DNA of 64,000 nt from positions 160,001 to 224,000 of the forward strand of contig OZ242376.1 in the NCBI GenBank assembly GCA_965209085.1, written 5' to 3'. Shown here in pieces: positions 1 to 64,000 of the stretch. Position 1 is the first letter of the stretch, and each line of letters begins with the position of its first letter. Under the pieces are notes generated by a model that did not search any database, was not told where the DNA came from, and saw nothing but the letters and a program-made list of their open reading frames with translations. The translations under genes were made by a program, and so were the position numbers. The stretch comes from Nitrosopumilaceae archaeon (GTDB lineage Archaea > Thermoproteota > Nitrososphaeria > Nitrososphaerales > Nitrosopumilaceae).

Positions 1-115
1 AAATTTTTACATATTAGACTTCATGCATAATGGGCCAAATTCACAATTTTTACGAATAAAAATGACTGATTTTAATGATTATGCGTGAGGTCTATTGTGC
101 ATAGCTTTTATTTGA

Positions 116-1294
116 GTGCTTTTGAATTCATTTATGCACCAGAACAGAGTTTTAATTCTAACCCTACTAGCCGTCACTTCAATAATGGTTCCACTATACG
201 CTTCAGCTCAATCCGAAAACATGGTGGCAACAGTTGAAACAAAATCCGGAAACTTTGTAATAGAATTTTTCCCTGATGTTGCTCCCTCTCACGTAAATAA
301 TTTCATCACATTATCTAAAGATGGATATTATGACGGAACCGTCTTCCATCGTGTCATAAATGGATTTATGATACAGGGAGGTGATCCAAATACAAAAGAT
401 CCAGAATTAATTTCACTTTGGGGTACAGGAGGACCGGGTTATTCTGTTAATGCGGAATTTAACGATATATCCCATGAAAGAGGTATTGTATCGATGGCTA
501 GATCACAGGATCCAAACAGTGCCGGTTCACAATTCTTTATTATACACGGAGATGCAAGTTTCTTAGATGGTTATTATACAGTTTTTGGCAAAATAGTTGG
601 TGATGAAAGTTTTACAACATTGGATAAAATAGCAAACATGGAGACTTCACTTAATGATGTACCTGTAGATTGGCAGAACACTGAGATTATTTCAATCACA
701 TTTGATAAAACAATATTTGATAAAACAATATTTGATGAAACAATATTTGATGAAACAATATTTGATGAAACAATGTTTGATGAAACAATATTTGATGAAA
801 CAATGCCTGATGAAACAATATTTGATGAAACAATGCCTGATGAAACAATATTTGATGAAACAATGCCTGATGAAACAATGCCTGGTGGCGGTGGATGTCT
901 TATAGCTACTGCGGCATTTGGATCCGAAATGGCACCCCAGGTTCAAAATCTAAGAGAAATTCGCGACAACATAGTACTAGAAACCGAATCTGGAAGGACG
1001 TTCATGACATCGTTTAACCATATCTATTACGCATTTTCTCCTACAGTGGCTGATTTGGAACGTGAAAATCCAATAGTGAGAGACATCATTCAGATTACAA
1101 TAACTCCGATGATTGTATCCCTCACAATGCTTGAAAATATAGAAATTAATTCAGAGGCAACAATGATCAGCTATGGAATGTTGGTAATACTAGTTAATAT
1201 TTTCATGTATGTGGGAATCCCACTGACCGTATTGTACATTCTAAAACAATATTTTACAAGCATATCAAAAAATAAAAAATACATTGCCGCTTGA
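116..1294 (+). CDS. Exported cyclophilin-type peptidyl-prolyl cis-trans isomerase with repeat linker and CFI-box-CTERM domain
   Basis: FHRVINGFMIQGGDP and SMARSQDPNSAGSQFFI cyclophilin motifs; signal-peptide-like N-terminus (ATG at 134 is a likely start); GGGCLIATAAFGSEMAPQVQNLREIRD followed by a C-terminal TM helix. Confidence 0.92.
   Translation: MLLNSFMHQNRVLILTLLAVTSIMVPLYASAQSENMVATVETKSGNFVIEFFPDVAPSHVNNFITLSKDGYYDGTVFHRVINGFMIQGGDPNTKDPELISLWGTGGPGYSVNAEFNDISHERGIVSMARSQDPNSAGSQFFIIHGDASFLDGYYTVFGKIVGDESFTTLDKIANMETSLNDVPVDWQNTEIISITFDKTIFDKTIFDETIFDETIFDETMFDETIFDETMPDETIFDETMPDETIFDETMPDETMPGGGGCLIATAAFGSEMAPQVQNLREIRDNIVLETESGRTFMTSFNHIYYAFSPTVADLERENPIVRDIIQITITPMIVSLTMLENIEINSEATMISYGMLVILVNIFMYVGIPLTVLYILKQYFTSISKNKKYIAA
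701..880 (+). repeat. In-frame 15-bp tandem repeat, 12 units, consensus TTTGATGAAACAATA, encoding [F/P]D[E/K]T[I/M]
   Basis: Directly visible; later units alternate FDETM/PDETI as a 30-bp higher-order repeat. Confidence 0.98.
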
Positions 1295-1309
1295 ATCAAT
1301 CAGTAAAGT

Positions 1310-1963
1310 TCAACCAATTTCGGATCGTATAACATCATATGCTTTTGACGCATCTTTACGATTAAATGTTATAATCATATTTTCTTGACTAAAATATGCG
1401 TCAACAAATTCTATGCCGTTAATATGTAGCAATCCTATGACGTATGATCCAACATCAGCTCTGCTTTCTTCGGATACGGTTATTTTTATCCGTACCAATC
1501 TATTGTCTGATAAATCCATTGTATTGGGAATTGACTCAAGTAATTTCCGTACACTTTCCATATCTTCGGTCAGTATTCTAAACGATCCTGGAATTTTTAT
1601 AAGATCATACTCTTGAGTTATCTGTGTAAATTTTTCTAAAAAATCAGTCAAGTCACTACCCGTAGCATCCTGTTCAAGATTTATGTCCATCATGCTTTCC
1701 GTCAAAGACAGACGTGCATTTTTCAACAAGGTTTCATCATGCAGATCTTTTTTTTGTTCAAATGAATCTGCATATCTTTTGATGGCTACTACTATTGTAT
1801 TCAAATTTACTGATTTACCAATTTGACGTTCTATATCAGGCTGGATCTTTACTGCCAATGCAGTATAGTTTATGATGTCCATCTTCATACAGTCGTATAC
1901 TGAACGATTTCTAGTCACAATTTCACGAATTGCCTCCGTGACCGACAAACCCAACATTCTCAT
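1310..1963 (-). CDS. Conserved archaeal protein with C-terminal ACT-like domain (putative ligand-binding regulator)
   Basis: N-terminal DIINYTALAVKI...VVAIKRY signature and C-terminal LLHINGIEFV ACT-like segment. Confidence 0.7.
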   Translation of the reverse strand: MRMLGLSVTEAIREIVTRNRSVYDCMKMDIINYTALAVKIQPDIERQIGKSVNLNTIVVAIKRYADSFEQKKDLHDETLLKNARLSLTESMMDINLEQDATGSDLTDFLEKFTQITQEYDLIKIPGSFRILTEDMESVRKLLESIPNTMDLSDNRLVRIKITVSEESRADVGSYVIGLLHINGIEFVDAYFSQENMIITFNRKDASKAYDVIRSEIG

Positions 1964-2028
1964 ATCTTATTTATGATATGTCACTATATTATACCTATGT
2001 CATATCATTAATATATCAACATAAATAC

Positions 2029-2053
2029 TTATATTATGTAATATATATTACAT
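2029..2053 (+). promoter_or_regulatory. TATA box of hsp20-cdc48 followed by a perfect 18-bp palindrome (putative operator)
   Basis: TTATATT at 2029-2035, then ATGTAATATATATTACAT at 2036-2053, ending 12 nt before the hsp20 ATG. Confidence 0.55.
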
Positions 2054-2065
2054 TAGATAAGTAAT

Positions 2066-2551
2066 ATGACTATGTTTAACAATAAGGAACTTGACAAACT
2101 CTTCGAGGATATCACGAATCGCTTTTTTGGATCTGATGATATCCAAGAGACAGTCAAGGCAGGACATTTTGACGAACCGGTTTATTATGGTTATACAATG
2201 ACCGTCGGCCCGGATGGAAAACCTGTAGTAAAAGAATATGGGAATGTAAAACCCAATCGAACTGCAACTTTGGACAACACGTTAGTGGACATCATAGTGG
2301 ATGAGAAAAACGAACAGTTGAAACTGGTTGCAGAGATGCCAGGAGTTGAGAAAGAAGACATACGTGTAGTCGTAAATGGCAACATGGTGACCGTTGAGGC
2401 AGAACGTGACACAAAAAAATACAACGTATCTGTTCCAATTGAACACAAGGTAGTCAAAGACTCTGCTAAAGCGTCGTACAAAAATGGAATACTCGAAATG
2501 GTGTTTAAACTCACCAAACAATCCGAGGGTACCAAGGTGGAGGTAAACTAA
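2066..2551 (+). CDS. hsp20: Small heat shock protein (Hsp20)
   Basis: YYGYTMTVGPDGKPVVKEYGN, AEMPGVEKEDI and ASYKNGILE alpha-crystallin motifs. Confidence 0.95.
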   Translation: MTMFNNKELDKLFEDITNRFFGSDDIQETVKAGHFDEPVYYGYTMTVGPDGKPVVKEYGNVKPNRTATLDNTLVDIIVDEKNEQLKLVAEMPGVEKEDIRVVVNGNMVTVEAERDTKKYNVSVPIEHKVVKDSAKASYKNGILEMVFKLTKQSEGTKVEVN

Positions 2552-2569
2552 TCTCCACCATTTTATTTT

Positions 2570-4726
2570 ATGGTGATAAATATGGATGAAAAAATACAAT
2601 TATGGATAAATGAAATACATACTCAACATGTAGGCAGAGGCATTGCCATAGTGGATCCTAGTGTGATAAAAAAATATGGATGGCGCGCGGGACAAATACT
2701 TGAAATTGTAGGCAATAGAAAAACACATGCAAAACTTTGGCCTGGATCTATGGAAAATAATGATCTTGATTGCATAAGAATAGATGGAATTACAAGACAA
2801 AATGCTGGATCTGGCATTGGGGATAAAGTTCTAGTAAGATCAATCGAAGTAGTTTCAGCAGAACAAATAGTGTTGTCACCAACTGAAAAAGTGCAAACCG
2901 AAGGATTGCAAGAATATATGAAAGAAAATTTTCTAAACCACGTATTTACACCCGGCGATGCAGTATCTGCATTCACACAAATGGGTACAAAACTGCAGTT
3001 TGTTGTAACAACAACTACGCCTGCAAGTCCTGTCGTAGTCACGAATAAGACTGAATTCAAACAAGGAGGGCTGGTAAAATTATCCGACGCTCAGAGACCT
3101 AGAGTTACATACGATGATTTGGGCGGTCTAAAAGATGGCATTCAAAAAATACGCGAGATGGTCGAACTCCCAATGAGACATCCGGAAATTTTTGAAACCA
3201 TTGGAGTTGAAGCCCCAAAAGGTGTTTTATTGTATGGTCCACCCGGAACTGGTAAAACATTGCTTGCAAAAGCCGTAGCTGGAGAAACGAATACGCATTT
3301 TATTCAGATAAGTGGTCCTGAAATAATGGATAAGCATTATGGCGCAAGCGAAGAAAAAATCAGAGAAATATTTGAGCAAGCTGAAAAAAATTCCCCTTCA
3401 ATAATATTTATCGACGAAATAGATTCCATAGCTCCGAAAAGAGACGAAGTTACCGGTGAGGTTGAAAAAAGAATAGTTTCTCAGATACTTACCTTGATGG
3501 ATGGAATGAAAAACCGAGGCAAAGTGGTTGTTATTGCAGCTACAAACAGAATAGATTCCATAGATCCGGCTCTGCGAAGACCTGGAAGATTTGATCGGGA
3601 GATCGAAATAGGGGTTCCAGACAAAGATGGAAGAATGCAAATATTGGAAATACATACAAGAAACGTGCCGTTGGGAGACGATCTTGATCTTGCAAAAATT
3701 GCATCCGTCACTCATGGTTTTGTTGGCGCTGATCTACAATCATTGATTAAAGAAGCTGCAATGAAATCACTCCGACGTATATTACCAACTATTGATCTGG
3801 GCAGTGGAAAAATATCTCCAGAAAAACTCAAAGAAATTAAAATTACAAAACAGGACATGGATGAAGCAACAAAGGAAGCACATCCTTCAACCATGAGGGA
3901 AGTATTGGTGCAGATTCCAGAGACCAAATGGGAAGATGTGGGAGGACTTGATGCCTTGAAAAAAGAACTACTCGAAGCGATAGAATGGCCACTAAAACAT
4001 GCCAAAGAAGTGCAACATTTTGGGATAAAAACACCAAAAGGAGTGTTACTGCACGGACCTCCAGGAATGGGCAAGACGCTTATCGCAAAGGCTGTTGCTA
4101 GCACAACACAATCAAATTTTATCTCCATCAAGGGTCCAGAACTACTTTCTAAATGGGTGGGGGAATCAGAAAAAGGTGTACGCAAAGTGTTTCAAAAAGC
4201 AAGGCAAGTTGCTCCGTGTATTATCTTCTTTGATGAAATTGACTCATTGGTTCCAAAGAGAGGCAGTCACAACGGCAGCAACGTAACAGAAAACGTTGTC
4301 TCACAAATTCTCACAGAGATGGACGGATTAGAGGAGCTAAAAGGCGTATTGGTCATCGGTGCTACAAACAGATTGGACATGGTGGATCCAGCACTTTTAC
4401 GTCCAGGAAGATTTGACAGGATTGTTCAAGTATCGAAACCAGATGCAGCTGCACGTAAAAACATACTGCACATACATACGCGTGGTAAACCACTTGCAAA
4501 GAACGTTAATTTGGAAAAAATATCCGACACAACAGCTGACATGAGCGGAGCAGATTTGGAATTCATTGTAAATAAAGCGGCCGTAAGAGCATTAAAACGC
4601 CATATTTCTTCAACCGACAAGGAATCTAAACTCGGAGTGATCACACAAGAAGATCTTACACTCGCAGTCAAAGATGTAATTGGACTACCAATTAATGAAA
4701 AAAATTATTCAACCGGCGTGGCGTAA
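2570..4726 (+). CDS. cdc48: CDC48/VAT family AAA+ ATPase
   Basis: Two AAA modules ([16 protein letters not shown]; IIFIDEID; [10 protein letters not shown]) after an N domain. Confidence 0.97.
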
Positions 4727-4737
4727 AATCTATATTT

Positions 4738-5040
4738 TTAATTTGATCGGGACTGAATTTCACGGTCTATCCTGTCAATATACATACGACTGTATTTTGT
4801 AAACATGCGTATTTTTTTCTGTGAAACGGCCATTGCACCTGGTCTGGAATTTACAAGCTCATCGGATTTTATTTGATATTTTTTTTCAGATTCTAGTTCG
4901 AAATTGGACATGTTCTGCAGACCAGATTCCATGGAATCTAATTCCAATTTGAACACCTCCTCCATTTTACCCATATCTGGCATGGCACCTATTACCATAC
5001 TTGCTTTTATCTTGCCAAAAACTTCCTGCCAGATGTCCAT
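4738..5040 (-). CDS. Hypothetical protein
   Basis: 100-aa ATG ORF filling the gap; no recognised motif. Confidence 0.65.
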   Translation of the reverse strand: MDIWQEVFGKIKASMVIGAMPDMGKMEEVFKLELDSMESGLQNMSNFELESEKKYQIKSDELVNSRPGAMAVSQKKIRMFTKYSRMYIDRIDREIQSRSN

Positions 5041-5096
5041 TTTATAGACTGAGAAATCTTAAATCATATAAATTCAGCACACGTTAGATATATGAT

Positions 5097-6016
5097 TGTG
5101 GTATCCCAAAAGTAGTATACCACTTACTTTGCATCATATTCCTCTCCTGTCTGCTCGTCAATAATCCTTTCGCCCGGTTCTGGCATCTTTCTTGCAAATG
5201 CCTGTACTGGCGTCTCTCTGTTTTCTGTATCCAATGACATGTGTGCTCTGTCCATGTTGTACCATTGCATGAACAAATCTATTGGATAGCTGACTCGCTG
5301 CATAATGCTCTCAAACTGGGGCAGCTTGTGCTGTATCTCCACATGAAGACGCTCAAGCTTGCCATTGGTCTGGGGATGATTCACGCGTGCCAAAATATGT
5401 TTTATGTCAAGATCAAGTTTCTTCTCAAATTTGAACAGACCTTTCTTTTTCATCTCTTATACATTGGCGTAAAACTGTGCACCATGATCAGTCATTACTG
5501 ATGCAGGTTTGCCGTGCTCTTGTATTGCCTTTTCTAAAACCAGTATGGCATTATCTGCAGTTGCGTGCTCAAATGTACCATATCCTGTAACAAAACGTGA
5601 GGCATCATCAAGATAGCACAGAAACCATCTACCATCATCTAGCAGTTTATAGTCAGTATGCCCACATGGAATTGGAATATCTGCGCTCATATCGAACCCA
5701 TTTGCGCTGTCTACTCTTTTTTGGCTGCTTTGAGATCAGATCATCGTCTATCAATATGCGGTGTATGGTATTGTGAGTGATATGTATGCCTGTATTTGAT
5801 TCGATGTCTTTTTCCAGATCAGTTGCCCCGTTGTGTTGTCTGCTGTGTGCATACAGCACTGCAGTGTTCTATGCGTCCTGTAAGGCTGTTGCAGTCTTCC
5901 CATTTGGGCAGGATATGATATTCTGCCCCTAGCATGCCTGTGAGTGAGACAGATACTATGTTTTTGAGCATCATGGTATCATGGGTTAGGGGGTATACTA
6001 CTTTTAGAATAATAGA
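5097..6016 (-). mobile_element. Decayed IS481-family insertion sequence (920 bp)
   Basis: Imperfect terminal inverted repeats TGTGGTATCCCAAAAGTAGTATACC (5097-5121) and GGTATACTACTTTTAGAATAATAGA (5992-6016) with a perfect 14-bp core; flanking 15-bp direct repeats at 5082-5096 and 6017-6031 (13/15 identical). Confidence 0.88.
5124..5930 (-). pseudogene. IS481-family DDE transposase pseudogene (frameshifts, stop codons, truncated N-terminus)
   Basis: Fragments in separate ORFs: KWVRYERRYSNSMW / HTDYK...YLDDASRFV...MTDHGAQF / ARVNHPQTNGKLER...WYNMDRAHMSL (integrase core); upstream boundary approximate. Confidence 0.9.
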
Positions 6017-6066
6017 TGTTAGATATACGATAAAAAGAAATATTGCCACAGATTTGATAACAAAAT

Positions 6067-7212
6067 ATGCGGGAAAGCAATTATGACATACTGGGAATAT
6101 CCGAAACTGCGTCAAAAAAAGAGATTCGTGAAGCATTTCGACGCCTTGCCTTATTGCACCATGCTGATAGGGGTGGAAACGAGGAAGAATTTAAGAAAAT
6201 AAAACAGTCATACGATGATATCAAACAGGGAAAAAAATATCCTGACAGCAGCGCGGAAAAAAAGCACAAATCGCGAGTTTACTCTGCAGACGATGAAGAT
6301 GAAACTAGATATCGGAACGCCATATTGGCAGAAGAGATCTCCGAACAAATGAAACTTGCTAGGGAATGGTCAGCTGCACTCTCCAGAGCCAATGCCACGG
6401 GCAGGCATCTTTTTGGATCAAAAGTTTTGGGTGAAATGGAATTTGAGAGAATGGCAAACGGTGCCATGTCTATAAAAGGAAATATAATGGCAGGCAATTT
6501 TGAATATGACGGTCCAGTCATTATACAAGGTAGCGTAACAAGTCCTACTTTTAGCGATGATAATTCAACAAAAATCACCGTAACAGGAGGAGATCTTACG
6601 TTTGTCAATCCACATAAACACAAATACAAAATTGAAAATGGCACAATGGTAACAGTAACAAATGGAAATGTAAAAGCGGGAAACATATTTGGTAAAAAAT
6701 ATCAAACACAGGATCCGGAAGGCAGAGTGGGATATTATGTAACAAAAGAACGTCGTACTACAGTAATGGCTCCAAACGGACATGTTATAGTGGAAAATTT
6801 GGTCAATACTGTACGCATTGATGCAGATATTGTAAGCGTGCTTAACATTGAAGATGATGTTACAATATCTGCACGTGAAATTAATATCTATGGAAACAAA
6901 ATAACATATGATGTGGTTTTCGAATTGAAAAAAAATGGCTCCATAAGATTCATGGAAAATTATTCTATTTTGAGTCTAAGTGATGATGCAACCATAAAGC
7001 TTGAAAACGGAAAAACGTTTCGATTGCGTGAACTAAAGATAAGAAAAATTGGGGACGTACCTTTGGAATTTTCCTTGAATGGACATAAAAATGATCCTGA
7101 TGGCAGTATGATTGGCAACGGTTTTGTTATAACATATGCAATGTTGGATAATTTTGAAAAACGTGCAAAAAGACCTTCAATTTGGAAAAAAATGTTTGGG
7201 AAAAAACATTAA
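6067..7212 (+). CDS. J-domain (DnaJ-like) protein with beta-rich C-terminal domain
   Basis: NYDILGIS...EIREAFRRLALLHHADRGG J-domain, with HPD replaced by HAD. Confidence 0.85.
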   Translation: MRESNYDILGISETASKKEIREAFRRLALLHHADRGGNEEEFKKIKQSYDDIKQGKKYPDSSAEKKHKSRVYSADDEDETRYRNAILAEEISEQMKLAREWSAALSRANATGRHLFGSKVLGEMEFERMANGAMSIKGNIMAGNFEYDGPVIIQGSVTSPTFSDDNSTKITVTGGDLTFVNPHKHKYKIENGTMVTVTNGNVKAGNIFGKKYQTQDPEGRVGYYVTKERRTTVMAPNGHVIVENLVNTVRIDADIVSVLNIEDDVTISAREINIYGNKITYDVVFELKKNGSIRFMENYSILSLSDDATIKLENGKTFRLRELKIRKIGDVPLEFSLNGHKNDPDGSMIGNGFVITYAMLDNFEKRAKRPSIWKKMFGKKH

Positions 7213-7246
7213 AGGAAAATAAAAAATAAATAATAAAGATAACTAA

Positions 7247-7546
7247 CTAGTCTACTAGTTCAGTCCAGCCTTTTACAAAAACAGAGTTTTTGTAGAGCGG
7301 AACCGGGTTACCTACAGTGAAGTCCATTGGACGCATCCAAAAGATGGCTTTGGTCGGGCAGACGCCAATGCATGCACCATCGGAGATACATCTCTCCGGA
7401 TAGAACACGAATGCTTTACCGCGTTTCCAGCCTTCTACTGGCTTTACTCTCAGAACGTCTGGACCCAGCGTGGTGCAAATTTCAACGCACAAGGCGCATC
7501 CGATGCACATCTGTTCACTAATGTCGGGTAGTATTGCTACTGGCAT
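7247..7546 (-). CDS. 4Fe-4S dicluster ferredoxin
   Basis: CIGCALCVEIC and CISDGACIGVCP motifs. Confidence 0.93.
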   Translation of the reverse strand: MPVAILPDISEQMCIGCALCVEICTTLGPDVLRVKPVEGWKRGKAFVFYPERCISDGACIGVCPTKAIFWMRPMDFTVGNPVPLYKNSVFVKGWTELVD

Positions 7547-7624
7547 GCATGTACCACGTTGTTGGCATTAATATAATTTACCATCAAACGGCGTATTATA
7601 ACGGCGTTTGAGCTGCCATTGATT

Positions 7625-8203
7625 CTAACATACAACAGAACCGATCGGATTATCTGAACGATCAAACATATCGGCTATCATATTGGCATCATTTTTTCGT
7701 AGGCATATTTTTGATCCCTGGTGAAGAATTTTACCAAGTGCAGGGGATAAAATCCATTTTTTTTTAACATGTGATGCCATACAGACGGTTAGAATGCTAG
7801 AGTCGGTGTTTTTGGCGGCAAATGCTAGCAACGAAATGCATGTATTTATCATTCTACCTGCTTCGTCCCCGTGCATACTGAAAAACCCATTTAGAGTATC
7901 TAGTATGACAAGATGTTTTCTTTTGGTTATTTCTGATGTGACAATTTTTATCACATCAACATAGTTTGAAAAATCCATCATGTGAACTTGAACATTGTCT
8001 GGTTTTTCGGCAAATCCGCCCTTTATGCAACCGCTGTACATCAAATCAAAATCAAGATAAAATATCGGAATTTTGGTTGTTCGAAGCGCTCTGAGTATAA
8101 AGGATGATTTTAGAAACGGTTCTTGACATATGACAGTACACAATCCATCATTTATCGCCATTCTATATGCATCCATGCTGTTGGCATGATTTTTATCCAA
8201 CAA
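7625..8203 (-). CDS. Degenerate RecA/KaiC-like P-loop fold protein
   Basis: FYLDFD strand and LVILDTLNG Walker-B-like motif; no Walker A; start uncertain. Confidence 0.55.
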   Translation of the reverse strand: MLDKNHANSMDAYRMAINDGLCTVICQEPFLKSSFILRALRTTKIPIFYLDFDLMYSGCIKGGFAEKPDNVQVHMMDFSNYVDVIKIVTSEITKRKHLVILDTLNGFFSMHGDEAGRMINTCISLLAFAAKNTDSSILTVCMASHVKKKWILSPALGKILHQGSKICLRKNDANMIADMFDRSDNPIGSVVC

Positions 8204-8229
8204 TAAGATACAGTACGTCCGTCATAATA

Positions 8230-8625
8230 ATGAATGCAAAAATTTCCTGCAGAGTAGAGGCAGACTGCCGCGTATACCCTTCAGAAAATAGAGAAAAAAT
8301 CCGTACGGCATTTGCTGAAATATTGCTAGAACCTAAAACAAAAATTGAAGGAAATACTGCAAGTGCTTTTTTTAATAATACCGAATGTCTTGAAAAAATA
8401 CGTACCGTAATTGAATCAAGAAAAAGTCAGAATTCATACAGAAAACGATTGATACGAAATACGCAAGAAAACAGATCATGGTTTTTACTTAACAAACAAG
8501 CAGCATACGCGGGAAAAATTGCATTGTGTGATGTGGATGATGATTCCCCATTAGGCGCGATCAGAATTACAATCGAATCCCCTGATCTTGAGGATTTGGT
8601 GGACTGGTTTGTCCCGTTTGTTTAA
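8230..8625 (+). CDS. UPF0201/DUF54 putative RNA-binding protein
   Basis: VYPSENREKI...LNKQAAYAGKI...SPLGAIRITI signature; start moved to ATG 8230. Confidence 0.85.
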   Translation: MNAKISCRVEADCRVYPSENREKIRTAFAEILLEPKTKIEGNTASAFFNNTECLEKIRTVIESRKSQNSYRKRLIRNTQENRSWFLLNKQAAYAGKIALCDVDDDSPLGAIRITIESPDLEDLVDWFVPFV

Positions 8626-8693
8626 AAAATTCTAGTGAATGGGTTTGAATTTTTCAGTTTTGCTATAAATACTGCAGTCTAGAATGCAATCAT

Positions 8694-9008
8694 ATGTTTT
8701 TGAACGCAAAACTGCTAATCGCAGGAGTAATTCTGATTGGTGGGGTAGTGCTCTTGCTCCCACAGAACGGAGTCATGGCATGGATTGAATCCGGCTCCAT
8801 GGATATGGTTGCAGATGATATGACATCTGTCAACATGGCAGTATCCGACAAAATAATTTCAGGTGTTAATGGATTAAACCATTCCATGATTTATTCATCA
8901 GAACAGCTCGCTATGATAATAAACAATGCAGGAGAACACATACAGACCGTACTTGATAAAATTAACGGATTTGAAAACAATCTTGACAAAGTATTTTCTA
9001 GAGAATAA
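8694..9008 (+). CDS. Hypothetical membrane-anchored protein
   Basis: N-terminal hydrophobic helix; ORF fills the gap. Confidence 0.6.
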   Translation: MFLNAKLLIAGVILIGGVVLLLPQNGVMAWIESGSMDMVADDMTSVNMAVSDKIISGVNGLNHSMIYSSEQLAMIINNAGEHIQTVLDKINGFENNLDKVFSRE

Positions 9009-9900
9009 ATTTAGACAAATCTTCTGCCATTAAAACCGATTCATGTATCTTTTTTGCTTCTTTTACCAGTTTTGTGGCGTCTGTATATCTAGAAGAGAAA
9101 TGTGTTAGTATCAGGGTCTTAACACCGGCGTTTTTTGCAAGTGTAGCAGCTTCTGCAGAGGTGGAATGCCCGGTTTTTTTTGCCCTCTCTTTGTGTTCAC
9201 TGCCAAAGGTTGAATCAAATACAAGATAGTCGCAATCCGCGAAAAATTTTTTCAGCATTACATTTGGTCTTGTATCGCCAGATATTCCGACCATTATCCC
9301 TTTTCTTGGATCTCCGGTCACCTCTGATGCAAGAACAGTTTTCCCTCCAACAGTCACATCCTGACCGTGCTGTAGTGCGTGCCAGTTTGCACCGCGTGGA
9401 ATTCCCAATTGTAGCGCTTTTTCCGGATAAAATTCTCCTAGTTTGTCGCATTCTTTGAACAGATATGCAAACGCCCTCACTCCGTGCTCTGAGCTGCATG
9501 CAACAACCGTGTATTCTTCTGTCTCTAATATCTGCCCGTTACCGGATATCTCAGAGATTGCAAGTGGAAATTTTGGAATGAATCCCAGCATCCTCATATT
9601 CTCAACCAAAAACTCTTCAAGTCCTGGAGGACCAAAAATTGTAACAAATTCATCCCTGCCCTGCAAGGACATGGTCTGCAATATGCCTAAAAGTCCCAGG
9701 CAGTGATCACCGTGCATATGTGTGATGAATATCCTAGTCTTTTTGTTCCACTTCAAACCTGCTTTTTGATACATGATCTGTGCACCTTCCCCTACATCAA
9801 AGATCAGCATTTCTGTTTCCGTGTTTAGGCATATACATGAGAGTCCTCTTTTTTGCGTTGGTCTAGCAGACGAGGTCCCCAAAAATACAAGTTCCATCAT
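8998..9900 (-). CDS. rnz: Ribonuclease Z
   Basis: FLGTSS, THMHGDHCLG, SGDTRP, GHST, LTHFSSRY motifs. Confidence 0.97.
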   Translation of the reverse strand: MMELVFLGTSSARPTQKRGLSCICLNTETEMLIFDVGEGAQIMYQKAGLKWNKKTRIFITHMHGDHCLGLLGILQTMSLQGRDEFVTIFGPPGLEEFLVENMRMLGFIPKFPLAISEISGNGQILETEEYTVVACSSEHGVRAFAYLFKECDKLGEFYPEKALQLGIPRGANWHALQHGQDVTVGGKTVLASEVTGDPRKGIMVGISGDTRPNVMLKKFFADCDYLVFDSTFGSEHKERAKKTGHSTSAEAATLAKNAGVKTLILTHFSSRYTDATKLVKEAKKIHESVLMAEDLSKFIL

Positions 9901-10814
9901 AGCGCACGCGTATTTTTAATTTTACGTACTGGCCGATTTGATATTACTTGCGCTATTGCTTCTGAGACGTCTATTGAAGATTTGGAGCCTGGTATAGTAT
10001 TTGTACTTATTATTTTGGAGATTCCCGCTTTAATAATTTTTTTTTCTGCCCCATCCACCAAAAGCGCATGGGTACATGCAACTAGAATATTTTTACATCC
10101 TTTGCCGCGTAAAAATTTGGCAGCTTTTACTATGCTGGATCCTGTACTGATCATATCGTCCACCAAAACCACATCTCGATTGGAGACGGAGTTAAATTCG
10201 GATGTGGTTATACTGACTTTGCCCGTAATGCGGTTTCTCTTTTTGGCCAACGCATCACATTCTGCATTTAAAATTTTTGCAAATTCTAATGCTCTCTTTT
10301 TCCCGCCAGCGTCTGGGGATATAACCAGCGGATTTTTCAAGCGCATTTTTTTTACGTGCGTTGCAAGAGCCGGCACCGCGGAAACGTTTACTGCGCCACG
10401 GCCAAGTTTTTTGAGTGCATCCTTGCTGTGTATGTCGACTGTAACTATCCTGCATGCTCCGGCACCACGCAGCATGTCTGCTATGACCTTTACTGTTACA
10501 ATCTCACCCCGCAAAAATTCTTTGTCTTGTCTTGCATATCCCATATATGGGATCACGGCGGTAACTTCTGAAGCACTCTCTTTGGCCTTTGCAATCAGCA
10601 TGACTGCATGCAAAAGATGAGTATCCACCGGAGGATGTGTTGACTGAACCACGACTATTTTTCCTCTCACGCGCCCAAGATCGGCATTAATCTTTGATTC
10701 CCCGTCAGGAAATACCATCAAAGAGGATTCAACATACGATGCGTTCATCTTTGCGGCAAGATTTTTTGCAATCTGCACGGATGTGCTTCCGGCTAGAACC
10801 GTAATTTTTGCCAC
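9897..10814 (-). CDS. prs: Ribose-phosphate pyrophosphokinase
   Basis: FPDGE, PYMGYARQD, SPDAGG, VLVDDMISTGSS. Confidence 0.96.
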   Translation of the reverse strand: MAKITVLAGSTSVQIAKNLAAKMNASYVESSLMVFPDGESKINADLGRVRGKIVVVQSTHPPVDTHLLHAVMLIAKAKESASEVTAVIPYMGYARQDKEFLRGEIVTVKVIADMLRGAGACRIVTVDIHSKDALKKLGRGAVNVSAVPALATHVKKMRLKNPLVISPDAGGKKRALEFAKILNAECDALAKKRNRITGKVSITTSEFNSVSNRDVVLVDDMISTGSSIVKAAKFLRGKGCKNILVACTHALLVDGAEKKIIKAGISKIISTNTIPGSKSSIDVSEAIAQVISNRPVRKIKNTRAL

Positions 10815-10848
10815 AACTGTCTGCAGTCTAGGACTGTCTTAAATCTGT

Positions 10849-12576
10849 CTAGTCTTCTGATCCGCTGTATCCGGGCGAACCGGTACCGAATTCGTCGACC
10901 AGCTGGTTGCGTTCGGATTCTAGACGTCCAATCTCTTCTGCCTCTCTTTTTTCATCGCCCTGATAGACTGTTCGAATGGGCCACGGTATTCGTATGTCGT
11001 ATTTTTTAAATTCCTCGTACATTATAATTCGCATGTCGCTCTTTACTTTGAACTGCGCTCCGTAATTCCAAACATACAGTAAAATAGAAAAATCAAGTGC
11101 CGAATCGTTGAATTTGTTGAATCTAATTAGCGGCTGCTCTAGTTCAACATGTATATTTTTGTCACAACCGCAGCTGGGCTTGTTCTCATCAAGATACGGA
11201 CACCGTTTTTGTCTTATCATATGGTTGTTTTTTGAATCCCGTATCTCCAGCATCGCACGCTTGCCAACCTTTGTAAGAATGGCTGAAACCTGTCTTGGAT
11301 TGTTCAAATATGAAACGCCCACCTGTACCACTGCAGGAACAATGGCAACTTCCTTTGAATAACTGGTAATCTGTCCGCTTACAAGCTGCCTTGTGGGTAT
11401 TATTGCATATGATTCGTTGAGACCGTCGCGTATGTATGTGACTCTAGATGTGATCTTGTGTACATATCCGTTGTATCCGCTCTCTAAAGAGACCCTTTCA
11501 CCTTCGGATATTATATTCTCCTTGCGGATCATAATATATGCAAACCAGTTTTGCATAGTCTCCTGAAGGGCAAATCCAATTCCTACTGCCAGTCCTCCGG
11601 TGGCCGTGGCAAGTACCCACAGATCTATACCCCACCAGCTTAATATCCCAAGGCAAACTGCCGCAAATATTACAATCGGAATCATCTGCGTGGCTGATTT
11701 TGGAATATCTTTTTTCTTTTTCTTGCCATATCCGGAAGGTTTTGATCCCGCTACGATTATTTCAAATCCGTACAGTCTTCTCATTTCACGCCATGTATCT
11801 ATTGGATAAATTTCCTCCATGTCCTGGCCCAGTTTTAGTTTTCTACCAACGTTGTTGTTACCGCTTGTGCATGATTCGTAATATGCGGCATACTTTACAC
11901 GCTGTTGTATTCTCCAAACTTTGTATGGATGTTTTACCAGCTTTTCGTAGGTTCCTATACTTGCATCTTTTGAAGTGCGATAAGCTTCCAAATACTTCCG
12001 GCCTTTCTCGGTAGAAAGATACTTGTCAAATTCATCTTTACTCAGATCTTTTGGAGGATTTTTTGGAGCTATCCATTTAAAAACCGTATGAAAAAGATCT
12101 TTTTGATCGTCAACAAATCCTCCCGTAGATATCCACGAGTTATAGTCGGCTTTTTCAAGAATCATGGTTTCTCGTTTTGTAAGTATGACGGGAATTATGT
12201 GCGCTATGGTGTATCCAATTACGAGTATGTTCATCGTGTCCAAAACCATTGGAAACGTTTTTTCCGCACCGCCTGTGGCACTGCCAAAGAGATCCACCGT
12301 ATGCACGTATACGTTAATGGATGAGACTAGTGCTATCGCAAAGAGCGGAAGCACTGCAACCCGAATGAATCTGGATATGTGCGGACGAAAATATCTGAAT
12401 TTTTGTGCGCGTATCCATTTGGAAAAAGCCCTGTATCCTATAACAATGGAAATAATCCCAGCAATCAAAACGGTAAACGCTATTTGCAGTTCTATTGATG
12501 TTGCCAATAAATTGCCCACCGTCTGAAATTCCCCTGCCTGTGATGAGACAGTTTCCACTAGATCATTATCGGCCAT
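10849..12576 (-). CDS. MscS-family mechanosensitive channel with large insertions
   Basis: GLAVGIGFALQETMQN, VGVSY, FNDSALDFSI, IRIPWP. Confidence 0.92.
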   Translation of the reverse strand: MADNDLVETVSSQAGEFQTVGNLLATSIELQIAFTVLIAGIISIVIGYRAFSKWIRAQKFRYFRPHISRFIRVAVLPLFAIALVSSINVYVHTVDLFGSATGGAEKTFPMVLDTMNILVIGYTIAHIIPVILTKRETMILEKADYNSWISTGGFVDDQKDLFHTVFKWIAPKNPPKDLSKDEFDKYLSTEKGRKYLEAYRTSKDASIGTYEKLVKHPYKVWRIQQRVKYAAYYESCTSGNNNVGRKLKLGQDMEEIYPIDTWREMRRLYGFEIIVAGSKPSGYGKKKKKDIPKSATQMIPIVIFAAVCLGILSWWGIDLWVLATATGGLAVGIGFALQETMQNWFAYIMIRKENIISEGERVSLESGYNGYVHKITSRVTYIRDGLNESYAIIPTRQLVSGQITSYSKEVAIVPAVVQVGVSYLNNPRQVSAILTKVGKRAMLEIRDSKNNHMIRQKRCPYLDENKPSCGCDKNIHVELEQPLIRFNKFNDSALDFSILLYVWNYGAQFKVKSDMRIIMYEEFKKYDIRIPWPIRTVYQGDEKREAEEIGRLESERNQLVDEFGTGSPGYSGSED

Positions 12577-12674
12577 TATTGAACTCCCATTTTGTCTAAC
12601 AATACGCCAAAATCATACTTTAAGTATATAAATAAAACATTAGATTAAACATGGGGTAAAACCGACTTTACTAA

Positions 12675-14027
12675 TTGTCCAATCTTGAAAGTAAACGGAT
12701 CAGTCTGTCACGTCCAAAAATCATGCAGTATACGGCAGAAAACTTTCAAAGGCTTGATCAGATGGAGAATTTCAGCGATGAGGAGATTTTTAACATGCAA
12801 GTTGTCTCCAAAGTTCTGCCATTTAAAACAAATAATTATGTTGTAGAGTATCTTATCGACTGGAACAACGTTCCAAACGATCCCATGTTTGTCCTGACAT
12901 TTCCTCAAAAAAATATGCTCATAAAGAAACATTTTGATATTATTGCCAATCTGATAAAAGGCGGCGCTAAAAAACAAGAACTGGATAATGCTACAAACAA
13001 AATTAGATTGGAATTAAACCCGCATCCGGCAGGCCAGATGGAACTGAATATTCCAACCCTCAAAGACGGTACAAAGCTGTACGGAATGCAGCACAAGTAC
13101 AAAGAAACATGTCTTTTCTTTCCAAGTCAGAGCCAGACGTGCCATGCATACTGTAGTTTCTGTTTTAGATGGCCGCAGTTTGTGGGCATGGATGATATGA
13201 AATTTGCTTCAAAAGAAACCGACAGCCTTGTACAGTATATTTTGGAGCATCCTGAAATAACGGACATACTGTTTACAGGAGGCGATCCGATGATAATGAA
13301 AGGAGAGATGTTCCGTACATACGTTGACAAGCTGCTGAATGCGGATCTGCCAAACCTCAAAACCATACGAATCGGTACAAAAATGCTTTCATATTGGCCG
13401 CACAAAGTTCTAACCGACAACGACGCTGATGTAACGCTGGAAACTTTTGAATCAATTACAAAAAGCGGATTACATCTTTCTGTTATGGCCCACTTTAACC
13501 ATTATGTGGAAATGCAAACACAGGCAACCCGCAAGGCCATTAAAAAAATACGTTCCACTGGAGCACAGATAAGAACACAGTCGCCCCTGCTTGCACACAT
13601 AAACGATGATGCACAAGTGTGGAAAAAAATGTGGACGGATCAGGTAAACCTTGGATGCATTCCATACTATATGTTCATGGTAAGGGATACGGGTGCACAG
13701 CACTACTTTGGAGTTCCGCTGGTAAAATCATACCAAATATTCAAAGAGGCATACTCACAGGTCAGCGGACTGGCAAGAACCGTGCGTGGTCCAAGCATGT
13801 CTGCAACTCCTGGCAAAGTGCAGATAGACGGAATAGTGCAGGTAAACGGCCAAAAAGCCATGTCAATGAAATTCCTACAGGCACGCAACCCTGATTGGGC
13901 GTGCAGGACGTTCCTTGCCAAATATGACGAGAATGCCGTGTGGCTTGACGATCTAAAACCCGCATTTGGAGGGGAAAAATTCTTTTTTGAAAACGATCTG
14001 GCACTTACCGCTTCGCGCCGTAATTAA
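12675..14027 (+). CDS. KamA-family radical SAM/PLP 2,3-aminomutase-like protein
   Basis: HKYKET, CHAYCSFCFR, FTGGDP, IRIGTK, HFNH, QSPLL, PYYMF, VSGL, PGK. Confidence 0.92.
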   Translation: MSNLESKRISLSRPKIMQYTAENFQRLDQMENFSDEEIFNMQVVSKVLPFKTNNYVVEYLIDWNNVPNDPMFVLTFPQKNMLIKKHFDIIANLIKGGAKKQELDNATNKIRLELNPHPAGQMELNIPTLKDGTKLYGMQHKYKETCLFFPSQSQTCHAYCSFCFRWPQFVGMDDMKFASKETDSLVQYILEHPEITDILFTGGDPMIMKGEMFRTYVDKLLNADLPNLKTIRIGTKMLSYWPHKVLTDNDADVTLETFESITKSGLHLSVMAHFNHYVEMQTQATRKAIKKIRSTGAQIRTQSPLLAHINDDAQVWKKMWTDQVNLGCIPYYMFMVRDTGAQHYFGVPLVKSYQIFKEAYSQVSGLARTVRGPSMSATPGKVQIDGIVQVNGQKAMSMKFLQARNPDWACRTFLAKYDENAVWLDDLKPAFGGEKFFFENDLALTASRRN

Positions 14028-14047
14028 TTAAAAAATACGCTTAAAAT

Positions 14048-15043
14048 TTACAGCCAGTGCGGCGTCTGCAGATAATCCCCTATTTGTTCTCCTCGCAAAA
14101 CCCGCAGCATGGCCAGCGCTTGCGGTGTGGAAAGAACCGGCATGTCAAATTCGTTATCGGTCGCTATGCGGGGGCATGCAACCTGTACAAACGCGTCTAT
14201 TCCGCGCAAATTATGCAGTCTCTCGTTGTTGATGTCCGTCATGGCAAACAGCTGGACGGATTTACCGCACTCTTCCAACTCTTTTTTAAATTTCAAAGCC
14301 GTGGTCTTTGAAAGCTGTCCTTCTTTTAGACCCACAATTACTCCAAATGTTTGCGCATCGGCGGCAGCATATATGGCAAGTGTGGCTTTTTTCTGTATTT
14401 TTTGCGCAATCTTTGTTACCTCGCGCACTTCGTTAAAGTACGGATCAAGAACATACGTGGCAAGTCCGGTTGCAAGCGCAAGTCCGGCCGCATGAAAATC
14501 ACTCTGGCCAAGAAAGACGTTTGCATCTGCCTTTTGCGCCGCATCTTTTGCGGGATAAAACTCACACCCAAAAACCTGTCCGTCATTGAGCTGCCCTTTT
14601 CCTCTGCCTACCTTTACGTGCACTCCGCCTTTTTCCAGTATGTTGCGTACCTGATCTATCTTGTGCAGATGCTGGCTGTCCGTTACAAGCGATACTGTTT
14701 TTTCACAAAACATTTCTGCCGCTTTTCCCGCAATTTTTTCAAATGAGATATCATCAAAAGCGTCAATCATTACCACCTGTTTGTCCCACATTGGAACGCC
14801 TATCGTATGCCCCACATTGAACAAAACATCCGCCCCCAAAACCTGCGCTCCGTTGGAATTAAGATCGCATGAACCCCATGTGGTATCGGCTAGCACGTAC
14901 GCGGGAATTCCAAATTTCTTGGTTATGTTGGATGCGGCAGTCTGCACCGCCGGCAGTATGCCGTCCGGACCGTTGATTGCAACAGATACCGGTTTTCTCT
15001 CCCGAATTGCCTTAAAGATTGATTCCTCGTCTATTACTATCAC
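14048..15043 (-). CDS. dph2: Diphthamide biosynthesis enzyme Dph2
   Basis: WGSCD, GQVFGC, VACPR (three Fe-S Cys); start moved to GTG 15043. Confidence 0.94.
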   Translation of the reverse strand: MIVIDEESIFKAIRERKPVSVAINGPDGILPAVQTAASNITKKFGIPAYVLADTTWGSCDLNSNGAQVLGADVLFNVGHTIGVPMWDKQVVMIDAFDDISFEKIAGKAAEMFCEKTVSLVTDSQHLHKIDQVRNILEKGGVHVKVGRGKGQLNDGQVFGCEFYPAKDAAQKADANVFLGQSDFHAAGLALATGLATYVLDPYFNEVREVTKIAQKIQKKATLAIYAAADAQTFGVIVGLKEGQLSKTTALKFKKELEECGKSVQLFAMTDINNERLHNLRGIDAFVQVACPRIATDNEFDMPVLSTPQALAMLRVLRGEQIGDYLQTPHWL

Positions 15044-15115
15044 GCACGTTTTGCGCACTCTTACCCACTTAATCCTTGGGCAAACCAAAAATGTGCAGCA
15101 GACTTGCATCCATGT

Positions 15116-16432
15116 ATGACTGCAACCGTACTCTCCGTGGGAATTGATGACACCGATTCGCCTCTGGGAATGTGCACCACGTATCTTGGCTTCAAGATAG
15201 TGGGAGGGCTCAAAAAAAGAGGGGTGAAATTTTCCTCGTATCCGCGTTTGGTGCGCTTTAATCCGAATATTCCATGGAAGACGCGCGGCAACGGCGCTGT
15301 GGGCTTGAAATTTCTCACAGACGATGCCAAAGGGGACATTGAATACATCACGCGCATGGTGGAAAAAAATGCGGACGTAAAAAACGGCGCAAACCCTGCT
15401 GCCGTATTCTGTACGGGAACAATTCCAGAATCGGTGAAACATCTTGGCAATCTTGCCATGTGGAAGCTTGTAAAACGCGCTGCTGCAAAAAACCTTGTAC
15501 GCGGGGAAAAACTGGAATCATTTCACATGGGAAACGGCCAGGGTCTGATCGGAGCTGCCGGTGTCATTGGATATGATTTTGGATCCGACAGCACTTTGGA
15601 GATGCTAAGTTATAGAAAACCGTCCATGTTTGGACTCAAACGACACATCGACAAAGATAGAGTGCAGCGTATGCAGCAAAAAACCGCCCCCGATACATTC
15701 AGCAGCTATGATGATGCACGCGATCACGTTATGATATCCCCGCGCGGTCCGGATCCTGTTCTGTACGGAATACGCGGCGAGAATGCCCGCTCTATAATTG
15801 CCGCATCATCCATGGTAAAAACCGGAGAAAAATCCGCTGGATATATGATCTTTCAATCAAACCAGGGAACGGCAAGGCATCTTGACCACAAACTTGATGC
15901 CTCATCATTGGAACCGTACATGGCCGGAACAATCTCCGGTTCCGTATGCAAAACCCCGCAAACACTGCGCGGCGGTCATATAATATTTGAAGTTGAGACG
16001 GCAAACGGTTCTGTACAGTGCGCCGTATACAAAGAATCCGGCATGGGGGGAGCAATCTGCCATCTTGCGGCAGGCGATGAGGTTACGGTGGGCGGTGGCG
16101 TACGCCCCGCATCCAAATCTAGACCCCGCTCCCTAAACGCGGAATTTATCCGTGTGCGGCACCTGAAAACCGTATACAAAAAGATCAACCCGCAATGTCC
16201 GCACTGCCGTAAAAACATGAAGTCAAAGGGATCCGGGCAGCATTTTGAGTGCGTCAAATGCGGACGCCATGCGGCATCAAAAAAGACGGTTCAGGTTGCA
16301 CGCGCACTGCACGTTGGATCATACCTGCCGGCCGTATCCGCACAGCGGCATTTGACGCGTCCGGCACAGCGTGAAAAACGCGCCAACACTCCAATCTTTG
16401 CAGGATCATCTCGGTGGTTTTGTGAATTTTAA
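15116..16432 (+). CDS. tiaS: tRNA(Ile2) agmatidine synthetase
   Basis: GIDDTDS...MCTTY, NPNIPWKTRGNGAV, GPDPVLYGIRG, SNQGT, Zn ribbon, RHLTRP. Confidence 0.96.
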   Translation: MTATVLSVGIDDTDSPLGMCTTYLGFKIVGGLKKRGVKFSSYPRLVRFNPNIPWKTRGNGAVGLKFLTDDAKGDIEYITRMVEKNADVKNGANPAAVFCTGTIPESVKHLGNLAMWKLVKRAAAKNLVRGEKLESFHMGNGQGLIGAAGVIGYDFGSDSTLEMLSYRKPSMFGLKRHIDKDRVQRMQQKTAPDTFSSYDDARDHVMISPRGPDPVLYGIRGENARSIIAASSMVKTGEKSAGYMIFQSNQGTARHLDHKLDASSLEPYMAGTISGSVCKTPQTLRGGHIIFEVETANGSVQCAVYKESGMGGAICHLAAGDEVTVGGGVRPASKSRPRSLNAEFIRVRHLKTVYKKINPQCPHCRKNMKSKGSGQHFECVKCGRHAASKKTVQVARALHVGSYLPAVSAQRHLTRPAQREKRANTPIFAGSSRWFCEF

Positions 16433-16435
16433 AAG

Positions 16436-16542
16436 TAGCGGGGAGTAGATTTGAACTACTGATTTGCGGGTTTCCCATCATTGATAGGTTATGAGCCCGC
16501 CGGGATGACTTTGCCCGGATGGTCTGACTTCCCCACCCCGCT
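16436..16542 (-). tRNA. tRNA-iMet(CAT) with two introns (D-loop ~14 nt; 37/38 18 nt)
   Basis: Acceptor AGCGGGG/CCCCGCT (A1-U72), anticodon stem GCGGG/CCCGC around CT-CAT-A, T-arm AGTAG-TTCAAAT-CTACT; 107 nt reduces to 75 after removing ~16510-16523 and 16472-16489. Confidence 0.92.
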
Positions 16543-16585
16543 GAAAGTGTGGGGCATCGGGCTGTGTATAAGCTTTTTTCCCCGT

Positions 16586-16972
16586 TTACTCAAACGTCAC
16601 AAAAGGACTACTTTTGGTGTCCACAGATACTGTAAGACCGTCTCTGAGAGATTTGAACTCGTTTTCGTCTGCCACAAGCAGCGGTATGTTGGCCATTGCG
16701 CATCCTGACGCCACCATTAAATCCGCTTTTTGACATATCATTGCCGCAGGCGCAGCATCATTTGATTTTAGCGCATATATCGTGTACGCTCCAACGCTGC
16801 TTCCAATCCCATATGGAAAAGCAAGTATTGAACCAGAAAGGGTTTTGCCAAAGAGATCGTGTCCCTCATCGCGTATGCGCCCCGTCTCTTTTTCCACCGC
16901 CCCAAGAAAGTTTATCGGATTTTGCGCCCTCGTTATTTCCCCCCTAGCGCATCCTGTCACTATAATTTTCAT
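16586..16972 (-). CDS. Aconitase X swivel subunit (DUF126; phosphomevalonate dehydratase small subunit-like)
   Basis: INFLG...GIGSSVGAY...APAAMI...VASGC; adjacent to DUF521. Confidence 0.9.
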   Translation of the reverse strand: MKIIVTGCARGEITRAQNPINFLGAVEKETGRIRDEGHDLFGKTLSGSILAFPYGIGSSVGAYTIYALKSNDAAPAAMICQKADLMVASGCAMANIPLLVADENEFKSLRDGLTVSVDTKSSPFVTFE

Positions 16973-16973
16973 T

Positions 16974-18131
16974 TTATAGCGTCTCCTCGTTTACAATATC
17001 CGAGAGTGATTTCAAATTAACCTGCACTCCTGTGGAGTTTTTCAGATAATATGCGCCTTTTATGCTGTTGGTGGTAACAGCATCCACTTTGTTTTTGTCA
17101 ACAAGGGGTGTAAGACACGTACAACAATCAACAAGTATCCTAGCGCCGGATGCCTCTATGCCTGCAGTATGTCCCAGACTGCGCGCCTTATCACGAATTT
17201 TTCTTGGGGCAAACACCGTGCACGGTTTTTTAAACGACCTGCCCTTTAGCATCGCAGAGAGTCGCACGATCTCCTCCAACCCAAGCTGCGGACTTCCAAG
17301 GGTTATGATATCGCCCCGCTCTGCAGTTGAGAGCTCGTCTTTTATCCCATCCATCTCTTCTTTACCAAAGTCAATCTTTTCGGATTCTGATCCGCCATCG
17401 CCCATGATGAATTTACTGCACGTTCCCGAAGTTCCCATCCCGCCGCAGATTGCCTTACATTGGAGACGGTCCGGACTGCCGGGACATGAGAGTGCAACAG
17501 GTGCCGATGTGCCGGTTTTACCTGCAAAGTATCCAAGCATCCCGTATGCAAGCTCGTCCGGTTCCTCCACCTTTAGACGCAGTGTTATCTCCGGTTTTTG
17601 ATTTGCCGTATTCTCCGAGTACGTACTCTTGCCTGTAATGGCGCTGGCAAGGGCGCTAAAGGCGCTCTCCTTGTTGGTCTGCAGGTTTGCAACAGAGTTT
17701 GCAAATATTGCCGCATTGCTCTCGGCAAACGCCACCCTGGTGTTCTCCTTTGGCATGTCAAAAATATCGTATGGAACGCATGAAAACGTCGGGATCACAC
17801 CCATCCGCAGATAGGATTCCCTTATGCTCTCCTGTTTTTGCATAAATTTTTCATCAAGATCGTATTCTGAAACGCTGTCAATGTCGTATCCCATGGGATT
17901 TACAGTTGTCTTGATCTTTACGCGCGCCTCTGCACTAATTTCCGAGAGAAATTTCTCGCCTGCGTCTCCGATTGTATTGTAATTGACACCGGAAAGATGC
18001 GCCCAGCTGACAGATTCGAGCCTGTCTGCGTCAGTTGCCTCCCCGGTGGCTACCAAAATCTTGTATGCAAGCTGCAACGCGTATCCTTCCTCGCCGGCAA
18101 GCGCCGCCTCTTCCTGTCGGGAGAGCTGCAT
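16974..18131 (-). CDS. Aconitase X catalytic subunit (DUF521; phosphomevalonate dehydratase large subunit-like)
   Basis: AHLSGVNY, TTVNP, SCVPY, AESNA, DCCTCLTP, TNSIKGAYY; start moved to ATG 18131. Confidence 0.9.
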   Translation of the reverse strand: MQLSRQEEAALAGEEGYALQLAYKILVATGEATDADRLESVSWAHLSGVNYNTIGDAGEKFLSEISAEARVKIKTTVNPMGYDIDSVSEYDLDEKFMQKQESIRESYLRMGVIPTFSCVPYDIFDMPKENTRVAFAESNAAIFANSVANLQTNKESAFSALASAITGKSTYSENTANQKPEITLRLKVEEPDELAYGMLGYFAGKTGTSAPVALSCPGSPDRLQCKAICGGMGTSGTCSKFIMGDGGSESEKIDFGKEEMDGIKDELSTAERGDIITLGSPQLGLEEIVRLSAMLKGRSFKKPCTVFAPRKIRDKARSLGHTAGIEASGARILVDCCTCLTPLVDKNKVDAVTTNSIKGAYYLKNSTGVQVNLKSLSDIVNEETL

Positions 18132-18178
18132 GATGAATATGCCAACAACTGATATAATACTTGTATGCTGCACGTATA

Positions 18179-18829
18179 GTGCGCCGACTGCTTGATGGCA
18201 TGAGTAAAACCATGAATGCCGTCCAACCCCCGAGAATGACGGCTTTGCGTCAGCTGCATGATGCGGAGACTGGCGGACCGTTTAGCATTCTAATCGGAAC
18301 CATTCTCTCAGCAAGAACCCGGGATGAGAATACTGCCAAAGTGGCCAAAAAACTGTTTGCCGTTTATAAAAATGCCAAAGAACTTTCGGGCGCGCGCATA
18401 CGCGATGTTGAACGCATCATAAAACCAATAGGATTCTATCATGTAAAGGCGCAGCGCATAATACAGGTGGCGGGCATAATTCATTCCGAATACGGCGGCA
18501 AGGTTCCAAAAGATCTTCCCTCTTTGATAAAACTGCCTGGAGTCGGCCGTAAAACCGCAAACTGCGTCCTAGTATACGCGTACGAAAAACCCGCCATACC
18601 TGTGGACATACACGTACACCGCATATCAAACAGGCTAGGACTTGTTGATACAAAAACTCCCGAAGAGACCGAATTTGCCCTGATGAAAAAAATACCAAAA
18701 AAATTCTGGCTAGAGATAAACGATACGTTTGTCATGTACGGCCAAAACATATGCAAACCCGTATCCCCAATGTGCGACGTATGCGGCATAAGAGGCGGCT
18801 GCAAATACTATAAACAAAATTCAAACTAG
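18179..18829 (+). CDS. nth: Endonuclease III
   Basis: HhH LPGVGRKTANCV, VDIHVHR, C-x6-C-x2-C-x5-C; GTG 18179 probable start. Confidence 0.95.
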   Translation: MRRLLDGMSKTMNAVQPPRMTALRQLHDAETGGPFSILIGTILSARTRDENTAKVAKKLFAVYKNAKELSGARIRDVERIIKPIGFYHVKAQRIIQVAGIIHSEYGGKVPKDLPSLIKLPGVGRKTANCVLVYAYEKPAIPVDIHVHRISNRLGLVDTKTPEETEFALMKKIPKKFWLEINDTFVMYGQNICKPVSPMCDVCGIRGGCKYYKQNSN

Positions 18830-19539
18830 GATTTACTTGTGGCAGAAGCTGGTTTTTTCTTTACAATAATCAAAATTATCACTATAATTCCGACCGCAGC
18901 TGTAACATAAAATGGAAACAGATGAAAAACGTTGTCGGCCGGATCGCCGGAGAGAAATTCAACCAAATATTCGCCGGAAACCATGGCAGGAGGATCGGTG
19001 GATCCTTCCATGCCGTGCACCGAATAGGATTCTATTCCAAATATGCCAATATCCAGATTGGTAATTATGATTCTCGCCCCGTTGTTTATCGTCATGCCTG
19101 CCCTTTCCGTATACGAAATGACTGTCTTTGCGCTTGGAACCCAGCCCCTTTCAAGTTTGTCGTGGACTACCACGTATTCCTCAGCTCCGGGTATCCGCAC
19201 GGCCACCCAAAGCTTGTTATCTTTTGGAGCTCCCATGCCAACCTCGATAAATTTATTTTCCACATTTTCATCGTACAGACGGATCACCGCGTTGCCGTTT
19301 GGATTTCCATACTGTAAATTATTGTCAATTGTAACCTGCCAGATGGTTTTGTGCACACTTGAGAGCTCTGTTACCTGTGCCTCTAACGAGACTCTGTTAA
19401 AATCCTGCCACTGTATGGGTAAAAGCTCCACTGTCATGGACGGATTTTTCATTTCCTGCTCTTGTGCACCGGCAGCACCAAACACGCCTGCCAAAGCCAG
19501 AAGCGATAGTGAAAATGCGGGCAGATATTTTGTATTCAC
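18826..19539 (-). CDS. Hypothetical exported protein with C-terminal membrane anchor
   Basis: Signal peptide and C-terminal TM helix followed by a basic tail. Confidence 0.8.
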   Translation of the reverse strand: MNTKYLPAFSLSLLALAGVFGAAGAQEQEMKNPSMTVELLPIQWQDFNRVSLEAQVTELSSVHKTIWQVTIDNNLQYGNPNGNAVIRLYDENVENKFIEVGMGAPKDNKLWVAVRIPGAEEYVVVHDKLERGWVPSAKTVISYTERAGMTINNGARIIITNLDIGIFGIESYSVHGMEGSTDPPAMVSGEYLVEFLSGDPADNVFHLFPFYVTAAVGIIVIILIIVKKKPASATSKS

Positions 19540-19546
19540 AGCAAAT

Positions 19547-21634
19547 CTACTTTTTCCAGATGAATTTATTGTATACGGTTTCGGGCATTAGATTTTTGAA
19601 TACGGGGCCGCCACCGTCATACCATTTTGTGAAATATTCGTACAGATGAAGCCTGAGGGACTGTATGTATACGATTAATCCCTCTATCATCATGATTCCA
19701 AGATTACCTCCTATTATCATGGCCATGGCAACGGGTGAGGATATGCCGCCAAGCGATACGAATGCATTGTTTACGGTGAGTAGCAGCGCCGCATGAACAA
19801 GCAGCATGATCCCTATTCGAGCATAGCTTACCGTGTGCGCAAGTGATTCAATTGTTTTTCCAAGCAGTGTTTCAATTATGACACTTGCCGGATCCGCCCC
19901 TTCTTCGGGATGTTTCTTTGCATGTTTTATGCCGCCGATGATCATTATCACTATTGAGGATATTGCCAGCACTATTGCAATTCTTGTTATTATCCAGACC
20001 TGTGCCCAGTCTCCGACCAGTACTGTCACCCACGGCACAGCTTCGGTGTGAACTCTGGAATACATGTTGATAACATCATAGCTTGATCCGATGGCACACA
20101 TCATTATCGCTATAATGCTAAGGTACAGTGTAATGTTTGGAATGTTCTCCAAATATGCGACAAGTTTGCGTCCTGCTTTTAGATTGCGTCTCACACGCAA
20201 AACCATCGCAGCTAACAGGTGCAAAATTCCCAAAAACAATGAAACCTTTAGTATGTTTATGACCTGTTCAAAGTTGAGCTCTGAGACGCTGATTGATCCG
20301 ACAATCCATGAGAATGAATGCAAAGCGCCTCCCTCGTGCAAAAGATCCTCAAACGGAGCTATGTGATCCAGATGAAATCCAAAAACCTCGCCGGTACCTG
20401 TTCCTGCTATGGCTGCGGCAGCTCCGGATATTGCAATCAGCATTCCCCAGCGCGCCATATTGCCCTGTCCTTTTACCTTGAATAGCAGTCCCAATCCCAT
20501 CAAAAGCAGTCCGTGTCCCAAATCGGCGAACATTATTCCGTAAAAGATGGGCCACATGATGGCAATCATCGGGGTCGGGTCAAGCTCGCCTTTTTTGGGG
20601 AATCCCTGGCTGTCGGTTATGGTCTCAAAGGTTCTTACAAATCTTGGATTGTCAAGTAATACGGGCTCTTCTGCATCCTTTGCCGGCTCTTCTGTAATTG
20701 CGGTCCACTTTGAGCAAATTTTCTTAAATTTCTCCTCCATCTTTACCGGTATGTAACCGCGTATTACGGCAAAACGTTTTGTTCCGCCAGGTTTGCGCAG
20801 ATGTTCTAGTACGTCTTTTGCCACAATGCATCTTTCATGCAGGGCAAGAATCTCTCCCCTGTTTTTCTTTGCAAAAGCTGCCGTCTGTTTTGCATTCTCC
20901 GCCTGTCTTTTCTCAAGTATTTTTATCTGCTTGACTGCCAGTGCATGCGCTTTGTTTGGCGCCTGGGGAAATTCAGAAGGAATTAAAATCGCAACAGCGT
21001 TTACACCGCGCATTATCCTGCCGATTTTATCGGCATCTTCTGCGGCTGCAACGACAATTACCGCCGCATGTGTTTTCAAATCAAGATCATACTTGTAAAG
21101 CGTAACGTCAGGCAGCGAGCGTGTTATCTCGCCAAACGATGATTCTTCTATTATGAAAAGATCCGAATAAAGATATTTTGTAGATTTGAAATCGTCAAGA
21201 TTAAAATCAAGTTTTTTTGCCAATACGGTGGTCTCCCTGAGGGCAATATGATTGTCCAAATCGCGCCGGATTGCATCCCCTGCGTCAAGACGTTTTCTGG
21301 CATCGTCTATCAGATTTGCCATGTTTTCTTCAAGATCTTTTATGACCGTCTCAATCTCATCGGTACTGTAGTTTTTCATTTTGATTACGGTTCCCTTGAA
21401 CATGATCTCAAGTATGCCGACTCTGAGGGGAATTCCAAGACCCCCTAGCACATTATCGGCACTCTGATGCAGCTTTTGTGCCCGAAGCAGCAAATCGTCA
21501 ATTTCCGGCGTAACAGTCTCATTATCAGAATCGATCTTGTGAAACCATCCAAATTCCGCTAGCCGAGATATAACTTCCGGAGAGTCAGAACGGGGAAGGA
21601 TAATCGTGCCAAGTTTAAGTTTAGCAACACCCAA
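19547..21634 (-). CDS. atpI: A/V-type ATP synthase subunit I (a)
   Basis: ELDPTP, FYGIMFADLGHG, SYARI, QSLRLHLYEYFTKWY; TTG 21634 probable start. Confidence 0.95.
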   Translation of the reverse strand: MGVAKLKLGTIILPRSDSPEVISRLAEFGWFHKIDSDNETVTPEIDDLLLRAQKLHQSADNVLGGLGIPLRVGILEIMFKGTVIKMKNYSTDEIETVIKDLEENMANLIDDARKRLDAGDAIRRDLDNHIALRETTVLAKKLDFNLDDFKSTKYLYSDLFIIEESSFGEITRSLPDVTLYKYDLDLKTHAAVIVVAAAEDADKIGRIMRGVNAVAILIPSEFPQAPNKAHALAVKQIKILEKRQAENAKQTAAFAKKNRGEILALHERCIVAKDVLEHLRKPGGTKRFAVIRGYIPVKMEEKFKKICSKWTAITEEPAKDAEEPVLLDNPRFVRTFETITDSQGFPKKGELDPTPMIAIMWPIFYGIMFADLGHGLLLMGLGLLFKVKGQGNMARWGMLIAISGAAAAIAGTGTGEVFGFHLDHIAPFEDLLHEGGALHSFSWIVGSISVSELNFEQVINILKVSLFLGILHLLAAMVLRVRRNLKAGRKLVAYLENIPNITLYLSIIAIMMCAIGSSYDVINMYSRVHTEAVPWVTVLVGDWAQVWIITRIAIVLAISSIVIMIIGGIKHAKKHPEEGADPASVIIETLLGKTIESLAHTVSYARIGIMLLVHAALLLTVNNAFVSLGGISSPVAMAMIIGGNLGIMMIEGLIVYIQSLRLHLYEYFTKWYDGGGPVFKNLMPETVYNKFIWKK

Positions 21635-21782
21635 GTTATGACTACGATCTGTGCGTAATATATTATCCTTGTCCAATTTGCCGTTTTTCCCTGTAAAACT
21701 ACAGGTTTCCATAAAACCTTCAATCACGGATCAAATCCGCGTCTAAACATTAAAATTCATTATTACGGGCACGGCGGTCATA

Positions 21783-22370
21783 ATGTCTAAAAATGTGGGA
21801 TTAGATGGTACTATTGATAAAATATTGACAAAAACCGAGAACGGTATTGTCTCAGAACTGGACACGATTCTACAGGATGCAAAATCCTCGCTACAAAGCT
21901 CTAAAACTTTGATGGAATCCGAATATGATGCCATTATAGACCACGGCAAAAAAGAGGCCGAAAAGATCGAAAAACAAATCATTGGAAGCTCCAATTTGGA
22001 AGCTAGAAACAAACAGATCATGCTTGTAGAGGATGCAATATCGTCAGTATTTGAACAAGCATTGGACAAACTGCGCTCTTCAAAAACCGATCCTACTCTT
22101 TTAAAATCGCTTATAAAACAGGCTACGGATACGTTGGGAACAACAAAGGTTACAATTTCTGCAAATTCAAATGATGCCGACTCTGTAAAATCAGCTCTTT
22201 CAGATTTTACCGGATCACAACTTGATTCAAAACCAATAGAATGTCTTGGAGGAATAATCGCGCAATCATCTGACGGTAACATGACATTTGATAATACGTT
22301 AGATGCCCGTCTTGATCGGTTGAAGCCTTTAATAAGGAAGCATGTGGCATTAAAATTCGGACTAGAATAA
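21783..22370 (+). CDS. atpE: A/V-type ATP synthase subunit E
   Basis: Coiled coil plus LGGII...FDNTLDARL; operon position. Confidence 0.93.
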
Positions 22371-22371
22371 T

Positions 22372-24150
22372 ATGGTAGCAAAAGGTAGCATAGTTTGGAT
22401 TAGTGGACCTGCGGTTAGAGCTAACGGTATGTCAGAAGCTAAAATGTATGAAACAGTAAGCGTGGGCAATGCAAAACTCATCGGTGAAATCATACGGCTG
22501 ACCGGCGATGTGGCATTTATCCAGGTATACGAGTCAACCAGCGGTCTAAAACCTGGAGAACCGGTGATTGGAACGGGCAATCCGCTCAGTGTCATGCTAG
22601 GACCTGGAATCATAGGTCAGATATATGATGGAATACAAAGACCGCTCAAAGAGCTCTCAAAAAAATCCGGCTCTTATATCGGCAAAGGAATTACAACCAG
22701 TCCAATTGACATGTCAAAAAAATACCACTTTGTCCCAAGCGTCAAAGTAGGAGATACGGTTGAACCCGGTTCTGTTATCGGAGTTGTAAAAGAAACCGAT
22801 CTTATTGATCACAGCATCATGATTCCGCCGAATAATTCTGGTGGAAAAATTACGGAAATTATTTCAGAAGGTGACTATAATTTGGAGACGGATATGGCTT
22901 TTGTGGAAAAAGATGGCAACAAAGTTGTCGTAAAAATGTACCACAAATGGCCTGTAAGACATCCGCGTCCCTACAAAAACAGGCACGAGCCTACCATTCC
23001 ACTGCTTACGGGTCAGCGAGTTATAGACACATTTTTCCCAATTGCCAAAGGCGGAACAGGATCGATACCTGGCGCATTTGGGACGGGCAAAACCGTCACA
23101 CTGCACCAGATTGCAAAATGGGCCGACTCACAGGTGGTGGTATACATTGGATGTGGAGAACGCGGCAACGAGATGACAGAAGTGCTGGTGGAATTCCCAC
23201 ACCTCAAAGATCCCCGCACTGGCAAACCTCTGATGGACAGAACCATACTGGTTGCAAATACCAGCAACATGCCAGTAGCTGCCAGAGAAGCCAGTATTTA
23301 CACTGGAGTTACAATTGCAGAATATTATCGCGACATGGGCAAAGACGTGGTATTGGTTGCTGATTCTACCAGCAGATGGGCTGAAGCGCTCAGAGAGATG
23401 AGCGGCAGACTTGAAGAAATGCCTGCAGAAGAGGGATACCCTTCCTATCTTGCATCCCGTTTGGCAGAATTTTATGAAAGAGCGGGCCGGGTGCGCGCAC
23501 TGGGCAGTCCTGACAGGGATGGTTCTGTAACATTGGTGGGTGCTGTCTCACCGTCGGGAGGGGACTTTACCGAACCGGTTACAACACATACGATGAGATT
23601 CATAAAGACATTTTGGGCGCTTGATGCAAAGCTTGCATATTCTCGACACTATCCATCGATAAACTGGATGAACAGCTATTCTGGATATTTGGCTGATATT
23701 GCAAAATGGTGGAATGAAAACATTGACAAAAACTGGCTTGAAACAAGAAACGAGGCGTATAGCATTCTGCAAAGAGAAGATACTCTAAAAGAAATAGTCA
23801 GACTGCTTGGTCCAGAAGCCCTTCCTGACGAGGAAAAACTGATACTCGAGGTGGCCCGCATGACAAAGATCGGACTGTTGCAGCAAAATTCATTTGATGA
23901 TGTTGACACTTACTGCAGTCCTGAAAAACAATACAAACTGCTAAAACTTTTAGTGGAATTTTATAGACGCGGTCAGCAGGCGCTAAAAGACGGCGTGGAA
24001 CTTGATCTGATCAAAAAATTGGACGTCATACCGGTACTGCTTAAAGCCAGAATGGAGATCAAAGACGACGAGATATCCAAACTTGTGGATATTGAAAAAT
24101 CAATGGACGAGCAGTTCAAAAACATAAGCGGAGCAAAGGTTAAAAATTGA
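22372..24150 (+). CDS. atpA: A/V-type ATP synthase subunit A
   Basis: [27 protein letters not shown]; no intein. Confidence 0.98.
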
Positions 24151-25529
24151 GCGCCGGCGGAATAAAGTACAGCAATGTCGTAGAGATTAAAGGTCCTCTG
24201 ATCATAGTGGACGGAGTCGAAAGTGCAGCTTTTGATGAGCTAGTTGAAATTGAGACCACCGACGGCGAACACAGACTGGGCAAAGTACTTGAGATAGGCA
24301 ACGGCAAGGCAATAGTTCAGGTATTTGAGGGAACTACAGGTCTTTCCATAGCGGGAACCAGTGCAAAATTCGTGGGCAAAGTCATGGAGATGCCGGTTTC
24401 AAAAGAGATACTCGGCCGCGTTTTTGACGGTCTTGGACGTCCAAAAGACGGTCTGCCAGAACCAATTGCGGACAAATTTATCGATATAAACGGGGAAACA
24501 ATGAATCCAGAACAGCGTGAATATCCAAAAGACTTTATCCAAACCGGCATCTCAGTCATCGATGGAATGATGACGCTGGTTCGCGGACAAAAACTTCCCA
24601 TATTTTCCGGCTCTGGCATGTCGCATAACATACTGGCAGCACAAATTGCACGTCAGGCCAGTGTGGCGGGAACCAATGAGGATTTTGCCGTCGTGTTTGC
24701 CGCAATCGGAGTGCAGTACAGTGAATCCGAATATTTTAGAAAAAGTTTGGAGGAATCAGGTGCGCTAAAAAGAAGCGTTTTGTTTCTAAACCTTGCAGAC
24801 GATCCGGCAATAGAGAGAATAATCACCCCGCGCGTGGCACTTACCGTTGCAGAATATCTTGCATTTGAGCTTGGAATGCACGTACTGGTAATTTTAACAG
24901 ACATGACAAATTATGCAGAGGCATTAAGGGAGATTAGCGCAGCAAGAGAAGAGGTTCCTGGACGCAAAGGATATCCTGGATACCTGTATACGGATCTTTC
25001 AACCATATACGAGAGAGCCGGCAGGCTTGTTGGTAAAAAAGGCAGCGTTACGCAGGTTCCGATACTTACAATGCCCTCCGATGACATTACGCATCCCATA
25101 CCGGATCTTACAGGATACATTACAGAGGGGCAGATTGTACTTGGCCGTGACCTGTTCAGACAGGGAGTATATCCTCCGGTTAACATACTGATGAGTCTGA
25201 GCAGACTGATGAAAGACGGCATAGGGGAGGGGAGCACCCGTGCTGACCACCAGGAAATCTCAAACCAAAATTATGATTCATACTCCCGCGCACAAGAAGT
25301 GCGCGCACTGGCCGGCATTGTCGGCAAAGCCGGCCTCACCGACATTGATCTAAAATACATGGCTGCGGGGGATTTATTTGAGAAAAAATTCCTTACCCAG
25401 GCCCTTGATGAAAACCGCACCATAGAGGAAACACTTGGAATTTTATGGGATACGGCATCAAAACTTCCGCGCTCTGAGCTTACCAAAATAAAAGACAAAC
25501 ATATTGACAAATTTTTCAAGGGTGATTGA
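24147..25529 (+). CDS. atpB: A/V-type ATP synthase subunit B
   Basis: [45 protein letters not shown]. Confidence 0.98.
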
Positions 25530-25532
25530 TAC

Positions 25533-26165
25533 GTGTCTTTTGGTCAAAACGTTGCAACTACAAAAATTGAACTGTTAAAATATAAACGCTCAAAACAAAT
25601 TGCCGCCATGGTTCAACAAATTCTTGACGACAAACGCAAGATATTGCTTAAAAATATAGAAGAGATGATGATCGAAGCTGACAAAGCCCGCGGAGGCATA
25701 TGGGATCCGTTACAGGATATTTATAAATCAGTAAAAGAGGCATATCTTGCCTTGGGGATTAATACTGTGGATACTGTGGCCCAGTCGACTCCGGCGGTGA
25801 TAAACATGGAAATAACTACAAGGCGCATCGTGGATGTAAAAATACCCACTATGACAGTTATCGAAAAAGATACAAAGAGCATCCCTTATGGTTTTGGAGA
25901 TACAAACTCGTCAATAGACATAGCCGCCAAACAGATCAAAACCTTGTTGCCCCACATATGCAAGGCAGCAGAGTATGAAAATTCCATATTTAGACTCGCA
26001 AAAGCGTTAGAAAAGACACAAAAACTGCTAAATGCCCTTGAAAATGTGATAATTCCGCAGTATCAGCAGAGAATAAAATTCATTTTGGGTACCCTTGAAG
26101 AGCGTGAACGCGAAGAATTCGCAAAGTTAAAAAAAGTAAAGGCAGCCATGGAGAAACGAAAGTAA
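25533..26165 (+). CDS. atpD: A/V-type ATP synthase subunit D
   Basis: NALENVIIP...LEEREREEFAKLK. Confidence 0.96.
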   Translation: MSFGQNVATTKIELLKYKRSKQIAAMVQQILDDKRKILLKNIEEMMIEADKARGGIWDPLQDIYKSVKEAYLALGINTVDTVAQSTPAVINMEITTRRIVDVKIPTMTVIEKDTKSIPYGFGDTNSSIDIAAKQIKTLLPHICKAAEYENSIFRLAKALEKTQKLLNALENVIIPQYQQRIKFILGTLEEREREEFAKLKKVKAAMEKRK

Positions 26166-26299
26166 TGGCAAAAGAAGAAATTGAAAAAATGTTGAATGAT
26201 TCCTCGGCAATCATAGATAAAGCTCACACCGAATTCCTAAAATCAGTTAAAGCTAGTCTGCAAAAATACAAATCCGAGACGCTTGCAAAGACCAACTAG
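26165..26299 (+). CDS. 44-aa helical protein within the ATP synthase operon (possible minimal subunit H/G); not in the ORF track
   Basis: MAKEEIEKMLNDSSAIIDKAHTEFLKSVKASLQKYKSETLAKTN; ATG overlaps the atpD stop (TAATG). Confidence 0.75.
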   Translation: MAKEEIEKMLNDSSAIIDKAHTEFLKSVKASLQKYKSETLAKTN

Positions 26300-26336
26300 A
26301 CTTTAAGCTTTAAATAAGGAATATTCGACACACAAT

Positions 26337-26648
26337 TTGAATATGCGAAAAACAGTTTTGGTATTTATTACAGCCGCAATACTTGCTAGCTTTACACTTA
26401 TTGGAACAGCATATGCGCACGAGACATCAAATCCCTCAGACGGCTACAAATTCCTGAGTGCGGGTTTGGCTTTTGGTTTGGCAGCTTTGGGTGCTAGCAT
26501 TGGTTTGGGATACGTGGGATCCGCCGGTCTTGCAGTCATTAGTGAAAATCCTGCACTCCAGTCAAGGGTATTCATATTCATTGGAATGGTTGAATCCATA
26601 GCCATATACGGCATCGTCATGATGTTTATCCTGCTAGGACAATCATAG
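26337..26648 (+). CDS. atpK: A-type ATP synthase proteolipid subunit K (c), single hairpin with signal-like N-terminus
   Basis: AGLAFGLAALGASIGLG...ISENP...FIGMVESIAIYG. Confidence 0.95.
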   Translation: MNMRKTVLVFITAAILASFTLIGTAYAHETSNPSDGYKFLSAGLAFGLAALGASIGLGYVGSAGLAVISENPALQSRVFIFIGMVESIAIYGIVMMFILLGQS

Positions 26649-26739
26649 GCACTTTTTACTCTTTTTGATCGTATTATACACCCCTGATTGTACCTTGTCG
26701 CATAAACGCTAAATATGAAATTATATAGCATAAAACATC

Positions 26740-27495
26740 ATGTTTCCACTGCGCGATGAAAATCCACACCCTCCGGGTTTTAAACCAAAACTTACCATTG
26801 CACTTATTATAATAAACGTCATGGTATTTTTTTACGAGGCAATCTATACGGGACAGCTTTTGGAATTTACAAACGGCGCTGCAGCAAGACTCTTTTACGA
26901 ATGGGGCGCTGTTCCATCCTGTCTTGTATACGGAGCACTTCCTTCACAGTTCCCATTTAACTGTCCGCCCGCGCCACAAATCTCGCTTGTAACTTCGATA
27001 TTTTTACACGGAGGTCTGATGCATCTTGGAGGAAACATGCTGTTTTTGTGGATATTCGGCGACAACATTGAACACAAGTTTGGCCGCAATAAATTTTTCA
27101 TCATATACATGGCATGGGGAATTGTAGCGGGTCTGGCACACGTGGCAGTGGATCCTGCAAGCACAATTCCGGCAGTGGGAGCTTCTGGCGCGATATCAGG
27201 AGTGCTTGGAGCATACCTTGCATTATTTCCCCGTGCAAAAATACACACATTTTTGATGCTTGGATTCATTTGGAGAATGATACGCATAGAGGCAAGATGG
27301 TATCTGCCTTTTTGGTTTGTGTTTCAAAACATTCTGCCGTTTGTTATAGGCGGATTTGGAACCGCCGGAGGAGGCGTGGCGTTTATGGCACATATCGGAG
27401 GTTTTGCCGCCGGATATGCGGTGGGATTTGCGTACAAGAAAATGCATGCTCAGAATTCCACATACGGCACACGATACGGCTGGCGCGGCGATTAG
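26740..27495 (+). CDS. Rhomboid intramembrane serine protease
   Basis: FLHGGLMHLGGNM, GASGA, AHIGG. Confidence 0.96.
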   Translation: MFPLRDENPHPPGFKPKLTIALIIINVMVFFYEAIYTGQLLEFTNGAAARLFYEWGAVPSCLVYGALPSQFPFNCPPAPQISLVTSIFLHGGLMHLGGNMLFLWIFGDNIEHKFGRNKFFIIYMAWGIVAGLAHVAVDPASTIPAVGASGAISGVLGAYLALFPRAKIHTFLMLGFIWRMIRIEARWYLPFWFVFQNILPFVIGGFGTAGGGVAFMAHIGGFAAGYAVGFAYKKMHAQNSTYGTRYGWRGD

Positions 27496-27526
27496 GGTTA
27501 AATTCCAGGAAAGGTTTGGAGAATGC

Positions 27527-27703
27527 ATGCCGTTGATCAAGGTATCAATGTATCCGGGCAGAAGCGAAAAACAAAAGAAAGATTTTGCAGAATCTGTTAC
27601 AAACTCTGCCGTGGAAATATTGGGAACAAAAAAAGAACACGTTATAGTGGTTTTTGAAGAAAATCCCTCAGAGAACTGGTTTTTAGCCGGAACCCGGCTC
27701 TGA
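27527..27703 (+). CDS. 4-oxalocrotonate tautomerase family protein
   Basis: MPLIKVSMYPGRSEKQK with N-terminal catalytic Pro; start moved to 27527. Confidence 0.92.
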   Translation: MPLIKVSMYPGRSEKQKKDFAESVTNSAVEILGTKKEHVIVVFEENPSENWFLAGTRL

Positions 27704-27737
27704 TTATCTTTTTATTTTTGTATGTGCAGGCACATTT

Positions 27738-28550
27738 GTGTCCAAAGTAGCGGTCGTACAGTTTCAGGCATCGACTGATAAAAGCGGGAATCTTAAACGC
27801 ATTGTCCGGTATGTAAAACAGGCATCCGGACGCGGTGCTGACCTGGTGGCATTTCCGGAATTTATGATGTTTTACTCGCAAAGCTCGCAGACTGCTGTCG
27901 AGCTTGCCTCAAAAGCTGAGAGCACCGGAGGAAATTTCCTTGCCACCATTGCAAAAGCTGCGCGCGATAATTCGATAGAAGTTGCAGGATCGTTTTATGA
28001 AAAAGTTCCCGGCAGAAAAAACCGCGTATATGATACCGCGTTTTTACTTTCAAAAACTGGTGCCATGACGTCAAAATACCGCAAGGTGCATTTGTATGAT
28101 GCTTTGGGTTTTCGCGAATCTGCAAAGCTTGCCGCAGGATCATCCATGACAAAACCTGTCAAATCCGCACTGGGAAAGATGGGAATGATGGTGTGCTATG
28201 ATTTACGGTTTCCAGAGATGGCGCGTTCCATAGCTTCTGCTGGCTGCCAGATAATTATTGCCCCGTCCGCATGGGTAAAAGGAAAATCAAAAGAAGAGCA
28301 CTGGATTACATTAAACCGTGCAAGAGCAATAGAGAACGGCTGTTACGTAATCTCGCCGGATCATGTGGGGAATATTTACTGTGGCAGAAGTCTTGTAGTG
28401 GATCCTTTTGGAAAAATTTTATTGGACATGAAAAAACGTCAGGGAATCGGCATGGCTGAAATATCGCTAAATCTGGTAAAAGAAACGCGAAAAGTCATGC
28501 CGCTTTTAAAAAACAGAAGAACCGATCTGTATCCGGATATGCGCCTCTAA
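27738..28550 (+). CDS. Carbon-nitrogen hydrolase (Nit1/nitrilase family)
   Basis: FPE, YRKVHLYD, CYDLRFPE catalytic triad. Confidence 0.95.
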   Translation: MSKVAVVQFQASTDKSGNLKRIVRYVKQASGRGADLVAFPEFMMFYSQSSQTAVELASKAESTGGNFLATIAKAARDNSIEVAGSFYEKVPGRKNRVYDTAFLLSKTGAMTSKYRKVHLYDALGFRESAKLAAGSSMTKPVKSALGKMGMMVCYDLRFPEMARSIASAGCQIIIAPSAWVKGKSKEEHWITLNRARAIENGCYVISPDHVGNIYCGRSLVVDPFGKILLDMKKRQGIGMAEISLNLVKETRKVMPLLKNRRTDLYPDMRL

Positions 28551-28981
28551 TCTGCCCTGGTGGGGCAGTTTTGATTGGGACACTGCCTGCTCCATTTTTG
28601 TTTTCTTGAATACCGGAAAATGATGATGGGCCAGCCGCATTCACTGCATGCCTGTTTGAGTGCGCGCAGACGCGCCCGCTGTAGCAGGGGAGCCGTTGCC
28701 GAACATCCTCCTGAATAATTTGTGCATCCAAGAAACCTTTTCCGGGTTTTTGGCGAACGGACGACTAGTATGTGGCCAAATTTGCATTCCGGACATTGAA
28801 CAAGGCAGCCTTTTGGCGAGCTCGTACCCAATATTACATATTTTTTTTTGGCAATGGACCATGAAAGATATCCGTTTGAATCATAGCATTGCTCAATCTC
28901 TTCCCTGAATGCAAGTATTCTTGCCCGAGTTACCCTTATCGAGTGGCGCTGGACTAGTACTGTTTTTTGTTTGTGTACCAT
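28547..28981 (-). CDS. Stand-alone topoisomerase C4 zinc-ribbon protein
   Basis: CPEC...RFLGCTNYSGGC...CSECG...CPNQNC; start moved to ATG 28981. Confidence 0.85.
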   Translation of the reverse strand: MVHKQKTVLVQRHSIRVTRARILAFREEIEQCYDSNGYLSWSIAKKKYVILGTSSPKGCLVQCPECKFGHILVVRSPKTRKRFLGCTNYSGGCSATAPLLQRARLRALKQACSECGWPIIIFRYSRKQKWSRQCPNQNCPTRAD

Positions 28982-29042
28982 ACATTTGTGTACACGATAC
29001 GCCAATAAAACGATTTTATATGGATGTGAAATATTTTCATTT

Positions 29043-30197
29043 GTGGAAAACGTCTGCGTACTGGGAGCTGGCAGCACAAAATACGGCAAATTACAAGAAA
29101 GTCTTTCTGATATAACGGTGCAGGCATCAGTTGCCGCAATAAAGAGCGCGGGAATAGATCCAAAAGAAATTGGAGCCGGATACATTTCAAACGTTTTTGG
29201 CATAGCCGACAAACAGGTTCACCTAGGTCCTGTAATTATGAGCAATCTTGGAATTCCGGAAAAACCGTCCCTCACGATAGAATCCGCATGCGGCAGTGGT
29301 TCAGTATCGTTTAGAGAGGCGTTTGCAAACGTGGCTGCGGGATTTTACGACGCCGTACTGGTCACCGGCACGGAAAAAGTCACGCACACGGGCACGGAAT
29401 GGACCACGACATATTTTTCATATTGTTCTGATTTCTTTTATGAAGGACAAGCGGGAGCCTCGTTTCCGGGACTGTTTGCCTCCATGGCTAGGGCATACCT
29501 TGATGAATTTGACGCGACAGAGGAGGACTTTGCCCACGTGGCAGTTAAAAACCACGAGAACGGAATATTAAACCCAAAGGCACATCTGCAGAAAAAAATT
29601 ACCATCGATGACGTTTTACAATCCGCCGTTGTTGCAAGTCCGTTAAAATTATACGATTGCTGCCCATTCTCTGACGGTGCAAGCTCAGTCATACTGTGCA
29701 ACGAAAAATTTGCCAAAGAACACGGAGGAGATTATGTGCAGGTTATAGGTTCAGGACGCGGCGGCTCTCCGGCGGCATTGCAGGGGCGCGAACACATGAC
29801 CACCATACCAAGTACAAAATCCGCTGCAGAAGCGGCATACAAAATGGCGGGCATTACTCCAAAGGATGTTGATTTTGCCGAAGTGCATGACTGCTTTACC
29901 GTTGCAGAGGTTGTGGATACAGAAGATTTGGGATTTTTCGACAAAGGCACTGGAGCTAAAGCTGCAAGAGAAGGATTAACCCGCCTTAACAGCGAGATTT
30001 CAATAAACCCGTCAGGCGGATTAAAGTCAAAAGGTCATCCAATAGGTGCCACCGGCGTAGGCCAGATTGTGGAAGTTTATGATCAGCTGACCGGCGCTGC
30101 AGGTAGACGCACGGTAAACGATGCCAAAATAGGATTGACACATAACTTTGGCGCCACCGGAGCCAGCTGCGCTGTGCATATATTCAAGAGTGTGTAA
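29043..30197 (+). CDS. Archaeal thiolase (acetyl-CoA C-acetyltransferase)
   Basis: ESACGSG, SDGAS, AEVHDCF, NPSGGLKSKGHPIGATG; GTG 29043. Confidence 0.95.
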   Translation: MENVCVLGAGSTKYGKLQESLSDITVQASVAAIKSAGIDPKEIGAGYISNVFGIADKQVHLGPVIMSNLGIPEKPSLTIESACGSGSVSFREAFANVAAGFYDAVLVTGTEKVTHTGTEWTTTYFSYCSDFFYEGQAGASFPGLFASMARAYLDEFDATEEDFAHVAVKNHENGILNPKAHLQKKITIDDVLQSAVVASPLKLYDCCPFSDGASSVILCNEKFAKEHGGDYVQVIGSGRGGSPAALQGREHMTTIPSTKSAAEAAYKMAGITPKDVDFAEVHDCFTVAEVVDTEDLGFFDKGTGAKAAREGLTRLNSEISINPSGGLKSKGHPIGATGVGQIVEVYDQLTGAAGRRTVNDAKIGLTHNFGATGASCAVHIFKSV

Positions 30198-30200
30198 AAA

Positions 30201-30566
30201 ATGGCAAACAAGGAAAAATTTATCAATGCTGCCAAATCCGGCAAAATCCTGATTGAAAAATGCGTAAAATGCGGCTACTGCCATTTGGCCACAGTCTATT
30301 TTTGCCAAAAATGCGGCGGTTCTGATTTTACCGACGAGATACTAGATGGTTCAGGCAAAGTGGTAACATATACGATAATCACGGTGCCTCCGGACGGCTT
30401 TGAAAAACATGTTCCATATGCATGGGTGGTTTTAAAATTGGACGGATCAGATCTGCGCGTTTCAGGTTTTATGGCCGACATAAAGGCCCCATCTGATCTG
30501 CCAATCGGCACTGAATCCCGGATAACAGGATTTGACGATCGGGGCATCATAATCGAGCAAAAATAG
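30201..30566 (+). CDS. DUF35 Zn-ribbon/OB-fold protein (thiolase partner)
   Basis: KCVKCG...FCQKCG, GKVVTYT, PYA; directly after the thiolase. Confidence 0.92.
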   Translation: MANKEKFINAAKSGKILIEKCVKCGYCHLATVYFCQKCGGSDFTDEILDGSGKVVTYTIITVPPDGFEKHVPYAWVVLKLDGSDLRVSGFMADIKAPSDLPIGTESRITGFDDRGIIIEQK

Positions 30567-30622
30567 GCATTTTCTGCCAAACATGGGGAAATTTTAATAT
30601 CATGATCGATTTTACACACTGT

Positions 30623-30784
30623 ATGTCTGTAGATATAACATGTGGCAAATGTGGGAAAAAAATAACCACATTGAAAATGATAAAACCCATAAAAGATGTC
30701 ATGGCAGCATATGATGGCAAATGTCCGTTCTGCAAACAAAAACTTTCCACATCGGAATTTTCTCTTGACAGGGTTGAAAACTGA
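30623..30784 (+). CDS. Small zinc-finger protein (53 aa)
   Basis: CGKCG...KCPFC. Confidence 0.8.
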   Translation: MSVDITCGKCGKKITTLKMIKPIKDVMAAYDGKCPFCKQKLSTSEFSLDRVEN

Positions 30785-30825
30785 TCGTCAAAAGTTTTAT
30801 TTAGTGTACGACTAGTAGAAACACT

Positions 30826-32919
30826 ATGGAAATGCAAGAAGGCATGGAAACAAAACGTAGTGGTCTTCTCCTATCCCAGGCAAAACGCGTAAAAATGATC
30901 TTTTCGGTCATGGCAAGTCCAAACCGCATAGACATCCTTCGAATTCTCAATTCAAAAGGTCCTCTGACGTATTCAGAACTGAAATCACTTGCTGGCTTTA
31001 AATCCAAAAAAGAGAGCGGCAAATTCGCCTACCATCTGCGCAAACTACTCAGACAGTCACTGGTGGCACTGAACAAATCCGAGCGCCGATATACGATTAC
31101 AAATTTGGGTCAGCTGGTTCTAAGCCTTGCCCGACAGATAGAGGAACGCTCGGTCATAGAAAGCGGCAAAATGTACGTGCGTACGTCACACGAATCAATC
31201 GAGGAATTTGCCTCCCATAAAATTACCCAGTCGCTTGCAAAAGAGGGCGGATTGCCGGAGAATCTGGCACAAAAAATCAGCGAAGAAGTTGAGAATCGAA
31301 TATACAAGTACCAGCCTTCGTATCTTACCGGGTCACTCATACGTGAAATGGTAAACGCTGTTCTTATGGAACACGGACACGAAGAATATAGAAACAAACT
31401 TGCACGACTTGGAATGCCCGTATATGATATTGCCGACACGTTTTCAAACATTGAAAAAGTTGGCAGTGGAATAGACAGCTTGGTTTCAAAGATTGGATCC
31501 ACGGTATTTTCAGAATTTCTTCTCTTGGAAAAACTTCCAAAAGATATTGCAGATTCACATCTTGGCGGCGATTTACACATTACAAATACCGGACTGTGGT
31601 CTCTTTTACCTGATACAATATTTACAAGCATAAAGGAACTTGCCGACGACGGATTGGATTTGGGAGGAAAACTTTTAAACGTTTCAAGATTGGCTCCAGT
31701 GAAAACTTTGGACGGAATAGTATCCGCATTATCCATAATCGTTTCACTTGTTTCACGGGAAGCCTCACAGGAAGTCGTATTGGACGGACTTGTACAATTG
31801 GTTTCAAAATATTCAAAAAATATTGGAGAATTTGAAGAAAAACTGGTTTTTGCATTTGCTACAGCTTCTGCATCATTACAGCACGGAAGAGATTCAGGCA
31901 CCGTTACATTTAGACTGGCACTTGGATCTGATACAAAGATAATTCGTGCCATAATTTCAGCCTATGTACAATATGTCAAAATTACTCCAATACCCAAACT
32001 GGGTCTGGCAATAGATACCGAAGCGGGATCCCTCTCAGATGTCTCAGCCGGTCTGGCCGAGGCCATCTCATTTGGAGGCAGAATATCCATAGGAAAGGGT
32101 CATTTTTCCACACGCGGCATATCCAACAAAACCCAAAAAGGCTCCGAGTTACCGGCTCAAAAACTTGAATCCATAACGATAAACCTGCCCCGCTTGGCTT
32201 TTGAGGCAAACAAGGATGAGACCTATTTTAGAGCAAGACTTGCCATGCTGGTAACTCCGGCATTTGCAGCCATGGCTCAGCGCAAAAAAGACGTATCGGA
32301 TATGACTAGACGCGGTTTAAACCCCATCATGTCAAAGAACACCCAGTATATGCAAAGAGGATCTTCAACACTGGTACTCAACCTAGTCGGTCTGCATGAG
32401 GCAGTTTACAACATACTTGGCATCAACAATGAGAAAAAATGCCAAAGTATAATGTACAAAGTACTGGAAACGGCAGTAGATCGCGCCAAAAAAGAGGGTA
32501 AAATACTTGGTGAAAATATTCATGTATCCATGACCGAAAATGACGGAACATCAAGATTTATCGTCCTAGATTCGGAAAAATATGGGAAAAATTCAGCTAT
32601 TAGAGATTTAACTGACGAATCATACTCGGAGGGATTAGTATTGGACGGATCTAAAGCGAAAGAGTTTACCGATCATAGTGGAGAGATCGTACAGTGCAAT
32701 AAAACACATAAACTGCTCAACGGAGGAATGCTCATCAGACTCCAGATCCCAAAAGATGCTGATGTTGCATCAATCAAGAGCACGATCGAAAAATTGTCAA
32801 TTCTATTGCCATTTTTCAGATCGGATAAACACGTTTCCATGTGTGGCGAATGCGGTTACAAGGATTCTGCCCTTGAATTAAAATGTCCAAAGTGCAAATC
32901 CCCGTACATTGTCCAATAA
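30826..32919 (+). CDS. wHTH + ATP-cone + catalytically degenerate class III RNR (NrdD-like) fusion; putative transcription regulator
   Basis: ASPNRIDILRIL...SGKFAYHLRKL wHTH; VRTS...IREMVNAVL ATP cone; SHLGGDLHI, TINLPRLA, VGLHEA, RFIVLDSEKYG, NGG and CGEC/CPKC NrdD landmarks; no RxxGY. Confidence 0.85.
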   Translation: MEMQEGMETKRSGLLLSQAKRVKMIFSVMASPNRIDILRILNSKGPLTYSELKSLAGFKSKKESGKFAYHLRKLLRQSLVALNKSERRYTITNLGQLVLSLARQIEERSVIESGKMYVRTSHESIEEFASHKITQSLAKEGGLPENLAQKISEEVENRIYKYQPSYLTGSLIREMVNAVLMEHGHEEYRNKLARLGMPVYDIADTFSNIEKVGSGIDSLVSKIGSTVFSEFLLLEKLPKDIADSHLGGDLHITNTGLWSLLPDTIFTSIKELADDGLDLGGKLLNVSRLAPVKTLDGIVSALSIIVSLVSREASQEVVLDGLVQLVSKYSKNIGEFEEKLVFAFATASASLQHGRDSGTVTFRLALGSDTKIIRAIISAYVQYVKITPIPKLGLAIDTEAGSLSDVSAGLAEAISFGGRISIGKGHFSTRGISNKTQKGSELPAQKLESITINLPRLAFEANKDETYFRARLAMLVTPAFAAMAQRKKDVSDMTRRGLNPIMSKNTQYMQRGSSTLVLNLVGLHEAVYNILGINNEKKCQSIMYKVLETAVDRAKKEGKILGENIHVSMTENDGTSRFIVLDSEKYGKNSAIRDLTDESYSEGLVLDGSKAKEFTDHSGEIVQCNKTHKLLNGGMLIRLQIPKDADVASIKSTIEKLSILLPFFRSDKHVSMCGECGYKDSALELKCPKCKSPYIVQ

Positions 32920-33087
32920 CTCAGATCTAGATCGATAATTTACCGATCACGAATTCTACCTACCCCTCAATTCTCAATTAACGGCATCGATCAAAATCAT
33001 CTAAAAATAATTGATCATTTGTGAACCAAAAACCGACCAAATTTTTATAACCACCCAAGTTTAAACAATAATTGGTGCAGTTATAAC

Positions 33088-35745
33088 GTGGATCATTCAT
33101 CAACTATTGAAGCAAATATCGCCTCTATAAAGAAAAGAAGCGGATCCATGGTCTCATTTAACCTCGAACAGGTCTCAGCTGCGATATACAAGGCTCTCTC
33201 TGCAACTGGTAAATCTAATAGAGATCTGGCAGGCGATATATCAAAAAATGTCCTAAGTGAGCTAACCGGACACGGATTCTCCTCGTCCAATCCTCCTACC
33301 GTGGAGGACATACAGGATGTGGTTGAATCCACACTAATCGATCTTGGTCACAGCGAAGCTGCAAAAGCGTTCATTCTGTACAGACACGAACGACGCAAGC
33401 TTCGTGAGGCAAAAATGAAGGTGTTAAACACTAGCACTTTGGACGCTGTGGCAAAAGCATTTGACATAAACTGCCTAAAAATTCTAGCTTCACGTTATCT
33501 ATTGCGAAACAACAAGGGCGATATAACAGAAAGTCCGGAACAAATGTTCCAACGGGTTGCCATGCTAATTACCGTGGGCGACATTTTATACGATTCGGAG
33601 ATCTTTGATGGTACAGGAAACATAGCACAGGATACTGCGGTGGCAGAATCATATTATTCAAAACTGGACAGCTTTGATTTTAAATTCAAAATTGGAGAAC
33701 ATTACCTGAACAAATACCATTTCCGTTCATTCATAGGTCATTACATAACACTTGCAAATAAAGGACACATGAAAGTGGACTTTAAACAGCTTTTGACAAT
33801 GCTGGTTGCCAAAAAATTTGATTCGTATGCGGCAAGACTGGACGAATATACAAAAATGATGACCGCGCAAAACTTTCTTCCAAACTCTCCAACAATGATG
33901 AATGCCGGCGCAAGATTGGGCCAGCTATCCGCGTGTTTTGTACTGGATATGCAAGATGACATGGCAAAAATAATGAAATCAACCACGGATGCGGCTCTAA
34001 TCTTCAAATCTGGTGGCGGTGTCGGAATAAATTACTCGTCCCTGCGGCAGGAAGGCGATATCGTAGCATCCACTTCAGGCGTAGCTTCAGGACCTGTCTC
34101 ATTCATGAACATCATAAACACCGTAACAGAGGTGGTAAAACAGGGAGGTAAGCGCCGTGGAGCAAATATGGGAATCATGGAGGTATGGCACCCTGATATT
34201 GAAAAATTCATCACACACAAGACAGAGCCGGGAAATCTTGAAAACTTTAACGTCAGTATAGGCATTTGGGAAGACTTTTGGAAGGCACTTGTTGATTCTG
34301 AAGACGGCAAATATGCTCTGCGCAACGTAAAGGACAGGTCTCCTATACGGGAGATAAACGCACACCAGTTGATGGACGTTATTGCAATGTCCGCATGGAA
34401 GAGTGGAGAACCGGGACTGATATTCCTTGATCAAATAAACAAATACAATGTATTTGCCAAAGCCCGTGGCGGCCCGATACGTGCAACAAATCCATGCGGC
34501 GAACAAAGTCTGTATCCATACGAATCCTGCAATTTGGGATCGATAAACCTTGCAAATTTGGTAAAGCGTACCGCCAATGGCCAGTATGAGTTTGATTGGC
34601 AAGGATATGAGGAACTTATCCGCAAAACTACAAGATATTTGGACAACGTTATAGACGTAAACCTTTATCCTGTTGATGAGATTGATCGCGCATCCAAAGA
34701 ATCACGACGTATAGGACTGGGAGTAATGGGAGTTGCGGATCTGTTATACAAACTGCGCATACCTTACAATTCAAAACAAGGATACGATCTCCAGTCAAAA
34801 CTTGCAGAGACACTCACATATTATTCAATGGAAGAGAGCGTGGCACTTGCAAAATCGCGCGGCGCTTTCCCGCTGTGTTCAAAGACCGAATACGCCGATG
34901 GCAAAATTCCGGTAGCTGGCTATTATGAGATTCCAAAAGATCAACACATCTATGACTGGGATGCACTGATTGCAAAAATAAAGACGCACGGAATACGCAA
35001 CGTGCTGACAACCACGGTTGCCCCAACCGGCACACTCTCCATGATAGCTGACTGTACAAACGGCATGGAGCCTACATTTGCACTGGTATTTGAAAAACGC
35101 GTGACAGTGGGACGATTTTTCTATACAAACAAAATTATCGAGCAAATGCTAAAGGACGAAAAAGTCTACAACGACGAAATTTTGGAAAAAATTGCAGACA
35201 ACTATGGATCTTTGCGCGGTATAGAAGGCGTTCCTGAATGGATGCAAAATATCTACATTACGGCAATGGATATACACTGGTCCGATCACCTGATGGCACA
35301 GGCTGTCTGGCAAAAGTGGATAGGCAACGCAATTGCAAAGACAATCAACATGCCGTACGATGCAACCACAGAAGACGTTAAAGCCGCCTATCTTTTGGCA
35401 CACGAACTTGGACTAAAGGGCATTACAGTCTACAGGGACGGTTCAAGGCACAAACAGGTACTGCACATGACCAGCGATAAAGCGAAAAAAACCTTTGATG
35501 TAAAACCCAGCAAACATGTCGTGGAATTTATCAAATCAACGATTACCAACAAGTATATTCTAAAACACGTTATTGCCGCATTAAACACCCCGATTTCAGA
35601 CGATCGTATAACCGAACATATTCCACAAACGTTGGAAGACATTCCAGAAGACTCTTTGTGTCCAACATGCAAAAGCATACTTATCTTTTCTGAAGGATGC
35701 AGCACCTGCATTGAATGCGGTCACAGCGGATGCACATCGGGCTAA
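33088..35745 (+). CDS. nrdJ: Class II (adenosylcobalamin-dependent) ribonucleotide reductase with N-terminal ATP cone
   Basis: IKKRSG ATP cone, PNSPTMMNAG, LSACFV, QGGKRRGANM, TNPCGEQ, VAPTGT, KGITVYRDGSR, C-terminal Cys cluster. Confidence 0.96.
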   Translation: MDHSSTIEANIASIKKRSGSMVSFNLEQVSAAIYKALSATGKSNRDLAGDISKNVLSELTGHGFSSSNPPTVEDIQDVVESTLIDLGHSEAAKAFILYRHERRKLREAKMKVLNTSTLDAVAKAFDINCLKILASRYLLRNNKGDITESPEQMFQRVAMLITVGDILYDSEIFDGTGNIAQDTAVAESYYSKLDSFDFKFKIGEHYLNKYHFRSFIGHYITLANKGHMKVDFKQLLTMLVAKKFDSYAARLDEYTKMMTAQNFLPNSPTMMNAGARLGQLSACFVLDMQDDMAKIMKSTTDAALIFKSGGGVGINYSSLRQEGDIVASTSGVASGPVSFMNIINTVTEVVKQGGKRRGANMGIMEVWHPDIEKFITHKTEPGNLENFNVSIGIWEDFWKALVDSEDGKYALRNVKDRSPIREINAHQLMDVIAMSAWKSGEPGLIFLDQINKYNVFAKARGGPIRATNPCGEQSLYPYESCNLGSINLANLVKRTANGQYEFDWQGYEELIRKTTRYLDNVIDVNLYPVDEIDRASKESRRIGLGVMGVADLLYKLRIPYNSKQGYDLQSKLAETLTYYSMEESVALAKSRGAFPLCSKTEYADGKIPVAGYYEIPKDQHIYDWDALIAKIKTHGIRNVLTTTVAPTGTLSMIADCTNGMEPTFALVFEKRVTVGRFFYTNKIIEQMLKDEKVYNDEILEKIADNYGSLRGIEGVPEWMQNIYITAMDIHWSDHLMAQAVWQKWIGNAIAKTINMPYDATTEDVKAAYLLAHELGLKGITVYRDGSRHKQVLHMTSDKAKKTFDVKPSKHVVEFIKSTITNKYILKHVIAALNTPISDDRITEHIPQTLEDIPEDSLCPTCKSILIFSEGCSTCIECGHSGCTSG

Positions 35746-35763
35746 CCGTACCCCCTGATCCAA

Positions 35764-36441
35764 ATGCTTTCCCTAATAATTGCCGAATCCGCACTTGAGA
35801 GGATACCTGCGGTAATAACTGGTCATCCGTCAGTCACTTCTGTTGCAAAAAAATTCGGCAAATATCCCGGACGTATGATGCTTGACAAATCGTGGCATTT
35901 TAGCGCCATGCTGTCCATGGAAAACAAAGAGCGGCGCGGCCGTCCGGACATAGCGCATTTGTGCATGCTGATCGCGTGTGGAACGCCGTTGTACATGAAG
36001 GATCTGCTGCGCGTATACGTGCATACGGTCACCGATAAAGTAATCGAGATTGGTTCTGGAGTGCGCATGCCAAAATCATATCACAGATTTACCGGACTGA
36101 TGGAAGATCTGTATCTGGAAGGAAAAATAACGGATGATTCAGGACGCATACTTGCAGAGATAACGGACTGTGATTTTACAACATTAATTGAGACAATCGA
36201 GCCGGACGTTTTAATCGGAATGTCTACTGCCGGAAGTTCGGGCACATACGGGAGCATAGCTGCCAGATTTGATGAACACAATGACGGCTGCATCGTAATT
36301 GGAGGATTCCCAAAGGGACATTTTAGCGACAAGGTGGCCCAAAATCTTGAAGAGATATACTGCATACCTGGAGGTTCGCAGGAGACGCACGTGATTCTTT
36401 CAAGAATTCTCTACGAATGTGAGTGCCGTGTATTGCAGTAA
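35764..36441 (+). CDS. nep1: Nep1/Emg1 rRNA pseudouridine N1-methyltransferase
   Basis: RGRPDIAH, RMPKSYHRFTGLME, IGGFPKGHF. Confidence 0.94.
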   Translation: MLSLIIAESALERIPAVITGHPSVTSVAKKFGKYPGRMMLDKSWHFSAMLSMENKERRGRPDIAHLCMLIACGTPLYMKDLLRVYVHTVTDKVIEIGSGVRMPKSYHRFTGLMEDLYLEGKITDDSGRILAEITDCDFTTLIETIEPDVLIGMSTAGSSGTYGSIAARFDEHNDGCIVIGGFPKGHFSDKVAQNLEEIYCIPGGSQETHVILSRILYECECRVLQ

Positions 36442-36500
36442 AATCCGTATAGATTTGACGGATGACCATTTTTATTTAGGAAAATGGTGTGGCGTCTCGT

Positions 36501-36576
36501 GCGGTCATAGTATAGCCTGGTAGTACGCTGGCTTTCCAAGCCCGTTACCCGGGTTCGAATCCCGGTGACCGCACCA
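36501..36576 (+). tRNA. tRNA-Gly(TCC), CCA encoded
   Basis: GCGGTCA/TGACCGC acceptor, TT-TCC-AA loop, CCGGG-TTCGAAT-CCCGG T-arm. Confidence 0.96.
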
Positions 36577-36621
36577 TCAAATCCGCGCAATTATTTAATA
36601 CAATATTGCAGATAAAATAAC

Positions 36622-39600
36622 GTGGTATATGAGATCCTCACCTCCCTGATTCTGCCGCTGCTGATTGCAGCAGCTGGGATATCTGCGGACATGCCTGCAT
36701 CCGAATCCGTCCATGAGGCGCACCATACGTCAATAATTCAGATTCCAAAACCGGACGGCACGCAGTACTGGAGGTACATAGTATCCGGAGCCGGAGAATC
36801 CAATCTTTTAGGCGCATTTGATGAGCAACAGGCCGCACAGATGCGCGCCAAAGGATACCAGGTGCTGCCAGATTCCATGGTTACCTTGCATGATGAACAA
36901 AAACCTGAAACATCAGCACACCTGATGCAGCGTCTGCAGACGCATGAAAAATACAACGGTACGGGCATTACTGTTGCAATAATCGATTCGGGGGTGGATT
37001 TTTCAAATACTGACATACGCAGTTCTTTGGCGCGCGATGAATCCGGATTTCCGATAATGTTGGATGCTGACGGTCAGGGTTTAGTACTGACGAACATTAC
37101 TTTTGCATCGGATATAGACAGATATGGAAAAATAAAAGCTCCGCTGAAAACTCCCGAGAATGCAACTTCAAACGTATACCTGTCCGGCGATGGCGTATTT
37201 CTTAATATGAATCAAAACGGCGCAGGAACCCGTGTCCATGTGTATAACGGACTGTATCCGTACAACGATCTGGAGCCGGTCTTCAACGCCACCGTATACA
37301 ACGACATGAAGATTGGAAAAAATTCCCGCGATTATATCATCTCAAAGAGCGGAATATACCATTTGGGATTTCTTTACCAGCCGGGAATACATTACGAGTC
37401 GGATCATCGGGTGCAGGTTGTTCCGATGCTGGTGGTGGATTCTGAAACTGCCGGAGTGTACGATACGGTAATACCTGACATGTCAACTTCATGGAAAGAC
37501 TATAACAATCCCTCATCATTTGGCATAACCGGATATGATTTTGATTTTACCGACGAGCGTCCAATACAGCTGGGCAATGGCGAGGAATTTCTCGTATATG
37601 ATGCAGACGATGACGGCATCGACGATTACAGCGCAGGCGTTCTAGGAGCCCGCGTGGTTGACGTATTTGGCGTAATCGGGGATGAAAAATCTGAAATTCT
37701 AGACTCTGGCGCGGCAAACGGAACTCTTTTGCCGGCAATGGATGATGCAGGAGAATTTCTTGGCGTAATGTCTGATGTGTCAGGACACGGTTCGCTGTGC
37801 GCTGCCACAATAGTTTCCTCAGGTGAGAGAATGTACGATATTTACGGAAACGGAACAGAGTATTCCATACGCGGAGTCGCCCCGGGCGCCTCTATCATAC
37901 CGATAAAATCCCTATGGCAGGGTAACATACAGTATAGTGTCATGTGGGCTGTAGGTTTTGAGAGCACGGGGAACGGATGGGAGTATTCGGGAAAACCCAA
38001 GGCGGAGATCGTATCAAACAGCTGGGGGATTCCTGCCTTTCCGGCAACCGGCAGTGTCCCAGGTCTTGATGATATCTCGATAATATACGGCTCAGCTGCA
38101 CTGCCCGGTTCACTGCATCCGGATCACCCCGGTTCCATAATGATATCCAGTTCGGGAAACGACGGACACGGTTACGGCTCGATTGCAATTCCGGCAGCAT
38201 CGCCGTTTGTAACTACGGTGGGTGCTACAACAAGCAACGTTTACGTGGGTTATGGTGAAATAATGGGGCAGCCGCGGTTTGGCAATACGACATCCAACGG
38301 AGGCGACATTGCCCATTTTTCAAGCCGCGGACCTGGCATAATAGCGGATCCAAAACCAAACATAATGGCCACGGGTGCGTACGCGTTTGTACCAGTTCCT
38401 GTAACCAAACCGATGAATAATGAAAATGATGGGGACTTTGAGATCTTTGGAGGTACAAGCATGGCAGCTCCGATTGTTGCCGGAGCTGCAGCAGTCCTGA
38501 TGCAGGCTGTATTTGAAGGCGGCGAGCAGTACAATCCGTTTTTGATAAAAAATATTCTTGCATCAACTGCGGATGATGCAAACAACGATCCGTTCGTACA
38601 GGGTTCGGGAACAGTAAACGTCTCAAGAGCGGTGGAATTTGCAACAGGAGGCAGCGGATCATTTCTAATATACAACGATGCAACGTATTCAAACCTGCTT
38701 GAATTCCTAGAACCTGCATACGAATCATTCAACCTCACAGAATACCATCTAAAACGCGCGCATCTTACAGACCGTCCGCTGCAGCAGTACGAATGGTTTG
38801 CCGGACACCTGCTTGCCGGAGATCGCAGTTCTGCAATTTTTACCGTGGAAAACCCCTCTAATTTGTCCCAGACGCTTCAAATCATGCCTGTGCACTCTGT
38901 ACTGATTGAGGAGAGCTCGTACAACGGAACCACCCAGACGCGCCTCAAAGATACGGTAATCCAAGACGAGGATGCGTTTGCATCCCAGTACGTTCTGCTA
39001 TCGGACGTACGAGAACATTCAAAGATTGCGGATTATTTTGCGCCCCAGGAGATACCTGGGAGTGCAAACCTGCTGATACTGCACCTGCGTTTTGCATTTG
39101 ATGATTTCTTAAACCAGACGGATACGCTGTATGCGGACAAAACGCAGATTGCCTCGCTTTACCTGTACGATTGGATGGATTACAACAATGATACAATCAT
39201 AGCCAGCGATGAGATCTCTTTGATAAACAGGGGTGCATCATGGGGCAATGTTCAGGAAATGCGCGTGGGAAATCCTGCGTCCCGGTTTGAAGGCACGCCG
39301 GTTGTGGGGATTTTTGCACCGCCGCAAATCTATTCGTACTGGAAGGGAATCACAGAGGAGAATGCAACGCTGATGAATTACACCATCACGGCACAATACT
39401 ATCGGCACGAGAGATGGAACGATGTCTGGCTTGAAGACAGCATACTGGAGGTTCCTGCAAAAGGATCCGCATCATTGCGCGCCACTCTAATAGTTCCGTA
39501 TGAAAGTCAGACCGGTGCATACCAGGGTGCGTTAAAATTCCAAAATGACGGGCGTGCTGCAATAGTGCCGGTCAGCTATGCGGTAAAAAAACAAATCGAG

Positions 39601-40080
39601 ACGGACATGACTGTCACAGTACAAGGCATGCACGGGGGACTTTTGTTTGATGCGCAGAATTTGGATGGTGCAACATCGTTTGCCAGCAACTATGCGTCAG
39701 GAGGATGGAGGCAGTTTTACTTTGAGGTAAGCGATCCGGAGATAACTCTGGGATCTGCATACGTATCCTGGAAAGATCCCGGAACACAGGTTACCGTCTA
39801 TGCGGTGGATCCTTTGGGCAATATTGCCGCCTCTACTGCGGATCCGGGAGCATACGAGGAGCTTGACAACTCTGTAAGCTCTGATTGGCTAGGTCCTGGC
39901 ATCCTTGGCCGGGGCGGATTTTATCCGGTAACCAACATCAATTCCACGTCCGTTGGTCTGTACATTCCGATAAATCAAACCGGTACGTGGTCTCTTTTGA
40001 CGCATTCTGCCGTATACGGAGGCATGTACGCGGCAGAACCCGTTGATCTTTTGCTTAAATTTACAAACCTGCACAAATAA
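36622..40080 (+). CDS. Exported S8 (subtilisin-like) serine protease
   Basis: IIDSGVD, GHGSLCA, SSGN, FSSRGP, GTSMAAP; signal peptide. Confidence 0.95.
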   Translation: MVYEILTSLILPLLIAAAGISADMPASESVHEAHHTSIIQIPKPDGTQYWRYIVSGAGESNLLGAFDEQQAAQMRAKGYQVLPDSMVTLHDEQKPETSAHLMQRLQTHEKYNGTGITVAIIDSGVDFSNTDIRSSLARDESGFPIMLDADGQGLVLTNITFASDIDRYGKIKAPLKTPENATSNVYLSGDGVFLNMNQNGAGTRVHVYNGLYPYNDLEPVFNATVYNDMKIGKNSRDYIISKSGIYHLGFLYQPGIHYESDHRVQVVPMLVVDSETAGVYDTVIPDMSTSWKDYNNPSSFGITGYDFDFTDERPIQLGNGEEFLVYDADDDGIDDYSAGVLGARVVDVFGVIGDEKSEILDSGAANGTLLPAMDDAGEFLGVMSDVSGHGSLCAATIVSSGERMYDIYGNGTEYSIRGVAPGASIIPIKSLWQGNIQYSVMWAVGFESTGNGWEYSGKPKAEIVSNSWGIPAFPATGSVPGLDDISIIYGSAALPGSLHPDHPGSIMISSSGNDGHGYGSIAIPAASPFVTTVGATTSNVYVGYGEIMGQPRFGNTTSNGGDIAHFSSRGPGIIADPKPNIMATGAYAFVPVPVTKPMNNENDGDFEIFGGTSMAAPIVAGAAAVLMQAVFEGGEQYNPFLIKNILASTADDANNDPFVQGSGTVNVSRAVEFATGGSGSFLIYNDATYSNLLEFLEPAYESFNLTEYHLKRAHLTDRPLQQYEWFAGHLLAGDRSSAIFTVENPSNLSQTLQIMPVHSVLIEESSYNGTTQTRLKDTVIQDEDAFASQYVLLSDVREHSKIADYFAPQEIPGSANLLILHLRFAFDDFLNQTDTLYADKTQIASLYLYDWMDYNNDTIIASDEISLINRGASWGNVQEMRVGNPASRFEGTPVVGIFAPPQIYSYWKGITEENATLMNYTITAQYYRHERWNDVWLEDSILEVPAKGSASLRATLIVPYESQTGAYQGALKFQNDGRAAIVPVSYAVKKQIETDMTVTVQGMHGGLLFDAQNLDGATSFASNYASGGWRQFYFEVSDPEITLGSAYVSWKDPGTQVTVYAVDPLGNIAASTADPGAYEELDNSVSSDWLGPGILGRGGFYPVTNINSTSVGLYIPINQTGTWSLLTHSAVYGGMYAAEPVDLLLKFTNLHK

Positions 40081-40125
40081 TTTCAAATAAGGTTTATAAC
40101 CAAACTGAAGGTTGTTAGTCAGTAT

Positions 40126-40734
40126 ATGACCGATCAAGAAGGCGTACAAAAAAGTGGTCTTTCTCGGCGTGATTTCTTAAAACTGATGGGAGCTGCAGGT
40201 ACGGGTCTTGCATTTGCACCGTTTGTTCCGTGGGGAAATTTTATGCCAAATCCCTCATCTGCTTCTCTTGAACGCGTTCTAGTAGAACTTCCTGACGGCA
40301 CGAATGCAAATGTCGTAACATTTCCAACAAACCATTCAGAAGTCATAACGTATCCGAAAACCGGAGACAGGGTTCTTGACGAGGAAGCGTTTCGCAAATG
40401 GCAGTTTATCAGACTTCCCGAAGGTCTTGGAGGGGGAGAACAAAACATATCCTCGTTTAGGGCATACAGCATGATCTGTCTGCATCTTTGGTGTCTGTGG
40501 AAATACTGGCCGCAGGTTGGTAGACAGCGCGGCGAATGTCCGTGTCATGGAAGCATATACGATCCTCTTACCGGCACGGCAATAGCGGGACCTGCATCAG
40601 TGCAGGCTGCACCGTCCAACACGCTTCCAAAACTTGACTTTGAACAGGATTCAGACGGTAACATATGGATATCTCCTCCGATTTGGGGTGTAAACGATAA
40701 TGGAGTTGTAGGATTTGGCCGTTTCATTAAGTAG
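40126..40734 (+). CDS. Rieske 2Fe-2S protein (Tat-exported), complex III
   Basis: SRRDFLK Tat motif; CLHLWC and CPCHGS. Confidence 0.96.
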   Translation: MTDQEGVQKSGLSRRDFLKLMGAAGTGLAFAPFVPWGNFMPNPSSASLERVLVELPDGTNANVVTFPTNHSEVITYPKTGDRVLDEEAFRKWQFIRLPEGLGGGEQNISSFRAYSMICLHLWCLWKYWPQVGRQRGECPCHGSIYDPLTGTAIAGPASVQAAPSNTLPKLDFEQDSDGNIWISPPIWGVNDNGVVGFGRFIK

Positions 40735-42196
40735 AAGAACCGGCGCCGTTACCTTTTTGGCGTGGATATGGGACAGTCTTGATAGAACAATATTTACCGC
40801 AATAAAATTTTCATTCCCTGCCAGATTTGTCAGTCCGTTTGGATTTCTTGGAATGCTCACGTTTATTACATTTGTAATACTGGGCATAACTGGCGCATTG
40901 CTCATGTTTTATTACGAGCCCATACTTGACAGAGCTTGGGATAGCGTCGAATTTATCAACAACGACGTGCCGTACGGATTTCACATACGCAACATACACT
41001 ATCACGGCTCAAACGCCATGGTCTTGCTTGCCATGCTGCACATGTACTATCAGTATTTCAGCGGCAGGTACAAAATACGCAATGAAATACTCTGGGTTAC
41101 AGGCGTCATACTGGGAACGGTCACCATTTTGGAGGCGTTTACCGGATACGACATCATATTCAGCGAACGGGCCGAGCTTGCCATAAGCATAGCTGCATCG
41201 CTAACCAATTCCATACCTGTGGTAGGATCCCTCATACGGGAGACCATGTTTGGGAACGGATTCCACGACTTTGTGCTGCGTTTTTACGCCCAACACGTCT
41301 TCATTTTACCCCTGGTCATGCTGGGACTAATGGCGGTACACTTTCCCAGATTCCTGGTCTTTGATGTCCCAATGGTCATGGCAATATCCGGAGCCATACT
41401 AATCACCGGCGGCGTTTTTCCAATCGATCTTGGATTCAAGTTTGAACCCACGGTGCCGCCTGGCATAACGGTTCCAGAATGGTATCTGACCGCCCTTTAC
41501 GCGTTTCTTAGAACCCAGTACGACAAGTTTGTTACCGGCGTGCTCTGGCCCGGACTGTTTATACTCTCGCTGCTTTTGGTGCCGTTTATAGACAGGTATA
41601 AAAAATTCTCGTGGAAAGACCGCCCCATAATAACATCAATTGGCATAGTCGGAATTTCGCAAATCATGGTAACCACGTACTGGGGATTTTACATACCGTC
41701 GGATACTTCGCTTGCACTTGTGGAACGGCTCGTAATCGATCCAATATTCCTGTATCTTACGATGGTGATGCTAGTACCGTTGGGATTTGGATTCAGCTAC
41801 ATGATGATACATTTGGCAAAAGAATCCGAACGCAGGGCAAAGCTTGCAAAAAAAACCGGCCCGAAAAAAATTGCTACAATAGATATTTCTGACAAATGGC
41901 TCAACTGGGTCATAATAGCGATTATCGCGTTTCTGGTATTCCTAAACATAGCTGCCTACAATGCGGCTCTGACCGGATTCAAAAACCTCTCGCTGTTTTG
42001 GACCGGACTGATACTCTTTGTGTTTGCCGCATTCTTCCATGTGTATAGATACAGCATGAGCAGGGCAAAAAACGCTCCGCCACCTGTCCCTCCGTCAATA
42101 CAGGAGAGGCCCTTTGCGGATCATCTTGACAGCAAAGAGATGCCGCAGCTTGACGATCCGGGCAAAAAATCCGACGATGAAAAACCAAAAGAATGA
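40715..42196 (+). CDS. Cytochrome b, complex III
   Basis: IRNIHYHG...LHMY, FYAQHVF...AVHF heme ligands; PEWY. Confidence 0.96.
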   Translation: MAVSLSRRTGAVTFLAWIWDSLDRTIFTAIKFSFPARFVSPFGFLGMLTFITFVILGITGALLMFYYEPILDRAWDSVEFINNDVPYGFHIRNIHYHGSNAMVLLAMLHMYYQYFSGRYKIRNEILWVTGVILGTVTILEAFTGYDIIFSERAELAISIAASLTNSIPVVGSLIRETMFGNGFHDFVLRFYAQHVFILPLVMLGLMAVHFPRFLVFDVPMVMAISGAILITGGVFPIDLGFKFEPTVPPGITVPEWYLTALYAFLRTQYDKFVTGVLWPGLFILSLLLVPFIDRYKKFSWKDRPIITSIGIVGISQIMVTTYWGFYIPSDTSLALVERLVIDPIFLYLTMVMLVPLGFGFSYMMIHLAKESERRAKLAKKTGPKKIATIDISDKWLNWVIIAIIAFLVFLNIAAYNAALTGFKNLSLFWTGLILFVFAAFFHVYRYSMSRAKNAPPPVPPSIQERPFADHLDSKEMPQLDDPGKKSDDEKPKE

Positions 42197-42346
42197 TTGC
42201 ATGCGCAAATACACCGTTTAACATGATATCATAATGCAACCGGCCAAATCACTAATTCAGATCGTCATTTTATGTTTCACTGGTGTCATAAAGTATGCAA
42301 AATCAGTGTAAATATACTTTATATTTGCCATAATTGTCTAAAAATC

Positions 42347-42799
42347 ATGTCAACATATACGGCAAAATATTCGTCACAATCGGCAAATTTCATAATCCCC
42401 ATCATAGCTTTGGCGTTTCTTGGCATAGTGTACATAATGTCCCAGCGCGCAGGCTCTGAATTTGTCAGTTTTATCCTAATTGGCGTAGCGGCAATTCCCA
42501 TGATATATTGGGTCGTCGTGGTAAAAAAAATGACTTTAAAGAGCGCTACTGCATACGCGCCGCGTGAACAGGATACGAAAAACTGGGTGTACGATCTCAT
42601 AAAAGGCGATAAGGAATTTGTATTTGTAGCCGAGGTTCCAGGTCCTGAAGATAAGATATCCGTGCGACTTGTTGATGACATATTGTACATACGTGGAAGC
42701 TCCAATTTTTCAAAGGAAATCACAATGGAAAATTCCGGAGAATTATCTGACTTTAAATATAAAAACGGCGTCCTAACGCTGCGGATAAAACACCTATAG
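42347..42799 (+). CDS. Membrane-anchored Hsp20/alpha-crystallin domain protein
   Basis: Two TM helices, then VAEVPGPE...YKNGVLTLRI; start moved to 42347. Confidence 0.85.
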   Translation: MSTYTAKYSSQSANFIIPIIALAFLGIVYIMSQRAGSEFVSFILIGVAAIPMIYWVVVVKKMTLKSATAYAPREQDTKNWVYDLIKGDKEFVFVAEVPGPEDKISVRLVDDILYIRGSSNFSKEITMENSGELSDFKYKNGVLTLRIKHL

Positions 42800-43987
42800 G
42801 CTTTTTGCAAGCTCTAATTTCTGCGGCAGATACTTGTCGGTAATATTGGTCAATCCATATTTTGAAAATGCTTCCAGTTCTGCCTTGCGTTTTATTTTTA
42901 TAAATTCTTCTAGTTCTGTTTTCCATATTCCTTTTTGATATCTGGGATCTTTTTTCAGATCATGGCATCTTTTGATGTCCGATTCCGTCATGGGTATGGT
43001 AGGTAGCTTGTATTTTTCAATGTCCGATGCCCATACGCCAACCCATTTGGCGTCTGGCACGGTAAGATCCCGGAGATGGGCAGCGTTTGCCGATCCGGAT
43101 TTTATAACCATGGCAATGTGTTCTCCATACACGTCCCCGTCGGTCAGTATGATTACTGGAAGCCCAAGTTCGCTATTGAGGCGTTTTAAGAGGGTGCGTG
43201 TGGAACGAGGAGCCTGACCACCAGTATCCACTATTATTGCTTTGAATTTTTTATCCACCTGTTCTTCCACAAATCTGGTAAACAGACCGCCTTTTTCCAC
43301 AGCAATAACAATCTCAGCACTCGTGTCAATTAGTTCCGCACTGGTCAGGCTTGGACCTATTGCATAGCCGTCAGGATGGTTTGCAAGGTTCATTTTTTTC
43401 CCTTCATAACCTGGAACCGTATATTCTATGTTGAGATCTCCGAACACACTGCTTCGTTCTTCCGGAAAGACATGAAAGTCCTCCCTGGGTCTGGTCATAA
43501 CGGCTTCAAAATCGACAATAATATTGTCCGATTCTGATTGATCCTCAAAATCCACTGCAAATGCCTGTGAGGAATAATAAACATCCCTGAGCGTGGATGA
43601 TTTTTTCTCAGTTGTCAGCTTGTTGGCAAAAAATGCAAGCCAAACCAGCTGTGTATACGAACGAAGCTGGGATGTGTTTTTTGAATTACGCAGCGCAGCC
43701 GCATTTCCAAGTATGTATTGTCTGAGAGTTTCATCATATACAATGTTGCTTACTGATCTGCTTGGAATCAGCACATTTGGGAATTTGCCGCTGATTAGAT
43801 CATTGTATATTGCATTACCCTTGCTTTTTAATTCGCCAAGTATGGCCTCTTGTTTTTCTTTTGCACTGATTTTTTTTGCCTTGTTGTAGATATTGCCGGT
43901 GGTCCTTACACTTTTGATCCTGCTCTTCTTTGAGGAAGATCTTTTTGAGGCGGATTTTTTACCGCTATTTTTGCTTTTCATTTTCAT
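42794..43987 (-). CDS. top6A: DNA topoisomerase VI subunit A
   Basis: STLRDVYY, AVEK, TDGDVYG, KAELEA. Confidence 0.97.
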   Translation of the reverse strand: MKMKSKNSGKKSASKRSSSKKSRIKSVRTTGNIYNKAKKISAKEKQEAILGELKSKGNAIYNDLISGKFPNVLIPSRSVSNIVYDETLRQYILGNAAALRNSKNTSQLRSYTQLVWLAFFANKLTTEKKSSTLRDVYYSSQAFAVDFEDQSESDNIIVDFEAVMTRPREDFHVFPEERSSVFGDLNIEYTVPGYEGKKMNLANHPDGYAIGPSLTSAELIDTSAEIVIAVEKGGLFTRFVEEQVDKKFKAIIVDTGGQAPRSTRTLLKRLNSELGLPVIILTDGDVYGEHIAMVIKSGSANAAHLRDLTVPDAKWVGVWASDIEKYKLPTIPMTESDIKRCHDLKKDPRYQKGIWKTELEEFIKIKRKAELEAFSKYGLTNITDKYLPQKLELAKSL

Positions 43988-45815
43988 CCTTCATATTTCC
44001 CACCGTTAGAAACTTTTCAATATCCGGTACTTTTTTCTTTCCAGCCAATTCCGTACAAAACTGGGCTATTAACGGAAGGTATTTGGAATACAGGTTTGCC
44101 CTTTTCTTTTCGGCATCTGCCCTGCCTCTTTTTTGCATGTATGATGCAAGCTTGCGCAGTAAAAATTGTAAGGTAAGCCTCAACTCCCTCTCTATCTCCT
44201 GTCTGTCTGCAACGTTTTCCTTACCAACGGTCTTGTAGGGAATGCGTGTGGAGCAAATATGCGATATTATGACCAGCGGAGGATCGTTTCCGACCTTGTA
44301 TCTTTTGAGATCCATTTCGTTTACAACCTTTAAGACTACATCGCTGCCTTCATCGTACAGCAGCGGTATGCGATTGGCATATCTGTACACCTTTGTACCG
44401 CCGGAAGGAATTTCCCCCCCGTATGCTACGGCCATTTCCACTACAAACGGAAAACCCGAATATGCCGAAGCCGAACGTTGCAAAACAACTAAAAAATCCG
44501 GACTAAAAAATTGGTTAATTCCCTTTTCAAGAGGTTTTTCACCTAGAGGTGCAAGACAGCTCGGATCCGGAGACAAAAAGTTGGTGTATCTTTGCAGTGC
44601 ATCGCTCAGTTTTACCAGTTCCTGGTTTGTCATGGTTCCAAGCCTCTTTTCGGGCTTGAATCCGGCAAATTTTGAAAATTTTTCAGCAGTTGTGCGTCCA
44701 ACCCTTTGGAATCGCTTTGAGAGAAACGTGGAAAGCGTCTCACCTTGTATGATGCCAGCCACCTGTTTGTAATAATCGTCTTCGATCATGTCGATTGTGA
44801 TTGATTTTGATTTGCCAAAATCCCAATAGGTAATTTTTTTGTTGAGCAGATCAATATCCTCAATCTTTATCTTGGAAATTGTCTCAATATCGACTTTCAT
44901 CTGTGCCATTAACGATATTATAACTTTGGACTGTTTGGTCATGCCGGACCATTTTTTCGAAGCTTTTGCCAGTATTGTCTGCAGTGTTGGATTTGATTTT
45001 GGCTTTATCCCAAGCTCCTTTAGAATTCTGTTCATTATAGCATCATCAAAACTGGGTATGTCAAAGGCACTCTCAGTAATCATGCGCCGTATGGTCTCCA
45101 CGTCTACGCCGTACGGATGAGGATTGATTATTGTCGGAGGTTTTGGCATTTCGTTGATTATTCTGCTGTATTTGTAATTCTCGCCCTTTGGATCATCAAA
45201 GGTCACGGTTGCATACGGGGTAATAAGCGACGTCTGGTACACATAATCCCTGATCTTTGTACCGGCTTTTGTATAATCCCCCTCCAAACAAATGCTTATG
45301 GAAAGACCTTTTTTTGAAACCGGTTTTGATTCGTGTTTTAAAATAACCGGTTTATTTTTTTGTATGTCCAAAAGCATCTCGTATGATTCCTGAGTTTGCC
45401 CGTCCACGGAACTGTTTACTTTTACCGGTTTGTTCGTAGTAATCTGTCCGTAAAGTATTGCCATGGTTGCCCCAAGACCAAACATTCCCCTTGCCTGCTT
45501 TAATCCGAATTTTGATCCGTATAGAACAGTTCCAAATGCTTTGGGAATGTATTTTGATTCTATGCCCGGACCGTTGTCCTTTACGGTAAGTATGTACGCT
45601 TTGGGATCTTGTTTTTCTGGTTCAACAGCCTTTATCGAAAGATGTACGTTTGGCAATATGCCCTGCTGATCACACGCATCAAGTGCATTTTCAACAAATT
45701 CTCTTACGGCTGTATACAGTGATCTTGTGGGGTTGCTAAATCCTGCCAAATCCCTGTTTCTATAAAAAAATTCGCTGGGGGATATTTGATTAAAACTTTC
45801 CTTAATTGTGGACAT
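43965..45815 (-). CDS. top6B: DNA topoisomerase VI subunit B
   Basis: REFVENALDA, DNGPG, QARGMFGLG, RYANRIPL. Confidence 0.97.
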   Translation of the reverse strand: MSTIKESFNQISPSEFFYRNRDLAGFSNPTRSLYTAVREFVENALDACDQQGILPNVHLSIKAVEPEKQDPKAYILTVKDNGPGIESKYIPKAFGTVLYGSKFGLKQARGMFGLGATMAILYGQITTNKPVKVNSSVDGQTQESYEMLLDIQKNKPVILKHESKPVSKKGLSISICLEGDYTKAGTKIRDYVYQTSLITPYATVTFDDPKGENYKYSRIINEMPKPPTIINPHPYGVDVETIRRMITESAFDIPSFDDAIMNRILKELGIKPKSNPTLQTILAKASKKWSGMTKQSKVIISLMAQMKVDIETISKIKIEDIDLLNKKITYWDFGKSKSITIDMIEDDYYKQVAGIIQGETLSTFLSKRFQRVGRTTAEKFSKFAGFKPEKRLGTMTNQELVKLSDALQRYTNFLSPDPSCLAPLGEKPLEKGINQFFSPDFLVVLQRSASAYSGFPFVVEMAVAYGGEIPSGGTKVYRYANRIPLLYDEGSDVVLKVVNEMDLKRYKVGNDPPLVIISHICSTRIPYKTVGKENVADRQEIERELRLTLQFLLRKLASYMQKRGRADAEKKRANLYSKYLPLIAQFCTELAGKKKVPDIEKFLTVGNMKDENEKQK

Positions 45816-46374
45816 TTTGACCCTCCCATAAAATCATCTTTTCCTGTTTTACGCGTCGTCTTGAGGATTCCAGCTTGCTGTACACTGAACTGTGCATGCT
45901 GCCAAAACATAATGTTGATACAGCTTCTGAAGCGCTTTTCATTTTGGATACATTACCTATTATGGAAACAGTACGTCCGTATATGGATAATTTGGTTCCG
46001 CTTAAACTCTCTATGCTTTTTCTCGCTCTTCCCTTTTCGCCTATCAGTCTGGCTCTTACGCGTTCCACCTGTTTTGGGGATTTACCGGAAAATTCACGTA
46101 TGTCCATAATGTGCAGCGTGTTTTCTTCTTCAAGCAGATCAAAAGCATTATCGGGGGAAAAACCCCTGCCGATTGCCGATATAATTTCCGCAGCCTTGAA
46201 TGGAAGCATTTTTTCAATGTTTGAATTTGCATATATTGAAGCTTCACCGGTTTGTCCGTCTACGTTAATTTTCACGCCACATATTTCTTCAATGTGCGAT
46301 TTTGTTTTTCCACCTTTGCCTATCAGTACGGCTATGCGTTCTGTGGGTATTCTGATAATTTTTTCATAATTCAT
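45802..46374 (-). CDS. KH-domain RNA-processing protein (Dim2/Pno1-like)
   Basis: RIAVLIGKGG, AIGRGFSP, RLIGEKG. Confidence 0.93.
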   Translation of the reverse strand: MNYEKIIRIPTERIAVLIGKGGKTKSHIEEICGVKINVDGQTGEASIYANSNIEKMLPFKAAEIISAIGRGFSPDNAFDLLEEENTLHIMDIREFSGKSPKQVERVRARLIGEKGRARKSIESLSGTKLSIYGRTVSIIGNVSKMKSASEAVSTLCFGSMHSSVYSKLESSRRRVKQEKMILWEGQNVHN

Positions 46375-47168
46375 TCAATCACTTCCTTTAACACATCCGC
46401 AGGGTTGGTCACTTTTAATCCTCTTTTTACAAAAAAGTTTGTTATGTTATTAATGTCTCTTTTCAAAAACCCCAACGCTCCAGGATGCCTTTTGTCAACA
46501 GCCGATCCCAAATCAAAAACAATCAAACCTGAATCATCCTTGAATATGTTGTATTCTGACAGATCCCCGTGAACCAATCCGGCTTTTAAATACATATTTT
46601 TCATGATGGATATGGTATCTGTATAATCATCGTATGATATCTGTGCGGCGTGCATGGTTTTCTGTGGCATACCGCCGGATCCTACAAAACGTGTGGCCAT
46701 GACATTTTTTGAAACTTGGATGGGTTCTGGAACGCGAATTCCTTTTTCATAGCACAGCGTCATGTTTGTAAATTCTTTACGGGCCCACAGGTTTACCATG
46801 TTACGCGTTCCTTTTTTTATTCTCCCAAACCTTGGATCACCATCGATATAGGGCATACGCTTTTTGAAATTTGCAGTTGATACAAGATGCACCTTGAGTG
46901 CTATGTCCAAATCATTACCGCCTACTGCCCAAAACACGACCGACTCTTTACCTGCGCTGATAATTCCGTTGACGTATGATAAGATGCCGGATTTTATCAT
47001 ATCATATATGGTCATGATGGCTTGCTTGTCCAACGCCTCGTTTACAGTTTTGTTTCCTTCGAATCCGTCAAAGAGCTTGCTTTTGGTGGATCTTGCCAAT
47101 TTTGTTTTGATTTTAGAGGATGCATTGCTGTCCAATTCATACGATGTGGACATTACCTTGTTTGTCAA
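46371..47168 (-). CDS. rio1: RIO1 family kinase
   Basis: SAGKESVV, WARKEF, LVHGDLSEYNI. Confidence 0.94.
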   Translation of the reverse strand: MTNKVMSTSYELDSNASSKIKTKLARSTKSKLFDGFEGNKTVNEALDKQAIMTIYDMIKSGILSYVNGIISAGKESVVFWAVGGNDLDIALKVHLVSTANFKKRMPYIDGDPRFGRIKKGTRNMVNLWARKEFTNMTLCYEKGIRVPEPIQVSKNVMATRFVGSGGMPQKTMHAAQISYDDYTDTISIMKNMYLKAGLVHGDLSEYNIFKDDSGLIVFDLGSAVDKRHPGALGFLKRDINNITNFFVKRGLKVTNPADVLKEVIE

Positions 47169-47176
47169 TTATGTCC

Positions 47177-47494
47177 TCAAAAGTCTCGAGCAAGATGATT
47201 GCCGTTTTTGAGCCAGTCTACCTGCGGCAGTGTAAATCTCCATACGATGTCTCCGCGTTCGTCTTTTTTGAAATCCCACGGGGCTATTATGACAATATCG
47301 TTATCGCGTATCCAAATACGGCGTTTTAATTTTCCGCGTATTCTACCCCTTCTCGTTATGCCGTCTGTACATTTTACCAAAACCTGATCACTGCCCAAAA
47401 GCTTGATTACTCGTCCCAAAAGCTCGCCTTCTTCTGGAAGCCTAATCTCTTTTAACGCACTCTCATTGAGTACCTTTCGTTTTCCCACAAACAT
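47177..47494 (-). CDS. eif1a: Translation initiation factor aIF-1A
   Basis: GRIRGKLKRRIWIRDNDIVIIAPWDF. Confidence 0.96.
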   Translation of the reverse strand: MFVGKRKVLNESALKEIRLPEEGELLGRVIKLLGSDQVLVKCTDGITRRGRIRGKLKRRIWIRDNDIVIIAPWDFKKDERGDIVWRFTLPQVDWLKNGNHLARDF

Positions 47495-47525
47495 TATTTG
47501 GGTTTTTTATATATAACTGTGATGT

Positions 47526-47828
47526 TTACGCCTTGTAAACTATGAGAAATGGTACGCCGTCTACGGTTTTAATTCCTTGTTTTGAACCAACACCAAGCTC
47601 GATTGCGGCCGATACGGTTTTCTTTCCCACCATATTGATTATCAAATACTGTCGCAAAAGATTTTTAGCTTCTGCCATGCCCACTGTTTTATCACCGTAA
47701 TAATTTTTGCTGATGCTTATCACATGTTTCTTGTCACTAATGTCGCGTCCAAGAAGATCCGCATCGCACATGTTTAGCATTGTACTGCCTTGATAATTTG
47801 CAACTTTGATTGAAAATTCTGCATTCAT
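47526..47828 (-). CDS. DUF424 family protein
   Basis: MCDADLLG...YYG...INMVG...DGVPF. Confidence 0.88.
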   Translation of the reverse strand: MNAEFSIKVANYQGSTMLNMCDADLLGRDISDKKHVISISKNYYGDKTVGMAEAKNLLRQYLIINMVGKKTVSAAIELGVGSKQGIKTVDGVPFLIVYKA

Positions 47829-48247
47829 GCGTATTTGCCTTTCATTGTAGATTTTGCACCGCATGCTTCACAGATAAGAAAAGGTATTCTGTTTTCTTTT
47901 TCTATTTTTGTATCGGGGCTTCCACAAGTGGGACATTTTACATAATCTTTTATGTAAATTTCAAACAGTCGTGTAAAATCATCCGGATCACGTTTTCCTA
48001 TAAACATGGCCTTTTCCCCCAAAAGCTGGGCGGGTACGGCAAATTCTTTGGCCAGATATTGGAGTATTTTATCTGGATTGCGTCTCAAAATCTTTGGATA
48101 TTCTGAAAAATTACGCAGGAACGTTTTCTGCCCTTCCCATGCCACGTCGACCGGAGGAATTTCAAAACGTGTGGAATTTTTGACACTCCCGTCGGATATC
48201 TTGTCACTTATTCTTTTTAGCAGTTTTTCATATTCTGATTTGACCAT
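47825..48247 (-). CDS. eif2b: Translation initiation factor aIF-2 beta
   Basis: RFEIP, YVKCPTCGSPDT, CEACGA; start moved to 48247. Confidence 0.96.
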   Translation of the reverse strand: MVKSEYEKLLKRISDKISDGSVKNSTRFEIPPVDVAWEGQKTFLRNFSEYPKILRRNPDKILQYLAKEFAVPAQLLGEKAMFIGKRDPDDFTRLFEIYIKDYVKCPTCGSPDTKIEKENRIPFLICEACGAKSTMKGKYA

Positions 48248-48412
48248 ATATTGCCTGTATGTGTGTGTAATATATGGATTAACACGGGGCAAATTTTTCC
48301 AAAATTACACGTTTGAATTTGGCATAATCGGTTTTATATGCGATCGACGATAACCTGCGGTATCGCCTAAAAGGCATCCGAATAAAAAATATGGATTTAA
48401 AAAATGACGATT

Positions 48413-48556
48413 TTATGGTTTGCCTATACGGAAAACATTGGTGTTGCAAACGGGACACTTGCCTTTTACTGCAGGACGGCCGTTTTTTAGCGTTGTCACC
48501 TCAGGATCCATTATTTCTTGTTTTTTTCTGCATTTGACGCAGTATGCTTCTGTCAT
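48413..48556 (-). CDS. DUF5679-like small basic zinc-ribbon protein (47 aa)
   Basis: MTEAYCVKCR...KNGRPAVKGKCPVCNT. Confidence 0.85.
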   Translation of the reverse strand: MTEAYCVKCRKKQEIMDPEVTTLKNGRPAVKGKCPVCNTNVFRIGKP

Positions 48557-48707
48557 GAAAAACATAAGATACAGGCAGTATTTAGTTAACGACTGTAAAC
48601 AATTTTTAACTATAAGATGTGTACTGAAGGAATTATTTTTGTAAAATCTGCGGCATTTTACGTCAAATTGTGCCATCAGTTATAACATACGTCCTAGGCA
48701 AATTGTC

Positions 48708-49196
48708 GTGGCGTCGAAAAAAGGGATAATAATGACCATAGTGGTTTTAGGATTCATTACGGCGGCAAGTTTTTTGGTATGGACACTTCCACAAGGGGCC
48801 ACCATAAGCGTTTCAGATTACGGGGCATACCTTGACCGTGTACAACAGATAAACCGGGTCGTTGTGGAAGAGATCGATGATAATTTTCAAATGCTCACAT
48901 CCGGCGGTCTTGATGCTGACGCATACGTTGATGCTGCAAAAACTTCGTCTGCACAACTGCGTTCAGAGCTGATACAAATGATGCAGGTAGGTGTTCCAGA
49001 GCAATGGGCAGAAAGCTACCAAAAACAGGTCGATTCAACAAGGCTCTCATTAGAGTACATCCGGGAAACCATTACAGTAGCCGAAAAAATTGACAAAGGC
49101 GATGACACAGATGATGCTGTCACAAGTGTCGAGGCGATGCGTGAACGCGCTGACACAGCAGACATGAAAGTAAATCACACGCGTCCTGACACCTAG
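48708..49196 (+). CDS. Hypothetical membrane-anchored helical protein
   Basis: N-terminal TM helix; ORF fills the gap. Confidence 0.75.
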   Translation: MASKKGIIMTIVVLGFITAASFLVWTLPQGATISVSDYGAYLDRVQQINRVVVEEIDDNFQMLTSGGLDADAYVDAAKTSSAQLRSELIQMMQVGVPEQWAESYQKQVDSTRLSLEYIRETITVAEKIDKGDDTDDAVTSVEAMRERADTADMKVNHTRPDT

Positions 49197-49247
49197 GCAC
49201 GCACCTGCTAGGTAACCGTTAAAAGGCGATTTTGTGTATTACAGTAA

Positions 49248-50366
49248 ATGCAAAAAGAAACCGTAATTGATACAAAGACAGAATCTGCCAAACTTTTGGT
49301 CATATGCGTGGATCGGGACAATGACGTGGGTGAGAAAACCGGACTTGCAACTCCTGTAGTGGGACGCAATGCATGCATTGAAGCGGCACAGAAACTGGCG
49401 CTTGAGGATCCCGAAGATGCGGATTCAAACGCAATATTTTCCGCGATAAAAACATACGAGGATTTGATCAGCAGGGGATACAAGGCGCAGGTAATCATAG
49501 TAACGGGCGTAGAGCACAGGGGAGTGGCAGCTGATGAAAAAATTGCTCTAGAAATAAAATCTGTCCTTAAAACATACAGTGCAAACGGCGCCGTAATTGT
49601 ATCTGACGGCGAAGATGATGAATCGGTAATTCCGGTCATACAGAATGTTCTTCCGGTAGTTTCCGTACAACGCGTAGTAATGAGGGTAAGCCGCACGGTG
49701 GAATACTCGTACGCGGTGTTTGCAAAATATGTAAAAATGCTTGCATACGATTCCAAATATTCAAAATTTTTCCTGGGTGTTCCAGGGATACTGCTGCTGA
49801 TAGGAGGTATTGCAACAGCATTCGGATATACGGCGGAAATTTTTGCAGTACTAGTTAGCATACTTGGAGCTGCATTTGTCATACGGGCATTTGACATAGA
49901 CAAGGCGTGGACTAGCTGGACCAAACCTTCTCCTTCGGGTTTTGTCAGATTGTTCACCGTAGTGGCGGGAATTGTGCTAATTCTCTCTTCGTTGGCTGCC
50001 GGATTCTCTGCTATAACATTAGATGAGATCTCCCAACCCTCGGATCTTTTGACCAATGGGGCAATCGCAGGCCAGTTTATCACTGGAGCGCTGCCCATAA
50101 TGTGGGTCGGATTGGGAACGCTGTTTGCAGGCACCCTGATCAGCAATTTGCTGGGAGGCGTCCAACGGCAGATAAACGACTCGCTTCGAATAATCGCCCT
50201 AGCCTCGCTGTATCCAACATTGGCACAGTTTGCACACATTTTGGTAACAGGCGAGAGTACGTTGACACTTGTTCTGCCGCTTGTGATCGGCCTGACGATC
50301 ACGGTCATAGCCGCCTTTGCTCTTTTCAAACGGTACAGAAACCCGCGTACAAATCTGGAATTGTAA
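49248..50366 (+). CDS. DUF373 family membrane protein
   Basis: LLVICVDRDNDVG, DPEDADSN, VSDGEDD. Confidence 0.92.
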   Translation: MQKETVIDTKTESAKLLVICVDRDNDVGEKTGLATPVVGRNACIEAAQKLALEDPEDADSNAIFSAIKTYEDLISRGYKAQVIIVTGVEHRGVAADEKIALEIKSVLKTYSANGAVIVSDGEDDESVIPVIQNVLPVVSVQRVVMRVSRTVEYSYAVFAKYVKMLAYDSKYSKFFLGVPGILLLIGGIATAFGYTAEIFAVLVSILGAAFVIRAFDIDKAWTSWTKPSPSGFVRLFTVVAGIVLILSSLAAGFSAITLDEISQPSDLLTNGAIAGQFITGALPIMWVGLGTLFAGTLISNLLGGVQRQINDSLRIIALASLYPTLAQFAHILVTGESTLTLVLPLVIGLTITVIAAFALFKRYRNPRTNLEL

Positions 50367-50409
50367 CATTTCCCATCTGTTAAATAAACGGCGTGGGGAG
50401 TGTTTTTTA

Positions 50410-51144
50410 ATGGACTCTCAAAATCCTCCAAGTGTGGATTCTCCATTTTTACATCATGTAGGATTTATTCTAGATGGCAACCGCAGGTGGATGAAAAACA
50501 AAAACCTGCTGGGAATAGCGCACAAGGCCGGAGCTGACAAGGTGGAAGATCTGATTGACTGGTCGTACGAGCTGGGCATAAAGACAATTACGCTGTACGT
50601 ACTCTCAACGGAAAATCTGATACGCGAATGCGACTATCTTGAACAGCTTTATGATCTTATGGTGGAAAGACTGGAAAAATTATATTCTGATCCAAACCTG
50701 CACAAGAGGAAAATGCGCATAACTGCGATAGGCGAAATTAATCTTTTACCGGACAGAGTGCAAAAATTATTTGCAACACTTGATGAGGCGACAGCAGGAT
50801 ACGATGGACAATATGTCAACTTTGCCGTGGCATACGGCGGACGCCATGAAATAATACACGCGGTAAAAAAGATCTGCGCCAAGGTAAAAAAAGGGGACCT
50901 CTTACCGGATGAAATAAACGAAAAGATTTTTGAATCGTGCCTGTATACGTCAAAAATACCAAATCCGCAGCCGGATCTGATTATTCGCACGGCGGGGGAA
51001 ACAAGACTCAGCGGATTTTTACTCTGGCAGTGTGCCTATAGCGAGCTAATCTTTTTGGACATTCTGTGGCCTGAATTTGAAAAAAAGAATCTGATCGAAT
51101 CCATAGAGATGTACCATAACCGCGGAAGGAGGTTTGGAAAATGA
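50410..51144 (+). CDS. uppS: cis-prenyltransferase (polyprenyl diphosphate synthase)
   Basis: HVGFILDGNRRW, STEN, YGGR, PDLIIRTAGETRLSGFLLWQ, RRFG. Confidence 0.96.
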   Translation: MDSQNPPSVDSPFLHHVGFILDGNRRWMKNKNLLGIAHKAGADKVEDLIDWSYELGIKTITLYVLSTENLIRECDYLEQLYDLMVERLEKLYSDPNLHKRKMRITAIGEINLLPDRVQKLFATLDEATAGYDGQYVNFAVAYGGRHEIIHAVKKICAKVKKGDLLPDEINEKIFESCLYTSKIPNPQPDLIIRTAGETRLSGFLLWQCAYSELIFLDILWPEFEKKNLIESIEMYHNRGRRFGK

Positions 51145-51566
51145 AACAGATTGAACAAACTTCAGCCGGCGCTGTCATATACCGAGATCTGCTGAACGGC
51201 AGGGAGTATCTACTGCTACGATATCTTGGAGGACACTGGGATTTTGTAAAAGGCAAGACCGAAGCTGGAGAATCACTCAAAGATACGGTAATACGGGAAA
51301 CACAGGAAGAGACTGGCATATCGGATCTTGTCATTGAAGACGGGTTTGAAGATGAGATTTACTACCGGTTCAAACACGATAGCACCCTGATAAGCAAACG
51401 AGTCGTGTTTTATCTTGCAAGCACAAAAACCGAACGTGTGGTAATATCTGACGAGCACACAGATTATGCGTGGATGGGAATGAACGATGCCATGCAAAGA
51501 CTCACTTATGATAATGCACGGTTTGTTTTGTTCCGTGCCGATAAAAAATTATCCTCATCTATCTAG
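51141..51566 (+). CDS. NUDIX hydrolase (Ap4A hydrolase-like)
   Basis: HWDFVKG...RETQEETG Nudix box, SDEH. Confidence 0.93.
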   Translation: MKQIEQTSAGAVIYRDLLNGREYLLLRYLGGHWDFVKGKTEAGESLKDTVIRETQEETGISDLVIEDGFEDEIYYRFKHDSTLISKRVVFYLASTKTERVVISDEHTDYAWMGMNDAMQRLTYDNARFVLFRADKKLSSSI

Positions 51567-52280
51567 AATAGTTTTTGCCGCTTTTGCAGGATTTACAGAA
51601 TTTATAACGCTTCTTCCCGCTATGAGATACTTTGTTCCAGCTTTGATCGCCATGCGCGGATCCCCGCCCTGAACCCCGACTCCGGGAGAGTATATTGCAG
51701 TGTGCGGGGATTTTTTTCTGCACTCTGCGATTATCTTTGGATATGTTGCACCAACTACAATGCCGTCAACTTTTGCGTACAATGCCCAGTTTAGAAACAG
51801 CTCGTACAGACGTTTGCCACTTTTTACGGGCGTCTCGTACGCCTCTTTGGCCTCTGGCGCACTCATATGGCATAGGGATATTATTCCCATGCGGCGGCGG
51901 CGCGCCTGAATAACCAGTGCGGCAAGAGCTTTTTTGCCCATTATTGGATTTGTAATCACCGCATCAAAGCCCATTTTATTCAGACATTCTAGCGCAGCCG
52001 TATTTGTATTGCCAATATCGTTGAGTTTAATGTCTGCAATGCACGTTAGACCCAGTTTGTGCGCTGCTGAATTTACAGCCGCCATTTCCGAGGGACCGGT
52101 GCTTAGAAGCATGTGGAAGTTTATTTTTATGGCGCATATGCTGCCGCCTGCGGATTTTATGACTTTGAGAGTCTTGGATTTTACCGCCCTAGTGCCGGGA
52201 GCATAGTCGCATGCAAGAATGAGCGGACCGCTTCCTGCCGAAGCTTTTGCTATTCTAGTTTTGAAGCTGGGTGTGGTCAA
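51555..52280 (-). CDS. pyrF: Orotidine 5'-phosphate decarboxylase
   Basis: DIKLNDIGNT, VVGAT, SPGVGVQGG, GRS. Confidence 0.96.
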   Translation of the reverse strand: MTTPSFKTRIAKASAGSGPLILACDYAPGTRAVKSKTLKVIKSAGGSICAIKINFHMLLSTGPSEMAAVNSAAHKLGLTCIADIKLNDIGNTNTAALECLNKMGFDAVITNPIMGKKALAALVIQARRRRMGIISLCHMSAPEAKEAYETPVKSGKRLYELFLNWALYAKVDGIVVGATYPKIIAECRKKSPHTAIYSPGVGVQGGDPRMAIKAGTKYLIAGRSVINSVNPAKAAKTILDR

Positions 52281-52923
52281 CTAGCGGATGCATCTCCATG
52301 AGTTTTATTATCTTAATGTACGTATATCCGTGTCCATCCAGATTGTCTACAAATTCAGGCATTTTGCCGTTGTTTAACGAATATCTTAGAAACGGCATTT
52401 TTGGTTTTTCATCCATCTGCACGTACAAAAAATACGAAGGACCATCCTCATTGAAATTCATAAACAGACCTATGAGCCATTTTTCACCGTACGGAAACGC
52501 AAAGAGTGGAAACGGAACCTCGTCTAATCCGTAACTTAGTTTTGCAAGACTTGCAATGTCTTCAAGTCTTACCGGGTGGTATTTTGTCCCCTCGCCGTTG
52601 CCGTCTTTTAGGATGTTTGGCAAATCTTTTATTTTTATTATGGGCGAATACAGTTTACTGTTGTCGTTGGTGTTTTCAACTATGGACGCATTTTCTTTGC
52701 CTACTTTAAAACCATAGCACAGATAGTGTCCGGCATCGCTGTTTGGCGTATAGTATATGACAGGTTTCTCATTTAGCAGATCAATTTGTACGGAGAGAAC
52801 TTTGGAGCCGTCGTGTTCGTGCAAAAACGACACCCTTGGCATACGTTCTAGCGCGCATACTAGACGGGAAAATTCAAGAGTTGATTCAACCTGTATGTAT
52901 TTTGGGCGAGAATTTGATTCCAC
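52255..52923 (-). CDS. Conserved hypothetical protein
   Basis: 222-aa ORF in operon with purA and pyrF. Confidence 0.8.
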   Translation of the reverse strand: MESNSRPKYIQVESTLEFSRLVCALERMPRVSFLHEHDGSKVLSVQIDLLNEKPVIYYTPNSDAGHYLCYGFKVGKENASIVENTNDNSKLYSPIIKIKDLPNILKDGNGEGTKYHPVRLEDIASLAKLSYGLDEVPFPLFAFPYGEKWLIGLFMNFNEDGPSYFLYVQMDEKPKMPFLRYSLNNGKMPEFVDNLDGHGYTYIKIIKLMEMHPLVDHTQLQN

Positions 52924-52979
52924 ATAAACCGTATAAAATCAAACCAAATAAACCTAACCCGTGAGTAATTGTTTTACCC

Positions 52980-53987
52980 TCATGGTGTGCCGCGTCTGTC
53001 CACAATGTCTTCGGAGGAGGGACCTGTGCCTACAAGCGTGACCGGCACGCCTAATTTTTCCTCGATGTTTTCTAAAAATTTTTTTGCATTCCCTGGCATG
53101 CCTGCATACTCGTTTACATGTGCGCATTCCGGATACAACACATCCATCTTTGTTATGGCTATCTGTGTGGCTCCGTTTAACATAACTGCGCGTCTGGCCA
53201 AATCAAAATTAAATTCCGCTGCGCGCCTAGCCCTGCCTGTGACCGTGCCAAATTCTCCCCACCGCCGTTTTTCTATCTCTTCTGCATCAAGCTCGCCATC
53301 CATGGGACCCGTGCCTACCCTGGTCACAAATGACTTGAAGACGACCATTACCTCATTAACCTTGGTTGGCCCCATGCCTATGTCGGCGCATATCCCGGAT
53401 GCGGTAACGTCTTTAGAGGTAACATACGGATACGTACCGTGCCACAATGAGAGGAACGTTCCTTGCGTGCCCTCTACAAGTACATTCTGACCTTTTCTGA
53501 GCGATTCGTTTATTCTTGCAGGCACGTCAGTTATGTATTTTTTGAGCTGATCGAATTCTTTTGCCAGCCTGAGGGTTCTCATTGCCCGTGCCGCATTGGC
53601 CGGACCTGTTCCTGAACCCGTACTGCCTATCTTTTCCTTTAGTCGCCCCCTGCTATCTTCGAGCTTGTGGGCATCCTCTATGATGCCGCAGTTGGCATCC
53701 ACAAACGTTCTGCCATCCGTACCCATCTCTGCAATCTCTCCAAGCAACACACCCGGATCGACTACCACCCCCGGTCCTATCATGATATCAGATGATTCGT
53801 TTAGAAAACCACTTGGGAGCATCCGAACCTTGAAAGTTTTGCCTTTATGCTTTATCGTGTGTCCTGCATTGGGTCCGGCTCCGCCGCGCACCACTATATG
53901 GGGAGAGTCATTTGATGCTAGATGGGATATGATCTTGCCTTTTCCCTCGTCTCCAAAAAATCCTCCAACCACGACTGTTGCCGGCAT
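52980..53987 (-). CDS. purA: Adenylosuccinate synthetase (short archaeal type)
   Basis: GDEGKGK, NAGHT, EGTQG, GTYPYVTS, GTVTGR; start moved to 53987. Confidence 0.97.
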   Translation of the reverse strand: MPATVVVGGFFGDEGKGKIISHLASNDSPHIVVRGGAGPNAGHTIKHKGKTFKVRMLPSGFLNESSDIMIGPGVVVDPGVLLGEIAEMGTDGRTFVDANCGIIEDAHKLEDSRGRLKEKIGSTGSGTGPANAARAMRTLRLAKEFDQLKKYITDVPARINESLRKGQNVLVEGTQGTFLSLWHGTYPYVTSKDVTASGICADIGMGPTKVNEVMVVFKSFVTRVGTGPMDGELDAEEIEKRRWGEFGTVTGRARRAAEFNFDLARRAVMLNGATQIAITKMDVLYPECAHVNEYAGMPGNAKKFLENIEEKLGVPVTLVGTGPSSEDIVDRRGTP

Positions 53988-54058
53988 AAAATTACAGCAT
54001 ACTGTACAATATTTTAAGATAAGGGAACGTTTAATCGCCCACTCGGGTGCGATCATGC

Positions 54059-54520
54059 ATGTCTGGGGAAAACTATGCCGGAAACATTATTGTAATTCTG
54101 GCAAATATGCCTGATTTTCTGAGAAAACCCATATTAAAAAAACGCATAAACGAGTTTTACACGCTGGATAAAACCGAACAGGATGATATAGTATACAACG
54201 CACTGCAGGCGGGACCTGAAATTCCGTTTGCAAATTTTGGAAGATTATTTGGAACGTGGCTGGAGATCATGGCGGAGCTCCCGCAGGAGAAGCGGGTGCA
54301 AATGTTCGCATCATACGCTTCAATGGCCGCAAAAAATCCGCAGTATCTTGTCAGATTTCATCTGGATGGAATGCTGGAAATATTTCTCTCGCTTTCAGAA
54401 GAGGCAAAGGCTGCAATCGCATCATCTGCACTGTGCGCCATAAACGGAATAAAAGATGAAGAAAGAAAAAAAATTATGCTTATAATTCCGGACGGAATAA
54501 AAAAACAGCTTGGATTTTAG
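54059..54520 (+). CDS. Conserved hypothetical helical protein
   Basis: ORF divergent from purA; ATG 54059. Confidence 0.75.
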   Translation: MSGENYAGNIIVILANMPDFLRKPILKKRINEFYTLDKTEQDDIVYNALQAGPEIPFANFGRLFGTWLEIMAELPQEKRVQMFASYASMAAKNPQYLVRFHLDGMLEIFLSLSEEAKAAIASSALCAINGIKDEERKKIMLIIPDGIKKQLGF

Positions 54521-54786
54521 GCATCGGGGTTGCGGTTGTCCTCGTTGGTAAAGTCCGGCGCCGCACCATCTGCGTCCAACACTCCTACGAATATTTTTTC
54601 CTGTTTTTTGAGAACCTTGCGGTGATCTGACATGGACATGTCAAGCCTCATCTCGTTCATTACCATTACGCGGTATTCCATCCATTCTGCCCAGCATTTG
54701 GAACAGCACGGATACTTTTCTGCCCGATGATCCAATTCCTGACCGTCGGGTATCTCTGTTTTGCATTTTGTACATATTTTAGACAA
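54517..54786 (-). CDS. Fe(II)-trafficking (YggX-like) protein
   Basis: CSKCWAEW...MVMNEMRLDM...HRKVL. Confidence 0.75.
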   Translation of the reverse strand: MSKICTKCKTEIPDGQELDHRAEKYPCCSKCWAEWMEYRVMVMNEMRLDMSMSDHRKVLKKQEKIFVGVLDADGAAPDFTNEDNRNPDA

Positions 54787-54860
54787 TAGTTGGGCGTCAA
54801 ATGACGCACTAAAATATCTTTATACAACAAATCTATTAACGGGATACCCCTTGTCTATAC

Positions 54861-55082
54861 GTGCTCATAAAATGTCCCAAATGCAAAAAAAATGCAAATT
54901 TGGGTCAGGATTTTTCAAAAGTTGAATGCAGCTTTTGCGGTCTTGACATTAGCTACGGCGAATACGTAAAAATCATAGCACACGAGGATCCTGCATATTC
55001 GGACATATTGAGCGATTATACCGGAACCACGCAGGGACAGGCTGCAGGAACCCTGGATGATTGGGATTCTCAGACGGAATGA
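54861..55082 (+). CDS. Small zinc-finger protein
   Basis: KCPKC...ECSFCG. Confidence 0.75.
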   Translation: MLIKCPKCKKNANLGQDFSKVECSFCGLDISYGEYVKIIAHEDPAYSDILSDYTGTTQGQAAGTLDDWDSQTE

Positions 55083-55120
55083 GATCATGTTAAAATAATT
55101 CCAAAACCTTTGCTACGTAA

Positions 55121-55747
55121 ATGGAATATCTTTTGGAGAACATTTTGAACATGGTTGGGTTTATTGTGGGACTTTGTATAGGACTTGCATCGTATTTTGG
55201 ATACAGGAATACTGGAAGCCCCGTTCTTTTTCGCATGTCCGTGGCGTTTTTGTCCATTGGCATTGGATTTTTTGTAATATGGATGGGATATCTTGCCGAA
55301 GATTTGGTGCTACAGCAGGGCCACATAGACAGATCGGTGCAGGCTCTTGGAATAGCGGTGCAGACTGTGGGATATTTTTTTATAGCATTCTCGCACGGAA
55401 TAAAATCATTTTTTCCAAAAAACCGCGCACTTCGTTCCGTTGTCGTGTTTCCACTTTTGATATCCGGAACGCACATCGAACACGTGCTTCGTTCGGTCTC
55501 ATTCATACTCTTAACATATGGCGCCATTGAAACGATACTCTCGTATACAGACACAAAAAATAAGAGCGTATTTTTTGTGGCAGGCGGTCTTCTAATGCTA
55601 GCACTTGGGGAATTTATCGCATGGTATTCGGTTCTCTTTCCAGAATCCACCATTTACAGTATTTCAGTGCTGATCAAAATTACCGGCCTGCTTTTGCTGT
55701 TCGTACCGGTGGGACGCGTCACACTGCGCAGCAGAATATCCGGCTAG
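55121..55747 (+). CDS. Polytopic membrane protein (6-7 TM)
   Basis: Successive hydrophobic helices. Confidence 0.8.
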   Translation: MEYLLENILNMVGFIVGLCIGLASYFGYRNTGSPVLFRMSVAFLSIGIGFFVIWMGYLAEDLVLQQGHIDRSVQALGIAVQTVGYFFIAFSHGIKSFFPKNRALRSVVVFPLLISGTHIEHVLRSVSFILLTYGAIETILSYTDTKNKSVFFVAGGLLMLALGEFIAWYSVLFPESTIYSISVLIKITGLLLLFVPVGRVTLRSRISG

Positions 55748-55830
55748 GCGTGAATGTCAAATTTTTTTATCTTTTTTGTACATTTGATATCATCATACCC
55801 TAAACATTCAAAGATTACGTATCAATTACT

Positions 55831-56118
55831 ATGACAGAACACAGATCCAACATACGGGTTATCGGGGATATTCTGTTTACGGCAAGGGATCGCATGGAGG
55901 ATGAATGCGGCGTTGGCGTCACCGTACTTGTAAGGCGCGCAAACATACCGCATACGCGCATATCGGGAATACTAAACACGCTTGTCTCACAAGGGCTGCT
56001 TGAGCAGACCAATTCGGACGGGGCATGCAGGTACAAAGTGAGCGGAACGGGAAAAGAATTTCTTCTTGAATATCAAAAATTCAGCAGCTTTGCAGAAGAT
56101 TACGGCATGAGCATTTAA
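55831..56118 (+). CDS. Winged-helix transcription regulator (HTH_45/ArnR1-like)
   Basis: RSNIRVIGDIL...LVRRANI...YKVSGTGKEFL. Confidence 0.88.
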   Translation: MTEHRSNIRVIGDILFTARDRMEDECGVGVTVLVRRANIPHTRISGILNTLVSQGLLEQTNSDGACRYKVSGTGKEFLLEYQKFSSFAEDYGMSI

Positions 56119-56183
56119 AATTCATCGTCTACAAAATCATCTTCAAATTCGTTTACTTCCTGCGGTTCGGGATTTGATGCCAC
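56115..56183 (-). CDS. Putative 22-aa acidic micropeptide; not in the ORF track
   Basis: GTG...TAA encodes MASNPEPQEVNEFEDDFVDDEF; TATA-like TTAATATA 20-27 nt upstream. Confidence 0.55.
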   Translation of the reverse strand: MASNPEPQEVNEFEDDFVDDEF

Positions 56184-56230
56184 TGTTTTTCCTAGAACGG
56201 ATTTATATTAAAACCGTACGGGACGTACGT

Positions 56231-56836
56231 GTGGCGCAAACTGTTTACAAATGCAGTACGGACGGAATAAATGCAGCATGCACGGCTGTATCTTCTGGAG
56301 GCGTGATAATATTTCCAACCGATACAGTCTATGGAATAGGATGCAGCCCGTATCAAAGCAAGGCGGTAAACCGCGTGTATGAAATCAAAGGCAGGGATGC
56401 TTCAAAACGGCTGCCGGTTCTTGCCGGCTCGTATGAGGATCTTGAAAAATTTTGCCAGTTTGATATGCGGCACAAAAAGCTGGCCGATAAATTCTGGCCC
56501 GGACCTGTAACAATGGTGGTAAAACTTTTGGATCCGCGGATGGAAAAAACAATGAATCTTGATGGCACCGTTGCAGTCAGGGTGCCGGCCGGAGAGTGCG
56601 CCAAAGCTGTTCTTACATCGTGCGGCCCGCTTGCCTGTACTAGCGCAAATGTGTCCGGTGCCCCCTCTGCAATCAAATACGGCCAGTGCGATATGTTGGA
56701 TGTGGACGTGGGTCTTGACGGAGGGTCAGTGCAGGGAACAGAATCAACCATAATAGATGCCACAGGCGATGGAATGCGCATACTGCGGGAGGGACTAGTA
56801 GGTGCAAAAGAGGTGCAGGATGCATGGCAGGACTGA
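56231..56836 (+). CDS. tsaC: L-threonylcarbamoyladenylate synthase (TsaC/Sua5 YrdC domain)
   Basis: FPTDTVYG, IKGR, FWPGP, AVRVP, TSANVSG, STII; GTG 56231. Confidence 0.95.
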   Translation: MAQTVYKCSTDGINAACTAVSSGGVIIFPTDTVYGIGCSPYQSKAVNRVYEIKGRDASKRLPVLAGSYEDLEKFCQFDMRHKKLADKFWPGPVTMVVKLLDPRMEKTMNLDGTVAVRVPAGECAKAVLTSCGPLACTSANVSGAPSAIKYGQCDMLDVDVGLDGGSVQGTESTIIDATGDGMRILREGLVGAKEVQDAWQD

Positions 56837-57345
56837 TTGTTACGTGCGCCAGGCATTTTGAGCCTGACACGTGCGGGGAAATTGAAAATATTCTTGCCGA
56901 TCTTGGGGATGAATGCTCATCCGCTAGGGCAACCTCCATGTCAGGAATAATAACCGTAGAGACGGAACTGGATCCGGAAAATGTGGTAAATCGCGTGCGT
57001 GAGATAGTGGATGATGAGCCGTGGGCGGTGCGGTATGTGATGAGGCTGATACCGATTATGGAGTGGATTGAATCAAAACAGGATCAAATCGTATCTGACG
57101 TACTGAAAATGTCCAAAAATCTGCTACCTGAAAATACTTCTTACCGCATTACAATTGAAAAACGCAATTCAGGACTCTCTTCACGCGATATTATTACGGC
57201 AATTGCGGAAAAAATACCAAACAAAGTATCGCTTGAAAAAGCCGATTTTATAGTGCTAGTTGAGATACTTGGCGCACGGACCGGCATTTCAGTTATGCGC
57301 GCGCCGGCCATACTCAGCGTGAGTCGGCAAAAACGTCTAGACTAG
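56824..57345 (+). CDS. THUMP-domain protein
   Basis: SYRITIEKR...KVSLEKADFIVLVEI. Confidence 0.9.
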   Translation: MAGLIVTCARHFEPDTCGEIENILADLGDECSSARATSMSGIITVETELDPENVVNRVREIVDDEPWAVRYVMRLIPIMEWIESKQDQIVSDVLKMSKNLLPENTSYRITIEKRNSGLSSRDIITAIAEKIPNKVSLEKADFIVLVEILGARTGISVMRAPAILSVSRQKRLD

Positions 57346-58107
57346 CACGGCTGCGTGTTCTGCAAGCACATCTTCCAGACTGCCGTCGCATGCTGCCTCT
57401 TCTTTTTCAGATATGTTGAATTTTTTAGCAACGTCCATGCGCGCCGGTGCAGAGCATCCGATCTCATCTTTTGAAACCTCCAAGTACAGTTTTTTGCACT
57501 GCGCTGCAGAACCTACCGCCACAAGAACAAATCTGCCGCCTGATTTTGCACCCGCGTGCTCTATGGCCACTGAAATTTGCGTTGTTGCAGCAAACCGAAG
57601 AAGCATGTCAGTTTCCAATTTTTTTGCAAGCAGGGAATTGTTTTTGCGCGCCAAAAGGGAAATTGCGGCAATTTTTTCAACGTGCGAATATCCAAGTATG
57701 CATTCGGATGCAACCGCCTGTATGAGCAATTTTGGAAAGTTTTCCCTAATCCTGTCAATGTATGATCCGGCATTTTCTTTTATGCGTCCAATCCAGTACG
57801 CTTCCAGATGCGCACCATTGATGTCAAATGAGGCGCGCTGCAGTTTTATCGCCCCTCCATGAACCACGGGTATGATGCTTACAGTATCACCGCTGTGAAT
57901 AACAGCACTCATTCCGCCAAGAACTGAGATCTCTGATCCGTTTATTGCAACCAGGGTGTTTTTTGGCTCTATCCCCTCTGAGCCTTTGGGTTTTAACCCG
58001 TCAAGAATATCAAGCAGATCTGCAACGGTAATTCCGTCTTTGTCAACGTCCATGCAGTCAACACCAAACGCTTTTTTTGCGCCGCCAAGCATTTTTACTT
58101 TAATCAT
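57337..58107 (-). CDS. Ubiquitin-like (MoaD/ThiS/SAMP) domain fused to KEOPS subunit Cgi121
   Basis: LVAING...GDTVSIIPVVHGG, then IQAV...LETDMLLRFAATTQISVAI. Confidence 0.9.
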   Translation of the reverse strand: MIKVKMLGGAKKAFGVDCMDVDKDGITVADLLDILDGLKPKGSEGIEPKNTLVAINGSEISVLGGMSAVIHSGDTVSIIPVVHGGAIKLQRASFDINGAHLEAYWIGRIKENAGSYIDRIRENFPKLLIQAVASECILGYSHVEKIAAISLLARKNNSLLAKKLETDMLLRFAATTQISVAIEHAGAKSGGRFVLVAVGSAAQCKKLYLEVSKDEIGCSAPARMDVAKKFNISEKEEAACDGSLEDVLAEHAAVLV

Positions 58108-58156
58108 GAAACATGTGTGAGACTGCGCTGAAAATTAACCTTTAGAACCGTACGAT

Positions 58157-58414
58157 CTATTCTTCTTCGGTTCTGGGCTTTGAATCAGTTTTTCTCTCGG
58201 CCACCGATGCGGTTTCACGCTTTACTCTCTCTTTCTCCTCAAAGATCTCTCTTTTGACCGCCCGTGTTATGCGTCCGCTAATTTTGTTTTTCAGGCTCTT
58301 TGAGCGTATAATGGCCAGAGATTCAAGAGCTGCCTTGTTTTCATCAAAGTTTGTGCCAAAATTCGATCTGTGATCCTTTAGCACTTCAAAGGATATTTTT
58401 CTTATTCTGTCCAT
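58157..58414 (-). CDS. rps17e: 30S ribosomal protein S17e
   Basis: FGTNFDENK...SKSLKNKISG; start moved to 58414. Confidence 0.92.
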   Translation of the reverse strand: MDRIRKISFEVLKDHRSNFGTNFDENKAALESLAIIRSKSLKNKISGRITRAVKREIFEEKERVKRETASVAERKTDSKPRTEEE

Positions 58415-58446
58415 AAAAATAATGCATCCGCTAGGGTGTTTTAAAG

Positions 58447-59226
58447 CTATACGGCTACTTGGGATTTGCCCAAAAAACGCCCAGAATTTTCCAATAAAAT
58501 ACACTCTGTCTCCTCGTACGTCAAATCCAAAGCTTGTGATGCTGCATATATGACGCTTGGAATAAACGAGACCTGGCCGGATCTTGCACCAAAACATCTT
58601 GAAAATCTGACCGGACCGTCAGTTTCGACAAGTATGCGGTCTGTGGGAGTTTTTGCAAGCAGGCTTTTTTTATCATTAGCATACACCATGACCGGACCGA
58701 ATCCCAAATACAGTCCTGCATCCACTGCGCGCCGCAGCTGTTTTTTGTTTCCGTCATACCAGTGCAGACAGGCAGAACGCACCGAATGGGTGGAGAGAAC
58801 ATCTAGTACATCATCCACACTCTTTCTTGAATGAATTGATACCGGTTTGCGGTGTTTTTCTGCCGCCATTAAAAATTCATCAAATACGCATCTTTGTTGC
58901 GCGTATTCTGTTTCATCCTTGGCCAGCGTGGGATCAAGACCAATCTCCCCTATCCCTGCTATGCGTTCTGTATTCTCATCGATCATGCGCAAAAGATTGC
59001 CCGCTCCCCCGGATGCATTTTCCGGATGCACCCCTACAAACGCAAGAATCATTTCATACCTGTCCGCAAGATCCATCGTCCGTGCAGAATCTGACTCGTC
59101 CATGGAAACACAGCAGGCGGCAGTGCGCGTTTTTTTCATGCCATATACTACAGCGTCAATGTATGCAGCATACTCTGGATCGGTCAGATGAACGTGTGTA
59201 TCATACATGAGAGCGCCGTAAACCAT
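58447..59226 (-). CDS. tatD: TatD family hydrolase
   Basis: DTHVH, GVHP, GEIGLD, IHSR, LHW, VETDGP; start moved to 59226. Confidence 0.94.
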   Translation of the reverse strand: MVYGALMYDTHVHLTDPEYAAYIDAVVYGMKKTRTAACCVSMDESDSARTMDLADRYEMILAFVGVHPENASGGAGNLLRMIDENTERIAGIGEIGLDPTLAKDETEYAQQRCVFDEFLMAAEKHRKPVSIHSRKSVDDVLDVLSTHSVRSACLHWYDGNKKQLRRAVDAGLYLGFGPVMVYANDKKSLLAKTPTDRILVETDGPVRFSRCFGARSGQVSFIPSVIYAASQALDLTYEETECILLENSGRFLGKSQVAV

Positions 59227-59320
59227 GTTAATTTTCAGCATGTGTGTGGTCTGTATAAATCGCCCCGTTTGTCGTATTTTTTTATATTTTGATTTTAATT
59301 TACATTGTGAAACACATGTT

Positions 59321-59542
59321 ATGAAATCCTCAGAGTTTGGATTGCTTCCAATGTACCGGCTGCTCAAAAGTTCCGGCGCCCACCGTATAAGCGAAGAATC
59401 AGCTGAGGAGCTGCGCCGCATAACCGAAGAAGTGGCTTTTGAGGTGGCAAAGAGTGCGGTGGATTTGTGCGAACACGCAGGCCGCAGAACCGTAAAAGCT
59501 GAGGACATCAAACTTGCCTCAAGAAACATTCTGAAAACATAA
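59321..59542 (+). CDS. Archaeal histone
   Basis: PMYRLLKSSGAHRISEESA...HAGRRTVKAEDI histone fold; ATG 59321. Confidence 0.96.
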   Translation: MKSSEFGLLPMYRLLKSSGAHRISEESAEELRRITEEVAFEVAKSAVDLCEHAGRRTVKAEDIKLASRNILKT

Positions 59543-59574
59543 CGGTTTAATTGTAAAGCTGGCATACACACTTC

Positions 59575-59646
59575 GGTGAGGTGGCAGAACGGTCATGCGT
59601 GAGCCTGCAAAGCTTATCCAAGGGGGTTCAACTCCCTCTCTCACCT
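59575..59646 (+). tRNA. tRNA-Cys(GCA)
   Basis: GGTGAGG/TCTCACC acceptor, TGAGC-CT-GCA-AA-GCTTA anticodon arm, GGTTCAACTCC T-arm, U73. Confidence 0.95.
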
Positions 59647-59655
59647 TTATAAAAA

Positions 59656-59719
59656 TTGGCAGGCGTCGAACCGCGTAAAAAACTTGCAGGAGATTTACAC
59701 GGGTCAGACACGCTACCAA
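59656..59719 (-). ncRNA. Candidate 64-nt stem-bulge ncRNA
   Basis: 23-bp hairpin with three G-U pairs on the minus strand only; TATA-like 59741-59747 upstream, T5 run downstream. Confidence 0.5.
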
Positions 59720-59811
59720 AGCTAGTAAAAAAACAACTAATATTTAACAATCGGTTTTTTCACAATTATTGCCCTGATCATTTTTATATGTGAGATCAAA
59801 AAACGGTTTGA

Positions 59812-59958
59812 ATGACCGAAAAATGCGCATCTTGCGGAGGAAACATTGCACAAAAATTCATGCCCATGGAAAAATGGAACACAAAGGGACCGCTGTGCGG
59901 CAAGTGTTATTCGAAAATGATATCTGATCATTATCCTGGGGATCACGTACGGGTATAG
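59812..59958 (+). CDS. 48-aa zinc-finger protein; not in the ORF track
   Basis: MTEKCASCGG...PMEKWNTKGPLCGKCYSK; TTTTATAT about 25 nt upstream. Confidence 0.8.
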   Translation: MTEKCASCGGNIAQKFMPMEKWNTKGPLCGKCYSKMISDHYPGDHVRV

Positions 59959-60539
59959 TCGTTTTTTTCGGCAGAGTACTTTTTTGAGTTTAAACAGTTC
60001 CATGCGAGCGGGTCGTCTTTAACATCATCTTCATGGAGAAATTTTATATCCGTAACGGTTTTCTTGCGTTTGTGCAACCTGACCTGAAAGCTCTCAAACT
60101 TTGAACACTTGCAGTCCTCGTACAGACATGAATAATCATTCTCGTCGTGATCATCTTGGTCGTGTTCGCAGTCGCATATGGCATCATCTTTTGAATCTTT
60201 GAAATATTTTTTTGCATACGTGCCAAGTCTCAAATACGCTTCCCCGTCGTGGCCTTTTTTGAACCGTTCATAGTTTTCCGATATTGGAAGCTCTTTGCAC
60301 AAAAAGACGTTGGTGTCCGGTCTTGTGGATTCAGAACCTATCGCAAACCAGTATTTTTCGCCGGATTCTATAAACCGGGCCCTTATACTGTGATCGATCC
60401 ACCAGTGGCAGGTATCATTCCACATCTCGGTAACTTTGGACATTACATCAAACAGCGGTACGATATTCATCCTTAGATCGTAATACCTGTACGCCACACC
60501 AAGCAGATCATCCCTCCATTTGATTGCATTATCTGCCAT
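59943..60539 (-). CDS. Hypothetical protein with Cys/His metal-binding module
   Basis: CDCEHDQDDH...CLYEDCKCSKF; start moved to 60539. Confidence 0.8.
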   Translation of the reverse strand: MADNAIKWRDDLLGVAYRYYDLRMNIVPLFDVMSKVTEMWNDTCHWWIDHSIRARFIESGEKYWFAIGSESTRPDTNVFLCKELPISENYERFKKGHDGEAYLRLGTYAKKYFKDSKDDAICDCEHDQDDHDENDYSCLYEDCKCSKFESFQVRLHKRKKTVTDIKFLHEDDVKDDPLAWNCLNSKKYSAEKNDYTRT

Positions 60540-60593
60540 TGTGAATCCGTATAATGCACTAGGTATATTAATAATGATGAATGTACTATACCC

Positions 60594-60872
60594 ATGGCAA
60601 ATCGTACCCACATGATGATAGTAGCTGATCTTTTATCACTGACAAAAAATTCAGGGATGAATGGAATAAAACCAACCGTACTGCTCTCAAAGGCAAACCT
60701 GTCGCATTCGCGTCTCTCAAAACTGACTGAAAATCTGATCGGCACAGGTCTCATCTCAAAGATCACGTACGATGGCAAAAATACTTTTGTAATAACCGAA
60801 CGCGGTTCCACATATTTGGAACAATATGTGAAATTTTCCGAGATTGCAGAATCTTTTGGACTAGAAATGTAG
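60594..60872 (+). CDS. Winged-helix transcription regulator (HTH_45/ArnR1-like)
   Basis: RTHMMIVADLL...LLSKANLSHSRL...FVITERG. Confidence 0.9.
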   Translation: MANRTHMMIVADLLSLTKNSGMNGIKPTVLLSKANLSHSRLSKLTENLIGTGLISKITYDGKNTFVITERGSTYLEQYVKFSEIAESFGLEM

Positions 60873-60873
60873 A

Positions 60874-61068
60874 CTATTTTTTTGATTTTCGTCTTTCTCT
60901 TTTAATACGCTGGTGCTCTTTTCTGTTGTGCCACGTGGTGTATCCTATGACTCCTACGGAGCCGGCAAGCATCGTATAGAACATTGGGATGTTGAACTGT
61001 TTTGATGTGGCAGCTATTATCATGCCGGCGATCAAAAACGCCAGCATTACCATGGCATATTTCCCCAT
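60874..61068 (-). CDS. Small two-TM protein with basic tail
   Basis: Two hydrophobic helices and RIKRERRKSKK. Confidence 0.7.
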   Translation of the reverse strand: MGKYAMVMLAFLIAGMIIAATSKQFNIPMFYTMLAGSVGVIGYTTWHNRKEHQRIKRERRKSKK

Positions 61069-61127
61069 GATTACGGGTAATTAAAAAAAGATATAACTTT
61101 TTAGTATATGCGTATAAACAACCCCTC

Positions 61128-61316
61128 ATGGGTAAAGCACTTGAACTGGTGGGATTGGCGCTAATTGGAGGGACAATTCTGTCATTTACCACGTTAATTC
61201 CGCAAAAATCCGAGTTTGGTTGGCCGATATTTTGGATATGTGCCGGCGGAGCTTTGGGTATTATTTTGTACAGAAAAAAACAGCGATCGAAGGCGGCAAA
61301 ATCTTCTGCCGGATGA
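61128..61316 (+). CDS. Small two-TM protein with basic tail
   Basis: Two hydrophobic helices and YRKKQR. Confidence 0.65.
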   Translation: MGKALELVGLALIGGTILSFTTLIPQKSEFGWPIFWICAGGALGIILYRKKQRSKAAKSSAG

Positions 61317-61327
61317 AAATTATTGTA

Positions 61328-61452
61328 TAATTCTAACCCATTATTGTCAGCTGTGGACGCACCGATAGATCTATAAAGGAACAAATTTAATAATTTACAG
61401 TGCATAGCGGTAATTCTAACGAATGGTGGGTTGGTCTCCCCAAAGATCTACA
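61328..61452 (+). ncRNA. Candidate structured ncRNA (nested stems, possible pseudoknot)
   Basis: 13-bp stem 61333-61345/61422-61434 with three G-U pairs, inner stems, and complementarity between 61366-61372 and 61444-61450. Confidence 0.45.
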
Positions 61453-61474
61453 AGCGGATATTGAATCTGATTAA

Positions 61475-61548
61475 AGCCTCGAGTGGGATCTGAACCCACG
61501 ACCTAACGCTTACGAAGCGTTCGCTCTACCGGACTGAGCTACCGAGGC
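61475..61548 (-). tRNA. tRNA-Thr(CGT)
   Basis: GCCTCGG/TCGAGGC acceptor, AACGC-TT-CGT-AA-GCGTT, GTGGG-TTCAGAT-CCCAC. Confidence 0.96.
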
Positions 61549-61598
61549 GCAGCCAAAGTTGGTTAGAGTTTATAAAAAACCTTTGTGGATAAAATCGA

Positions 61599-62879
61599 AT
61601 GAAGAAAACCATCTCTGGAATACGCGGTATCGTTGGTGAGGATCTCTCCATTGCAGACGTGATGGAATTTTGCAGTAATTTTTGCACGTTTACCAATTCA
61701 AAATGCGTGATCGCACAGGATACAAGGCCAAGCGGTGCCATGTTAAAAGAGGCAGCGTGCGCTGCCATGATGCAAAACGGAACAGACGTGCTAGATTTGG
61801 GAATTACTCCAACCCCCGTGGTCTTTTGGGAGGCAAGAAGATGCGGTGCCGGAGTGGTTGTTACATCCTCGCACAATCCGTTAGAATGGAACGGTCTCAA
61901 ATTCATAATAAATGGGTGGGGAATAAACTCAGAGCAGTTGCGCACCATAGATACAAAACAGCACATCTCAAAGATAAAACACGGTTCAGTGTTCCCGCTT
62001 GATTCCCTGTATGTGGACAATGCTGCAAAAATGATTGCAGATACATGCGACAACGAGGTGGTGGTGGACATTGGAGGAGGCGCTGCGGCAAAAACGGCTC
62101 CGGAATTGTTGAAAAAACTCGGATGTACGGTGCATACAATAAACGAAGATCTTTCCAATACAGAACGCGGTCCGGATCCCACAGCGGATCCTCTAAACAA
62201 ACTTGTAGATGCCAGCTCAAAGTACGGGTTAGGCTTTGCATTTGATCTTGACGGGGACAGAATGGTGTTGGTGGTGGATGGAAAAAAACAGTCCCCAGAT
62301 GCAACACTTGCGTTGGGTGTTGCAAAAGCTCTGGATTTGGGAATAAGGAAATTCACATTGAGCATTGATACAAGTATTGCAGTTGAAAAAATTATTCTCG
62401 AAGGTGGTGCTGAGCTGACACGCTCCAGAGTGGGGGAGGCAAACGTAGTCGAAGAGATGCACAGAACCGGAGCGCGGGCCGGCGGCGAGGGAAGCAGCGG
62501 GGGATTTATTCTGCCCGAGTTTAACTATTGCCGAGACGGCATACTTGCGGCAGGTTTTGCTGCAACCATGGATTACAAACAGGTGCGCTCTATAGTTGAT
62601 GCGGTTTCAAAATACAGCCAGAGAAGGGAAAAAGTGGCGGTAAAATCATCAATGCACGGAGAGACTCTTGCAAAGGTTGCGAGCATTATGCAAAAACAGT
62701 ACAAAGTAATTACACTTGACGGGATAAAGGGAATCGTTGATGCGGACAGCTGGGTGCTGGTGCGCGCATCCAACACCGAGGATGTCATACGCGTGTCAGC
62801 TGAATCCAACGATGCAGCAAAGTCTGCAGAACTTGCGGCAAATACCAAAAGGACGGTGCTAGAGGCAGCTGCTAGCTGA
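61599..62879 (+). CDS. Phosphohexomutase (PMM/PGM/GlmM family)
   Basis: SGIRG, TSSHNP, FDLDGDR, GGEGSSGG, VRASNTE. Confidence 0.95.
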   Translation: MKKTISGIRGIVGEDLSIADVMEFCSNFCTFTNSKCVIAQDTRPSGAMLKEAACAAMMQNGTDVLDLGITPTPVVFWEARRCGAGVVVTSSHNPLEWNGLKFIINGWGINSEQLRTIDTKQHISKIKHGSVFPLDSLYVDNAAKMIADTCDNEVVVDIGGGAAAKTAPELLKKLGCTVHTINEDLSNTERGPDPTADPLNKLVDASSKYGLGFAFDLDGDRMVLVVDGKKQSPDATLALGVAKALDLGIRKFTLSIDTSIAVEKIILEGGAELTRSRVGEANVVEEMHRTGARAGGEGSSGGFILPEFNYCRDGILAAGFAATMDYKQVRSIVDAVSKYSQRREKVAVKSSMHGETLAKVASIMQKQYKVITLDGIKGIVDADSWVLVRASNTEDVIRVSAESNDAAKSAELAANTKRTVLEAAAS

Positions 62880-62901
62880 CGAGGATCTCATAACCGGAAT
62901 T

Positions 62902-63813
62902 ATGAGGCATGCATTCGGGATTACCGGATCAGAAAATGATATCGAATATGCGCGGATGGGCGCAGAAGGCATCGCCGTGGCAGTTGACACGATAACTTCC
63001 TCCTCTGATGTTCCAAAGGGAATGAGACCGTATGATGCGGCAAGAAAGAGCGTCATCTCATGTGTGAGCGATTTTGCAGCAAAGGGGACAAGGCCGCGGT
63101 TTGGGGTCGTCTCTGTAACGGTGCCGCCCTCGTATGATGTAAAATCCATCAAAGAGACGGCACGCGGCATTGCCGATGCGTCTAAAAAATTCAAAATTAG
63201 GATGCTTGGCGGCGATACAAGCTTTGGCGAGCTGTCAATAAGCGTCTGCCTCTTTGGACCCTCAAAAAATCCGGTTGGCCGTGGAGGGGCAAAAATTGGG
63301 GACGGAATATTTGTCACCGGACGGTTTGGTTATTCGGCTGCCGGACTACATTTGATGATGTCTGGAAAAAAACCGGCCGGATTGTTTGAGATTCGGGCAA
63401 AAAAGGCGTTTTGCAGACCTGATGCACGGCTGGATTTTGGCGCAGCATCTGCTGAACGTTTTAGCTCCTCGATTGATTCAAGCGATGGATTGGCCGTCTC
63501 GCTGCACGAGCTGGCAGGGGCCAGCGGAAAACAGTTTTTGCTGGAAAAAATTCAAATCCCGCCCGGTCTTGCAGAGTTTGCAAAAAAACACCGTATAGCA
63601 CAGGATAATCTTTTGTTTTACGGCGGCGAAGAGTATGAAATTGTCTTTACGGCACCGCAAAAACAATGGCCTGCAATATTCAGATTGGCTGCAAAACACC
63701 GCGCCTGTCTGGTTCGGATTGGAACAGTGAGGGCCGGCAGCGGGGTATCTCTGAAAACCGGCTCTGAAACGGCAAGGATCCTGCGTCGGGGCTGGAAGCG
63801 CCGCGCTATTTGA
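62902..63813 (+). CDS. thiL: Thiamine-monophosphate kinase
   Basis: VSDFAAKG, GGDT, GRGGAKIGD, IDSSDGL, GGEEYE; true start may be slightly upstream. Confidence 0.93.
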   Translation: MRHAFGITGSENDIEYARMGAEGIAVAVDTITSSSDVPKGMRPYDAARKSVISCVSDFAAKGTRPRFGVVSVTVPPSYDVKSIKETARGIADASKKFKIRMLGGDTSFGELSISVCLFGPSKNPVGRGGAKIGDGIFVTGRFGYSAAGLHLMMSGKKPAGLFEIRAKKAFCRPDARLDFGAASAERFSSSIDSSDGLAVSLHELAGASGKQFLLEKIQIPPGLAEFAKKHRIAQDNLLFYGGEEYEIVFTAPQKQWPAIFRLAAKHRACLVRIGTVRAGSGVSLKTGSETARILRRGWKRRAI

Positions 63814-63849
63814 AAACATTTATCAACGGTTCAAAAATCGCAGTCCATA

Positions 63850-64000
63850 GTGTCACTCATAACCACCTCCATATCTGAAGGAGTCTGTACGGTAACAATC
63901 AACCGTCCTGAAAAACTAAACGCCATGAATACGGACGTGGCAAAAGAAATTGTAACAGTTTTCAAGGATTTGGGAACCAACGATGACGTAAAGGTGATAA
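63850..64000 (+). CDS. Enoyl-CoA hydratase family, probably the HP/HB-cycle 3-hydroxypropionyl-CoA dehydratase (5' part, truncated by the window edge)
   Basis: GTG start; [33 protein letters not shown]...DDVKVI crotonase N-terminus. Confidence 0.85.

Follow-up and report, generated by a model that had tools for sequence, protein, structure and literature searches.

To our knowledge, the control of ribonucleotide reductase (RNR) expression in archaea is largely unknown. Among the closest described systems is NrdR, the RNR-specific repressor of bacteria, a cone-bearing DNA-binding protein of ~150 aa, composed of an N-terminal Zn ribbon followed by an ATP-cone, which controls RNR genes and is often encoded near them; an ATP/dATP-driven oligomer switch has been measured for NrdR, and the protein is described as rare in archaea (PMC9110341). 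The class III reductase NrdD recognizes its substrate by the NxN flap and the HxHD motif, and in the ATP-cone of P. copri NrdD the basic residues Lys7, Arg8, Arg87, and Arg91 hold the (d)ATP phosphates (PMC11226230). A further design, in which a pathway enzyme or pseudo-enzyme domain is joined to a helix–turn–helix domain and controls the genes of its pathway, is represented by archaeal RbkR, a riboflavin kinase with an HTH that retains enzymatic activity, and by bacterial NrtR, a Nudix-like domain with a winged helix–turn–helix (wHTH) (PMC5397151, PMC2330246).

The gene described here lies upstream of nrdJ in the window, which is the whole 64,000-nt stretch of Nitrosopumilaceae DNA that was analyzed (Table 1). 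Its product shares with NrdR the presumed job, but there is no whole-protein homology between the two: the protein has 697 aa, it contains a complete RNR barrel, its cone lacks the Lys-Arg pair, and its presumed DNA binding would depend on an ArsR-type wHTH rather than on a Zn ribbon. It is also known from sequence and models, while the switch of NrdR was measured. With NrdD it has in common the fold, the Zn ribbon, the order of motifs, and the evolutionary origin, but it carries an extra N-terminal wHTH, it lacks the glycyl radical, the thiyl Cys, the first-strand Cys, and the NxN flap, one half of its HxHD motif is lost, and the genome does not encode an activase. The design is similar to that of RbkR and NrtR, although the folds and pathways are unrelated and the enzyme part is dead. 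No description of a wHTH–NrdD fusion was found in the searchable literature, and subscription journals and supplements, such as RNRdb or arCOG tables, may mention it; term look-ups within PMC9110341, PMC9669993, PMC4390871, and PMC9531940 did not return a description of the fusion.

Table 1. Features of the regulator–nrdJ locus, in window coordinates
Feature	Position	Strand	Evidence
Short promoter region of the regulator, candidate	30786..30825	+	Sequence
Regulator gene, whole (wHTH, variant cone, dead NrdD body, Zn ribbon)	30826..32919	+	ORF/translation, Pfam, AlphaFold2, structure matches
ArsR-type winged helix–turn–helix, aa 14-112, dimerization helices on the flanks	30865..31161	+	Pfam, model, dN/dS, dimer model
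Variant ATP-cone, aa 116-188, without canonical Lys-Arg	31171..31389	+	Pfam, alignment, dN/dS
NrdD-derived barrel body, aa 201-665, without catalytic and most substrate-binding residues	31426..32820	+	Pfam, TIGR02487, profile, columns
C-terminal CxxC...CxxC Zn ribbon, without a glycyl-radical domain after it	32821..32919	+	Invariant Cys, alignment
Regulator–nrdJ spacer, candidate operator and nrdJ promoter	32920..33087	+	Sequence, inverted repeats, GATC enrichment
nrdJ (885-aa ORF), class II RNR (adenosylcobalamin-dependent) that carries a canonical ATP-cone, presumed target	33088..35745	+	TIGR02504, ATP-cone, PF02867

The architecture of the protein was determined by comparing its translation with domain profiles. 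Residues 25-99 matched the Pfam families DUF7347 (40.7 bits, cut-off 27.6) and HTH_20 (32.5 bits, cut-off 27), the cone matched ATP-cone PF03477 (36.0 bits versus a gathering score of 25.8) over profile positions 1-75 of 88, and the body matched NRDD PF13597 (95.5 bits, cut-off 26.2). The score of the body in the NCBIfam equivalog for NrdD, TIGR02487, was 90 bits, which is below the cut-off of 326. The motifs MYVRTS (from residue 116), SHLGGDLHI (244-252), TINLPRLA (451-458), VGLHEA (521-526), RFIVLDSEKYG (577-587), and NGG (632-634), and the cysteine pairs C673/C676 and C687/C690 are all present in the translation, in agreement with the ORF, domains, and motifs given in an earlier reading of this DNA based on the sequence only. 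The four cysteines of the Zn ribbon are invariant in 53 of 53 sequences. A search of the PDB with the sequence alone returned just T. maritima NrdD with an E-value of 0.14, and hence searches with a profile and with a fold were required. The family profile matched solved NrdDs with E-values from 4e-38 to 8e-31. The AlphaFold2 model (pLDDT 87.6, pTM 0.79) had class III RNRs as its best Foldseek matches (E 7e-20 to 1e-13), and the Foldseek and Pfam NRDD matches showed that the ten-stranded barrel and the C-terminal Zn ribbon of NrdD are present.

To compare the body with functional enzymes, it was aligned with 12 catalytic archaeal NrdDs and E. coli NrdD, and the same columns were inspected in 49 family members, 22 of the Nitrososphaerales type and 27 of the Bathyarchaeia type. 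The alignment bore out the loss of the catalytic Cys and Gly residues that had been proposed from the sequence: T264 is located at the position of E. coli C175 and N434 at that of the thiyl C384, and the loop 425-439 does not contain any Cys. A cysteine at the C175 column was found in none of the members of either type, and at the C384 column in 1 of the 22 and 0 of the 27, respectively. The stop codon follows 7 residues after the last Cys (C690), no R-x-x-G-Y motif is present, and no residue is aligned at E. coli G681. The glycyl-radical domain is wholly missing in the Nitrososphaerales-type members, while in the Bathyarchaeia type it is reduced to a vestige of 35-45 aa, in which the Gly is retained in 9 of 27. 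In the regulator, all elements of the radical chemistry have been lost. The substrate-recognition motifs are also affected: an NxN flap counterpart is missing in 49 of 49 members, and HxHD reads H-I-T-N in this protein, with the second His retained in 0/22 and 1/27 members of the two types. Among 98 columns invariant in NrdD, 13 are retained at a level of at least 90% in both subfamilies. These observations support the view that the protein is descended from NrdD, is non-catalytic, and carries a putative DNA-binding domain as a fusion.

The proposal that the protein has kept reductase activity, or catalyzes another radical reaction by means of an unrecognized radical source, could draw on the barrel fold and on the residues N453, R456, R577, D582, Y600, and G633-G634, which are retained in the region of the active site. 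It is nevertheless extremely improbable, given the missing cysteines at both catalytic positions, the missing glycyl-radical domain, the loss of the NxN flap and HxHD, and the content of the genome, which was searched as one contig of 1.69 Mb, 98% complete. The lack of nrdG, originally noticed in the window, extends to this complete genome, where no match to NrdG exceeded the cut-off (TIGR02491 best 29.5 bits versus 126.1; TIGR02495 best 56.6 versus 131.15), and the best-scoring genes are a member of the viperin family and a QueE-like gene. The genome search also returned no match to the Gly_radical domain PF01228 and no second NRDD match. The organism, which carries amoA, is an aerobic ammonia oxidizer, and its nrdJ is complete, as previously proposed, with 722.5 bits in TIGR02504 (cut-off 399.95), 60.6 bits for the ATP-cone, and a GTG start that fits the N-termini found in relatives. 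No other gene of the genome matched PF02867, and nrdJ is its only RNR. NrdR (TIGR00244) gave nothing over the cut-off genome-wide and no match in the regulator gene. Public sources often label the protein as an anaerobic RNR, which is the mis-annotation that had been anticipated. The same retained residues were also considered as a sign of persisting NTP binding at the dead active site; this claim was dropped, as the named contact motifs NxN and HxHD are lost and the residues are not tied to ligand contacts.

The sequence-only reading went further, and assumed that the allosteric body of NrdD, i.e., the ATP-cone together with the dNTP specificity site, was preserved and reads (d)NTP pools. The data did not support this assumption as worded: the motifs by which functional NrdDs bind nucleotides are largely lost. 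The cone reads V-R-T-S in 49 of 49 family members and V-x-K-R in catalytic NrdDs, so that the canonical Lys-Arg is replaced by Thr120-Ser121; this comparison of phosphate ligands is made at the Lys-Arg pair, the last-helix pair being not confidently alignable. The Q-x-P-F sequence of loop 2 in the specificity path is retained in 0 of 49 members. With these losses in the cone, the substrate-recognition motifs, and the specificity path, the case for nucleotide reading is weaker than first proposed. On the other hand, the cone is the domain with the strongest constraint, and an identical cone variant is present in the intact catalytic sister NrdD. Nucleotide sensing is thus possible, and nucleotides would be the obvious ligand candidates, though we consider them somewhat less likely than not because most of the known nucleotide-contact motifs are missing.

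ArsR/SmtB family proteins form dimers, structures of which have been solved, with the first and last helices at the interface. In the model of the N-terminal domain, helices 14-29, 32-44, 49-56, and 61-76 are followed by a wing (80-91) and a helix (93-112), and hence both the profile match, above the cut-off for HTH_20, and the topology of an ArsR-type wHTH are present. In contrast to the metalloregulators, the protein has ~600 extra residues, comprising the cone and the RNR body, and its match to the NCBIfam metalloregulator model was weak (24 bits) and did not reach the cut-off of 55. A homodimer model of the N-terminal 215 aa scored 0.47, compared with 0.01 for the best control, above a mark attained by 20 of the 30 proteins whose solved structures are pairs and by 1 of the 23 whose solved structures are single chains; the predicted interface is formed by helices 14-35 and 93-113, at least 72% of contacts were common to the runs, and the pLDDT of the partner was at least 66. 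This result may reflect likeness to ArsR-type dimers, because such dimers are among solved structures.

The same features could be explained by action mainly at the level of protein, in which the cone or the dimer interface binds NrdJ or NrdD and modulates or localizes the enzyme, with the wHTH tethering the complex to DNA instead of controlling transcription. Cone domains are present in both proteins, the fold is common to all RNR classes, with weaker matches of the model to class I RNRs (E 1e-6), and the order of the genes, regulator then RNR, suits co-expression. However, the partner is a class II enzyme at some loci and a class III enzyme at others, and the two have different surfaces, the regulator and nrdJ have separate promoter-like A/T boxes, and the conserved recognition helix, with Y69 and H70 invariant in 53 sequences, points to sequence-specific reading of DNA, which makes this explanation improbable. 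Domain identity and gene order together suggest that the protein would bind DNA and control nrdJ.

To understand the origin of the protein, its relatives were compared. Longer relatives, with the decayed glycyl-radical tail, are found in Bathyarchaeia, and shorter ones in Aigarchaeota and Asgard archaea. All 32 wHTH-fused sequences in the tree form one clade (SH-aLRT 99), which is sister to adjacent catalytic NrdDs, and the wHTH-fused family therefore has a single evolutionary origin beside this catalytic NrdD subclass. The relatives in these three groups and the one-clade origin of the fused forms are new here. The Pfam NRDD score is 482 bits in the adjacent catalytic NrdD and falls to 308 (Bathyarchaeia type), 202 (Asgard type), and 96 (the regulator), with no match in the Aigarchaeota type. 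Such stepwise erosion could be expected of a decaying relic of an ancestral nrdD that is functionless today, but this reading is contradicted by the selection analysis and is hardly credible. For three pairs, the dN/dS of the whole protein was 0.044-0.081; by domain, it was 0.003-0.008 (wHTH), 0-0.023 (cone), and 0.06-0.12 (body), at saturated dS. The cone, which is under tighter constraint than any other part of the protein, had zero non-synonymous changes against a congener at a dS of 0.9. The full-length protein was found in 39 of 41 related genomes, with the reading frame intact in 37 of these 39 and one in-frame stop in each of the other two (G019 and G030), and 25 columns are invariant across 53 sequences with identity down to 21%. 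The gene is under strong purifying selection. Of 401 genomes searched in the phylum, 276 contain its N-terminal module, including 56 of 56 of the family to which the window belongs.

The neighborhood of the gene was compared in other lineages. Among 29 other loci of the order, an RNR alpha gene adjoins the regulator in 28, downstream on the same strand in 27 and divergently in 1, while the remaining locus ends at the contig edge; the gene is thus tightly linked to RNR genes in the order. In 12 fetched Bathyarchaeia-type loci, 4 of which were chosen because their coordinates looked adjacent to an RNR gene, the regulator is directly upstream of an intact nrdD in 4 and upstream of nrdJ in 2, and has unrelated neighbors in 6. 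Three of the 4 nrdD loci were checked for the identity of the intervening ORF: Pfam assigns it to glutaredoxin in L059, and its counterparts in L057 and L060 are recognizably similar. Outside the order of the window, regulator and RNR genes are at most 5 kb apart in a minority, ~5 of ~50 genomes, as counted by eye from printed coordinates and not by a script. The linkage persists while the class of the RNR partner changes, because nrdD or nrdJ adjoins the regulator in different lineages.

These data bear on an alternative in which the protein is a transcription factor that is not specific for RNR, the dead body being a scaffold, an oligomerization module, or a sensor of a non-nucleotide signal, and the regulon being broader (replication, division, redox), with nrdJ at most one of the targets. 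The eroded nucleotide-contact motifs, the majority of Bathyarchaeia-type genomes without an adjoining RNR gene, the Aigarchaeota-type NrdD body below Pfam significance, and a weak CdvA-like neighbor of the family member at L066 would fit such a role. Against it are the adjacency to RNR at 28 of the 29 loci, which recurs with the other RNR class in another archaeal class, and the strongest constraint being on the cone. We consider this alternative unlikely, and a functional tie to RNR likely, because the adjacency across two RNR classes is hard to explain otherwise.

The non-coding regions were inspected for sites at which the protein could act. An A/T box, AAAGTTTTATTTAG, is located at 30791-30804, ~25 nt upstream of the ATG of the regulator, and a near-identical block, (T)AGTCAcAAgTCTTAtTTA, occurs at equal distance in most of the Nitrosopumilaceae loci compared, which could correspond to a TATA/BRE element with a leaderless start. 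The spacer before nrdJ contains an A/T box at 33042-33050, five GATC boxes (32924, 32930, 32945, 32989, and 33013), and a palindrome, AATTGATCATTT, at 33009-33020. GATC is the top enriched tetramer of this spacer in 20 family loci (58 observed versus 18.5 expected, z 9.8), and of the 270 mid-size intergenic segments in this genome, 9, including the spacer, contain at least five GATC. In Bathyarchaeia-type loci, however, these boxes were not found, with 0-1 GATC per region, and other GATC clusters in the genome are partly within repeated, IS-like elements. GATC is therefore not established as the recognition site, and its enrichment in Nitrosopumilaceae spacers is treated as a lead only; the genes beside the GATC clusters of the genome did not make a regulon visible. 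The relatives have a conserved block upstream of the nrdJ A/T box, and the strongest of their conserved blocks, TATGAAnTTCATA...GGTGTCAA, was not found in this window. A scan for bacterial promoters and terminators gave 15 promoter-like sites versus 11.5 +/- 3.5 in shuffled sequence, using a bacterial model that is inapplicable to archaea.

Hence, the protein is probably a one-component transcription factor that acts as a homodimer on RNR genes and descends from a class III RNR; its binding to DNA, its target, the sign of its regulation, and its ligand are presumed. In the mechanism that we propose, the N-terminal ArsR-type winged helix would bind operator DNA, most likely the spacer before nrdJ and perhaps also the regulator's own promoter, and the variant cone and the dead NrdD barrel would serve as a signal-receiving or oligomerizing module that sets the affinity to DNA. 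In this way, a metabolic or cell-cycle signal could set how strongly the cell expresses its only reductase. The family could occupy the niche of NrdR in archaea. In a broader and more speculative proposal, about which we are more doubtful than confident, this protein would be the founding member of a TACK and Asgard family that acts as the archaeal master regulator of deoxynucleotide supply: a transcription factor of pseudo-enzyme type that originated a single time, when nrdD was duplicated in tandem and fused to a wHTH, that continues to control the later reductase of each lineage (nrdD in anaerobes, nrdJ in aerobic ammonia oxidizers), and that reads the nucleotide pool or cell-cycle state by the re-purposed cone and the dead active site. 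Built from the enzyme that it regulates, it would then correspond in function to bacterial NrdR.

The ammonia oxidizers of this family rank with the most numerous archaea of the oceans and of soils, and the gene most likely encodes a switch, so far undescribed, by which archaea regulate their supply of deoxynucleotides. If it is an RNR regulator, it would correct a common mis-annotation that gives aerobic archaea an apparent anaerobic reductase, it would provide a clean stepwise case of an enzyme becoming a transcription factor, with intermediates alive in other lineages, and it would offer a handle on the control of replication and the cell cycle in ammonia oxidizers.

The identification of the 697-aa ORF upstream of nrdJ as a dead class III ribonucleotide reductase (NrdD) fused to a DNA-binding domain was confirmed, and all motifs quoted in the sequence-only reading were found at their places in the translation. 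The regulator, as this protein is called below, scored 90 bits against the NCBIfam NrdD equivalog, which has a cut-off of 326. It is followed after a 168-nt spacer by nrdJ, and the claim that this next gene encodes an intact class II reductase held: its product is a complete adenosylcobalamin enzyme (TIGR02504, 722.5 bits vs cut-off 399.95) with a canonical cone (Pfam, 60.6 bits). The AlphaFold2 model of the regulator, built on an alignment of 53 sequences, had a mean pLDDT of 87.6 and a pTM of 0.79. The top matches of the model among solved structures were the class III reductases of S. thermophilus, T. maritima, P. copri and phage T4 (E 7e-20 to 1e-13), while class I enzymes were far weaker matches (E ~1e-6). 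The family profile matched the same NrdD chains (E 4e-38 to 8e-31) over a span from just past the cone to the Zn ribbon; a search of solved structures with the single regulator sequence gave E 0.14 at best. The gene after nrdJ is an ordinary one for an EMG1/NEP1-type pseudouridine methyltransferase (PF03587, 155 bits).

Features of the regulator–nrdJ region (window coordinates, or residues of the regulator where marked aa)
Feature	Position	Strand	Basis or remark
Thiolase-like ORF and DUF35/ChsH2 OB-fold gene	28971-30566	+	PF01796, PF12172
53-aa ORF, two CxxC pairs (small Zn ribbon)	30623-30784	+	ends 41 nt before regulator ATG
A/T box in the regulator's own upstream region (~40 nt)	30791-30804	+	~25 nt before ATG
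Regulator ORF, 697 aa, uninterrupted	30826-32919	+	translation
ArsR-type winged helix of regulator	aa 25-99		Pfam: DUF7347 40.7 bits, HTH_20 32.5 bits
ATP-cone of regulator	aa 116-188		Pfam: 36.0 bits; profile positions 1-75 of 88 only
NRDD family, regulator			Pfam: 95.5 bits
Double CxxC (Zn ribbon)	terminal end of regulator
Palindrome AATTGATCATTT in regulator–nrdJ spacer	33009-33020
A/T box in regulator–nrdJ spacer	33042-33050
nrdJ ORF, 885 aa	33088-35745	+	translation
EMG1/NEP1-type methyltransferase gene	35764-36441	+

The alignment columns of 22 family members of the Nitrososphaerales type and 27 of the longer Bathyarchaeia type were compared with those of 12 archaeal NrdDs over the NCBIfam cut-off and of E. 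coli NrdD, whose reference residues C175, C384 and G681 were checked in its sequence. The first-strand Cys (C175 column) was present in 0/22 and 0/27 members, respectively, and the thiyl Cys (C384 column) in 1/22, as a lone Cys-Arg, and 0/27. Proteins of the Nitrososphaerales type stop 4–12 residues past the Zn ribbon and have no glycyl-radical domain, which in the Bathyarchaeia type is reduced to a vestige of 35–45 residues that keeps the Gly in 9/27 and the preceding Arg in 22/27 members. These counts, in both types against the catalytic NrdDs, bear out the proposed loss of the catalytic Cys and Gly. The absence of nrdG, noticed earlier within the window, extends to the whole genome (a single 1.69-Mb contig, 98% complete), where the closest radical-SAM look-alikes proved to be one gene of the viperin family and one QueE-like gene. 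The search of this genome returned no Gly_radical domain, no second NRDD match and no NrdR; nrdJ is its only RNR barrel gene, and amoA was found. The viperin-family gene, located outside the window at ~1176465–1177310 (−) of the genome's contig G000:C1 (1177–2022 of L007, a locus fetched from it), encodes a 281-aa radical-SAM protein that scores 294 bits against the model of the prokaryotic viperin family (NF038283, cut-off 180). In this ammonia oxidiser it is a candidate antiviral enzyme that would modify nucleotides.

Despite the lost catalysis, its conservation shows that the regulator is a working protein. Nei–Gojobori dN/dS values for three orthologue pairs, which are rough because dS is near or above 1, were 0.044–0.081 overall, and by region 0.003–0.008 in the winged helix, 0–0.023 in the cone and 0.06–0.12 in the barrel. 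When the window is compared with its congener, the cone shows zero amino-acid changes at dS 0.9. Across 53 sequences, with identity down to 21%, 25 columns are invariant, including Y69 and H70 of the recognition helix, V118 and R119 of the cone, and the four Zn cysteines.

According to PMC11226230, the phosphate ligands of the P. copri NrdD cone are Lys7, Arg8, Arg87 and Arg91; NrdD recognizes its substrate through two motifs, the NxN flap and HxHD, and signals specificity through loop 2. The columns aligned to the cone Lys-Arg hold Thr-Ser in 49/49 family members, inside a V-R-T-S motif, and the last helix of the cone is shortened. None of the 49 aligned members of the two types has a counterpart of the NxN segment, the second His of HxHD is retained in 0/22 and 1/27, and the conserved Q-x-P-F of loop 2 in 0/49. 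Only 13 of the 98 near-invariant columns of catalytic NrdDs are retained at ≥90% in both types, which are H245, G248, N453, P455, R456, G522, R577, D582, Y600, G634 and three Zn cysteines. The allosteric apparatus is thus less intact than had been assumed, and residue conservation does not support the proposal that (d)NTP pools are read via a preserved cone and specificity site.

The word-index search detected 4064 relatives at E ≤0.001 among 8000 scored candidates, and the full scan of 50%-identity representatives 1057 at 1e-3, 582 at 1e-10 and 164 at 1e-30; the closest named relative is from a Cenarchaeum sponge symbiont (87% identity). The full-length protein was found in 39/41 related genomes spanning 17 families of the order, and the two genomes with no full-length match are 73% and 99% complete. 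The N-terminal 260 aa alone matched in 276/401 sampled genomes of the phylum, among them 56/56 of the window's family, and were unmatched in several other families of the phylum sample (e.g., 0/23, 0/16 and 0/15). Source names place the Bathyarchaeia type in that group, and the shorter forms with no Zn ribbon in Aigarchaeota/Caldarchaeum-like archaea, Helarchaeota and Odinarchaeia. Pfam confirmed winged helix, cone and NRDD in one Bathyarchaeia-type and one Helarchaeota member, and winged helix and cone only in an Aigarchaeota-type member. In the source records the proteins go by the names "ArsR regulator", "helix-turn-helix domain-containing" or "anaerobic ribonucleoside-triphosphate reductase". 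No description of the family was found in searches of the openly accessible full-text literature.

The survey of synteny with RNR genes showed that an RNR alpha gene adjoins the regulator in 28/29 other loci of the order. In 27 of them it follows the regulator on the same strand and in one it is divergent; the 29th locus ends at a contig edge. Catalytic NrdD over the cut-off was present in 102/201 sampled genomes of the phylum and in 0/27 of the window's family, where the regulator gene alone gave a weak match. In the 12 fetched Bathyarchaeia-type loci, a biased sample because four were chosen for apparent adjacency in coordinates, the regulator is directly upstream of nrdD in four and of nrdJ in two; the other six have unrelated neighbors (flavodoxin, PAS histidine kinase, V-ATPase E, DUF35 protein, phosphoesterase and aspartate carbamoyltransferase). 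In three of the four nrdD loci (L057, L059 and L060) a small ORF intervenes, which in L059 is a CPxC glutaredoxin of ~100 aa (PF00462, 39 bits) and in the other two is recognizably similar. Outside the order, coordinates compared by eye put regulator and nrdD no more than 5 kb apart in only ~5 of ~50 genomes. Hence, almost all Nitrososphaerales loci link the regulator to an RNR gene, and elsewhere the linkage recurs in a minority; the linked reductase changes class.

Several other neighbors were observed. Downstream of a Bathyarchaeia-type regulator, L066 6711–7646 (+) gives a weak, sub-threshold CdvA-like coiled-coil match (25.4 bits vs cut-off 30), which may point to a link with cell division. 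A DUF35 gene lies upstream of the regulator in the window and also just upstream of a Bathyarchaeia-type regulator (L062 6913–7308), a pattern that seems to reflect ancient gene order and not a functional connection. The 53-aa Zn-ribbon ORF matched no Pfam family over the cut-off. Most of the Nitrosopumilaceae loci compared carry its recognizable C-terminal coding sequence ahead of the regulator, and the ORF may encode a conserved partner or merely reflect conserved gene order.

In a quick maximum-likelihood tree (42 rows, 758 columns, E. coli as outgroup, SH-aLRT support only), all 32 winged-helix-fused proteins formed one clade (99), with the Nitrososphaerales type and the Aigarchaeota forms nested within a Bathyarchaeia-type grade. 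The sister group (99) consists of the four catalytic NrdDs encoded beside Bathyarchaeia-type regulators; other archaeal NrdDs are separate. These four keep NxN, HxHD, both cysteines and R-x-T-G-Y-Y, and share with the regulators both the linker signature and a cone of the variant form (V-R-x-T-D-G or V-R-T-S-K). The variant is therefore older than the loss of catalysis and works somehow in a live enzyme, and this NrdD subclass, catalytic but with an unusual cone, is worth biochemical study. The most economical history would be a tandem duplication of a variant-cone nrdD, followed by fusion to a winged helix, loss of catalytic residues (Bathyarchaeia type), and then loss of the radical domain (Nitrososphaerales type), the Zn ribbon being lost in the Aigarchaeota and Asgard forms. 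Along these proposed steps the Pfam NRDD scores drop from 482 (adjacent catalytic NrdD) to 308 (Bathyarchaeia type), 202 (Asgard type), 96 (regulator) and none (Aigarchaeota type).

Residues 1–215 of the regulator modeled as two copies scored 0.47 vs 0.01 for the best control, passing a mark reached by 20/30 proteins solved as pairs and 1/23 solved as single chains, although likeness to solved ArsR-type dimers may be the source of this pass. The runs share ≥72% of contacts with a partner pLDDT of ≥66, and the predicted interface consists of helices 14–35 and 93–113. On the DNA side, the block around the regulator's own A/T box is nearly identical across the family. The spacer contains five GATC boxes, and across the spacers of 20 family loci GATC is the top over-represented tetramer (58 observed vs 18.5 expected under a first-order model, z 9.8, the 20 related sequences not being independent) and occurs in 20/20. 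The window's spacer is among 9/270 mid-size intergenic segments of its genome with ≥5 GATC, and the boxes are absent from the Bathyarchaeia-type loci. Elsewhere in the genome, some of the GATC clusters belong to repeated elements: segments 753147–753511, 846455–846635 and 827554–827896 of G000:C1 share a repeat of ~40–60 nt in both orientations, one of them adjoins a 467-aa ORF, and they are possibly insertion element ends. Most relatives have a stronger block, TATGAAnTTCATA then GGTGTCAAnAnnnTTGAnC, upstream of the A/T box, of which the right end alone is recognizable in the window. The A/T box, palindrome, GATC boxes and conserved block are candidate operators, nothing more. The comparative evidence gives good support to the proposal that the protein is a DNA-binding pseudo-enzyme with a regulatory role linked to the RNR genes.
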